From positions 1 to 37,791 of the IMG/VR virus record IMGVR_UViG_3300017754_000073: a stretch of DNA of 37,791 nt. The stretch is one strand, 5' to 3'. The DNA comes from a virus. Its lineage: Duplodnaviria; Caudoviricetes. This document shows positions 1 to 37,791 of the stretch, in pieces. The notes beneath the pieces were generated by a model. That model was given only the letters and a program-made list of their open reading frames with translations, made no database searches and was not told where the DNA came from. Position 1 is the stretch's first letter. Each line of letters opens with the position of its first letter. The position numbers and the translations under genes are program-made.

Positions 1-1993
1 AGTATGCCTTGATGTCCGCTTCAAACTGCTTGATTTGCATCTCACGGGCTTCCATGCTCTGGTTGACGTTTTGCAACATCTGGAACATGTTCTCCATCTC
101 AGCGGCCATTGCCTCCATCTGCTGGTTGGCAGCGGCCAAGGCTGGATCATCTTCGTCGGCCAACACTTTGGGGTCGATGGTTTTCTTGAACCGCTTGGCG
201 AGGTCTTGAGCACCGGGCCAGTCCATGTTCTTGACAAACAGGTCGCCAGCGACTTGCCACAACTGTGGGTTGCCTTGCAGCAACTGAGCCATGCTCTCCA
301 AAGCCTCTTGACGCTTGGTAGCGTAGCCGGGACCGGTGATCACGCGCACATCGTACTTGCCAACGCCGGGGTTGTAGACCTTCTCGATGAGGTTGCCCTC
401 TTGGTCCACGATCCGCTTGACAGGTTCTTCCTGCATCGGGTTCATCTTGACGGTTGCTGGCTCACCATCTTCGCCAATGATGCGGGCAATGCGCTCTGTG
501 TCGTAAATCTTGGGGATCAGGTCCACGAGTTGGCGGCCAATGTGACGGATCGCACGGGCCAAGTTGTCAACGTAGTGGTAGGTGCCGATGTCACCTTCGC
601 GCTGGCGGGCCAAGATGGCCTTGCCAGAACGCTCGTTGCTGGTCATGCCCAGCGAGGCGTTGTATTGGCCGGTGGCCGACTTGATGTCTTCGGCAGCGCC
701 CGCCTTGGCTTGCAGGAGGCCGCTGGAGGCCATTGGAGGCTGTGCCCGCTGGGGTAGTGGCAACACAGCGCCTTGGCCGTCTGTAACGTCAGGATTGACC
801 TCCAGATAGGGCCAGTTGTTCGTGTTGGCAGTCTTCCACTGCTGCTCGTAGCCTTCAAACTGACCGCCGTACCCGATGAACGGGGCTTTGGGGGCCAGCG
901 CCAGCATCTCAGCTTCCTGCGACACCCAGTAGTTGTACATGCGCTGGGCATCCTTGGCGTTGCGCACCAAGCCCGACACGTACATTTGGCCGTCCACCTC
1001 AAACTCGTTGCCGACCACGCGCACCACGGGGATGTATGTGCCAGCCCACTCGCGTTCTTCAAGGATGTCGTAGCCGTTGATCTTGCACCACTTGACCTTT
1101 TTGCGATCAGCTTCGCGGGTGCGCAGGGGCTTGCCAAACATCATGCGCAGGGTCTTGTCCTCGGGCGTACCGCTGAACGCAGTCTGGTTGCCGGGGTACA
1201 GGTTGAGCGTCTGCTTCTCGTACTCGATGTAAAAGTACTCGGCGATGCGGATGGTGTTTTCGTTGATCCACTGGCTGATGGACTGATCGCCCACACCAAG
1301 GCTCATGAGGGTGCTGATGGGCGCTGCATCGGGGTACAAACGCTCGTATTCGGCCTTGGGGATGTCTTCCGTGACAAAGCACCACTTGGCATCTGCACCC
1401 GTGGGGTCTTGGATCAGGGGGTCCATGTAGACGCTGAAGCTGTTGCGGATGCGCCCGATCTTGATGTCCTGATCAAAGGTGTCTTCGTCGCAGTACTCGG
1501 TCAGCAGACGGATGTAGCCTTCGCCATAGGACACTTGGTTCTCGCAGGCGGTGTCGTAGGCCACGTCAGCATCGGAGATGTACTCGATGTGGCGAATCAC
1601 GCCGTTGAACACATCGGCCACGTCCACATCAGCCTTGTCGTCAGCCGGGATCACTTTGATGCCGGGACGGTTCATGCGCTGCTCGTTCGTCACCTGATGG
1701 ACGTGCTGGGGCAGCTTGTTGATGGTCAGGCAAGGACGGGCGTTGATGGTCTGACCCTGCACGGCACCACGAGTCTGGAGCACGTCAGCGGGCCACTGCC
1801 ACTGGTTGTCTGGGGAGCCTGCGTAGAACCGCAGGTCGTCGAGTTCGTCTTCCCGTGTCTCGGAAAACGCAGCCATTGCCGTCTTCATGCGTGATCGGGC
1901 AACAGTCAGAATTTCCTCGGAACCGCCTTTTGACGGGTACGGGCCGTTTTTTGCCACATTTGCTGCGGCTACGATTCCGGTGGTGTCTTTCAT
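1..1993 (-). CDS. P22-like portal protein (3' end beyond window)
   Basis: Absent from the ORF track because no stop codon is in the window. Hand translation from ATG 1993: MKDTTGIVAAANVAKNG...DDLRFYAGSPDNQWQWP...RPCLTINKLPQHVHQVTNEQRMNRPGIKVIP. The same frame reads ...QIKQFEADIKAY at the window edge. RPCLTIN is typical of P22-type portals. ATGA overlap with groES. Confidence 0.93.
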   Translation of the reverse strand, partial: MKDTTGIVAAANVAKNGPYPSKGGSEEILTVARSRMKTAMAAFSETREDELDDLRFYAGSPDNQWQWPADVLQTRGAVQGQTINARPCLTINKLPQHVHQVTNEQRMNRPGIKVIPADDKADVDVADVFNGVIRHIEYISDADVAYDTACENQVSYGEGYIRLLTEYCDEDTFDQDIKIGRIRNSFSVYMDPLIQDPTGADAKWCFVTEDIPKAEYERLYPDAAPISTLMSLGVGDQSISQWINENTIRIAEYFYIEYEKQTLNLYPGNQTAFSGTPEDKTLRMMFGKPLRTREADRKKVKWCKINGYDILEEREWAGTYIPVVRVVGNEFEVDGQMYVSGLVRNAKDAQRMYNYWVSQEAEMLALAPKAPFIGYGGQFEGYEQQWKTANTNNWPYLEVNPDVTDGQGAVLPLPQRAQPPMASSGLLQAKAGAAEDIKSATGQYNASLGMTSNERSGKAILARQREGDIGTYHYVDNLARAIRHIGRQLVDLIPKIYDTERIARIIGEDGEPATVKMNPMQEEPVKRIVDQEGNLIEKVYNPGVGKYDVRVITGPGYATKRQEALESMAQLLQGNPQLWQVAGDLFVKNMDWPGAQDLAKRFKKTIDPKVLADEDDPALAAANQQMEAMAAEMENMFQMLQNVNQSMEAREMQIKQFEADIKAY

Positions 1994-2238
1994 GCGTCAA
2001 ATACTCCGAGGGTGTGTGATTCCCTCATGACTAGAAGGTTGTCACCCTGCCATTGTACGTCTTGGCCGATGGAATCACCAAATAGCACTTTGTCGCCGAC
2101 TTTCACGTCTTTGGCGTCTGGGCCAGCGGAGATTACCACACCTGTGCCCGTTTGTTTCTCTCGCAATAGGATGAAAAGCTCGTGTTTCTCCATGTCTGGG
2201 CGCACGATCAGGCAGTCTTGCAGGGCTTGCAGGTTCAT
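1990..2238 (-). CDS. groES: GroES/Cpn10-like co-chaperonin
   Basis: LQALQDCLIVRP...GVVISAGPDAKDVKVGDKVLFG...LLVMRESHTLGV follows the Cpn10 pattern; mobile-loop segment is short. Confidence 0.85.
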   Translation of the reverse strand: MNLQALQDCLIVRPDMEKHELFILLREKQTGTGVVISAGPDAKDVKVGDKVLFGDSIGQDVQWQGDNLLVMRESHTLGVFDA

Positions 2239-2462
2239 ACTTTATTCTCGTCTAAACGGTGATCACCACACCAATCATTTACAAAAACAACAGGATATCC
2301 GCTAATTGTAGGTGCGTGGCGGCGGCAACGACCTAAATGATAGACGGGGTTTAATTCGTTAATTGTCCCTGCTTTTATGGTTTGCTTTGGGGCAAACCAA
2401 ATGCAAGTTTTGCAACGCATTCCTTCGGAACGATGCACCCAAGGGTCTTGATGTTCAGCCAT
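2235..2462 (-). CDS. Small Cys-rich, probably metal-binding protein (75 aa)
   Basis: ATG at 2462 preceded by AAGGAG; CKTC...GRCRRHAP...DWCGDH pattern; overlaps both neighbours. Confidence 0.7.
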   Translation of the reverse strand: MAEHQDPWVHRSEGMRCKTCIWFAPKQTIKAGTINELNPVYHLGRCRRHAPTISGYPVVFVNDWCGDHRLDENKV

Positions 2463-2610
2463 TTTTACTCCTTGAGGTAGGCTTTTTCTCTGCCGAGCGT
2501 TTAACGGCATAGCTTATTGCCAGCGCCTGCTTCACAGGCTTGCCAGCGGCTACTTCGGCCTTGACGTTCTTGCGAAACGCCTCTTTTGAGGGTGATTTGA
2601 CGAGGGGCAT
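2455..2610 (-). CDS. Small basic phage protein (51 aa)
   Basis: Below ORF-track cutoff: MPLVKSPSKEAFRKNVKAEVAAGKPVKQALAISYAVKRSAEKKPTSRSKNG. The MPLxK...KQAxAIxY type is common near terminase/portal genes. Starts 2 nt after the terL stop. Confidence 0.8.
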   Translation of the reverse strand: MPLVKSPSKEAFRKNVKAEVAAGKPVKQALAISYAVKRSAEKKPTSRSKNG

Positions 2611-2612
2611 GT

Positions 2613-4142
2613 CTAGCTTCCCATCCAAGAAGTGAGGGCAGCACCGTTTTGAGCGTTGCGCCGGATTGTTGTGCGGTCGTCAGTGTACTCTCGATGAGCC
2701 ACTGGGAAAGCAAACGTCACGCAGATCGCATCAGCGGCATCTGGAGAAGCAAGGCCTCTTGCCTTCATGTCCTTCTTGCTCTCCAAAAAGATGGTGCCTC
2801 TGGAATCAGGCTTGATCATAGGCGAAACCAGATCAGTCTTCAAGAACCTGTCCTTGGGGATGCTGGCAGATCTCAGCCAGTCCTTCATCTTGCCCCACAT
2901 CTCAGCGCGTTTGTTGCCGTACATGATGGGGTTGGCGCTTTTGTTGCCAAAGTTGATGCCCTTGATCTTGTAGCGCTGCTCTTTGAGCCGGTCAACGATG
3001 CCGGCTCCAAGGCCTCCTTCGTCAATGACCACCAGGGCAGGCTTGAACTCCTCAATGGCCTCAATGATGTGGCCCACCACCGTCATGGTGTCATCTCCTC
3101 GGTGGCGGTCGATCCTCACAATGTCACGGCCTTGCCGGATGGCGATCACGGTGGCATCGGCTCCAAAGCGTGCGGGGTCAACTCCAATGATGATGGGCGC
3201 GGTCTGGTCCTTGTACTTGGCCCTGCTCATGGCCTCGTCCACAATGCTCGACGGGATGAACTGGTCATCTCCAGCGTTGGGGAACTGGCCGTAAACCTCA
3301 ACGTGAGCCTGGCTGCTGTCTGGGCCATATTCGTCGATGATGTTCTGGTAAACAGCCTTGTCGGTGCCTTCGACTGTGCGGGCGTCCACCACCTTGGTGG
3401 TCCAGAAGTCTCGCTTGGAGTGGAACGTCTCGTAGAAGTAGCCAGTGTTTCGCCGTGGGTTGGAGAAAGCCAGCCACAAGCGATTAGGGGTGTTTTCGGT
3501 AAAGAATCCAGCCGTAACAGCCCAGATGCTGTCCTCGATACCGGAGGCTTCGTCAAAGATCACCATCACACCATCAAAGTTGTGGACTCCAGCGTAAGCG
3601 TCTGGGTTTTCGGCTGACCACAGCCGGCCCTCGACAGCCCAGTAGCGGGTGCCCTTCTTGAGATCCTTCTCAACCAGGTCGGTAAGCCAGTTGGCAGGGG
3701 TGATCTTGGTGGCCGCAACCTCAAACCAGTGGCTGTTGATGCTCATCGCCAACCACTTGGTGATCTCGGCCCATGTCACGGCTCTAAGCTGAGACTCGCT
3801 GTTGGCAGAGATGATCGTTGTCGAGCCTATGCGGGTGGAAAGCATCCAGATGGTGAGCCAACTGACGAGCGCAGACTTGCCGATACCACGGCCAGAAGAG
3901 ACTGCATGGCGCAGTGTCTCAAAATCTATGCGGCCCTGCTGGCGCTTGATGTGCGCAGTGATCTCTCTGAGCACTTCCCTTTGCCATTTGCGCGGACCCT
4001 TGAAGTTCGCCAGTGGCGTGTTCTCTTGGCCCCAAGGGAAAGCAAACAGCACAAAGGCTTCAGGGTCATCGGCAATCGCCGGCGTCCACAGCGTTGCCAT
4101 TAACTCCTGCTCGTCTTCGGGCTTGTAGATGGTGGTTTGCAT
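2613..4142 (-). CDS. terL: Terminase large subunit
   Basis: Walker A SGRGIGKS, Walker B VIFDEASG, motif III FSNP, RNase H-like nuclease IGVDPARFGAD and SPDAADA. Confidence 0.96.
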   Translation of the reverse strand: MQTTIYKPEDEQELMATLWTPAIADDPEAFVLFAFPWGQENTPLANFKGPRKWQREVLREITAHIKRQQGRIDFETLRHAVSSGRGIGKSALVSWLTIWMLSTRIGSTTIISANSESQLRAVTWAEITKWLAMSINSHWFEVAATKITPANWLTDLVEKDLKKGTRYWAVEGRLWSAENPDAYAGVHNFDGVMVIFDEASGIEDSIWAVTAGFFTENTPNRLWLAFSNPRRNTGYFYETFHSKRDFWTTKVVDARTVEGTDKAVYQNIIDEYGPDSSQAHVEVYGQFPNAGDDQFIPSSIVDEAMSRAKYKDQTAPIIIGVDPARFGADATVIAIRQGRDIVRIDRHRGDDTMTVVGHIIEAIEEFKPALVVIDEGGLGAGIVDRLKEQRYKIKGINFGNKSANPIMYGNKRAEMWGKMKDWLRSASIPKDRFLKTDLVSPMIKPDSRGTIFLESKKDMKARGLASPDAADAICVTFAFPVAHREYTDDRTTIRRNAQNGAALTSWMGS

Positions 4143-4164
4143 TTATCTAGCGTTTTGATAGAAT
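4137..4164 (+). promoter_or_regulatory. Sigma70-like promoter overlapped by a 17-bp operator (4146-4162)
   Basis: TTGCAT (4137-4142), 16-nt spacer, TGnTAGAAT extended -10 (4156-4164), ATG 6 nt later. TCTAGCGTTTTGATAGA matches the operator family at 11042, 11096, 11118 and 16739. Confidence 0.65.
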
Positions 4165-4170
4165 GAAGGC

Positions 4171-4377
4171 ATGATTCTATCCCCAATTGTCAACACCGAC
4201 ATCAAGATGCCAAAGCAAATGCTTGATGCTCTTGGCTTGCACGAAACCAGGTGCGTTGTCACCGGCGTCTCGGCTGTCACCGAGGCATCGGTGCGGGCGT
4301 TCTTGGCAGAACGGTACGGGGAAAAATTCGCCAGCAAATTCGACCCCAAATTCTTGTTCAGTATCCCAGGCGCTTGA
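4171..4377 (+). CDS. Small hypothetical protein, antisense to the packaging operon, probably leaderless
   Basis: 68 aa with protein-like composition; fills the gap between terL and the 474-aa gene; promoter directly upstream; 3' end overlaps the convergent gene by 20 nt. Confidence 0.65.
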   Translation: MILSPIVNTDIKMPKQMLDALGLHETRCVVTGVSAVTEASVRAFLAERYGEKFASKFDPKFLFSIPGA

Positions 4378-5782
4378 GCAACTGGTTGGTGATCACTCCA
4401 GAGTACGGCTTCATCTGCAACGCACGAATGTCCGTGGCTCTTGGGTTTTTCGGGTCCGGTATGCCTCTGGCCTGCACCACTTCCGGCATCAACTCAAAAA
4501 TGTTCCTGTCTTCCACCAACGTGCCCAAGCCCTGACCCGGCACCCCTCGGGGGTAAGACGGATGACCAGACTCCATGATCATCGGACGGCCAGCAAAGAT
4601 CTCGCCCACGTTCATCACACCACCCTCTTGCGCAGCCAGTTGCGCCGGATCAGACACAGCCAACCTCGCGCCACCAATGTTCAATCCTCCAGTGTCGCGG
4701 AAATTGGTGTCCATCATGTTCTTGACAGCCTTGCGCACCTTGTCCGGCGCATCGCGGAACTGCTGCACACTGGCCGGATCTGACACACCAGCCCACTCGG
4801 GAATCATCTTCTTGATCGACCGGTCCAGACTTCTTTTCTGCATCTTCCCCATCGCGCTGTCAGCATACGCCAACATCGTCTCACCAGTCATCGCAGCAAA
4901 ATCACCACCAGTCGGTGCCATGCGCCAAGGCATATACAACGGATCCTTGCCGGTCGCCTGCTTGATCTCCGCAGCCTGCTGCATCAACTGCTTGACCGGC
5001 TGCTGCGCACTGGCCCAAACCTGCCCAGGATTGTTGAACATGAAATCCTGCCCACCCATCAACTCCACAGGCCGGTTGAACTTCACATCGTCAATACCCA
5101 CCAGCTTGCCGCCAGCAGCCGTTCGGTCAGCCATGCTCGTGATAAACGGCCTGCCCTCAAAATCAGCCAGAGACACAGTGGGCGCATTCTGAGCACTAGG
5201 ATTCAACTGGATGTCGCGGGTCATCGCCTGCAAACGCTCTTGCTCCTTCACCCGTGGGTCAAACCTCGGGTCAAACACACCAAAGCCACTGCGGCCCTGC
5301 GTTGGCAATACCTGACTTCTGCTGCCCTGCACCAAACCCAGCGCCAGTTCAGCCGGCAAACCACCGCGCTCCATGATGCCCGGCAACACGCGCTCGGCGT
5401 AACGCTCACCAGCCTTGCCTGCTTGCATCGCAGCCTTAGTCGCAGCCCTTGATGCGGCCAATGTCGCCATCGTCACAGGCTGCGCTGCCGGTGCAACTGC
5501 CATCGCCGCCTCGATTGCCTCTGGCCGGATGCGTGTCGTCATCCCTGCACCAGTCGTCAAGGGTTCGCCGTAGGAAAGGCGGTCCAGTGTCTGGCTGATT
5601 GCCGGAGCACTGAGGAACTGGGCCAAGCCCTGCATCTGCTGCGTGCGCTGCGGTGCGTAAGACGCCGCCGCCAGATCAGCCAAATAACCCAGCACCTGAT
5701 TGCGCGGGGTCGCGCTCATGCTGTCTTGATACGCCAGCATGTTCGCTGGGCGCTGCGTGAGGGCGTTGCTGTAGATAGGCAT
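4358..5782 (-). CDS. Hypothetical protein, possibly an internal virion/injected protein (474 aa)
   Basis: Long ORF with genome-typical codons; Ala/Gln-rich N-terminal third resembling ejection proteins; globular C-terminal region with HPSYPRGVPG. Function not recognised. Confidence 0.8.
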   Translation of the reverse strand: MPIYSNALTQRPANMLAYQDSMSATPRNQVLGYLADLAAASYAPQRTQQMQGLAQFLSAPAISQTLDRLSYGEPLTTGAGMTTRIRPEAIEAAMAVAPAAQPVTMATLAASRAATKAAMQAGKAGERYAERVLPGIMERGGLPAELALGLVQGSRSQVLPTQGRSGFGVFDPRFDPRVKEQERLQAMTRDIQLNPSAQNAPTVSLADFEGRPFITSMADRTAAGGKLVGIDDVKFNRPVELMGGQDFMFNNPGQVWASAQQPVKQLMQQAAEIKQATGKDPLYMPWRMAPTGGDFAAMTGETMLAYADSAMGKMQKRSLDRSIKKMIPEWAGVSDPASVQQFRDAPDKVRKAVKNMMDTNFRDTGGLNIGGARLAVSDPAQLAAQEGGVMNVGEIFAGRPMIMESGHPSYPRGVPGQGLGTLVEDRNIFELMPEVVQARGIPDPKNPRATDIRALQMKPYSGVITNQLLKRLGY

Positions 5783-5794
5783 AGGGCGATGTTA

Positions 5795-5880
5795 AATCAA
5801 AAATCAAAAAACAAAAAATTAAAAAATGTCGGAGGGGGTACCGTGACCGTGGCCGTTCCCCGCCGGCCCCCACCCCCCCC
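5795..5880 (-). other. G-tract followed by repeated T-tracts; candidate packaging/terminus-associated sequence
   Basis: Minus strand reads G8-T-G5-CCGGC-G4...GGTACCCCC...TTTTTTAATTTTTTGTTTTTTGATTTTTGATTT, in non-coding DNA downstream of terS. Confidence 0.4.
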
Positions 5881-5910
5881 GCCTCGCCGGCCAAAAACGC
5901 CGGTTGCACG

Positions 5911-5999
5911 TTGTCCACAGGGTTTTTGTGCAGGTTATCCACAGCAGCCTGTGGATAACTGGGTTTGTAACCCGCAAGTGCTAGTAAATCTGTGGATAA
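5911..5999. promoter_or_regulatory. DnaA-box cluster
   Basis: TTGTCCACA 5911-5919 (1 mismatch), TTATCCACA 5935-5943, TGTGGATAA 5950-5958, TGTGGATAA 5991-5999. Confidence 0.85.
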
Positions 6000-6009
6000 C
6001 TTGGCATCG

Positions 6010-6037
6010 ACTTAACATAATGGACGTTGTATGAAGT
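6010..6037 (-). other. dif: dif-like XerC/XerD recombination site
   Basis: Minus strand ACTTCATACAA-CGTCCA-TTATGTTAAGT: 11-6-11 layout; right arm 10/11 identical to the E. coli XerD arm TTATGTTAAAT; arms are 8/11 inverted repeats. Confidence 0.8.
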
Positions 6038-6052
6038 AGACCTGCGTTTGCG

Positions 6053-6068
6053 TCAGGGTTAACCCTGA
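6053..6068. repeat. Perfect 16-bp palindrome TCAGGGTTAACCCTGA
   Basis: Read directly; 15 bp from the dif-like site. Confidence 0.7.
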
Positions 6069-6152
6069 TGCGTCTGCGTTGGGCGCGGGCGCGTATTGCT
6101 AAACTTTTCGTGCGGAAAGCGCCCAAACCCCGCATGATTACCCTCACCAAAG

Positions 6153-6671
6153 TCACGAATCAACCGTCTTTGACTCAACATCGACGACATTGCTCTCGTC
6201 CTTTAAGACACGTTGTTTCGCTTCTTTCAGTGCATCCATGACGCTGATGCGTGTATCGGTCACGGCAACGTCGATGCGGTCGCCATAGCGTTTGGCGTAC
6301 AGCTTGGATGCAACCCACTTGCGAGCATCCACCTGCATCCGTTTTTGTTGAACCCAAGCAGATGCCATTGGTCCTTCCAAGTGTGCCGGCATTTCAGCGT
6401 CCGACAACTCGATGATCTCTTCAGCCAAACGATCTGCTCTGTTCTCGGTCGCCTTGTCATACATGGCTCGGAACTCTGCATTGTTCCGAATCATCACCAT
6501 TGCGCATTGAAGGCTTGGCATTCCTTCGGCTTTGAGTGTGGTGGTCAGGCTTTTGCCAGTTGAGATCTGTTTGCAGATTTCCTGCCAGCATGGGTGTTCA
6601 ATCGGAAACACGGGCTTTCGACCTGGCCCTTTTTTTGTCACTGTCATTTCTGACGCCAAGTTCTGAGTCAC
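6153..6671 (-). CDS. terS: Terminase small subunit (Sf6-like)
   Basis: EICKQISTGKSL...GMPS...EFRAMYDKA...ADRLAEEIIELSD...VDARKWVASKLYAKRYGD is the Sf6-type TerS pattern; GTG start with GGAG RBS. Confidence 0.92.
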   Translation of the reverse strand: MTQNLASEMTVTKKGPGRKPVFPIEHPCWQEICKQISTGKSLTTTLKAEGMPSLQCAMVMIRNNAEFRAMYDKATENRADRLAEEIIELSDAEMPAHLEGPMASAWVQQKRMQVDARKWVASKLYAKRYGDRIDVAVTDTRISVMDALKEAKQRVLKDESNVVDVESKTVDS

Positions 6672-6753
6672 TTGTAGGCTCCTAAAAAATAAGGGTACTC
6701 ACACCGGTGCGGTGCTTTCCCCGAAAGTGCGGCAACTGCATTTTCCCGCCCCG

Positions 6754-7092
6754 TCATGCTATCACCTCGATTTCAACCTTGTAAGTCTTCACGGTGCCAG
6801 GTCTTTGCCTGTACTGCCACTCAACCAGATGACTTCCATCATCAATCCCAAGCCAGTCAGCCACCCCATCCCTCACTGCCTTAAACCCCGACTGCAAATT
6901 ATCCCCATCCAAGGCCCTAGGAGCCACTCTGGTGAGCACAACCGTGCAAGGTGGTACCGGAGGTGCCGCAACACTCGCCAGTGCGTTAAACGCCCTTGTA
7001 CGCTGACTCTTCACCAGCTTCGCCTTCACCGCCCAGTGCATCCTCATGTTCGCCATGCTGACCACCTTCATGTCCATCTCAACTTCAATCAT
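6754..7092 (-). CDS. rusA: RusA-like Holliday junction resolvase
   Basis: DGDNLQSGFKAVRDGVADWLGIDD matches the RusA DxDNxxKxxxD...DD catalytic pattern. Confidence 0.8.
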   Translation of the reverse strand: MIEVEMDMKVVSMANMRMHWAVKAKLVKSQRTRAFNALASVAAPPVPPCTVVLTRVAPRALDGDNLQSGFKAVRDGVADWLGIDDGSHLVEWQYRQRPGTVKTYKVEIEVIA

Positions 7093-7119
7093 CCTGACTC
7101 CTCAAAATCCTAAAACCCG

Positions 7120-7430
7120 TGTACCGACGATTCGACCCGACTTTGTGTACCGAACCGAAGGGGGTATATATACCCCTTCGGTACGTTTCGGTACAACGGG
7201 CAAGTCGGGCATCGGTACGTTTCGGTATGTTTCGGTACATCGGTACATGGTTTCGGTACGATTTGACTGTACCGAACGTACCGAAATCGGTACACATCGG
7301 TACGGTACGGTACATTTCGCCCTCAAAATAATTGCCGTTTCGGTACATCGGTACATCAATTCTGGCTGTTTCTGGCATAGTCATTGCTTAAACCGGCTCC
7401 GAATTTGATGCTTTCGGTACGGTTCGGTAC
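7120..7430. repeat. Iteron-like array (TCGGTAC/GTACCGA) with central palindrome; putative replication origin
   Basis: Roughly 18-20 copies of CGGTAC or its complement in about 310 bp; ACCGAAGGGGG-TATATATA-CCCCTTCGGT at 7154-7182; directly downstream of the primase-helicase gene. Confidence 0.8.
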
Positions 7431-9433
7431 AACTCATGACGCAGGCTGACCATATCCTTTTTGGTCAAGCCGTCCACCGACTCCTTAAACCGTCGAGCGT
7501 TCAGGCCGTGATTCTTGGCAGATTCCCGCCACTCATCGTAGTTCGCTGATACGGCCATGCCATCCATCCCATCAGCCTGTTTCTTGGCCTCGATGGCTAC
7601 CAAGCAGTTCAGTGCGATCAACTGGTTGCCGGGCAAGATCGTGCGCTTTTGGACGCTGCTCACCAGCCCCGAGATGTCCACTGTCGTGAGGTATGCCCCT
7701 TTGACTTCGTTGCCGTGCTTGTCGAGGATGGGCAGATCCACTTGGGTGATCTGGAAGTTCTTGGCCGCTGGCATTTCAGCGTCCTTCATCTTCTTGCTCT
7801 CAAACTGGATGGTCTTGGTGCCCGAATCCAATTGGCACTTGTACTCCGCATCCAATGCGCCCTTCAATGCTGTCGAACCCCTTGACCGATCCTTGTCCAT
7901 TGCTCCGCTGTGGTGGACCACCAGCACGCAGCACTTGTAGTCTTGGCGCAGATAGGTATCCAAGTGCTGGATGAACGAGTTCATGTCTTGGGTTGAGTTC
8001 TCGTCGCCGCCCATGTTCCGAGCCAGAGTGTCGATGACGATCATGGACGGAACATGCCCGCATTCGGCTGACAAAGTCTTGATGGCATCAGCCACCAACG
8101 CAGCCTCTGTCGCGTCATACAGTTGCGCTGCCCTGTGGCTCTTGAACAACGGTGCGCCGTCCAGTGTGGTGCCGTTGCCCAGTTCCCAGCCCTTAAACCT
8201 TCTTGCCAAGCCGTTGTGGCCTTCGCCGGCGATGTAAAACACCGCTCCTTGCTGAACTTGGTGGCCGTGCCAGTCTTTGCCGGTAGCAACGCAGCAGGCC
8301 AAGTCGATGCTGACGAATGACTTGCCCCCGCCTGGATCGCCGAACACCTGCGCCAGAGAGTCAGCCTCGATGTAGTCATCCACAATCCACCGAATCTCGC
8401 TCAGTGTCAGACTGTCTGCCCGAGAGAACTCAAACGCCAGCTTGTCACGCACTGGCCCTGCCACGCGCTCAATTTGTTCTTTCACGGCATCCAGTCCTTG
8501 CAGGCAGTGCAGGTCGTTCCAGTCTGTTGGCTTGTTGTCCACCATGTCCGCATCCCCAAAGCTGGGGTACACAATCTCGCCAAACACCAGCGCCGCAGCC
8601 GCACGGCCCTTGGTCACGCCAGGGTTGCCCTCGGTGAACTGGTCATTGTCTGCACCGATCACAATCTTTGCCGCAGGGAACATCTCTTTGGCCGCTTTGG
8701 CTACCTTGGCAAGGTTGCCGCAATCAAACGCCACCATGACCGTGTAGCCCGTTGCCTCATAAATTGACGCGCAAGTGGCAAACCCCTCACCCACAAACAC
8801 GATCTTGCGATTGCCTCGCAACTCAAAGAACCCGCCTTCGATCTTGCCGCCCTTCAAGAACCGTTTGTTGCCGTCCGAGTCAATGGTCTGGTACGACAAG
8901 ATCTCTCCAGCCTGATCAATGACTGGCACCACCAGCCGCCCAGCCCTGTCAATCTTGATCCCATGTGCGCTGATGTGTTTCCTCACCAAGTACGGGTGGT
9001 CGTCACTTGCGTCAGCATAGGTGCCCACCTCATCTTCTGCACGCTCTGCCGCCACTGCTTGGCTGGCCAATCTCTCTGCTTCTTTCTTGGCCTTGAGTTC
9101 TGCCACCCATTTGTCATGCTCAAATCTCTCGGTGAAAGACATGGTTCGCCCAATGTCAGCCACCCATTTGCTCTCAAAGGTAGGCTCTTTCCAGCACCCA
9201 GCGATGCCCACTGGCACTTTCCCACTGGTGTGCAAGATGTACCACCCATCTAGCGAGCCTTTCTTGGACGACACATGAGCCACGCGATGAATCTCGCCAT
9301 CAGCAATCAGGTCTTTGATCAGCAACCCATTGGCCTCACAGTGAGTGCGAAAAGCCGCTTCAGGGTTGATCAGGTCTTGGCTTTCTGTTGCAGCCGCAAA
9401 GCCATTGGGGAATATGGAAGTCAGGTTTGTCAT
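7388..9433 (-). CDS. Primase-helicase (TOPRIM primase + RepA/AAA_25-type helicase)
   Basis: TOPRIM motifs VGEGFAT, VAFDCGNL, IGADND, TDWND; Walker A GDPGGGKS; Walker B IVIDT; VHHSG...RGSTAL. Confidence 0.92.
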   Translation of the reverse strand: MTNLTSIFPNGFAAATESQDLINPEAAFRTHCEANGLLIKDLIADGEIHRVAHVSSKKGSLDGWYILHTSGKVPVGIAGCWKEPTFESKWVADIGRTMSFTERFEHDKWVAELKAKKEAERLASQAVAAERAEDEVGTYADASDDHPYLVRKHISAHGIKIDRAGRLVVPVIDQAGEILSYQTIDSDGNKRFLKGGKIEGGFFELRGNRKIVFVGEGFATCASIYEATGYTVMVAFDCGNLAKVAKAAKEMFPAAKIVIGADNDQFTEGNPGVTKGRAAAALVFGEIVYPSFGDADMVDNKPTDWNDLHCLQGLDAVKEQIERVAGPVRDKLAFEFSRADSLTLSEIRWIVDDYIEADSLAQVFGDPGGGKSFVSIDLACCVATGKDWHGHQVQQGAVFYIAGEGHNGLARRFKGWELGNGTTLDGAPLFKSHRAAQLYDATEAALVADAIKTLSAECGHVPSMIVIDTLARNMGGDENSTQDMNSFIQHLDTYLRQDYKCCVLVVHHSGAMDKDRSRGSTALKGALDAEYKCQLDSGTKTIQFESKKMKDAEMPAAKNFQITQVDLPILDKHGNEVKGAYLTTVDISGLVSSVQKRTILPGNQLIALNCLVAIEAKKQADGMDGMAVSANYDEWRESAKNHGLNARRFKESVDGLTKKDMVSLRHELYRTVPKASNSEPV

Positions 9434-10818
9434 TTGTTGATCTCTTGTTGAATTCTATGGCCGATCCAGCGCACAACTGGCACGGCCCATGAGTTGCCCA
9501 GCGCCTTATACCTTGGCCCGTCTGGTGATTCGTCTTTCTTGCGCCAAGGGATGTTGGTATACCCATCAGGAAACCCTTGCAACCTCTCACACTCCACAGG
9601 AGTCAACCGCCGAACGGCCATGTTTGGAATGGATGCCGCCAAATGCGCTGAGTAGTTGCTACCACATCTCATTGTTGGTGTGCCATCAATCACGGCATCA
9701 CCTCCGTGGTCGCAACGAGTGAAACCAACAGGCTGCGCCACCGCATGGCTGTGGCCCTTGGTAAGAGTAAACATAGCCTCGCCAGCCTCACCAATGCCGT
9801 ACCCAGTCGTTGGATCAGCATCAGCACCACGCAATGCGTTCATGCTGTTGATAGGGATTGGCTGCACTACATACGCCTTAGTGTCTGGCGCATGGTGCGA
9901 CCCACTGCAAGTATTAAGCGCAGGGGAAATAACTGGGATTAGGTGTTCATCATCACCAGACATGCCGCCTTCACCGGGTCTTCTGCATCGAAGGGTTTGC
10001 ACTGTAGATGCCGGAACAAATAGCGGACACCCAGCATTGACATGCTGATCTTCCAACCCTTGCTTGGTGCCAAAGGTGGTGTCAAGTGTGCTGCTCACTT
10101 CGGCTGGCCAGCTACGGCTTGTAGCGCTTGCTCCAGCGCTGGCGGCAATTGCTTGCCCCGTTTGTCTGCTCGGCGCAGTATCCCGGCGCACGCCGTTGAA
10201 CTCAAAAAGAACCGCTGTGGGATCGAAGTCTGCTCTAGCACTTGCGACAACGAACACACGGCGGCGTCGTTGGGCCACTCCGAAATATTGGGCGTCAAGG
10301 ACTCGCCACGCGACTGCTCTTTGGGGACCATACACACAACCTGCGTTCGTCCATTTTTCCCCTGGTGGGATGATCGGCTCATCTTCCCCGGCAAGTGCTC
10401 CAAGAAAGCAGCCGAAGGCGTTGTCTTTTGTGGAAAGGACTCCGGGGACGTTTTCCCAGAAGATGATTCCCGGAGCATCTCGTCGAACAGATCGAACATG
10501 GTCAATTGCATTGGCGATACCTACGAAAGTGAGTGAGAGGTTTCCCCTTGCGTCATCAAGGGAGTTGCGCAAGCCAGCCACAGAGAAGGCTTGGCATGGA
10601 GTGCCACCACAGAACAGGTCTGGGGCTTCAACCTCACCAGACAGGATGCGCTCTGGCAATGTGGTCATGTCGCCCAAGTTTGGGACATCAGGGTAATGGT
10701 GAGCCAGCACCGCAGATGGGAATGGCTCAATCTCTGACAGCCATGCGGCCTTCCAGCCAAGTGGATGCCAAGCGACAGATGCGGCCTCAATGCCGGAGCA
10801 GACAGAACCGAATCTCAC
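9430..10818 (-). CDS. C5 cytosine DNA methyltransferase
   Basis: Motif I SVCSGIEA, IV GGTPCQAFS, VI WENVPG, VIII QRRRRVF, IX RRLTPVECERLQGFP, X ALGNSWAVP. Confidence 0.95.
   Translation of the reverse strand: MRFGSVCSGIEAASVAWHPLGWKAAWLSEIEPFPSAVLAHHYPDVPNLGDMTTLPERILSGEVEAPDLFCGGTPCQAFSVAGLRNSLDDARGNLSLTFVGIANAIDHVRSVRRDAPGIIFWENVPGVLSTKDNAFGCFLGALAGEDEPIIPPGEKWTNAGCVYGPQRAVAWRVLDAQYFGVAQRRRRVFVVASARADFDPTAVLFEFNGVRRDTAPSRQTGQAIAASAGASATSRSWPAEVSSTLDTTFGTKQGLEDQHVNAGCPLFVPASTVQTLRCRRPGEGGMSGDDEHLIPVISPALNTCSGSHHAPDTKAYVVQPIPINSMNALRGADADPTTGYGIGEAGEAMFTLTKGHSHAVAQPVGFTRCDHGGDAVIDGTPTMRCGSNYSAHLAASIPNMAVRRLTPVECERLQGFPDGYTNIPWRKKDESPDGPRYKALGNSWAVPVVRWIGHRIQQEINK
10095..10511 (-). CDS. Nested alternative-frame ORF, resembling the M.EcoHK31I beta polypeptide
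   Basis: Same strand, different frame, wholly within the MTase gene; C-terminal SLSQVLE...PQRFFLSSTACAGILRRADKRGKQLPPALEQAL recalled as typical of such beta polypeptides. Start codon uncertain. Confidence 0.65.
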   Translation of the reverse strand: MQLTMFDLFDEMLRESSSGKTSPESFPQKTTPSAAFLEHLPGKMSRSSHQGKNGRTQVVCMVPKEQSRGESLTPNISEWPNDAAVCSLSQVLEQTSIPQRFFLSSTACAGILRRADKRGKQLPPALEQALQAVAGQPK

Positions 10819-11030
10819 GCTTGCTCCACCAACTCAGGCCAAATGCCCTGCCATGTGTCCTGGCAAACCATCTTGCGAGTCACCCGCCCACCCGTTTCCT
10901 GCTCTACCCGCACAGCCTCAGAGGCCGACATTTCCCTGCGCCCAGTCAGGCACTGGTACAGGTACTGCTCATTGATGCCAACTTTTTCTGCCAGTTGTCG
11001 GCGCTCGTCTGGTGTGATTTGTGTGTTCAT
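10815..11030 (-). CDS. Cro/YdaS-like HTH regulator
   Basis: RRQLAEKVGINEQYLYQCLTGRR HTH followed by AVRVEQETGGRVT; first gene of the leftward arm. Confidence 0.85.
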   Translation of the reverse strand: MNTQITPDERRQLAEKVGINEQYLYQCLTGRREMSASEAVRVEQETGGRVTRKMVCQDTWQGIWPELVEQA

Positions 11031-11039
11031 AGGCTGACG

Positions 11040-11058
11040 AGTCTAGCAGATTGCTTGA
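11040..11058 (-). promoter_or_regulatory. Leftward extended -10 promoter with overlapping operator (11042-11058)
   Basis: Minus strand TGCTAGACT 9 nt upstream of the cro-like ATG; operator TCTAGCAGATTGCTTGA. Confidence 0.55.
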
Positions 11059-11095
11059 ACAACACCGCATTAGGGAAACCACCTACGATTTATTT

Positions 11096-11136
11096 TCTAG
11101 CAGGGGGCTTGACAAGATCTAGCAATACGCTAGAAT
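11096..11136 (+). promoter_or_regulatory. Rightward sigma70 promoter with two operators
   Basis: TTGACA 11109-11114, 16-nt spacer, TAGAAT 11131-11136; operators TCTAGCAGGGGGCTTGA 11096-11112 and TCTAGCAATACGCTAGA 11118-11134. Confidence 0.8.
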
Positions 11137-11196
11137 TCATCACATGGCAGGGAAATAGTTCACTGACCATCACGCCGAAAGGCCAAAGGAAACGAA

Positions 11197-11580
11197 ATGA
11201 CAAACACAGTTTACACAGCTTACGTAGCATCTGATCTTTTCAACGCAGGTTACGGTTGCGATGGTCATCCATTTATTGCTGATCAGTATTACGTGGTGAT
11301 TGAGAACGCAGCTGGTCGCCGCTTTCGTCACGTTGCAACTTTTAACGGCACTGAGCAAGTTATTTGCGAAGAAACTGGCGATGCTTGCTTTCCTGATTTG
11401 CGCAAAGAAGCATCCGCTAAGGCCGAGCGTTTGGCTGCTCGTGTTAACGCAGCATTTGCCGCTGGTAAAGATGTGGATTGGACATATTGGGGCGAAGTTG
11501 ATCCAGCTTACGGCTCTGATGAGTTTATTTCTCAAGGCACAGAAGCGCAGCGTGCATTTGCTGAGAAAGCTACAGCCTAA
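11197..11580 (+). CDS. Hypothetical early protein (127 aa)
   Basis: AAGGAA RBS; first gene after the rightward promoter; codons rich in GCT/GGT/CGT. Confidence 0.8.
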   Translation: MTNTVYTAYVASDLFNAGYGCDGHPFIADQYYVVIENAAGRRFRHVATFNGTEQVICEETGDACFPDLRKEASAKAERLAARVNAAFAAGKDVDWTYWGEVDPAYGSDEFISQGTEAQRAFAEKATA

Positions 11581-11622
11581 TCACCAACCGGGGCCACGGC
11601 CCCCTACCATTGAAAGCAAACC

Positions 11623-11718
11623 ATGAAACAGCACATCGAAACTCTCCTCGACTACCTCACCGCTCTTGCCATTGGCGTTGGTCTCGCAGCCCTCTTGGTT
11701 GCATGGTGGTCATCATGA
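11623..11718 (+). CDS. Small membrane peptide (31 aa)
   Basis: MKQHIETLLDYLTALAIGVGLAALLVAWWSS; one hydrophobic helix; ATGA overlap with the next gene. Confidence 0.65.
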   Translation: MKQHIETLLDYLTALAIGVGLAALLVAWWSS

Positions 11719-12089
11719 TGGACGACAGCACCATCATCCGTCTGGCCCAGCAAGCCGCCAAAGACGAGTTGGCCGTGGCCGTGTTCACTGTCAACGAACT
11801 GGCCCGCTTCGCTGACCTGTGCTTTGAAGCACAAACCAGAGCACCGCACGCCCCCCGTGGTGTCATGGTTTACGAGTACACCGCAGGCGATGTCGATCTG
11901 GTCTGCCACTTGGAGTACGAGGCAGAAGAACGTGGCTCATCTGTTGAGCCTCCCCACATCGAAAGTATCACCCTCGAAAGCGCCTACCACTTGGGCCAGA
12001 ACATTGCGCATCTGTTGTGCGACAGCGTGATTGAGGAAATTGAAGAAGCCGCATTGGCACAAATACAGGAGAACTTTGATGATTGCTGA
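11715..12089 (+). CDS. Hypothetical protein
   Basis: MMDDSTIIRLAQQA...ELARFADL...; start reassigned to the ATGA overlap. Confidence 0.7.
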   Translation: MMDDSTIIRLAQQAAKDELAVAVFTVNELARFADLCFEAQTRAPHAPRGVMVYEYTAGDVDLVCHLEYEAEERGSSVEPPHIESITLESAYHLGQNIAHLLCDSVIEEIEEAALAQIQENFDDC

Positions 12090-12444
12090 ACTGACCGCCG
12101 ACCTTCGCCAAGCCAAGCTGGCTGAAGCTGCCGCCAAGGCCGAGCGCCTGCGTCTTGAAGAACTGATTGAAAAGCAGTTCACCAAGCCTGATGGCGGTGA
12201 AGGCACACACACTGACGAAGAAGTCAAGATTACTTGGAAGATCAACCGCACGGTTGACACGGCCAAAGTGCAAGCCAACTGGGACACGCTGGGCAAGAAC
12301 GCTCAGAGCGCATTCCGCTGGAAGGCCGAGGTGGACCTGACTCACCTGCGTGCCCTGAAGGATCTGGACTCTGCTGCTTACGCACAAGCTGCCGAGTACA
12401 TCACGAGCAAACCTGCAAAACCCACCATTGAACTGAAAGACTGA
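12079..12444 (+). CDS. Hypothetical protein of the recombination module (121 aa)
   Basis: AGGAG RBS before ATG 12079; ends in ITSKPAKPTIELK, a type I recall preceding Sak4-like genes. Confidence 0.8.
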   Translation: MIAELTADLRQAKLAEAAAKAERLRLEELIEKQFTKPDGGEGTHTDEEVKITWKINRTVDTAKVQANWDTLGKNAQSAFRWKAEVDLTHLRALKDLDSAAYAQAAEYITSKPAKPTIELKD

Positions 12445-12445
12445 T

Positions 12446-13189
12446 ATGTTTGATTTGAAATCCATCTCCAAGACACGCCGAGTGCGTGCCCCCAAAATTG
12501 TTGTTGTTGGTCAAGGCAAGATCGGCAAGACCACCTTCGCCGCGATGGCCCCCAAGGCCATTGGCATCTTGACCGAAGACGGTGCCGATGCCGTGGACGC
12601 CAACGCATTTCCGCTGGCAACCAGTCTGGCCGATGTTTACTCTGCCGTGGCAACCCTGATCAATCAGGACCATGACTTTCAGACCTTGTTCATTGACTCG
12701 CTCGATTGGCTTGAGCCACTGGTGCAAGACCATGTGTGCAAGGCCAACAACTGGAAGAACATTGAGCAACCAGGTTTTGGCAAGGGCTACGTGGCCGCTG
12801 CCGAAGAGTGGCGCAACCTGTTGTCTGGCCTTGAAGTGCTCCGCGCTGACAAGGGCATGGGCATCATCTTGATTGCACACGACAAGATCAAGCGCATTGA
12901 AGATCCGCTGACCGAAGGCTTTGACAGCCATGTGCTCAAGCTGCACGACCGCGCTGGTGCTTTGGTCCAAGAATGGGCCGATGTAATTGGCTACGCAGGC
13001 TACCGCATCTTTACCAGCAAGACAGACGCTGGCTTTGGCAACAAAGAAACCAAGGCCACCACCACGGGTGAGCGCATCTTGCACGTTGAACCTCACCCGG
13101 CTCATTGCGGTGGCAACCGCTTTGGCCTGTCCAATATGCCGCTTGACTGGACGGCATTCCAAGCTGCACTTACCCAAGCGCAGTCTTGA
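12446..13189 (+). CDS. Sak4-like/AAA_24 ATPase (ssDNA annealing)
   Basis: Walker A GQGKIGKT, Walker B LFIDSLDWLE, GFGKGY, ILIAH, EWADVIG. Confidence 0.88.
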   Translation: MFDLKSISKTRRVRAPKIVVVGQGKIGKTTFAAMAPKAIGILTEDGADAVDANAFPLATSLADVYSAVATLINQDHDFQTLFIDSLDWLEPLVQDHVCKANNWKNIEQPGFGKGYVAAAEEWRNLLSGLEVLRADKGMGIILIAHDKIKRIEDPLTEGFDSHVLKLHDRAGALVQEWADVIGYAGYRIFTSKTDAGFGNKETKATTTGERILHVEPHPAHCGGNRFGLSNMPLDWTAFQAALTQAQS

Positions 13190-13223
13190 TCCCCAGTTCG
13201 TAACTTAACTTTGAAAGAAAACA

Positions 13224-13706
13224 ATGGCTCACTTTAACTTTGACGCTTCGCAAGTCGCACCCCAAGCATCCAACGGCCCTGTGCCTGCTGGCACCTACCT
13301 CGCACACATCACCGAGTCTGATGTTCAGCCGCTGAAGTCCGGCAAGGGCACTGGCCTCAAGCTGACCTTTGAGATCATCGACGGCCCCCACAAGGGTCGC
13401 CGTGTGTGGGAGAACCTGAACATCCAGCACGAGAACGAAGACACCCAGCGCATTGCCCAGTCGCAACTGTCTGCGCTGTGCCACGCCGTGAACGTGATCA
13501 AGCTGCAAGACACTGCCGCACTGCACCTCAAACCCGTCACCATTAAGGTGGTGGTGCGTGAGGCGCAGGGCCAGTACCAGGCCAGCAACAACATCAAGGG
13601 CTATGAGTCTGCCGGCGGTGTTCGCCCACCAGCGCCAGCCTTTGTGGCGCAGGCCGAGGAAGCGCAAGCTGCCAAGTCCAGTGCTCCAGCATGGGCTAAG
13701 AAGTAA
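13224..13706 (+). CDS. DUF669-family putative ssDNA-binding protein
   Basis: PVPAGTY...LKLTFEIIDGPHKGRRVWENLN; C-terminal PAWAKK; follows the Sak4-like gene. Confidence 0.85.
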   Translation: MAHFNFDASQVAPQASNGPVPAGTYLAHITESDVQPLKSGKGTGLKLTFEIIDGPHKGRRVWENLNIQHENEDTQRIAQSQLSALCHAVNVIKLQDTAALHLKPVTIKVVVREAQGQYQASNNIKGYESAGGVRPPAPAFVAQAEEAQAAKSSAPAWAKK

Positions 13707-13709
13707 GAC

Positions 13710-14792
13710 ATGGCCGCAGTCCCACAATCTGTTGTGGACCCTGTGGCCTACGCCATCTTTGCCCATTACAAGGCAAAGTTTGGCGCAGATCCACAGCGCC
13801 CTTACCTTGGTGCCAGTGCGATTGGCAAGCCTTGCTTGCGCCAGCACTGGTACAGCTTTCGGTGGTCCAAGCCCGCCGAATTCTCTGGCCGCTTGTACCG
13901 GGTGTTTCAGTCTGGACACTTGCAAGAGCCACGCATCTACAACGACCTGCGTGCCATTGGCTGCACGGTGTACGACATCGACCCGTCAACGGGCAAGCAG
14001 TGGACATTTGTGGAGCCGAGCAGTGGCAATCACTTCAAGGGCAACGCTGATGGCATCGTGACCGGCCTGCCGCAGGCACCGAAGTCGCCGCATGTGCTGG
14101 AGATCAAGACCGCATCTGCCAAGATGTTTGCAGACATGCAAAAGTCTGGAGTCAAGAAGGCCAAGCCCGAACACTACGCGCAGATGCTGATGTACATGAA
14201 GTGGAGCATTGACACCTACGGTGAAAACGGCTGCACCCGCGCCATCTACATTGTGGTCAACAAGGACAACGACGACATCTACACCGAGCGCCTTGAGTAC
14301 GACAAGGACGAGGCGCAGGCCATCATTGACAAAGCCTTGGCGGTGATCACCTCGACCGAGCCGCCGGTGGGCATCAGTCAAGACCCGTCTTGGTACGAGT
14401 GCAAGTTCTGCGACTACCACAGCATCTGCCACGGCACCGATGTGCCGGCCATGACTTGCCGGTCATGCGCCCACGCCACGCCAGAGATGGACGGTGATGC
14501 ACGCTGGTCCTGCACTGCGCATCAAAACGACATCCCAGTGTCAACCCAACGCACCGGCTGCGGCCAGCACAGATACATCCCAATCTTGCTGTCCAAGTTT
14601 GCCACGCCGGTGGACATGGCCGATGGTGGTGTGGTGTACGAGATGGACGGCAAGCAGTTTGTCAATGGCACACCAGAGACAAACATGGACCACATCAGCA
14701 GTGCTGAGATCCACGCTTGCAAGGACAAGATCATGTTGATTGACCAGCAGGCGCTTGAACTTCGCAAACAACACAACGGGAGATTTGTATGA
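13710..14792 (+). CDS. Cas4-like PD-(D/E)XK exonuclease
   Basis: RPYLGASAIGKPC, GNADG, LEIKT, HYAQMLMYM, ECKFCDYHSIC, plus extra Cys cluster TCRSCAH. Confidence 0.88.
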   Translation: MAAVPQSVVDPVAYAIFAHYKAKFGADPQRPYLGASAIGKPCLRQHWYSFRWSKPAEFSGRLYRVFQSGHLQEPRIYNDLRAIGCTVYDIDPSTGKQWTFVEPSSGNHFKGNADGIVTGLPQAPKSPHVLEIKTASAKMFADMQKSGVKKAKPEHYAQMLMYMKWSIDTYGENGCTRAIYIVVNKDNDDIYTERLEYDKDEAQAIIDKALAVITSTEPPVGISQDPSWYECKFCDYHSICHGTDVPAMTCRSCAHATPEMDGDARWSCTAHQNDIPVSTQRTGCGQHRYIPILLSKFATPVDMADGGVVYEMDGKQFVNGTPETNMDHISSAEIHACKDKIMLIDQQALELRKQHNGRFV

Positions 14793-14956
14793 ACACGCCC
14801 CCACCGATCCAAGACATCACCTTGCGTGATTACTTTGCAGCCGCTGCGTTGCAGGGAAAGCTGTCAGCAGGCGCAACCGAGCCAAGGACACTTGTGGCCT
14901 GGGCTTACCGTTATGCCGATGCCATGCTCAAGGAGCGCCAAAATGATCCTGCGTGA
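14789..14956 (+). CDS. Small phage protein (LRDYFAA...AYxxADAML type, 55 aa)
   Basis: Below ORF-track cutoff: MNTPPPIQDITLRDYFAAAALQGKLSAGATEPRTLVAWAYRYADAMLKERQNDPA. Confidence 0.8.
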   Translation: MNTPPPIQDITLRDYFAAAALQGKLSAGATEPRTLVAWAYRYADAMLKERQNDPA

Positions 14957-16601
14957 CTACCAGTCGCGCTCGGTCGCCGATCTGTTTGCTTGGTGGACAC
15001 AGCACCAGAGCAATGACGACATCCCCTTGCTGGTGCTACCCACTGGCTCGGGGAAGTCGGTGATCTGCGCCGAGATTGTGCGCCAGATGTGGGACCAGTG
15101 GCCTGAGTACCGGCCACGCACTGTGGTGCTGGTGCCCAGCAAGGAGTTGGCCGAGCAGAACGCTGCCAAGTTGCAGTCGCTGTTGCCCGACAACATCCAT
15201 GTGGGCTTTGTGAGCGCCAGCCTTGGCAAGAAGCAGCACAACGCCGATGTAATCGTGGCGACCATTGGTAGCATCCACAAGTCAGCGCACCTGCTGGGTG
15301 ACATCAAGGTGGTCATCATTGACGAGGCCCACCTCGTGAGCACCAAGGCGTCTGACGCCGGCATGTACCGCACGTTCTTGTCCAAGCTGGCCGAAATCTG
15401 CCAGTTCCGCACGGTAGGCATGACCGCCACGCCTTTCCGTGGCAACCAGGTTTGGTTGACCGATGGCGAAGATCCGCTGTTCACTGGCATTGCGTCCAAC
15501 GTCACCATGCGTGAGTTGCTGGACCAGAAGTTCTTGTCACCACTGGTGCCTCCAGAGGTGCAGATGGTGACCAAGATTGACGCCAGCAACGTGGGCATCT
15601 CCAACGGTGACTACAAGGTCGGCGAGTTGTCCGATCTGGTGGACAGCTACCTTCTGCAAGTGGCCCAAGAGGCGGTGGTGTTTGCCCAGCATCGCCGCAA
15701 ATGGATTGCCTTCACGCCCAGCGTTGCCAACGCTGACAGTCTGGTGGACAAGTTGAACGAGCGAGGCGTTGTCAGCGCCGTGGTGTGTGGCGAGACACCA
15801 GCGCAAGAACGTGAAGACCTGATCCGCGACTTCAAGCAGGGCGAGATCCGTTGCCTGGTGACTGTGCTGGCGCTGTCCACTGGCTTTGATGTGCCTGACG
15901 TTGACTGCATCATCTGGTGCCGGCCAACCAAGTCGCCAGTGCTGTATGTGCAGGGCATGGGCCGAGGCACACGCATTGCAGACGGCAAGGATGACTGCTT
16001 GGTGCTGGACTTCACCGACACCGTTGAGCGCCTTGGGCCGGTGGACATCATCAAGGGCAAGAGCAAAACCAAACGCGCTGGTGACCAGTCTGCGCCGTTC
16101 TGCATCTGCCCTGAGTGCGGTGAGCGCAACGCGCCGGCAGCACTGATCTGCACTGCTTGTGGTGCCACGATCAAGGAGCCAGAAGTCGCCAAGCCAATCG
16201 ACGCCAAGCTGTCGTATGCCGCACTGCTGTCAGCCCAGATGCAGGCCGTGAACACTTGGCACGATGTCACAAGGATTGACTACAAGATGCACAGCAAGCC
16301 TGGCAAGCCCAACAGCATGAGAGTGGATTACTACGATGGCCTGCTGTGCATTGCCAGCGAATGGGTGTGCTTTGAGCACACTGGTTACGCCAGACAGAAA
16401 GCTGAAAATTGGTGGAGGCGCAGAGAATACACAACCATTCCATTCACTACGCAAGAAGCAATTCATTGGGCAAATTTATTGCGTGAACCCACCCGCATTG
16501 CAACCCGCAAGAACGGCAAATACACCGAGGTAAAAGAATATGAATTTGGTCGAACTGAACGCCATCAAGACGCACTTGAAGAAGCAACTCAAGGACATTG
16601 A
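14943..16601 (+). CDS. SF2 helicase (RadD/YejH-like) with zinc finger
   Basis: LRDYQ Q-motif, LPTGSGKS, DEAH, GMTATP, QGMGRGTR, CPECG...CTACG. Start set at ATG 14943 after AAGGAG. Confidence 0.93.
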   Translation: MILRDYQSRSVADLFAWWTQHQSNDDIPLLVLPTGSGKSVICAEIVRQMWDQWPEYRPRTVVLVPSKELAEQNAAKLQSLLPDNIHVGFVSASLGKKQHNADVIVATIGSIHKSAHLLGDIKVVIIDEAHLVSTKASDAGMYRTFLSKLAEICQFRTVGMTATPFRGNQVWLTDGEDPLFTGIASNVTMRELLDQKFLSPLVPPEVQMVTKIDASNVGISNGDYKVGELSDLVDSYLLQVAQEAVVFAQHRRKWIAFTPSVANADSLVDKLNERGVVSAVVCGETPAQEREDLIRDFKQGEIRCLVTVLALSTGFDVPDVDCIIWCRPTKSPVLYVQGMGRGTRIADGKDDCLVLDFTDTVERLGPVDIIKGKSKTKRAGDQSAPFCICPECGERNAPAALICTACGATIKEPEVAKPIDAKLSYAALLSAQMQAVNTWHDVTRIDYKMHSKPGKPNSMRVDYYDGLLCIASEWVCFEHTGYARQKAENWWRRREYTTIPFTTQEAIHWANLLREPTRIATRKNGKYTEVKEYEFGRTERHQDALEEATQGH

Positions 16602-16743
16602 GTCTATCCAAGTCAACTGCCTACGCTGTGAACACTTGCAGTCTGGCAACGTGTGCCAGAAGTTCAATGCCAGGCCACCAGATGAATGGCTGCACGGCAC
16701 CGTGGACTGTGAGCATTGGGCATGGGACAACATCCCGTTCTAG
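16540..16743 (+). CDS. Small Cys-rich protein
   Basis: CLRCEH...VCQKF...PP...CEHW..D.IPF; GAGG RBS; overlaps the helicase 3' end. Confidence 0.75.
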   Translation: MNLVELNAIKTHLKKQLKDIESIQVNCLRCEHLQSGNVCQKFNARPPDEWLHGTVDCEHWAWDNIPF

Positions 16744-16757
16744 CAATATGCTAGACT
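16739..16757 (+). promoter_or_regulatory. 17-bp operator overlapping an extended -10 element
   Basis: TCTAGCAATATGCTAGA 16739-16755 (2 differences from 11118-11134 at most in the spacer region); TGCTAGACT 16749-16757. Confidence 0.7.
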
Positions 16758-16788
16758 ACACACAAGTCAACCAACCAAAGGAGCAAAC

Positions 16789-17055
16789 ATGATTGACCTA
16801 CCAATCACGATGGAAGAAACCGAAGCGTTTGACGCACTGAGCAAACAGGTGGCCGGCAATCATTACAAGGATCTGCCGATCCAACCAGTTGAGTACATCC
16901 ACGCCAATGCGCTGGGGTATTTTGAGGGCAACGTGGTTAAGTACATCAGCCGCTGGCGCAAGAAAAACGGCATCGCCGATCTGGAGAAGGCCAAGCACTA
17001 TATCGAGTTGCTGATCGAACTTGAATCCCGCAAGACCAAAGGAGCCACCGAATGA
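16789..17055 (+). CDS. DUF3310 / T7 gp1.7-like (SaV-like) protein
   Basis: QVAGNHY...IQPVEYI...FEGNVVKYISRWRKKNGIADLEKAKHYIE. Confidence 0.88.
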   Translation: MIDLPITMEETEAFDALSKQVAGNHYKDLPIQPVEYIHANALGYFEGNVVKYISRWRKKNGIADLEKAKHYIELLIELESRKTKGATE

Positions 17056-17261
17056 TCCGTGAAACCATCAACTGGGTGAAGAACGCCTACACGACACCGA
17101 GCGCCGAAGCACTGGCGCTGCGTGAACTTGAGGAAGCCAAGCGGGCACTGCTGGAAACCCAGTCAGCGCGTGAATACGCCGACAGCATGTGCAAGTACCG
17201 CGAGGCCCAGATCAAGCGCCTGACGGCCTACCTGCACAAAGCGACTGAGGTAGACACATGA
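17052..17261 (+). CDS. Hypothetical helical protein
   Basis: AAGGAG RBS, ATGA coupling on both sides. Confidence 0.75.
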   Translation: MIRETINWVKNAYTTPSAEALALRELEEAKRALLETQSAREYADSMCKYREAQIKRLTAYLHKATEVDT

Positions 17262-17677
17262 GCAAAGAAGCAATGAAGCTGGCGCTGGAGGCGTTGGAAT
17301 TGGTAAACCTAGAGTTTGTGTGCGGGAATGGATCGCACCATGCAAAGAAAGACAGGCATGAGTGGGACGAAGATTGCCCTATTACTGACCGTTGGAAAAA
17401 AGCCATCACCACCCTGCGAGAAGCACTGGCAGAGCAGCCAGCACAGCGCACATGGGTTGGGCTGACGGATGAGGACATCGACATTGCTTTTGATGACACG
17501 CAAGAGGGGGGGGGTTTCGATGAGTTCGCCCGAGCCATCGAAGCCAAACTCAAGGAGAAGAATGGCTGGTATCGGCAGCACGTAACAGACGGCTCTCCTT
17601 GTTGGTGTGAACCAGAAATCAGCTACACAAACCCAGAGACAGGCGCGTCTGTGATTGTTCACAAGGAGCCGCAATGA
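17258..17677 (+). CDS. Hypothetical mosaic protein
   Basis: Contains the WVGLTDED...FARAIEAKLKEKN segment common in phage early regions; ATGA coupling. Confidence 0.75.
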   Translation: MSKEAMKLALEALELVNLEFVCGNGSHHAKKDRHEWDEDCPITDRWKKAITTLREALAEQPAQRTWVGLTDEDIDIAFDDTQEGGGFDEFARAIEAKLKEKNGWYRQHVTDGSPCWCEPEISYTNPETGASVIVHKEPQ

Positions 17678-17886
17678 CAACGCCAGAGCAACTGATGACG
17701 CAGGAAGAGCTTGCGTTCCGCTGGAAGATCAGCGAGGCCACACTGGAGCGCGACAGATCACTTAAGCAGGGCTGTCGATACCTCAAGCTGGGCGGTCTAA
17801 TCCGTTACCGCATTCAGGATGTGTTGGATTATGAAGAAGCCTGCACGCATGAGCCGAAAGCCAAATTAAAGGAGAAGAACACATGA
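17674..17886 (+). CDS. Excisionase/AlpA-like HTH protein
   Basis: LMTQEELAFRWKISEATLERDR...YLKLGGLIRYRIQDV. Confidence 0.82.
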   Translation: MTTPEQLMTQEELAFRWKISEATLERDRSLKQGCRYLKLGGLIRYRIQDVLDYEEACTHEPKAKLKEKNT

Positions 17887-18137
17887 AGACCGTAATTGAA
17901 ATGGCGCGGGATCAGGGACTTCCTGAGACAGAAGTAGCTGGCGTTTTTATTGTCAACCAAGATGACCTTGGCCGCTTTGCCGCTCTTGTCCGCGCTGACG
18001 AGCGTGAGGCGTGTGCAAAGGTGGCTGAAGACTCGGACCATGTTGTTCTTGGTCGTGGCTACTACGACCAACTCGGAGACGCAGATGCCACCGTGAGAAA
18101 CATCGTTGCCGCCATCCGAGCAAGGAGCAACACATGA
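17883..18137 (+). CDS. Hypothetical protein (EREACAKVAE...AIRAR type)
   Basis: AAGGAG RBS, ATGA coupling, recurrent phage motif. Confidence 0.75.
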   Translation: MKTVIEMARDQGLPETEVAGVFIVNQDDLGRFAALVRADEREACAKVAEDSDHVVLGRGYYDQLGDADATVRNIVAAIRARSNT

Positions 18138-18226
18138 GCGAGTGCCAACACCGCTGGGAACCCGTCGAAGGTCAACCCATCTACAAGTGCGCTCGGTGCG
18201 GTGCGTTCATGAGGATCGTGAAGTGA
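18134..18226 (+). CDS. Tiny zinc-ribbon-like peptide (30 aa)
   Basis: MSECQHRWEPVEGQPIYKCARCGAFMRIVK; CxH...CxxC; AAGGAG RBS; ATGA and GTGA overlaps. Confidence 0.65.
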   Translation: MSECQHRWEPVEGQPIYKCARCGAFMRIVK

Positions 18227-18612
18227 CCCCATTGAACAGCGGCACACTGATAGCCAGAGCATGGGAGGCGCTGCATGAGTTCGGCAAGATCACTGCGCAA
18301 GAGTTTGCAGACTACGCAGACATCGGCAGGTATGACGCCCATGCAGCTTTGAGCAAGATGAACAAGCGCACCAAGGCTGGCGTCAAGCGCATCTACGTGG
18401 CCGACTGGACCTACGGCCATGATGACGCAAGGCGCTACCCACGCGCTGTGTTCATGATCGGTGACCAGCCTGACAAGCCAAGGCCCAAACCAGACATAGC
18501 CGCCAACAGGCGCAGGCATGAGCAAAGTAAAAACCGTATGCACCGCATGAACAGTGTGTTCAACATGGCGATGACACGCGACAAAATCAGAGAACTAAGA
18601 AGAACTTTATGA
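18223..18612 (+). CDS. Hypothetical protein, possibly winged-HTH
   Basis: GTG start overlapping the upstream stop; ITAQEFADYADIGRYDAHAALSKM resembles an HTH. Confidence 0.7.
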   Translation: MTPLNSGTLIARAWEALHEFGKITAQEFADYADIGRYDAHAALSKMNKRTKAGVKRIYVADWTYGHDDARRYPRAVFMIGDQPDKPRPKPDIAANRRRHEQSKNRMHRMNSVFNMAMTRDKIRELRRTL

Positions 18613-18821
18613 AGTGCAACTGCCACCCATACTCACCGTTTCATTGGAAGAAAAACCCTCGCCCGAGCATCTTTGCCAAAGACCCTGCGTTCAGGCCCAA
18701 GGGCCAGGCCGTTGACGCTGCGCTGACCAAAGAGGAAAACCTGATCGCCTACAAGCAGTTCAGCATCCACAGCCGGGCGCACCCAATGGTCAAACCATCG
18801 CTGAACAAGCACGAGTTATGA
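18609..18821 (+). CDS. Hypothetical protein
   Basis: 70 aa, ATGA coupling on both sides. Confidence 0.7.
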   Translation: MKCNCHPYSPFHWKKNPRPSIFAKDPAFRPKGQAVDAALTKEENLIAYKQFSIHSRAHPMVKPSLNKHEL

Positions 18822-19198
18822 AGTGCCCAGTATGCGAAGCGTGGACCTCGGTCAAAGAGACCCGGACACGCAAGACAGACGGCGTGGTGACGCGCCGCTA
18901 CGAATGTGCAAACCTGCACCGATTTTCAACCGAAGAAAGAATTCGAGATGACGAACCATTGCAACGGCTACGAGAACCGGAACCCAAAACATATGTGGCA
19001 ACATTTAGCGCTTTAGACATGGAAACGCGCAGCACCGTAGACACGGCCACAGCCGCGCATTACCTCAACTATTCAAGGCAGACTCTTTTGCGCTGGGCTT
19101 GTGAAGGCTCAGGACCCATTCAACCAAACCGCGCAGAGGGTGCGCGTAAGTTGCAATGGCCGGTTGCCGACATTCGTAAGCTAATAGGTGAAATATGA
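18818..19198 (+). CDS. NrdR-N/Ogr-like zinc ribbon fused to an excisionase-like HTH
   Basis: MKCPVC...VKETR...RRYECANLHRFSTEE, then VDTATAAHYLNYSRQTLLRWACEGSGPIQP...LQWPVADIR. Confidence 0.78.
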   Translation: MKCPVCEAWTSVKETRTRKTDGVVTRRYECANLHRFSTEERIRDDEPLQRLREPEPKTYVATFSALDMETRSTVDTATAAHYLNYSRQTLLRWACEGSGPIQPNRAEGARKLQWPVADIRKLIGEI

Positions 19199-19359
19199 AT
19201 CCACTAAAAGTCGCCAAGGTGGGGTGCAAGATGCCCGCTGCTGACCCACTGCCGCCGAGCATCTGGCGTGAGCAACTCAAGCGGCTGGCGTACTGGCTGC
19301 TGATGGCCGTGATTGGCCTGACCGTGTGGCCGATGCTGGCTTACTTGGTCTTGCGTTAA
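19195..19359 (+). CDS. Small membrane protein (54 aa)
   Basis: MNPLKVAKVG...LAYWLLMAVIGLTVWPMLAYLVLR; last gene of the early arm; stop overlaps the holin stop (TTAA). Confidence 0.6.
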   Translation: MNPLKVAKVGCKMPAADPLPPSIWREQLKRLAYWLLMAVIGLTVWPMLAYLVLR

Positions 19360-19769
19360 GCCTTACCCTTGATGCGCTCAAACGTGCGCAGGCCACCCAA
19401 ACCCAACATGCCCGTCAGCAGGACCATGAGGGTTTCGTTGTCGATGGGTGGTAAAGGGGGCACGGAGCCACCAAATACGGCCACCAGCCACGGTAACAGC
19501 GGCTGGATGAGGAACTGATACACCAGACCGAAAACGCAGGCCCAGCCGGTCGCTGGACGCCAGCCGCCACGGTACATGTCGGTTCCAGCCTCGACCTTGT
19601 TGACTTCAAGTTGACCCAGTGCCAGCTTGGTTTCCGCATCCAGCACGGCCAACTCGCCCCTCTGGGCCAAGTCGAGTAGCTTGATCTTGGCGTCAGACGC
19701 CGCTTGTTGGTCGGGCAGCACTTTTTCCAGTACGCCGCCGATCACGGGGATAAGTGCTTGCCAGATCAT
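19356..19769 (-). CDS. Holin (3TM, gene-transfer-agent type)
   Basis: GQLEVNKVEA...GGWRPATGW...LLTGMLGLGGLRTFERIKG; ATGA overlap with the endolysin. Confidence 0.88.
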   Translation of the reverse strand: MIWQALIPVIGGVLEKVLPDQQAASDAKIKLLDLAQRGELAVLDAETKLALGQLEVNKVEAGTDMYRGGWRPATGWACVFGLVYQFLIQPLLPWLVAVFGGSVPPLPPIDNETLMVLLTGMLGLGGLRTFERIKGKA

Positions 19770-20137
19770 GAGTAATCCCAAATGGTTGGTGATGGCAGGC
19801 CAGCGCCACCGATGCCAAGGTGGATGAACGTCTTGGCGATACCGATGCGGGGAAAGCCAAGCTGCAAGGCCAGCCGGATGATCTGGTAGCGGTCAGAACC
19901 CGATGTGCAGGCGATGTCAGCGCAGGTGCCCCGAGTGTGCTCACCAGTCGTGTGACCCTTCTTGGCTTCTACCGGGTGCGTCCAGTGCCGGTACCCGCTG
20001 GTGATGGTCATGGGCTTGCCGTACATCGAACGCAGCTTTTGCAGCAGCTTCATGAACTCGGGCTGCATCTCGTTCTTACCCGTGTGCTTGCAGTCGAATT
20101 CTGCCTTGCTGAAGTTCGGGTAATCGGCCCAGTTCAT
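19766..20137 (-). CDS. Endolysin, peptidase M15 family
   Basis: NFSKAEFDC...ITSGYR...EHTRGTCADI...FIHL Zn-peptidase ligands. Confidence 0.9.
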   Translation of the reverse strand: MNWADYPNFSKAEFDCKHTGKNEMQPEFMKLLQKLRSMYGKPMTITSGYRHWTHPVEAKKGHTTGEHTRGTCADIACTSGSDRYQIIRLALQLGFPRIGIAKTFIHLGIGGAGLPSPTIWDYS

Positions 20138-20138
20138 T

Positions 20139-20303
20139 TCAATCTACCCCAAACTTGCGCAGTCCGCGCCCGGTTGACCATGTAAACAATCGACCAATCC
20201 GCATATTGACTGCGGGTGATAGGAACCTCTTATCCGCAATCGAGTATGTTTTGGATGTGCGGATGCAGATTGCAAACGGATGCGATTCAAATACGATCTG
20301 CAT
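20139..20303 (-). CDS. Possible small hypothetical protein (54 aa)
   Basis: MQIVFESHPFAICIR...; fills the gap with 1-nt spacing at both ends; atypical codons. Confidence 0.45.
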   Translation of the reverse strand: MQIVFESHPFAICIRTSKTYSIADKRFLSPAVNMRIGRLFTWSTGRGLRKFGVD

Positions 20304-20304
20304 C

Positions 20305-20532
20305 TCAGTGCCCTTTGATCCAACTGGCGGCAAACCCCACGGCGCTGGAGATGAATGACACGAAGGCCATCCCGGCCCAAAAGCCACCCCGACCTTGGTT
20401 CGCCATAGCCACCAGCTTCTCGACGTTGGCCTCCAGCTTGTCCATTTTGCTGCTCATCTCATCGAAGCGGCGCTCGTAATTCTGAACGCGCTCCCACAAG
20501 ACTCCGTATTTCACTGGGTCGATCTCGGCCAT
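20305..20532 (-). CDS. Coiled-coil + C-terminal TM protein (holin/XhlA-like)
   Basis: MAEIDPVKYGVLW...ANQGRGGFWAGMAFVSFISSAVGF; sits at the head of the lysis cassette. Confidence 0.75.
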   Translation of the reverse strand: MAEIDPVKYGVLWERVQNYERRFDEMSSKMDKLEANVEKLVAMANQGRGGFWAGMAFVSFISSAVGFAASWIKGH

Positions 20533-20566
20533 GACTACTGCTTCCATGATTCAAGGTGCCTATATT

Positions 20567-22435
20567 TTAACGAGACAAGGCGTTTTGGTTTCGCTGTTGC
20601 GGGGCCAGTTGGTTGGGCTGTTCCAGTGCTTTCTTGACCTGCTTGCCAACTTGACGAGTACGGGCAGCTTCTGCTGCTGCGCCGGCACCAGGGAAGCGCA
20701 ATGTTTGCAAAGCCTCTAGGCCACGCAAGACAGCGCCCGAGGTGTTGCTGTAGTTGACAGCGCCAGGCTGTTTGACCACGACATCCTGAATTGCGTCTCG
20801 CAGATCCATGATCTGATCACGGCCAGCTTTGCCGTACATGTAAACCAACTTGTCTTCGCTGTCCAACTGCTTGATCAGCGTGTTCAGGTTTCGGAAGGAC
20901 ATCTGGTCACCCTTGGTGAGCATTTCCTTCATGTGTTGAATTGTCTGGCCCTGAAGTTCAGCGTAAGCCTGACGACCTTCTGGGCCAGACTTTTTAAGCA
21001 ACGTGGTCACAGTTCGCATTTCTTCCAGCGATCCATCCAACACCACATGCTTAAACACATCATCAAGAGCCACGCGACGATCTGCGTAACCGGCTTTGGT
21101 GGTGAGCAACTTGTCCACACGGCTTACGTCTTCAAATTCTTTTGCCAGTTGTTTGCGTGCTACACGGGCAGCCTGATACAACTCACCGCCAGCACCTTCA
21201 CCAATTTGAGTGATGATTTGCTTCAGATCTCTTGCGCTGGCTGAGTTCTGAACCTTGCCAATTTGCTGGTAGATGTCTTCCAATGCCCGCACAGTGATGG
21301 TGCCGGTTTGGCCGGGGTCATTCATAGCCAAAGATTCGGCCACAGAATCCAAGATGGGATCCAGCTTTTGGCGCTGTGTTGGCGTCTTGCTGTTGATGAA
21401 GTCCAGCAAGTTTTGATAAGGCACCGGCTGCAATGTCTCGCCAGCGTTGTCTGCCCTGCTGTACAGTTCTTTGTACGTGTTGTACTTTCTGGTGTACTCG
21501 TCGTTCAAAGCCTTGTCAACAATTTTGCCAACCTGACGCACTTGTGTTGGATCGGCAACTTCAGCGCCGACCTCGTTGGTCATGCGCTCAAAGTTGTTGA
21601 CAATTGCTTGTTTTTGGTTGGCTTCAAAGCCACGCATTTGCTCAGACAGTTTGGTTTTGGCTTCATCAGAAATGCCAGTAATGACACCTCGTTGAACTTC
21701 AGACTCAAATTGTTGTTGCGCCAAATTCTTGGTGCGTTGCCCAGTAGTAGCCGGGATACCAAATTGTGCCAATCGTTCTTCGCGCATAAGCTGATCAGCC
21801 GTTGAAGCAGCGCCCATGCCTTGCATTTGAGGCTGTTGTGGCGTTGGCAACACTCGCGCCAAAGCGTTCTGCACTGGTGGCATGACTTGCCCAGCCATTT
21901 GACGAGTAGCCGCGCCGGTCTGCTGCATAGCAGGGCCGGCCAAAGCGTTTACCGTTGTGCCAACACTGCCAAGGGTTGGAGGCAATGCCGCAGTCAGGGG
22001 TTGCAGAAACTCACTCACGGCACCCAATGCTTGCTGGGCCGTTTGTGTGCGGGGCTGGTATTGCACGGCCTTCATGCCGGCTTCCAAAGCCTTGCGGCCT
22101 TCTGGCGTGTTGATGCCTTGACCGCTGGCAAGAAGTGAAATGCCGCCGGAAATTGGGGCAATCAAGCCACCGCCCAAAGTTGCACCCAGCGCCAGCGGTG
22201 TTTCTATGATGCCGGTAATGCGGTCACGCATTGAGACTTCTTTGGGTTTCTCAGGCAAAGTGATGACGTTTTCAGCGCCAGGAATCAGTGCAGCAGTACC
22301 CAGCCCGATGGTCTTGTAAAAGTCCATCTTGGGGATTTGGCTGTAAAACTTCTGGTGCAACGAGTCGGCCAGTTTTACATCTGGCACGGCATCGTACTGC
22401 GGATACTGTGCGCGGAACTCTGCAAGTGTTGCCAT
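20567..22435 (-). CDS. Internal virion / DNA ejection protein (622 aa)
   Basis: Helical Ala/Gln-rich; third of three genes in the P22 gp7-gp20-gp16 position. Confidence 0.75.
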   Translation of the reverse strand: MATLAEFRAQYPQYDAVPDVKLADSLHQKFYSQIPKMDFYKTIGLGTAALIPGAENVITLPEKPKEVSMRDRITGIIETPLALGATLGGGLIAPISGGISLLASGQGINTPEGRKALEAGMKAVQYQPRTQTAQQALGAVSEFLQPLTAALPPTLGSVGTTVNALAGPAMQQTGAATRQMAGQVMPPVQNALARVLPTPQQPQMQGMGAASTADQLMREERLAQFGIPATTGQRTKNLAQQQFESEVQRGVITGISDEAKTKLSEQMRGFEANQKQAIVNNFERMTNEVGAEVADPTQVRQVGKIVDKALNDEYTRKYNTYKELYSRADNAGETLQPVPYQNLLDFINSKTPTQRQKLDPILDSVAESLAMNDPGQTGTITVRALEDIYQQIGKVQNSASARDLKQIITQIGEGAGGELYQAARVARKQLAKEFEDVSRVDKLLTTKAGYADRRVALDDVFKHVVLDGSLEEMRTVTTLLKKSGPEGRQAYAELQGQTIQHMKEMLTKGDQMSFRNLNTLIKQLDSEDKLVYMYGKAGRDQIMDLRDAIQDVVVKQPGAVNYSNTSGAVLRGLEALQTLRFPGAGAAAEAARTRQVGKQVKKALEQPNQLAPQQRNQNALSR

Positions 22436-22437
22436 GA

Positions 22438-23967
22438 TTAAAGTCCTGGTAAGCCCAATGGATTGGTTGCACTTGCGCCGGGTATAACGCCAGAGCCACC
22501 CATTTGCCTAGCACCTGGCCCAGCTTGGATCTCCATCGCACGAATAGCCGTTCTGCGGGCTTGTTGCTTTTGCGCAATGGCGGCAGCGTCATCACCAGGC
22601 TTGGGAAAGTAATTCTTTTCCGCAGTCGCAAATTCATTTGCACCAATTGCAGCGCCCGATTCTTTTCGCAAGATGGCTGTGATGAAGTTAATCCTTGCCT
22701 GCATGACTTGCTGCTGCTCTGGACTAAGACCACCCAGAACTCGAGGCAACGCATTAAAGATGGAGCCGGACGCATCTTCCAGTTTGTCACCAATAAATGG
22801 CACAAGTCCCAAGGTTCCACCAACAACACCTTTGATGACGCCAGTGTCAGTTTTACCTGCTTTTTCCAATGGCTCCAAAATGGCGTTGGCCTCTCTCATC
22901 CTCATGCCGTAAGCCGTGGCGTTGCCTTGGCTTTCTGTCAGCGCAGTGCTTTTGCCACGCAATTGTGCTGGACCAGCCGCAGGCGCAGCAGCGGGTGTTG
23001 GTGCTGCCTGATCCAGCACGCTTCTCATACCGGGAATAACTTGCGCTGGCGCAGCCGCTGGTGCTGGCACTCGTGGGCCAGGCATACCTGCTCCCGGTGC
23101 GGCTGGAGCAGCAGGCGCAGCGCCACCAACCGTCACTGGCACCGCTTGCAGTGTGCGCTTGTTGACGCCGTAGAACGTACCGTCTTCGGCTTCTTTCAAC
23201 TCGTAGCCGGGGTTGGCTTTTTCAAAGTCAAACTTCTGTTGTGCCAAGGCAAGTTGGCCTTGTGCGGTGCGTTCACCAATGGTTGCTGTCTTGGAGATGT
23301 CCATGCCAGCAATTGGCTGACCGTAGCCGGGCCTCATTGGGTTGTCTTGAATTGTAAGAATCTTGCCACCGGCGTCTTGGCGTACAGTCTTTGGCAGCAT
23401 GAATCCCAGCTTGTCCTTGGCATCCAAAATGCTCAGAACCTTCTCAACACGGTACTGACGGTACTCATCAGGGGTCAAACTACGAACTCGCTGAATTTCG
23501 TCTGTGGCCGAGCGCATGTCAAAAATGCCGTCCTTGACGCCTTTGGTCAATTCAGCAATTGCGGCCTCTGGTGTTGGCGAAGAACCAACAGCGTTCCATG
23601 CAAATTTCAACTTTTTGTCTTGCAGCCCAAAATTACGCTCGTCTATTTGAGATTGAGTGTTTTTAGCGGTAAGCGCGGCAGTATTTTGTTCTTGCAGTTG
23701 CTTTGCAATTGCCAAACCCGTTTTACCAAATTGTGATAGCCCAGACAGTGTGTCAGGGTCGGTTAGTTTTCGACCACGCAAGAAATTACGGGTGCCTTCT
23801 TCTTCTTCACGCGCCCGCTGATACTCTTGGATTTGCAGCTTGTTCAGTTCCTGCGCTTGCTGACCGCCTTGAATCTGCTGAAGCTGGGCGTATTGAGCCA
23901 GTGCGTTCGGCACCTGAATATCAGGTTGGCGAAACGACATTGCGATGTTGGGGTTGACGAGTGCCAT
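22438..23967 (-). CDS. Internal virion / DNA ejection protein (509 aa)
   Basis: Gln/Ala-rich with Pro-Ala linker; LRKESGAAIG..EF....KNYFPKPGD C-terminal motif; synteny. Confidence 0.75.
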   Translation of the reverse strand: MALVNPNIAMSFRQPDIQVPNALAQYAQLQQIQGGQQAQELNKLQIQEYQRAREEEEGTRNFLRGRKLTDPDTLSGLSQFGKTGLAIAKQLQEQNTAALTAKNTQSQIDERNFGLQDKKLKFAWNAVGSSPTPEAAIAELTKGVKDGIFDMRSATDEIQRVRSLTPDEYRQYRVEKVLSILDAKDKLGFMLPKTVRQDAGGKILTIQDNPMRPGYGQPIAGMDISKTATIGERTAQGQLALAQQKFDFEKANPGYELKEAEDGTFYGVNKRTLQAVPVTVGGAAPAAPAAPGAGMPGPRVPAPAAAPAQVIPGMRSVLDQAAPTPAAAPAAGPAQLRGKSTALTESQGNATAYGMRMREANAILEPLEKAGKTDTGVIKGVVGGTLGLVPFIGDKLEDASGSIFNALPRVLGGLSPEQQQVMQARINFITAILRKESGAAIGANEFATAEKNYFPKPGDDAAAIAQKQQARRTAIRAMEIQAGPGARQMGGSGVIPGASATNPLGLPGL

Positions 23968-23969
23968 GT

Positions 23970-24683
23970 TTAATATTCCCCTTCACCAAACGAATAGCTA
24001 CCGCCACCAAACGAAGGGCGTGTGTAACCCGCATTTCGACTCAACACCTGCTGCAACAACGAGTTTTGCTGCTGTTGCTGGCCGTAGTTCAAGTACTGAC
24101 CCAAACCACCGGCAGCAGCGTTTGCCATACCCATGTAACCAGATGCCGTGGCTTGACCAGCGGCACCGAGTGCGTTACCTGCGTTGGTCGCATAGTTTTG
24201 ACCCGCAGCGCCCAACTGATTTGTTGCCGTCTGACCGATACCAGCCAGCGACTGCAACGGGTTCAAACGGGCGTTACGTTCAGTCTGGTAACGGTTAAAA
24301 GCGTTGGTGTATTCCTGCGAGGCTAAGTCTTGACCGTACCGCTGAATGCCTTTGAGCGTACTGCCTGACAGCAGACCGCCACGAGCAGCAGCGGATCGCT
24401 CGAGACCCTTCATACCCTCGGACATGCGAAAAGCGTAACCGGGATCAGCTTTAAACTGAGACATACCGAAAGGCGTGTACTCGGTCGCCAGCGGGGTCAG
24501 CTTGTTTAGGGCTGTAATACCCGCTTGACGCCACGGCTCTTGCAACTCAACCTGTCGCTCAAATTGCTGCTGCTGAAGATCAGCTGCCTGATTAGCAGCA
24601 TTTGCTTGCGTTTTGGCTGCTTTGTTGGCTGAGTAAGCGCCTAATAAGGCACTGCCTCCAATTGCGGTTGCTACCCATGCCAT
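23970..24683 (-). CDS. DNA ejection/pilot protein (P22 gp7-like)
   Basis: Hydrophobic Gly/Ala N-terminus; DPGYAFRMSEG...SAAARGGLLSG..LK. Confidence 0.82.
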   Translation of the reverse strand: MAWVATAIGGSALLGAYSANKAAKTQANAANQAADLQQQQFERQVELQEPWRQAGITALNKLTPLATEYTPFGMSQFKADPGYAFRMSEGMKGLERSAAARGGLLSGSTLKGIQRYGQDLASQEYTNAFNRYQTERNARLNPLQSLAGIGQTATNQLGAAGQNYATNAGNALGAAGQATASGYMGMANAAAGGLGQYLNYGQQQQQNSLLQQVLSRNAGYTRPSFGGGSYSFGEGEY

Positions 24684-24684
24684 A

Positions 24685-25212
24685 TCAATTCTCCAATTTA
24701 GTAGTAACGGGCGAACTGGTTAGTACGCCGGGTTTTGGCTGATTGTGCACATCATATTTTGACAACTCGTCAATCTCAACCATTTCTTTTTCAAGCTCAT
24801 CATCTGCAACAGCGCGTTCGGTTTTGTGGACCGTCAGCACAATTACATCCGTCAGCGCGTGAACAACCCGTTTAGTGCCAGCAGGGGACGGAACAATATC
24901 ACCCGGTCGAATGATGTAGTTTTCGCCTTGTCCTGCAACACGCAGTTCTCCAACACAGCCAATAAAGAAATGTTCTGTTTTGTGCACTTTGCTTACAACA
25001 ACAGTGCCTTGCGGTATAAAGATTCTACGGCAATACATGCCGCCTGCAAACCAATGATCCGTGTGCATACCCGGCGCTTGTGGCATTTGCAGCATTACCT
25101 CATGCAGCGCCGAAACTTGATCTTGCGAGGTGTTTCCACCTACTGCAAAATAATCCGGCTGCACGGGTGCAGGAGATTCAAACCCCTTGCCGTAAGTCAC
25201 TGTCATGTTCAC
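24685..25212 (-). CDS. Cupin-like protein
   Basis: HWFAGGMYCRRIFIPQGTVVVSKVHKTEHFF...GTKRVVHALTD..VLTVH beta-barrel pattern. Confidence 0.75.
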   Translation of the reverse strand: MNMTVTYGKGFESPAPVQPDYFAVGGNTSQDQVSALHEVMLQMPQAPGMHTDHWFAGGMYCRRIFIPQGTVVVSKVHKTEHFFIGCVGELRVAGQGENYIIRPGDIVPSPAGTKRVVHALTDVIVLTVHKTERAVADDELEKEMVEIDELSKYDVHNQPKPGVLTSSPVTTKLEN

Positions 25213-25547
25213 TGAGTCACCTCACGACCACTGACGCGCATGTTGATGGCGCTGGCGGTTCCTGCGATTGTACTGATGAAGCTGCCGGAGTTCAAAACCT
25301 GCCCCACCAGTTCAGGGAACGTGTAGACCTCGGACGGCTGAAGCGTCTTGGTCTTGGTGATCAGGTTGCTGTCGCCAGCAGACCCAGCCAAAGTGACCAA
25401 GTTGACCGAGATTGTTGCAGCCGTGGCGCTGTAATTGGTCGCCGTGAACTTGTCGATGATCGTGGTCACGTTGGTGGCCGTGTACTGGGTGGTCTGTGTC
25501 GCCTCGACCGTTTTAGGTGGGACGATGTTTTTGACGATGACTGTCAT
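25209..25547 (-). CDS. Putative virion structural protein (112 aa)
   Basis: Beta-rich, Thr-rich; coupled within the tail module. Confidence 0.75.
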
Positions 25548-26626
25548 GCGGATACTCCTTGAATTGTCGGCACAGAAACCAGCGACACGGTTAAGATTAC
25601 AGACGGTGTTGCAGGTCGCACAGGGCCAGTTTGCGCAGCGATGTACTGAATTGTAGTTGTGGCGTCAGTGGTTGACCACATCAACTCAACATACTCGTCT
25701 GCGGCCAAATCAACAAACAAGTTCAACGCGCCGATCACATGGCCGTCTATTGAACCGTGCTTGTTCGGCACCGAGAACTGACTGTTGCTGTCGGCAACAT
25801 CGGTCCCGTTCTTGCGCATCCAGACATCAATGTCGTGAATGTTGGAGTCAGTGTTGACCATCTGAATGCTGAACTGGACGTTGTAGGTGCCAGCAACCTC
25901 GCACTTGATTTTGGACTTGCATGTGCCGGTGATCGTGGTGGACGCCACTGTTTGCGATATGCTGACCTGATACGTACCCGTGCTGCCGTCTGTGCCGGTA
26001 AGCTGCGACACGATGCGGGTGCCTACCGTAACACCAGTGCCCGTGATCGTCATGCCGGGGTAAATTGGCCCAGACGTGATGGCCGTCACGGTCATAGTGG
26101 TCGTGGCAATCGACGCCGTGAACACGGCTGTGCGGTCCACCAGCGTGACGTTCTTGCTGAACTGTGTGGTGTCGTACAGAACAGGATACGCCGTGGTTGT
26201 TGACCCGTCCGGCTGATTGGCAGTGCTGTAAAACGACCCATAAATCAACTGCGGAACCTGCGGCGTGTGGACCGGCTGCATCGCAATCGAATCGACCTGC
26301 TTTTGCAACTCGGCAACTTGGTCCAGCAATCCCACCGGCTGCTGCGTCAGGTCATTGATCTGCTTTTGCAACTCGGCAATCTGCGCCAGCAACCCGTCCT
26401 GCGAAGGGTTGATGTCACCAGCCGCCTTGTCGATGATGGCGTTGATCTCGTCAACAGTCAGGCTTGGTGGGCCTTTTTGCAAGTCGCCCAGCGACACCTC
26501 GCTGCCACCAGTCAGTTGACTGAGCGACAGCAGGAACAGATACCACGGCATCGAGACGAACCCTGTCTCCGGGTTCAGGAAAGGAACCCGTGGCTGCGTG
26601 ATTGGGACAATGCTGGGGTTAGGCAT
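25544..26626 (-). CDS. Tail needle-like protein (coiled coil + beta-rich tip)
   Basis: Follows the gp10-like gene; heptad repeats; YGSFYS...[10 protein letters not shown]...DVWMRKNG C1q-like tip. Confidence 0.65.
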
Positions 26627-28052
26627 TCGTCGGACTCACCATCAGTTCAGCGCCCATGATGGCGATCTTCACAGGGTCGGTGCCCGACACCTCGTAAACG
26701 CGATCACGCAGCTTGAGCGTCATGCCCAGCCTGCGCCAGATGGCACGGCGATAGTATTCGCCGATCTTGCCGATGCTGACCCAGTGCTCGTTGGACCATG
26801 TGTGCCCGCCATCGTCTGACCAGCGCAGCATGACCTCGGGGTCGCTGCCTTGCCCGAGGTTCAGACCGACACCTGTCTCGCAGTCAAGCTGGAGGCTGTG
26901 ATGCGCGGTGCGCTTCAGGTTGTTCTGGCCGGTGGGCAGTGCTCTCCACGAACGCAGCCACTTCTGAATGCTGCCGTTGTCCGAGAAGTCGTCCAGATCA
27001 AACGAGTAGACGTTGCCGTTCTGGTAATCGCCCACCAACACATTGCTGCCGAAAAACGCCTGGCAGTTACTGCGGTGGCGTGTGAAGTCGCCGTTGGCAA
27101 ACCCAGCACGTTCATGCCACGCCTGCGTTGCCACATCGTAGACCCAAGTCGTGTCTGCGCTGGGGAAAATCAGCACGTAGAAGCTGTGGCCGTCTTGCTG
27201 GTAGGTGTAGCCGATGGCGTCCGACAGGTTGCCGTATTGCTGGATGTGCCACTCGACTGCGTGGGTCGAAATGCGTTGACCCGAGTAGCCGTTGGCCCGG
27301 TAGACCATGCCCTGACCACGAGCGTCTTTACCCAGCCAGAACAAGCCGTTGTCCATCTTGGCAATCGAATAGGCCGCAGCGCAACCCAACTCGTTGAATG
27401 CGCCTTGAATGCGAGAAAAAGGGAAGTCAGCGTTGCCGCTGTTGTACCAAACCTCGATGGAGTTGGTACCGTAGACCCACAGTTGCCCGTGGTCCACGAT
27501 GATGCCGACCACGCCGTCAGGAGAGCCTTCGGCGCTGGCAAAGTCGAGTGGGTCAACAAGGGTGCCCTCAAGCAGCGCGGTGACCCAGATTTTCTGGCTG
27601 TTTGGCTCGTTGAACACGAAGTAGCCGTCCAAGTAACCCACGGTGACAGCACCGGGGAAATCTGGGTCGGTGATCTGCTGGAACACGTTGGTCAGCGAGT
27701 TGTAGATAAACGAGGGGCCGTTGCAGGCAATAAACAACTGGGTGCCGTTGTCGGACATGCTGACCGGCCCGCTGTTGCCCGACACAGTACCTATCAGGGT
27801 CACCACGTAGTTTGATGTGACCTTGTACAGTTGACTGCCGCTGACCACGTACAGATTGCCAGCCAGCACCCACAGTCCACGAACGGGGCCGGTGCCAACC
27901 GTAAACTCCAGCTTGAGGCCGGGAGCGCGGTTCAAAAACGCAGGCTCCTTGCCAGCCTCGGGCACGATCTCGGGGAACAGGTTGACCATGCGGGCATCCG
28001 CAGCGTTGACACTGCGGGCCACGTAAGATGAGCCGAGGATGGGTGTCTTCAT
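26619..28052 (-). CDS. P22 gp10-like tail hub / DNA stabilization protein
   Basis: [43 protein letters not shown]. Confidence 0.9.
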
Positions 28053-28762
28053 CAGAAGTTACCTGCGTAGATGTTGAATCGCTGACGATTTGCCACCACG
28101 GCGTAGGGCAGGCTCATCACATCGTATGGGTTGTTGATGCGCTTCAGGTTGCGCTTGCTAGTCATGGCGATGCGCTGCACCTGTGGGCTTGGCTCCACGC
28201 CAAACTCGGGTGCGATCTCCATCGCCAAGTTGTAGGCAAACGCCCGCATGTAACCCGGTGGGAAATGCAACTGGGTGCTCAGTGTGGCAGGCTGCGTCAA
28301 CTCTTGCACCGAGATAAAGTGCCACTCCAAGACCTGTGTGGGCTTGGGGTAAACGTACATCTCCACATCGGGAAAGGTGTTGTTGACAAAAATGACCTGC
28401 GGAAAGGTCGATGTCGATGTCTTGACAGCGATGCCGTTGTATTGGTCTTGGTTGATGAACTTGATGCCATACGACACGCCGCTTGGGGCTTTGTAGTAGG
28501 TGCCGTCATCAAGTTGGATGGGGCGGTTGCCCACAAAGTCACCAGACGGGCCAAGGGTGCGCTTGATCTCACCAGCAGGCCACGAGAAGATTTGGTCTTG
28601 GGTGCAGAACACAGACAGACGCTCTGTGTTCCAGCTATCCACCATTTGTTGAAGCGCCACCAACGCATCCTGCGATGTTGCCGCTGACGCCGTTTCACCT
28701 TCGGCAAGAATGCCGAGCAGACGCAGTGCTCGGTTGATCTGATCGCCAGCGGTATATGCCAT
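28052..28762 (-). CDS. P22 gp4-like head-tail adaptor
   Basis: TAGDQINRALRLLG...DALVALQQMVDSW...YNLAMEIAPEFG. Confidence 0.82.
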   Translation of the reverse strand: MAYTAGDQINRALRLLGILAEGETASAATSQDALVALQQMVDSWNTERLSVFCTQDQIFSWPAGEIKRTLGPSGDFVGNRPIQLDDGTYYKAPSGVSYGIKFINQDQYNGIAVKTSTSTFPQVIFVNNTFPDVEMYVYPKPTQVLEWHFISVQELTQPATLSTQLHFPPGYMRAFAYNLAMEIAPEFGVEPSPQVQRIAMTSKRNLKRINNPYDVMSLPYAVVANRQRFNIYAGNF

Positions 28763-28763
28763 T

Positions 28764-29000
28764 TCAGTTTCCTTCGGATTCGTCGCTTGCCAGCTTTTCG
28801 CTGTTGGGCTGTTCGACAGGTTGTTCGGTCACTTTGCGGGTGTACTTGCGCTTGGGCGCTTCGACTACCGGCGCGGGTGCCACCTCGATGGGCGTAGCAG
28901 GATTGTACCGTGTCCAGCCGTTCTTTTCATCCATCTCAATTTCGGTTTCATTGGTCGCAACTTTTGCGCCATGAATGGGGTGTATAAGGGTGACGTTCAT
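28764..29000 (-). CDS. Hypothetical protein (78 aa)
   Basis: GGAG RBS; HPIHGAKVA...E...DEKNGW. Confidence 0.75.
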   Translation of the reverse strand: MNVTLIHPIHGAKVATNETEIEMDEKNGWTRYNPATPIEVAPAPVVEAPKRKYTRKVTEQPVEQPNSEKLASDESEGN

Positions 29001-29015
29001 TCAAATCTCCATGTG

Positions 29016-29041
29016 AAAACGGGGACCAAAGCCCCCGTTTT
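29016..29041. terminator. Intrinsic terminator, possibly bidirectional
   Basis: AAAACGGGGACCAAAGCCCCCGTTTT: GC stem flanked by A4/T4, downstream of the 133-aa gene. Confidence 0.7.
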
Positions 29042-29058
29042 GCTAGTTGCTCAAGCGA

Positions 29059-29460
29059 TTAGCTGATGCGGTATGCGGTCCAAGTACCATCGCCGGTTTT
29101 ACGGGCGCGGAAATGGGCCGATGTAGCAGCAGCAACAGCGGCAGCACCAACGATGGTCCAGCCAGTGCCGACAGCCAGCGTCACAGCGTCAGAGCCAGAT
29201 GCGTCTGCGTTGACAACAAAGAAGTCAAACGCAGCGTTCACTTTGGATGCGCTAGAGATGTCGGCTTCCACCAATGCCACGGTGGGCAGAGTCAGGTTGC
29301 CAGCAGTGCCGTCGAAAACGAACAAGCCGTTTGCCAACTGAGCAGCAGTCATTGTCGCAGCGGCAGCCACGGCAGTGGGTGCGCCTTGCACAAACAGAGT
29401 AGCTTCGCCAATGTTGCCGTCACCAACTTGGTAACCGCCTGCGCCGTTAGGGAGTGCCAT
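29059..29460 (-). CDS. Putative capsid decoration protein
   Basis: Ala/Thr/Gly-rich 133 aa immediately after the coat gene; AAGGAA RBS. Confidence 0.7.
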   Translation of the reverse strand: MALPNGAGGYQVGDGNIGEATLFVQGAPTAVAAAATMTAAQLANGLFVFDGTAGNLTLPTVALVEADISSASKVNAAFDFFVVNADASGSDAVTLAVGTGWTIVGAAAVAAATSAHFRARKTGDGTWTAYRIS

Positions 29461-29485
29461 GATAATTTCCTTTCAGATTGATTTG

Positions 29486-29506
29486 AAAACAGGGGCCGAA
29501 GCCCCC
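29486..29506 (-). terminator. Hairpin terminator/attenuator after the coat gene
   Basis: Minus strand GGGGC-TTCG-GCCCC-TGTTTT (C-UUCG-G tetraloop). Confidence 0.7.
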
Positions 29507-29514
29507 GCCTTGGA

Positions 29515-30714
29515 TTAGCCCCAGATGCGGCAACCCATTTGTGGACGAATCGTGTTGTAGCCATACAGCACGTCAACACGGCAAGGCATACGGTCGTTGT
29601 TGATGTCGTACTGACGAACAACGCGCAGGCTGATACCGTTGTGAACGGCACGGCTAGCCATGTCAACGCCTTGTGGCAGCAACAGGTCAGCAGTGGCGAA
29701 CGCGATGGCGTCACGGTGGTACACCATGTTCTGTGGATAGCTGGTCGAAGCAGCGCCAGTGAACACAACAGCCTTGCTGTTACCGGGCAGGGACACCATA
29801 GTGCACAGGGCGTTACCAGCCGAGTACATAGGAGCCACGGTCACAGTAGCTGTGGTGGTGACAGTCGAAGACGACAGGGCCACGAACTGGAACAGCGAAC
29901 CGGTGGACTCACGAGTCTGTGGGTTGGCAGCGTAGCAGTCAGCGATAGTGAACACGTCACCAGCGTTGATGGTTTCGCCAGAACCGACAGTCAGAGTCAG
30001 AGTGGTTGCGCCTTCGGAGGTCACAGCAGCGCCGGTTGTGTTGCCAGTGGCAGCACGGGTACCGCAGGTGTGAACCTTGATCGACTGGCTCATGTTGACT
30101 TCTTCGTAGCCCAACACTTGCTCACCCATCATGCCGTTCTTGAACTGGCGAGAGATGACGTCTGTGGGGTTGAAGAAACCAGACAGGCCGTTGACCAATG
30201 CAGCGTTGGCGGCAGGGTTCACGGTAGCGTAGCGAGGCGACATGGTGGCGGCGTTCTCGTTCAGCTTCTGCTGGGCTTGCAACAGCACCAAGGCGGTCGA
30301 TGGGGCAGCGCCGGGAGTACCGACAGAGTTACCGATCAGCTTGTATGCGTTCGCAACGTCAGCGTCCACAGTGGAGGCCAACTGGCTGATACGTGGCTTC
30401 AAGACACGCTCTGCGAAGTCGTCCAACTGCATGGTCAATTCAGCGGATGTGAAGTTGATGCCGATGTGCTTCTGGCTGGAGACAGTCAGAGTGGTGAACT
30501 GTTCGTTGTCGTCCTGAACTTGCAGGGCGGCACCGTCAGTCACCAGAGCGCGGTCGGGCAAACGGATACGCAGTGTGGAACCGATCTTGGCACCTTCAAC
30601 AGCGAAGCTGTCGTCGTACTGGCGGTTCACGTTGCGGGTGATCACGAGGTTGTTTTCGAGAATCTCTAAACTCTTTCTTGTGATCATGTCAATGGTAAGC
30701 AAGCTATTGGACAT
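29515..30714 (-). CDS. Major capsid protein (P22 coat-like)
   Basis: MSNSLLTIDMITRKSLEILENNL...KIGSTLRIRLP...RVDVLYG; strongly biased codons. Confidence 0.93.
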   Translation of the reverse strand: MSNSLLTIDMITRKSLEILENNLVITRNVNRQYDDSFAVEGAKIGSTLRIRLPDRALVTDGAALQVQDDNEQFTTLTVSSQKHIGINFTSAELTMQLDDFAERVLKPRISQLASTVDADVANAYKLIGNSVGTPGAAPSTALVLLQAQQKLNENAATMSPRYATVNPAANAALVNGLSGFFNPTDVISRQFKNGMMGEQVLGYEEVNMSQSIKVHTCGTRAATGNTTGAAVTSEGATTLTLTVGSGETINAGDVFTIADCYAANPQTRESTGSLFQFVALSSSTVTTTATVTVAPMYSAGNALCTMVSLPGNSKAVVFTGAASTSYPQNMVYHRDAIAFATADLLLPQGVDMASRAVHNGISLRVVRQYDINNDRMPCRVDVLYGYNTIRPQMGCRIWG

Positions 30715-30715
30715 T

Positions 30716-31249
30716 TCAATTTCCTTTAAATGATGATGAAGACTGGTGAGGACACACGCCGCCGTTTTTGTGTTTCCCTGTATTACAGTTCATACAAAGA
30801 ACCTGATACCCCGAAGGGAACTTGTTCTTACGAAGCCAGAGGTAGAAACCAATCCCAGAACCTGCGTACAGACCTGATCTTCGCTCCTCGGCACCGTTGT
30901 TGTCAATATGATCTATTGAGAGAAACATTGGCTCACTTTCACCGCAGCAGTTGCACTTGTATCCACCATAGGCTTCAAACACTTGCGCTCTGCACCGATC
31001 TTGATTGCGCTTGGTTTTCGCAGATTCAGCAGCCCTAAGTGCAGCAACTTCTTCTGGTGTCCCATTTGCAATTTTTCGGTTGCGGTGTTCACGTTTATGC
31101 TGACGGTCTTTCAACCGATTCGCTTCACGCCAGTCCCGCATACGCTGATTAACCCATTCCCGGTTGCGCTCTCTGTATCTGGCCGCTGCTTCCTTGTTGC
31201 GTTGCCGCTTCAATTCTTCCGCAGTCAGAGACTGATTATCCTTTTCCAT
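30716..31249 (-). CDS. Free-standing HNH homing endonuclease
   Basis: Basic helical N-terminus; CNCCGE...LSIDHIDNNG...YQVLCMNCN; AT-richer; inserted between scaffold and coat. Confidence 0.88.
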   Translation of the reverse strand: MEKDNQSLTAEELKRQRNKEAAARYRERNREWVNQRMRDWREANRLKDRQHKREHRNRKIANGTPEEVAALRAAESAKTKRNQDRCRAQVFEAYGGYKCNCCGESEPMFLSIDHIDNNGAEERRSGLYAGSGIGFYLWLRKNKFPSGYQVLCMNCNTGKHKNGGVCPHQSSSSFKGN

Positions 31250-31253
31250 GTTT

Positions 31254-31291
31254 ACCTCCTATTTCGGGTAATCATACCCGACTTCGGAGGT
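31254..31291 (-). promoter_or_regulatory. RNA hairpin sequestering the HNH Shine-Dalgarno
   Basis: mRNA ACCUCC-GAAG-UCGGGUA-UGAU-UACCCGA-AAUA-GGAGGU then AAAC-AUG. Confidence 0.75.
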
Positions 31292-32088
31292 CAGCGGTTG
31301 CGAAGTGCCCGTGCCTTGTCCATTTGTCGTTGACGCTCGGCAGCAATCCAGTCCTGAACACTCATGGTCTTGATAGACCGAGGATCGGTGGTGTCAGTGA
31401 CACCAGGATTGGTTGCTCGTGCGGTTACCGGACGAATCGGTTCTGGCGCAGACGAGGTTTTCTTTTGGAAAGGTTCGGCAGTTATCTTAGCCTCGATCTT
31501 TCCGATTTCTCGCGCTTGCAATAGCGGCGACAGACGAGAAATGCGATCAGCTTCTTTGGGGTTGCTGCCCAGCCAGTAGGCCAGATCAGGTCCAAGGTCG
31601 GAGCTTTTGATTGTCTCGGCCATCACATCGGTGACTCGGAGATTCGGGTTGTAGGCGACTTGTTCAAAGTCGTCGTACTTGTTCCGAACTTCTTCTTCAC
31701 GTTCTGCGTAGCTGTCCTCAATCGCTGCTTTTTGCTTCTGGAGTTCACGCTGGTGGAGCATCTCCTCGGCCCGCTTGACTGCCAGTGCTTCCGCATAGGC
31801 TTCAGGGGACTCAAATTGATCCACAGGCGGGAGTTCCTTGGGCACCGATTGCCGCACTTGCATTTCTGCTTGCTTGGCTTGCTGCTCACGTTCCCATTTG
31901 CGCTGTTCTCTTGCGAGGCGCTTGCCGATCATCGAATCGAGTTCAGCTTGAGAGAATTTCTTCTCCTCGGGTGTCTCGTTACTCTGGTCAGCGACTTCCG
32001 GCAGATTTTGTGCATTGTCCGAGGTGGCCGTCACTTCGGGTGCTGGCGCGGAGTCAACTTCCGCTAGGGTTTGGACTTCATCAGTCAT
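31291..32088 (-). CDS. Scaffolding protein
   Basis: Acidic N-terminus, coiled coil, GPDLAYWLGSNPKEADRI...EIGKIEAK, C-terminal MSVQDWIAAER helix; upstream of coat. Confidence 0.85.
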   Translation of the reverse strand: MTDEVQTLAEVDSAPAPEVTATSDNAQNLPEVADQSNETPEEKKFSQAELDSMIGKRLAREQRKWEREQQAKQAEMQVRQSVPKELPPVDQFESPEAYAEALAVKRAEEMLHQRELQKQKAAIEDSYAEREEEVRNKYDDFEQVAYNPNLRVTDVMAETIKSSDLGPDLAYWLGSNPKEADRISRLSPLLQAREIGKIEAKITAEPFQKKTSSAPEPIRPVTARATNPGVTDTTDPRSIKTMSVQDWIAAERQRQMDKARALRNR

Positions 32089-32141
32089 TTTTTACTCGTT
32101 GGAGTGCCCGGTGAACCTCGCCGGTACGGTTGGTTTGAATG

Positions 32142-32450
32142 TTACCGATAGTAACTGATATTCAGCTTTGCACTAGCGGATTGTTCAATGAATCGAATTT
32201 TGCTCAAATCGCCGTCATATTGCAAGGGGATACCCGCTGCAAGAGGCATACCCACCGAAGCGGTTGGGGCAACGCCATCATCGCGCCAACGCACACCTTG
32301 GGTTTCAGCAATGATCAACGCAAATGCTGGTGTGCAGTTGAGTCCGTTTGCGTCAGTTGCGGGCAGCGTCAGCCCAGTGGATGCACTGAGGCTGGTGATC
32401 TGCTGGTATCCCAAGCAGCTTGTGACAATTTTGAGCAGGTTGTTTGCCAT
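32142..32450 (-). CDS. Putative virion protein (102 aa)
   Basis: LGYQQITSL...VRWRDDGVAPTASVGMPL; coupled in the structural operon. Confidence 0.75.
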   Translation of the reverse strand: MANNLLKIVTSCLGYQQITSLSASTGLTLPATDANGLNCTPAFALIIAETQGVRWRDDGVAPTASVGMPLAAGIPLQYDGDLSKIRFIEQSASAKLNISYYR

Positions 32451-34868
32451 TTAGAATCTCCGTGGCGTGGTGAATGAACGAAGGCTATATGTTACTTCGG
32501 TTGACACAGCAGGTGTACCACCAAAATTCCAACCAGTGTTGTTGCCAGCATCACTGTTGCCGTTGCTGTAAAAAGCGTTCCAAGTTGCACCGCCAGCGGC
32601 GTTGATGTCTTTGACGGTCAGATAGCTGGCGCTGACAGTGCCGCTGGCCTGAGACAGTGTGGCCTGAGTGCCAGCAACAGTCGATTGCAGAAACTTCTGA
32701 TTTGTGCCGCTGGTGGCGAATGCGCCCACTGTGCTGGTCGCGCTGGCCTTCAGTTGCACTGTGCCGTTGGTGATGGTGAACGCTCTTGTCGAGCCTTGGG
32801 TCAGCGCATCTTGGAAGGCAAACGTGCCGCCGATGCCGTTGAACGTCAGCGGGAAGTTGAGTGTCTTGCCGTTGGTCGTGATCTGCTGGGTGCCGCTTGT
32901 TGCGCCAAAAATCGTAGCGGCTGAACCAGCGGTCAGCGTCATGCCTGTGCTGATGATCAGATTTCCGTAGATCGTTCTGGTTTCGTTTCCAAGAGTGCCA
33001 GAAAATCCAGTGAAATCCAGATTCTTGACAATGCCAGAGCCAGCGCTTGTGATCGAAACTGTGTCAGTCCCACCAGTGATGGCAAACGAGACAGCGTTGG
33101 CTTCTGTACCACCTGTCGTGCCGTGGGTCAGTGTGCGCGTACCAGTCGAGCCTGCGTAATTGCTGGTAACGGTGGGTGTGCCGGTATAGGTAAAGCCGGT
33201 GGCCGTGTTGAAACCCCAGATCACTGCACTGTTGCCGGTCAAGATGATCTGACCAGTTCCAAAAGCAATCGCACGGGTGTTTGTGTTGCTGCTGCTGAAA
33301 CGATAGCAGGTCAGTGTCAAGTTGTTCAGGTCAATCGTTCCAGACGTTAACGTGAAGTTCGACGTGTTGTTCTGAACAAAATTGCTACCAAGTTTGAAAG
33401 TGCCAGAGCCACTGTCCACCACTACGACCTGCGTAAACGATACGCCAGCCGAAGTGATGGTCTGAGTGCCGCGACCAGAGAATGTTGTTGTACCCGTGCC
33501 GCTGAGTGTCAAGGACGAGAACAAGGTCACATTGCCGCTGATGAACGGTGTGGTGGTTCCTGTTGCCAGCGTGAAGGCGGTGCTGCGGTTGGACACCCCA
33601 TCTGCCATCTGGATCGCGCCAATCCACCAGTTGGTTTCAACTGTGACCGTGCCAGCCGCGCCCGCCTCGGTGAACGTGGCTGTGTCTTGCGGCAACGGGA
33701 AGTTGTTGGCAGCAGGAGCGCCGTTGTTGGTTGTGGCCCAGCCAGTGGCCGACCAGTTTTGAGTGCCAGCAAGGTTCCAATAAACCGTCTTGACCGCATC
33801 TGCCGTGATGTTGGTGTTGCCACCGGCATCGCCAATTCGAGTGCCGGTCCAAGGTGTTGCAACGCTTCCAGCGACTGTGATGTCGCGGAAGCTCACATCG
33901 GCAAGAGTTGCCAAAGAGCCGTTGAGCGTGATGGTTCGAGCAGTCCCGACTACGCTGGAGGCAACTTGAATCCTGCGAACTGCGGTATTGGCGGCACCAA
34001 GAGTCAAAGCGCCAGAGACGGTCTGGTTGCCAGCAAGCGACAAACCGCGAATTCCTGTTGACCCAACACTGGTCAAAGTCACGTTGTTGAACGTGTTTGA
34101 GCCATTGATGGTGTTGGTTCCGCTTGCGTTGTTGGTAAAAGCAATGTTGTAGAAGGTTTGACTTCCACCAGACAACACTGGATTTCCACCAGTTAGCGTG
34201 ATGGTGGATGTGCCAGCATTAAATGTCAGGTTGGTGGACGTTGAAAAATCAAGAGGGCCAGCACTGCCACCAAGCGTCAAAGAAGACGATCCAAACGAAA
34301 TTGTTCTGGCATTGGATGTGCTGGATACAAGCGCATTGGCGGTGATGTTGAAGTTGCCTGTGTCGAATGTTCCGCGACCGACAGAGATGCTGGAGCTAGA
34401 TGCAGTGAGTGCGCTGCCCAATGTCCAGCCACCGCCTATGCCGTTGAACACGATGCCCAAACCACCTGGAATGCTGACGCCGTTTGTCGTAATGGTCTTG
34501 CCCGTGGTGGTGGACATGAACCAAAGTGCGGCTGTGCTGGCCGACACGGACAACGCAAGGTTGGATGCTGGAAAGGTCAGGCTTCCGTAGCAGTACAGAT
34601 AACCCGTGCTGCCAAATGCCAGCGTCATTGCTCCATCAAGAGCGCCGCCAGCGCCGCCCGTGCTGAAGTCAGCGCAGTTCGATGGGACGCTGCTGGTGCC
34701 GTCAACCGTGACGGTGAAGGTGCCAGTGCCTACGTTGGAGCCTGCGTCGAAGATGACGTTATCGGCTGACGTGGGGACAGAAGCGCCGCCAGCACCGCCA
34801 GAAGATGCTGACCAACGTGCGGTGTCAGACCAGTTGCCGCTTCCACCAACCCAGTAACGATCAGCCAT
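32451..34868 (-). CDS. Repetitive Gly/Thr/Ser-rich fibre or adhesin-like protein (805 aa)
   Basis: RYWVGGSGNWSD..RWS..SGG.GGASVPT..DNVIFD start; beta-solenoid-like repeats. Confidence 0.75.
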   Translation of the reverse strand: MADRYWVGGSGNWSDTARWSASSGGAGGASVPTSADNVIFDAGSNVGTGTFTVTVDGTSSVPSNCADFSTGGAGGALDGAMTLAFGSTGYLYCYGSLTFPASNLALSVSASTAALWFMSTTTGKTITTNGVSIPGGLGIVFNGIGGGWTLGSALTASSSSISVGRGTFDTGNFNITANALVSSTSNARTISFGSSSLTLGGSAGPLDFSTSTNLTFNAGTSTITLTGGNPVLSGGSQTFYNIAFTNNASGTNTINGSNTFNNVTLTSVGSTGIRGLSLAGNQTVSGALTLGAANTAVRRIQVASSVVGTARTITLNGSLATLADVSFRDITVAGSVATPWTGTRIGDAGGNTNITADAVKTVYWNLAGTQNWSATGWATTNNGAPAANNFPLPQDTATFTEAGAAGTVTVETNWWIGAIQMADGVSNRSTAFTLATGTTTPFISGNVTLFSSLTLSGTGTTTFSGRGTQTITSAGVSFTQVVVVDSGSGTFKLGSNFVQNNTSNFTLTSGTIDLNNLTLTCYRFSSSNTNTRAIAFGTGQIILTGNSAVIWGFNTATGFTYTGTPTVTSNYAGSTGTRTLTHGTTGGTEANAVSFAITGGTDTVSITSAGSGIVKNLDFTGFSGTLGNETRTIYGNLIISTGMTLTAGSAATIFGATSGTQQITTNGKTLNFPLTFNGIGGTFAFQDALTQGSTRAFTITNGTVQLKASATSTVGAFATSGTNQKFLQSTVAGTQATLSQASGTVSASYLTVKDINAAGGATWNAFYSNGNSDAGNNTGWNFGGTPAVSTEVTYSLRSFTTPRRF

Positions 34869-34870
34869 AT

Positions 34871-35038
34871 TTACTCCAGATTGCTGTTTGCGATTTCGAC
34901 AACAGCGTCAGTCCAGTTCTTGAGCCGTTGCTGCTTCATCGCCTCGATTTCCTGGTCCGATGGTACTTCATCGGGGAAAACCAAAGCGTCAGCAAACTTG
35001 CCGTGTTCGGTGTCAAACTCAAAAGGTATTGTGGTCAT
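34871..35038 (-). CDS. Small acidic protein (55 aa), possible fibre chaperone
   Basis: Below ORF-track cutoff: MTTIPFEFDTEHGKFADALVFPDEVPSDQEIEAMKQQRLKNWTDAVVEIANSNLE; AAGGA RBS; fills the gap between the two fibre genes. Confidence 0.75.
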   Translation of the reverse strand: MTTIPFEFDTEHGKFADALVFPDEVPSDQEIEAMKQQRLKNWTDAVVEIANSNLE

Positions 35039-35048
35039 GCCGCGATCC

Positions 35049-37439
35049 TTAGTATGTCACCAGCTTGGCTGAGAAGTTGTCGATTGTGCCGACAAAGTTG
35101 CTGCCAATGACGCCAGCGTCTGTGCCAGTTGCAATGATCCGCTCGGTATAAGTGCCGGTGGACAAGACATAAGCACCACGGTTTGTTCCGCAGGCCGCAC
35201 GGACGTTTCCGCTTGTGTAAGAGGAGACGGTGTACGAGATGTCGTATGTGCTGCCACTGGTCAGCACTGCCTGATAGGTGGTCGTTGATGCGGTTGCACC
35301 AGTCAACACGCCACTACCGATTGACCAGCCAGAACCAACAGTCCAGCCAACAGCCGAGGAGAAGTCACCGTTTGTGATGAGTTCCGGGCCAATGGTCGCC
35401 AAGTCGGTGTTGTTAGATGAGGACGCCAATTGCAAGACTGTGCCGTTAGACACGAAGTCGTAAACGAACACCGCGCCGCTGGTTGTGCCGGTGCTCAAAG
35501 GCGCGACATAACCGAAGCCCTGTGTGAACCTGACCGTGTACGAGCTTGTGCCCGAAGTTACGATGAAAATAGTAATCCGAGTCCCAGCAGCAGGAACGCT
35601 GAAAAGAGCCAAATTGCTAGTTCCAGCAGGCGTGTAGGTGGCCGTATTGCTTTGCGCCAGAGTCGCGGTGAGATCGGTCGTAGCCGAAACAGGAATGTTC
35701 GTAACAGGGGGATACGAAGAATCGAATTTACCCGTAGTCTGCCGAAAGGTGACCGTACCCGTGACAGGATACGCTCCGGTGAAGTTCCAATAATTTGCTG
35801 CGGATTCCAAAACAGTGACGTTCTGGAAGGTGGGCAGAACTGCGTACACCGATTGCACGGTTTGACCCATCACAACGTCTTGGTCAAAGATGCAATCCTG
35901 AATGGTCAAGCCGTTGGCGTTGCTGATTTGCGACACGCTACTTCCGTAGCCGTCCACTTGGTTGTTGTCCAAGACCAGATCGCGGCTGGACATTCTTGCG
36001 ATTGGTGTCCCGGCTGGATCAGTGAGGTTGTACGCTTCACGAATGTCGATGTTTGTTGAGATACGGTTGTTGCTGATGGTCGTGTTGATACAACCCTTGG
36101 AGCGCAGGCCGTATGTGGCTGTGTTGGTTGTGTTGATGACGTTGTTCGAGAACGTGCTGTCCTTCATGTACAACTCAACAAGTGCAGAGCCGTAGTCCAC
36201 AACAGTTCCAGCGTTCACGATGTTGTTGCTGACCACGGAATTACGTGCGCCCTGCACCTTAAACGCAACACCCTCGTAACCACTGGTGATCCAAAAAATG
36301 TTTCCGGTTATGGTGAGTTCGTTATAGACATACGTGTCGATGTCAAACAAGCTGTAAATGTCTATGCCTCCACCAACACCCGGTATTGATGGAGAGCCAG
36401 CGTAGCCGACAAGATAGAACGTGTTGTTTCTAAAAGTCCACTTGCTTTGAGCACTGCCTTGACCGATGCGTCCGTACAAGTTGAATGTGCGCAGCTTGTC
36501 GAACACGCAGTTTTGCACTGTGATGAAAGACGAACCAGTGGCAACGGCTGGGGATTCGTTGTCGATCTCAATGCCGCCTTGCGTGGCCGATGCCGAATTG
36601 CTGGAGTCACCGGCAAAGCGCAGGCCATCAATCACAACATCTTGGCAGTTCAAAATCTTGATGATGCCTTGGAAGTTGTCAATGTTTTTGCCATCAAGCG
36701 TGGCGATGCGATCAGACACCAAGCGAACACCATAAACACTGCTCAGTTCGATCTCTGAGTTGATCAGATATTGGCCGTTGAAATACACCGGTAAACGAGC
36801 GTCACCGTATGCGGAGCGAATGGCACGGTCAACGGCAGCTTTGGAGTCGGCAACGCCAGTCGGGTCTGCACCAAACCATTCTGGGTGCACGTAGGTGACC
36901 GTTCCAGCAGCAAAGGTCACAACAGCGGAACTGTCAAACACTTTGTAGAGACCGGCTTGGAATGGCACTGCAATGTTCAGTGGTGCAGTCAGCTTGTAGA
37001 AAGCCGAGGGTTCTGGGAAGAACATGGCTTGGCCGGTAGCCAGTGCGGCGGTGATGGCCGCTGTGTCGTCAGTCACGCCATCACCAACAGCGCCGTAGTT
37101 GGTCACGCTGGGGATGCCGAGGCTGGTCAGGGTAACGTAACCCACATTGCCCGAAATGTTGTCGTATGTGGCAATCAAGACATCGGTCGAGGAGCGCACC
37201 ACAAACTTGTAGTTCAGGTTGTTTGTCAACCAGATTTCACCGCCATTGGGGACTCGGCCTGCCGAATCCAGAATGATCGGGTTGGTGTGCGCCACGTTAC
37301 CAGCACTTGTCGTGTAAGTGGCTAAAGGAGTGGTTGTTCCAGCAGTGTAGGAGTACAACTTGCCACCGGACAGGGGTGTACCGTTGGCATCAAAAAGCTG
37401 CGCACCTGCGCCAGCAAACATCGACAGGTTGACAGACAT
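35049..37439 (-). CDS. Tailspike / depolymerase (pectate-lyase-like beta-helix)
   Basis: N-terminal virion-binding domain (QLFDANGTPLSGGKLYSYTAGTTTP), YGAVGDGVTDDTAAI, Asn-ladder repeats, C-terminal ELITNGDFS domain. Confidence 0.88.
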   Translation of the reverse strand: MSVNLSMFAGAGAQLFDANGTPLSGGKLYSYTAGTTTPLATYTTSAGNVAHTNPIILDSAGRVPNGGEIWLTNNLNYKFVVRSSTDVLIATYDNISGNVGYVTLTSLGIPSVTNYGAVGDGVTDDTAAITAALATGQAMFFPEPSAFYKLTAPLNIAVPFQAGLYKVFDSSAVVTFAAGTVTYVHPEWFGADPTGVADSKAAVDRAIRSAYGDARLPVYFNGQYLINSEIELSSVYGVRLVSDRIATLDGKNIDNFQGIIKILNCQDVVIDGLRFAGDSSNSASATQGGIEIDNESPAVATGSSFITVQNCVFDKLRTFNLYGRIGQGSAQSKWTFRNNTFYLVGYAGSPSIPGVGGGIDIYSLFDIDTYVYNELTITGNIFWITSGYEGVAFKVQGARNSVVSNNIVNAGTVVDYGSALVELYMKDSTFSNNVINTTNTATYGLRSKGCINTTISNNRISTNIDIREAYNLTDPAGTPIARMSSRDLVLDNNQVDGYGSSVSQISNANGLTIQDCIFDQDVVMGQTVQSVYAVLPTFQNVTVLESAANYWNFTGAYPVTGTVTFRQTTGKFDSSYPPVTNIPVSATTDLTATLAQSNTATYTPAGTSNLALFSVPAAGTRITIFIVTSGTSSYTVRFTQGFGYVAPLSTGTTSGAVFVYDFVSNGTVLQLASSSNNTDLATIGPELITNGDFSSAVGWTVGSGWSIGSGVLTGATASTTTYQAVLTSGSTYDISYTVSSYTSGNVRAACGTNRGAYVLSTGTYTERIIATGTDAGVIGSNFVGTIDNFSAKLVTY

Positions 37440-37448
37440 GTAGGCTCC

Positions 37449-37791
37449 TTATGCGAGGAATTTTAGCTTGTATATGGCAGACAGGTAAACAGCAATGATC
37501 TCGTCAATGATGTTCTGCAAAGTCGTGTCAGTTTTACCGCAGACCTTGTACCGGTTTTCCTCGATGTAGGCCAGCGAGTCTTCCAAGAACGGCAGAATGG
37601 CACCGTCCTTGCGGGCTGACTTGAGCGAGATGGGGCCAATTAGACCATGACGGCCTTGGTATGCCTCGGCAAACTTGTCGGCAGCTTCCAAAACATCTCT
37701 GTAAAAGTGCCGCAGCGCCTTGTGTTTTGAGTAGGAACGGGTGTTGAGGTGGACGGAATGGGCCACATCCCGTGCCAAGAACAACTCACCA
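37449..37791 (-). CDS. Ferritin/Dps-like four-helix protein (5' end beyond window)
   Basis: HSVHLNTRSYSKHKAL..FY......DKFAEAYQG...LQNIIDEI; frame open to the window end. Confidence 0.78.
   Translation of the reverse strand, partial: GELFLARDVAHSVHLNTRSYSKHKALRHFYRDVLEAADKFAEAYQGRHGLIGPISLKSARKDGAILPFLEDSLAYIEENRYKVCGKTDTTLQNIIDEIIAVYLSAIYKLKFLA

Follow-up and report, generated by a model that had tools for sequence, protein, structure and literature searches.

Phage P1 circularizes its terminally redundant genome by Cre-loxP recombination, with loxP located near the packaging site and at both ends of the virion genome. At the plasmid sites cer and psi, the accessory DNA sits on the XerC side of the recombination core, and the side of the accessory sequences and the order of strand exchange at psi were reportedly the subject of a 2002 study by Bregu. 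As described in PMC5357621, ColE1 cer (PepA plus ArgR) and pSC101 psi (PepA plus ArcA) combine an XerCD core containing a non-dif center with ~100 bp of host-protein sites, and accessory DNA at a fixed position can replace FtsK, but on supercoiled DNA. Our search of the open-access literature yielded no earlier account of a tailed-phage cassette combining DnaA boxes with dif, and likewise none of DnaA-dependent Xer control or of an Xer role at a tailed-phage packaging site; the nearest work in it was a preprint by Davison on DnaA boxes in phage T5 (bioRxiv 10.1101/866236). Here, we describe a cassette that joins these elements; it is genuine, under strong selection and apparently new to the literature. 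A sequence-only reading of the same DNA had put forward the combination of DnaA boxes and dif as a candidate undescribed system, and it proves to be conserved, rigidly spaced and mobile as a block.

The window is the whole analyzed stretch of DNA, the 37,791 bases of IMG/VR record IMGVR_UViG_3300017754_000073, which carries a podovirus gene set as judged by a PHROG scan of 56 chosen ORFs; the metagenome runs that contain this stretch are mostly from freshwater and rivers. Between the genes for the terminase small subunit (terS, 6153-6671, minus strand; phrog_1482, PF20901) and large subunit (terL, 2613-4142, minus strand; phrog_2) lies a noncoding, 28-mer dif-like XerCD site (6010-6037, minus strand) of 11-6-11 layout, composed of an XerC arm (6027-6037), a center (CGTCCA, 6021-6026) and a conserved XerD arm (6010-6020), the last of which faces four DnaA boxes. 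Box 1 (5991-5999, minus strand) is perfect and located at +10 from the XerD arm. Box 2 (5950-5958, minus strand), also perfect, is at +51 in the same orientation, 41 bp or about four helical turns from box 1. Boxes 3 and 4 are inverted: box 3, TTATCCACA (5935-5943, plus strand), is perfect, at +66 and 6 bp from box 2, while box 4, TTGTCCACA (5911-5919, plus strand), has one mismatch and is at +90. The sequence-only reading had reported precisely this set of three perfect boxes and one single-mismatch box, with an inverted pair 6 bp apart and a 10-bp gap to dif, and its coordinates are exact. The genome-wide count that it had proposed gives a clear result, as the three perfect boxes in the cassette are the only ones in 37,791 bases, compared with a mean of 0.11 in 100 dinucleotide shuffles, none of which reached 3, and with 0.09 expected under a second-order Markov model. 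These values rule out a chance origin of the cluster.

Compared by eye, the window site and the dif of Rhodoferax ferrireducens given in PMC2731167 agree at 23 of their 28 bases (XerD arm 11/11, XerC arm 9/11, center 3/6), and the XerC arm of the window differs by one base from the arm seen most often at chromosomal sites in metagenomes (49 of 113 sites, among the matches listed). This near-match of the arms points to hosts of the Comamonadaceae type. A coding function of the cassette was rejected, the best reading frame being open in just 10 of 54 relatives, as was a structured RNA, for which no near-threshold Rfam match was obtained. As a correction to the sequence-only reading, the cassette is adjoined directly downstream by an ORF of 474 aa (4358-5782) that is without a PHROG or Pfam match, terL lying at 2613-4142. 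This ORF occupies a variable slot between terL and the end element described below; it is missing from some relatives, and its first 43 bases are repeated at another gene in a related strain.

Conservation was examined in the best 80 of 250 relatives by terS (70-98% identity) together with the window, with the alignment anchored on the XerD arm only. The XerD arm lies within 455 nt of terS in all 81 sequences of this set; 67 of them share the orientation of the window (type A) and in 14 the cassette is inverted as a block (type B). The slot of box 1 at +10 is filled by a sequence with at most one mismatch from a perfect box in 53 of 53 unique type A cassettes, and hence the boxes are conserved in relatives, where their absence had been named beforehand as one of the grounds for abandoning the idea. 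The variation in this box falls mostly at position 5, and also at the once-removed position 6; the DnaA consensus, as quoted by Davison (bioRxiv 10.1101/866236), leaves position 5 free. The spacing is rigid: the gap from the XerD arm to box 1 is 10 bp in 54/54 terS relatives, the spacer between boxes 1 and 2 is 32 bp in 52/53, and the distance from box 1 to the last box is 79 or 80 bp in 52/52. This spacing holds while the flanks vary (45-58 bp in 6 lengths and 29-51 bp in 10 lengths) and while spacer identity between lineages falls to 8-28 of 42 positions. The XerC arm ends in CAA in 46 of the 53 unique type A cassettes. The 12 unique type B cassettes have boxes at +10, +51 and +89 with a spacer sequence unlike that of type A; six of their +10 boxes carry two mismatches and box 3 (+66) is degenerate. 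The reverse boxes showed weak helical periodicity, and in 8 genomes GC skew at fourfold sites showed no consistent switch at dif.

The boxes and the dif-like site are linked in both directions, as two scans show. A dif-only pattern, with no box in it, yielded 119 of ~490 loci (103 unique, 98 with enough DNA), and among these matches 79/98 have the +10 box and 19/98 do not, 87/98 have two or more boxes and 3/98 have none. Conversely, a box-geometry pattern with no dif in it yielded 119 of ~220 loci (2 too close to an end, 85 unique), and in 84 of the 85, among the matches listed, an XerD arm is found 10 bp away; the two sets overlap and their carriers are related through shared hosts, so these counts are not independent events. 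The co-occurrence and spacing in related phages that the sequence-only reading had proposed to examine are thus borne out. The same geometry is present in phages whose TerL is ~30% identical to that of the window, and in other lineages the cassette is found in either direction or upstream of terS. We also considered that the boxes are TerS-binding repeats that mimic DnaA boxes and rejected it, as the TerS proteins of the carriers are just 25-39% identical to that of the window and the variation follows the DnaA consensus.

Several loci depart from this arrangement. In one lineage (G007 9175-9259, L225) the center is different and two DnaA boxes of like orientation lie ~20 bp from each arm, and in a 66-kb contig (L198, 200-520) many repeats of XerD-arm-like words occur with three DnaA boxes in ~300 bp. 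Other phages (L207, 2797-3080; L540; L486/L516; L148/L208) have DnaA boxes clustered to one side of a dif-like site or flanking it on both, in some cases in 11-bp steps. Among cultured phages, a DNA search with the cassette gave no match, and the two closest INPHARED relatives by TerL (MW202483, DSL-LC05) are without the cassette in the stretch examined. Phage C72C1 (OQ984150; L594, ~2810-2840) has a dif-like site with the center of the window between terS and terL, and no boxes; it could serve as a model for experiments. In a plasmid search the dif part alone was matched, mostly in Acinetobacter plasmids, at E values of 0.1-5.

For comparison with host chromosomes, metagenomes were scanned with the same arms and the chromosomal center, giving 120 of ~300 loci, 113 of them unique. 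KOPS flip across these host-centered sites (120:9 and 93:14), which identifies them as chromosomal dif. A DnaA box on the XerD side is present at 1 of 109 of these chromosomal sites, compared with boxes at 95 of 98 phage sites, both among the matches listed, and host chromosomes were accordingly rejected as sharers of the dif-plus-box arrangement. The chromosomal XerC arm ends in CGA in 112/113 sites (among the matches listed) versus CAA in most phage arms. Among the matches listed, the phage center is never that of the host, TGTATA (0/103), and ends in CA in 98/103. On the XerD side of the phage cassettes, nearby KOPS point away in 58 cases and toward in 8, of 123, and the window has one KOPS, at 29785. 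Phage sites thus show neither the converging KOPS nor the center of a chromosomal dif.

The close match between phage and host arms would fit an attachment site for integration at host dif in the manner of the IMEXs, with XerC acting first and replication resolving the product, as for VGJ. In VGJ, too, attP and dif differ in the XerD-proximal part of the center (PMC5357621), and 14 of 103 phage centers, TGTCCA, share the first three bases of the host (among the matches listed). Most of the listed centers, though, differ on the XerC side as well, and integration at this position would separate terS from terL. We found no integrated form of the phage in GTDB genomes, in the metagenome hybrid scan or in the flanks of 113 chromosomal dif sites: the hybrid pattern had 0 matches in metagenome contigs, the arm-plus-box pattern had 3 matches in GTDB genomes, all in unrelated taxa, and no match to terS, terL or primase lay beside the 113 chromosomal sites (among the matches listed). 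Integration at host dif and center homology on one side, the two marks of an IMEX attP, were not seen together in the phage sites, and we regard such an attachment site as very improbable.

The slot occupied by the cassette is itself informative. A G-run/GC-rich/T-tract element (5794-5885, minus strand) is conserved in both cassette orientations and is a putative terminase cut signal or signal for the end of a terminal repeat, and a GC-rich motif after terS (6082-6095, minus strand) remains on the terS side in inverted cassettes. This motif and a similar G/C-run element are also present in Ralstonia phages DU_RP_II and RpY1, both of which are without dif or boxes; the cassette is inserted between two older motifs common to these phages. 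The cultured and distantly related Sinorhizobium phage phiM5, whose TerL is 55% identical to that of carrier G008 and 32% identical to that of the window, has a 357-bp direct terminal repeat annotated in the same slot in its GenBank record. This repeat contains no dif and no DnaA boxes and ends just past a similar C-run/G-run/A-tract element, upstream of terL. Reckoned from its XerC arm as far as the G/C-run element, the cassette spans ~220 bp, and a repeat of the phiM5 length would take it in. By analogy with phiM5, the slot is probably a genome end or terminal repeat. The sequence-only reading had missed this probable nature of the slot. Contig ends are mildly enriched near the cassette (of 157, 20 lie up to 400 bp away on the XerC side and 7 up to 200 bp away on the XerD side) but scattered, with no sharp position, and the assembled contigs of four runs showed no site at which many molecules terminate. 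Short terminal repeats of 55-127 bp in G001, G004-G006 and G009 resemble assembly overlaps.

A genome-end location raises the possibility that DnaA, XerCD and other host proteins form a complex there for packaging or ejection, either shaping the DNA at the terminase site or anchoring it to the membrane. In G006-G009, as in the family of the window, the cassette adjoins the G/C-run element, and its flanks fall into length classes separated by roughly one helical turn (45-47 and 56-58; 29-31, 38-41 and 47-51). IHF acts at lambda cos. For T5, DnaA boxes have been proposed as part of the injection-stop signal (bioRxiv 10.1101/866236), but that model is itself a proposal in a preprint. Against such a complex, other lineages have the cassette inverted or across terS from its place here, and DU_RP_II, RpY1 and phiM5 share the end element without the cassette; we consider it distinctly unlikely. 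Inversion and relocation bear equally on DnaA-dependent control of terS-terL transcription. The cassette does lie between the two genes, and a weak promoter-like match on the antisense strand overlaps box 1 and dif, but this match is composed of the letters of the box and dif themselves, the dif site would be left unexplained, and the block is inverted or moved elsewhere, making transcriptional control scarcely credible. Of the earlier proposal that DnaA governs transcription or packaging here, the packaging and genome-end half alone keeps some plausibility.

The remaining genes of the window bear on whether the cassette could be an origin. The window encodes a TOPRIM/AAA primase-helicase (7388-9433), Sak4 and Cas4-like recombination genes and a cro-like repressor gene (PHROG), and no match to an integrase, a partition gene or a DNA polymerase was obtained among its 56 scanned ORFs. 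Tyrosine recombinases (PF00589) are absent in 11/11 near-complete carriers (the window and 10/10 others), with positive controls in 14/14 genomes. Behind the primase-helicase gene is a repeat array (~7115-7442), likely the phage's own origin; arrays occur at the same place in G001, G005, G009 and G010, with units that are partly different (in G001 and G009), and none is present in G004. The primase-helicase and separate repeat array noted in the sequence-only reading are therefore both confirmed. The packaging/virion region also contains a GroES-like gene (1990-2238) and a gene resembling DUF5856/starvation-inducible regulators (37449-37784).

The lack of a tyrosine recombinase gene and the presence of a cro-like repressor would suit an integrase-free prophage kept as an episome, with a DnaA-dependent low-copy origin and dif for dimer resolution, and the opposing box arrays look like half-origins. 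Indeed, an array of DnaA boxes, as in oriC, is present, but the adjacent unwinding element or DnaA-trios are not: a simple pattern of three consecutive TAR trios had no match in 142 cassettes (0/142), and the DNA past the last box is GC-rich in type A and differs between orientations. In addition, the separate repeat array lies at the primase-helicase and no partition gene was found in the 56 ORFs. GTDB genomes gave no matching contig from a plausible host, although plasmids are frequently absent from that collection. We judge an episome of this kind improbable, and the earlier proposal of a host-dependent origin lacks support, given the absence of DnaA-trio-like runs, the GC-rich DNA beyond the last box and the lack of a partition gene.

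Other candidate protein sites are found within the module. A 16-bp palindrome, KARTRC-N4-GYAYTM, is present in 102/159 cassettes, occupying +26 in 51 and, toward the XerC arm, -20 in 43 (for example, L216, L228, L229 and L231), compared with a background of 0.15 per 228 nt, the pattern having been derived post hoc from the same sequences in which it was counted. It is not enriched in host terminus DNA, and the window contains a degenerate copy with 3 mismatches (5968-5983). A second palindrome, centered on AGGGTTAACCCT (6050-6071), lies on the XerC side; only some relatives retain it, and G001 and G004 have it at the identical position. SlmA-type palindromes, scored by the consensus given in PMC3020112, are present in 13/13 unique type B regions and 0 times in 105 kb of flank; one to four of them flank the inverted cassette in L033, L037, L045, L048, L063, L065 and L080, within 455 nt after terS. 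In the unrelated 41-kb phage G006, dif, a DnaA box and SlmA-type sites occur together at 1-130. SlmA-like matches in 6/56 type A regions were left uncounted, at least that of L002 overlapping the 16-bp palindrome, and the window has no SlmA-type site. Such sites around the cassette are a possible DNA-encoded division block or mimic of nucleoid occlusion.

These observations bring in a docking pad for host proteins, in which, with a growing number of phage copies, the boxes would titrate DnaA as datA does, dif would tie up XerCD and, in some phages, SlmA sites would block division, producing cell-cycle arrest with no strand exchange. The SlmA-type sites of the inverted cassettes and of G006 and the 16-bp palindrome as a third element favor it, and according to PMC3573117 multicopy SlmA sites stop division in E. 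coli. Conversely, a sink needs neither an invariant 10-bp gap nor a fixed side of dif, there are just 3-5 boxes per genome, the window is without an SlmA-type site, and the conserved 11-6-11 geometry with a non-host center suggests recombination and not binding alone. We hold this docking pad to be unlikely, if still deserving of attention; the DnaA sink proposed from the sequence is similarly possible in itself but leaves the fixed 10-bp gap unexplained.

To place the cassette among other viral dif-like sites, a generic scan of viral contigs gave 120 of ~1800 loci, 115 of them unique. Within ~125 bp of these 115 sites there are 27 DnaA boxes versus 2.9 expected, confined to 14 loci among the matches listed. 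From the first 80 loci, 40 were kept after host-type centers, GC below 0.33 and loci shorter than 3 kb were dropped. A terminase gene is near the dif-like site in 23 of these 40, with up to three nearest or largest ORFs tested per locus, and 3/40 are inoviruses (among the matches listed). In the 23 terminase-linked loci (L471-L547), the site is often between terS and terL. Among the matches listed, 3/23 of these sites have DnaA boxes on the XerD side, 20/23 have no strict box, and KOPS point toward the XerD arm in 2/23. In view of the 20 sites without boxes, DnaA is no general requirement of phage Xer sites. The idea that the DnaA array stands in for a KOPS loader of other phages is unsupported, given the 2/23 with KOPS toward the arm. 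These sequences show a wide occurrence of dif-like sites next to terminase genes, with the rigid DnaA array as a feature of this host group.

In our estimate, DnaA very probably binds the boxes of the cassette, and XerCD is likely to act at the dif-like site. We tentatively read the cassette as serving phage-by-phage recombination by host XerCD, for circularization and multimer handling, with DnaA as a phased accessory factor and the cassette probably inside the predicted terminal repeat; to this reading as a whole we give somewhat less than an even chance. Host DnaA and XerCD would bind the cassette and, if by analogy with phiM5 the slot is a genome end, each virion would carry two directly repeated cassette copies, at which XerCD would join the two ends of the incoming genome. 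The changed center would block completed recombination with the chromosome and permit self-recombination, first in circle formation and later in the handling of concatemers or dimers. DnaA at +10 and +51, together with the opposing boxes, could assemble into an oligomer bridging the Xer synapse or gating it, replacing PepA/ArgR or FtsK. FtsK, according to PMC2673442, requires 8 bottom-strand and 3 top-strand nucleotides beside XerD. The box at +10 begins just past these 8 nt, and since FtsK uses them, DnaA bound there would stand in its path. DnaA at +10 may activate recombination, gate it or shield the site from FtsK.

Several points weigh against the accessory role. Known accessory systems need supercoiled circles, as set out in PMC5357621, which the incoming linear genome is not. 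The fixed spacing could mirror a docking complex without a role in strand exchange, and most other terminase-linked dif sites, as well as that of C72C1, are boxless; 19/98 of the dif-selected loci are without the +10 box. The stricter proposal, in which DnaA is a direct XerCD accessory and the genome ends would be joined without FtsK or PepA and only with active host DnaA, is doubtful, though it is a possibility we take seriously. Of the four explanations offered by the sequence-only reading, an Xer accessory function fits best, with the reservations that the accessory DNA flanks the XerD arm and that most other phage dif sites have no boxes; overall, that interpretation is partly supported.

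If the accessory reading is true, the cassette would represent a third way to activate XerCD. It would explain how integrase-free, polymerase-free lake phages circularize before expression of their own genes and, under the stricter proposal, it would couple phage circularization to the growth state of the host through active DnaA. At 130 bp, the element is small enough for ordinary plasmid resolution assays. Under the rival explanations, too, it would be a strongly selected, lineage-crossing platform for host proteins. The dif-terminase link (23/40, among the matches listed) is itself a testable pattern, and the dif arms also indicate the host family.

Comparison with described systems places the cassette near several of them. 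From the chromosomal dif of the Comamonadaceae type described in PMC2731167, with which it shares near-identical arms, the 11-6-11 layout and a noncoding position, it is set apart by a center that is never TGTATA, an XerC arm ending in CAA rather than CGA, the lack of converging KOPS and the presence of boxes. Like the IMEXs CTX, VGJ and TLC (PMC5357621), it is a phage-borne dif-like site without an integrase of its own, but no integrated form was found, center homology is mostly absent and the carrier is a tailed phage. It has in common with E. coli datA, DARS1 and DARS2, as presented in PMC4585315 and PMC13220808, a few DnaA boxes with conserved spacing outside the origin, and differs from them in being coupled to an Xer site and borne by a phage. 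The T5 injection-stop region described by Davison (bioRxiv 10.1101/866236) likewise has conserved, phased, noncoding DnaA boxes at a phage end and off the origin; the text of that preprint has 0 occurrences of Xer, its geometry differs, and these podoviruses are not known to inject their DNA in two steps. Similar to P1 loxP, the cassette is near the packaging site and predicted at both virion ends, but the recombinase would be that of the host, there is no Cre-like gene and an accessory array is present. There is also a likeness to cer and psi: the cassette has its core at a fixed spacing to predicted host-protein sites, shares with them an XerC arm ending in CAA (table in PMC2410131), and is an element without its own recombinase that is predicted to recombine with itself. 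Its conserved accessory candidates are the DnaA boxes and the 16-bp palindrome, PepA sites being unrecognizable by a sequence scan. Unlike cer and psi, it is found in a tailed phage, by the terminase genes, and its accessory sites are DnaA boxes on the XerD side. The cassette resembles, in its sequence, an accessory-bearing Xer site, yet on present tests it is no member of the cer/psi group.

Follow-up and report, generated by a model that had tools for sequence, protein, structure and literature searches.

A conserved dif-like Xer site with an adjoining DnaA-box array near the predicted genome end of tailed phages

In a nearly complete genome of a tailed phage (Caudoviricetes; IMG/VR record IMGVR_UViG_3300017754_000073, positions 1 to 37,791, analysed whole and called the window here), the non-coding DNA that follows the small terminase gene (terS) carries a 28-mer that is a conserved Xer-type site, predicted to be bound and recombined by XerC and XerD. 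An array of DnaA-type boxes begins at a fixed distance from its XerD arm, and these phages are characterised by a strict coupling of the dif-like site with the boxes. We tentatively propose, with a probability of about 0.45, that host XerCD recombines the cassette with its own second copy in repeated genome ends, so that the injected DNA would be closed into a circle.

In the literature covered, the phages described as hijackers of host XerCD are filamentous, microvirus and satellite phages, which use it for integration, and plasmids use it for dimer resolution. No account of a dif-like site plus a DnaA array in a tailed phage was found in that literature, which lacks most subscription journals. 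If the proposal is true, tailed phages would put host XerCD to a third use, at the ends of their own genomes, and phages that lack a recombinase would have a way to circularise.

Results

The window belongs to a P22-like podovirus with genes for the large terminase (terL), TerS, a primase, Sak4, a Cas4-like nuclease, a helicase and head and tail proteins (Table 1). A first-pass annotation, drawn from the letters of the window alone, had recognised no phage recombinase. This still holds, as no tyrosine recombinase (PF00589) was found in the window and no integrase among the ORFs scanned, and PF00589 and the serine resolvase domain PF00239 were each absent from a set of 50 related records (0/50), with 17 near-complete records in either set. 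An integrase hidden in the sequence gap is also unlikely, because the gap between the window ends is only about 210 bp and, judging from a relative (G205), falls in the portal gene region. The one repressor-type gene is Cro-like, and the gene content looks lytic. The 474-aa ORF on the terL side of the cassette is present, absent or exchanged among close relatives, and is missing in many. Elsewhere, the end of the primase gene (7160-7435) holds iteron-like repeats, with TTCGGTAC units and a GGGGGTATATATACCCC palindrome, that are likely to be the phage's own replication origin. A cytosine-type methyltransferase gene (9430-10818) is skipped in two related phages, and an HNH gene (30716-31249) lies between the scaffold and capsid genes.

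Table 1. Features of the cassette and its surroundings in the window
Feature	Positions	Strand	Remarks
terL	2613..4142	-	
474-aa ORF	4358..5782	-	no Pfam or PHROG family; between cassette/end motif and terL
G-run, GGTACCCC, T-run motif	5797..5885	-	predicted terminase recognition or genome-end signal
DnaA box 4	5911..5919	+	+101, one mismatch
DnaA box 3	5935..5943	+	+77, opposite orientation
DnaA box 2	5950..5958	-	+62 from XerD arm start
DnaA box 1	5991..5999	-	exactly 10 bp from XerD arm
Xer core site	6037->6010	-	ACTTCATACAA-CGTCCA-TTATGTTAAGT; 11-6-11 layout; 115 bp after terS stop
XerD-type arm	6010..6020	-	11/11 to Rhodoferax dif; two variants only in 80/80 terS-selected loci (67 + 13)
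Central hexamer CGTCCA	6021..6026	-	unlike host TGTATA
XerC-type arm	6027..6037	-	9/11 to Rhodoferax dif; 10/11 to dif of L393/L407/L409
Palindrome, 16 bp, perfect	6053..6068	.	before XerC arm
terS, Sf6-like small terminase	6153..6671	-	

The dif-like 28-mer of 11-6-11 layout after terS had been proposed in the first-pass annotation, and it was borne out by a position-weight scan with a matrix made solely from 56 fetched bacterial dif candidates, in which the centre is unscored. With this matrix the 28-mer reached 33.1 bits, much like chromosomal dif and just above the range of host sites (22.2-32.8 bits). The second-best independent site of the window had 1.6 bits, and the best match in 12 block-shuffled windows 11.9 bits. 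The identities to E. coli dif had been read correctly, being 5/11 for the left arm and 10/11 for the XerD arm when compared with dif of MG1655. The likeness to Comamonadaceae arms is confirmed by comparison with betaproteobacterial sites: both arms together match the published dif of Rhodoferax ferrireducens (PMC2731167) in 20/22 positions, and the dif of three genomes from one family of the same order (L393, L407 and L409) in 21/22. Because of these identities a Comamonadaceae host is likely, and the arms of dif-like phage sites would in general point to the host family. In the family of the three genomes the search pattern matched in 98 of 201 genomes, and TGTATA made up 21 of the 29 centres fetched. 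The tallies for the whole order include an unpublished genome (G024), on which none of the claims depends by itself. The ACRA-type arm was rare in the Burkholderiaceae sample around G001 (13/251), so that the Polynucleobacter label on one locus (L205) is a weak host clue. The intergenic region had no BLAST match in cultured phages, and a 36-mer alone gave weak matches only, with E about 5.

To follow the site in related phages, we took relatives chosen only by terS (the best 80 of 250, with 70-98% terS similarity), and all 80 carried it, one of them with a poor XerC arm. Among 236 distinct cassettes the XerC arm held 1.41 bits per column versus 0.37 for the upstream flank, and there were 20 different centres. 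The departure from TGTATA that had been noted for the window extends to these relatives, since no centre ends in ATA, the host XerD-side half (0/236), and 231 end in CA. The host XerC-side half, TGT, begins 82 of the centres; the remaining 154, the window's among them, start otherwise, and the first base is C or T in 235. Even close relatives (71-98% terS identity) carry CGTCCA, CGTTCA, CACTCA or CACCCA. By our estimate, the arm-plus-box pattern occurs in some 480 viral and 290 metagenome stretches. Four groups were distinguished, with three terL families: A, which includes the window, B and C, with terL 30-32% identical to that of A, and D, whose terL was not matched by BLAST to that of any other group. 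The 11 long genomes had one cassette apiece, and in 238 loci (duplicates kept) the cassette ran in the direction of the genes in 151 and against it in 87.

The DnaA-type boxes (three perfect and one with a single mismatch, within 5911-5999) had been overlooked in the earlier reading. The 10-bp gap between the XerD arm and the first box was found in 79 of the 80 terS-selected loci, and, when gaps of 0-30 bp were allowed, in 66 of 95 matches. The gap sequence is variable (0.54 bits per column) and the arm and box are constant, those columns being partly selected by the pattern itself. All of 137 cassettes had two to six boxes, with modal offsets of +21, +62, +77 and +101, so that they share with oriC the presence of several boxes in conserved spacing. 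No DnaA box was seen beside dif among the host sites examined, and the box-pair layout of the phage was not found in five host genomes, in which oriC was not located. The window has three perfect boxes within 65 bp, versus 6-24 in each of these five whole genomes. On the other hand, a dif-like site was near only 10 of 102 viral DnaA-box pairs, and since the other 92 lacked it, arm site and boxes are separable elements. That the XerD-DnaA spacing stays constant in three terminase families suggests that two core chromosome proteins cooperate in a way not yet described.

Other sequences were observed in or about the cassettes. Some viral contigs (L247, L314, L278, L285 and L321), one of them a 156-kb record, have a XerD-type arm plus DnaA boxes with gaps of 3-30 bp. 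The 16-bp palindrome is kept in a minority of relatives (25 of 137 cassettes), always at one set distance ahead of the XerC arm, and its core (within 6053-6068) has three sites in host genome G873. Using a motif that we take to be the SlmA binding site, strict matching detected palindromes of this kind in 13 of 137 cassettes, none in the window and none in G873; clusters of them flank inverted cassettes in some relatives (L032, L062, L064, L079 and others). The sequence GGGNAGGG was present in 79 of 137 cassettes. A reading of the G-run as KOPS was discarded, as GGGNAGGG is absent near the site in the window and has no genome-wide polarity.

We then compared the position of the cassette with that of the predicted genome-end signal. 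In 11/11 long genomes, the far edge of the cassette was 145-241 bp before a G/C run that is followed by an A/T run, and this link spans the three terL families. Because the probable terS of group D lies after the motif, the cassette tracks the end motif and not terS. In Sinorhizobium phage phiM5, with a terL that shares 53-55% identity with those of groups B and C, the annotated direct terminal repeat of 357 bp begins 314 bp ahead of a C-run/G-run arranged in the same way and extends 13 bp past it; an A-run follows this motif. A repeat of such size would hold the whole cassette, and if the DNA is cut as in phiM5, we infer that the cassette would lie in both virion DNA ends. The case would be weaker for the group of the window, whose terL is 32% identical to that of phiM5 and whose G-run motif differs from the C-run type of this phage. 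No termini data for the terL subfamily of the window were found in the literature covered, and the available text of PMC10386132 is silent on termini. A motif of this kind or a related terL is present, with no cassette, in phages phiM5, DSL-LC05, C22, RpY1 and DU_RP_II, so that the cassette is dispensable for the packaging module. We tried contig ends as a proxy for termini. In one group they were slightly enriched immediately beyond the cassette, but the proxy was rejected, since many contigs terminate in C-runs or in linker sequence from the library.

Cultured phages also carry dif-like sites at genome ends. A search with E. coli dif at a loose threshold returned 363 phage records, with many rV5-like phages among the matches listed. 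In HdK5, both E. coli arms and a TGGGTA centre are inside an exact 459-bp repeat; in Ralstonia phage RpY2, a site with centre GGTCCA is inside an exact 236-bp repeat; and in Hena1 the site is inside an annotated 519-bp repeat. No DnaA boxes were found in the dif-bearing repeats of HdK5 and Hena1, nor at the RpY2 end. Phage C72C1 (L573) has a weaker site (11.7 bits, centre CGTCCA) between terS and terL, just before the same G/C-run motif. Separately, Escherichia phage SHIN8 (L580) has a weaker dif-like site with centre CGTCTA, which is also a centre of this set.

Finally, we searched for integrated copies, since integration at the chromosome terminus had been one of the roles first suggested. 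It found no support: we detected no junction and no provirus record, and the centre lacks the host XerD-side half. The pattern that an integrated copy would keep was present in three places in 185,579 prokaryote genomes; L203 and L204 were discarded, as they are without a XerC-type arm and are likely chance matches, and the only phage-type match is a 13-kb phage contig that runs on without interruption. Of the 228 flanks long enough for a test in 120 metagenome loci, 227 matched phage DNA and the remaining one is similar to a different phage locus, and 226 distinct XerC-side flanks comprised 170 terminase-region matches and 56 with a loosely defined phage end motif. None of 113 distinct virus records was classed as a provirus, a label that the tool is known to give. 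Three candidate junctions (L561, L525 and a 68-kb contig with two copies, L489/L509) all proved to be phage DNA. Logan contigs from 4 of 24 listed runs were unbroken across the site in X2 and X3 and broken nearby in X1, which may be the sample of origin, and in X24; such contigs cannot show genome ends, and the comparison covered a minority of their loose ends. Assemblies can miss rare prophages or drop rare junctions, and it is with this reserve that prophage junctions are reported absent from the host genomes and metagenomes searched. Second dif-like sites in five host genomes were considered as possible copies of this phage and rejected, as four had only a primase match to the window proteins and one had none. 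These results make integration at host dif unlikely, and dif-like sites in tailed phages should not be taken as evidence of lysogeny.

Discussion

We believe that circularisation of the injected genome, with a probability a little under one half, is the reading that best joins these observations. A cassette inside a short terminal repeat, or inside the redundancy of the first headful, would be present at each end of the DNA; host XerC and XerD would recombine the two copies and yield a closed circle with no integration. Where a circle holds one copy, dimer resolution would take place instead. DnaA, bound one helical turn from XerD, is a candidate for the part that ArgR and ArcA play at cer and psi; alternatively, it may start the first replication round on the new circle, protect the end or brake DNA entry. 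As for the centre, the loss of the host XerD-side half would stop FtsK-driven exchange with the chromosome from reaching completion. Since matching between self copies would suffice, the centre would be free to drift, and variable centres that never end in ATA are expected if the site need match only its own copy. The conserved arms, the single site per genome, the free orientation and the dif-like sites inside the terminal repeats of HdK5, RpY2 and Hena1 are also in line with circularisation. The model presumes the Comamonadaceae host, the location of the cassette in the redundancy, the binding of XerCD and DnaA and the recombination itself, which are all predicted from sequence.

Several facts weigh against circularisation. 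The terL of the window is distant from that of phiM5, and the dif-bearing repeats of HdK5 and Hena1 are without DnaA boxes. The phage also encodes the Sak4 annealing protein and an exonuclease, which could circularise the DNA by homology. Moreover, plasmid Xer sites need a supercoiled substrate according to the available text of two preprints (bioRxiv 10.1101/2024.04.05.588136 and 10.64898/2026.02.23.706985), and this requirement counts against the model because the incoming genome is linear. The same texts place the accessory sequences of plasmids, with ArgR/ArcA boxes, on the XerC side at a fixed distance. It is decidedly doubtful, in our opinion, that DnaA is a new Xer accessory factor that bridges both linear ends and triggers FtsK-independent recombination. 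With regard to the side on which the boxes lie, Bregu reportedly found in 2002 that strand exchange proceeds in the opposite order when accessory DNA is placed next to the XerD arm. Were circularisation true in this form, two chromosome proteins of the host would serve phages without a recombinase to close their genome, and the start of infection would be tied to the DnaA state of the host.

The first-pass annotation had also suggested resolution of genome multimers or of a plasmid-like prophage. The former part can be kept as an unlikely alternative, in which XerCD would resolve dimers or catenanes of the phage's own replicating circles into monomers, during theta replication or in a carrier state. 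The DnaA array would then be an accessory sequence, or else an origin that depends on DnaA. Resolution predicts the same self-by-self signature as circularisation, and the centres resemble those of plasmids (GATCCA in psi, CGCCCA and CCGCCA in Acinetobacter pdif). In addition, integrase-bearing primase elements in host genomes have internal dif-like sites with non-host centres so that such sites do exist where another enzyme performs the integration. However, resolution leaves the constant link with the end motif unexplained, the phage has a distinct iteron-like region after its primase gene, and KOPS shows no bias over the genome. The plasmid-like prophage found no support: the replication and partition genes of a phage-plasmid were not found, with ParA absent from 48 records (18 near-complete) and Rep, ParB and CI-type proteins without a match in the scanned ORFs of the window and four complete relatives (134 of the 165 ORFs of three of these and 28 of the 54 of the fourth). 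A carrier state is possible. As to the host-genome mobile elements themselves, five have an internal dif-like site with a non-host centre: L410 (G830:C5:9947), L414 (G709:C2:85131), L415 (G699:C1:2196514), L416 (G853:C66:9158) and L417 (G775:C1:668004). Four of the sites are near a DUF927/PriCT-2 primase, and three adjoin an integrase gene that belongs to the element. In four cases a perfect DnaA box is found on the XerC side at a distance of 142-166 bp.

It is unlikely, too, that XerC, XerD and DnaA merely bind the genome end with no strand exchange, whether for end protection, as a brake on DNA entry, for DNA anchoring or for titration of host proteins. Such binding would agree with the density of perfect boxes in the window, with the frequency of DnaA-box pairs without dif in viral contigs and with T5-like phages, for which the available text of a preprint (bioRxiv 10.1101/866236) describes ordered DnaA boxes in the terminal repeat and proposes an injection stop. 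Nevertheless, both arms and their 6-bp spacing are kept, and the centre is non-random in its first base and its CA end, a pattern suggestive of selection that acts on strand exchange or on the geometry of the junction.

An attachment site of the VGJphi type, at which a XerC-first exchange with host dif would split terS from terL, is in our judgement improbable. It would fit with the absence of an integrase, with phage arms that are 20-21/22 identical to host dif and with the 82 centres that retain TGT, and the XerD-side half of the centre is likewise the part in which the VGJphi attP is unlike dif (PMC5357621, in the text available). For gokushoviruses, the portion of PMC7062461 available to us states that the spacer of the dif motifs varies and integration still occurs, and that prophages retaining dif motifs are rarely detected. 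On the contrary, the XerC-side half differs from TGT in 154 of 236 cassettes, including the window (CGT versus TGT in the presumed host), no junction or provirus appeared in host genomes, metagenome flanks or the 113 virus records, no CI-type repressor was found in the ORFs scanned, and contigs were unbroken across the site in two public runs. Thus, neither the XerC-side match nor the integrated state of VGJphi was found for the window. Lastly, a DnaA-regulated promoter with a -10 that mimics the XerD arm, or a chance likeness, is very improbable: although one weak match to a sigma-70 promoter extends over parts of box 1 and the XerD arm (9/12 matches, with 0.3 expected by chance), the 28-mer reaches 33 bits where shuffled windows reach no more than 11.9, conservation includes the XerC arm, and over a third of the loci (87/238) have the cassette running against the genes.

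Compared with chromosomal dif of Comamonadaceae, the phage site has the same 11-6-11 layout and near-identical arms, but it differs in its centre (TGTATA in dif), in the DnaA box at 10 bp and in having no KOPS bias. The plasmid sites psi (pSC101), cer (ColE1) and Acinetobacter pdif likewise combine a XerCD core with a non-dif centre, which also ends in CCA in psi. Both psi and cer have, in addition, boxes for host regulators at a fixed distance; these are, however, ArgR/ArcA boxes on the XerC side, whereas those of the phage are of the DnaA type, 10 bp off, on the XerD side. VGJphi, CTXphi, TLCphi and enterobacterial gokushoviruses (IMEX) are also integrase-less phages with a dif-like site, but these ssDNA or satellite phages occur as integrated copies at dif; for the present phages, no junction was detected and the XerC-side centre is not kept. 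The terminal repeat of T5 likewise has ordered DnaA boxes in non-coding DNA at the genome end, but T5 injects its DNA in two steps, has eight boxes in pairs and, in the text available (bioRxiv 10.1101/866236), comes with no mention of Xer. The rV5-like phages and RpY2 are tailed phages that also have host-type arms with an altered centre; they lack a DnaA array, and their terminal repeats are on record, whereas here they are only predicted. In phage P1, loxP lies in the terminal redundancy and Cre recombination closes the injected DNA, a role like that proposed here for XerCD, with the difference that P1 encodes its own recombinase and has a plasmid prophage.
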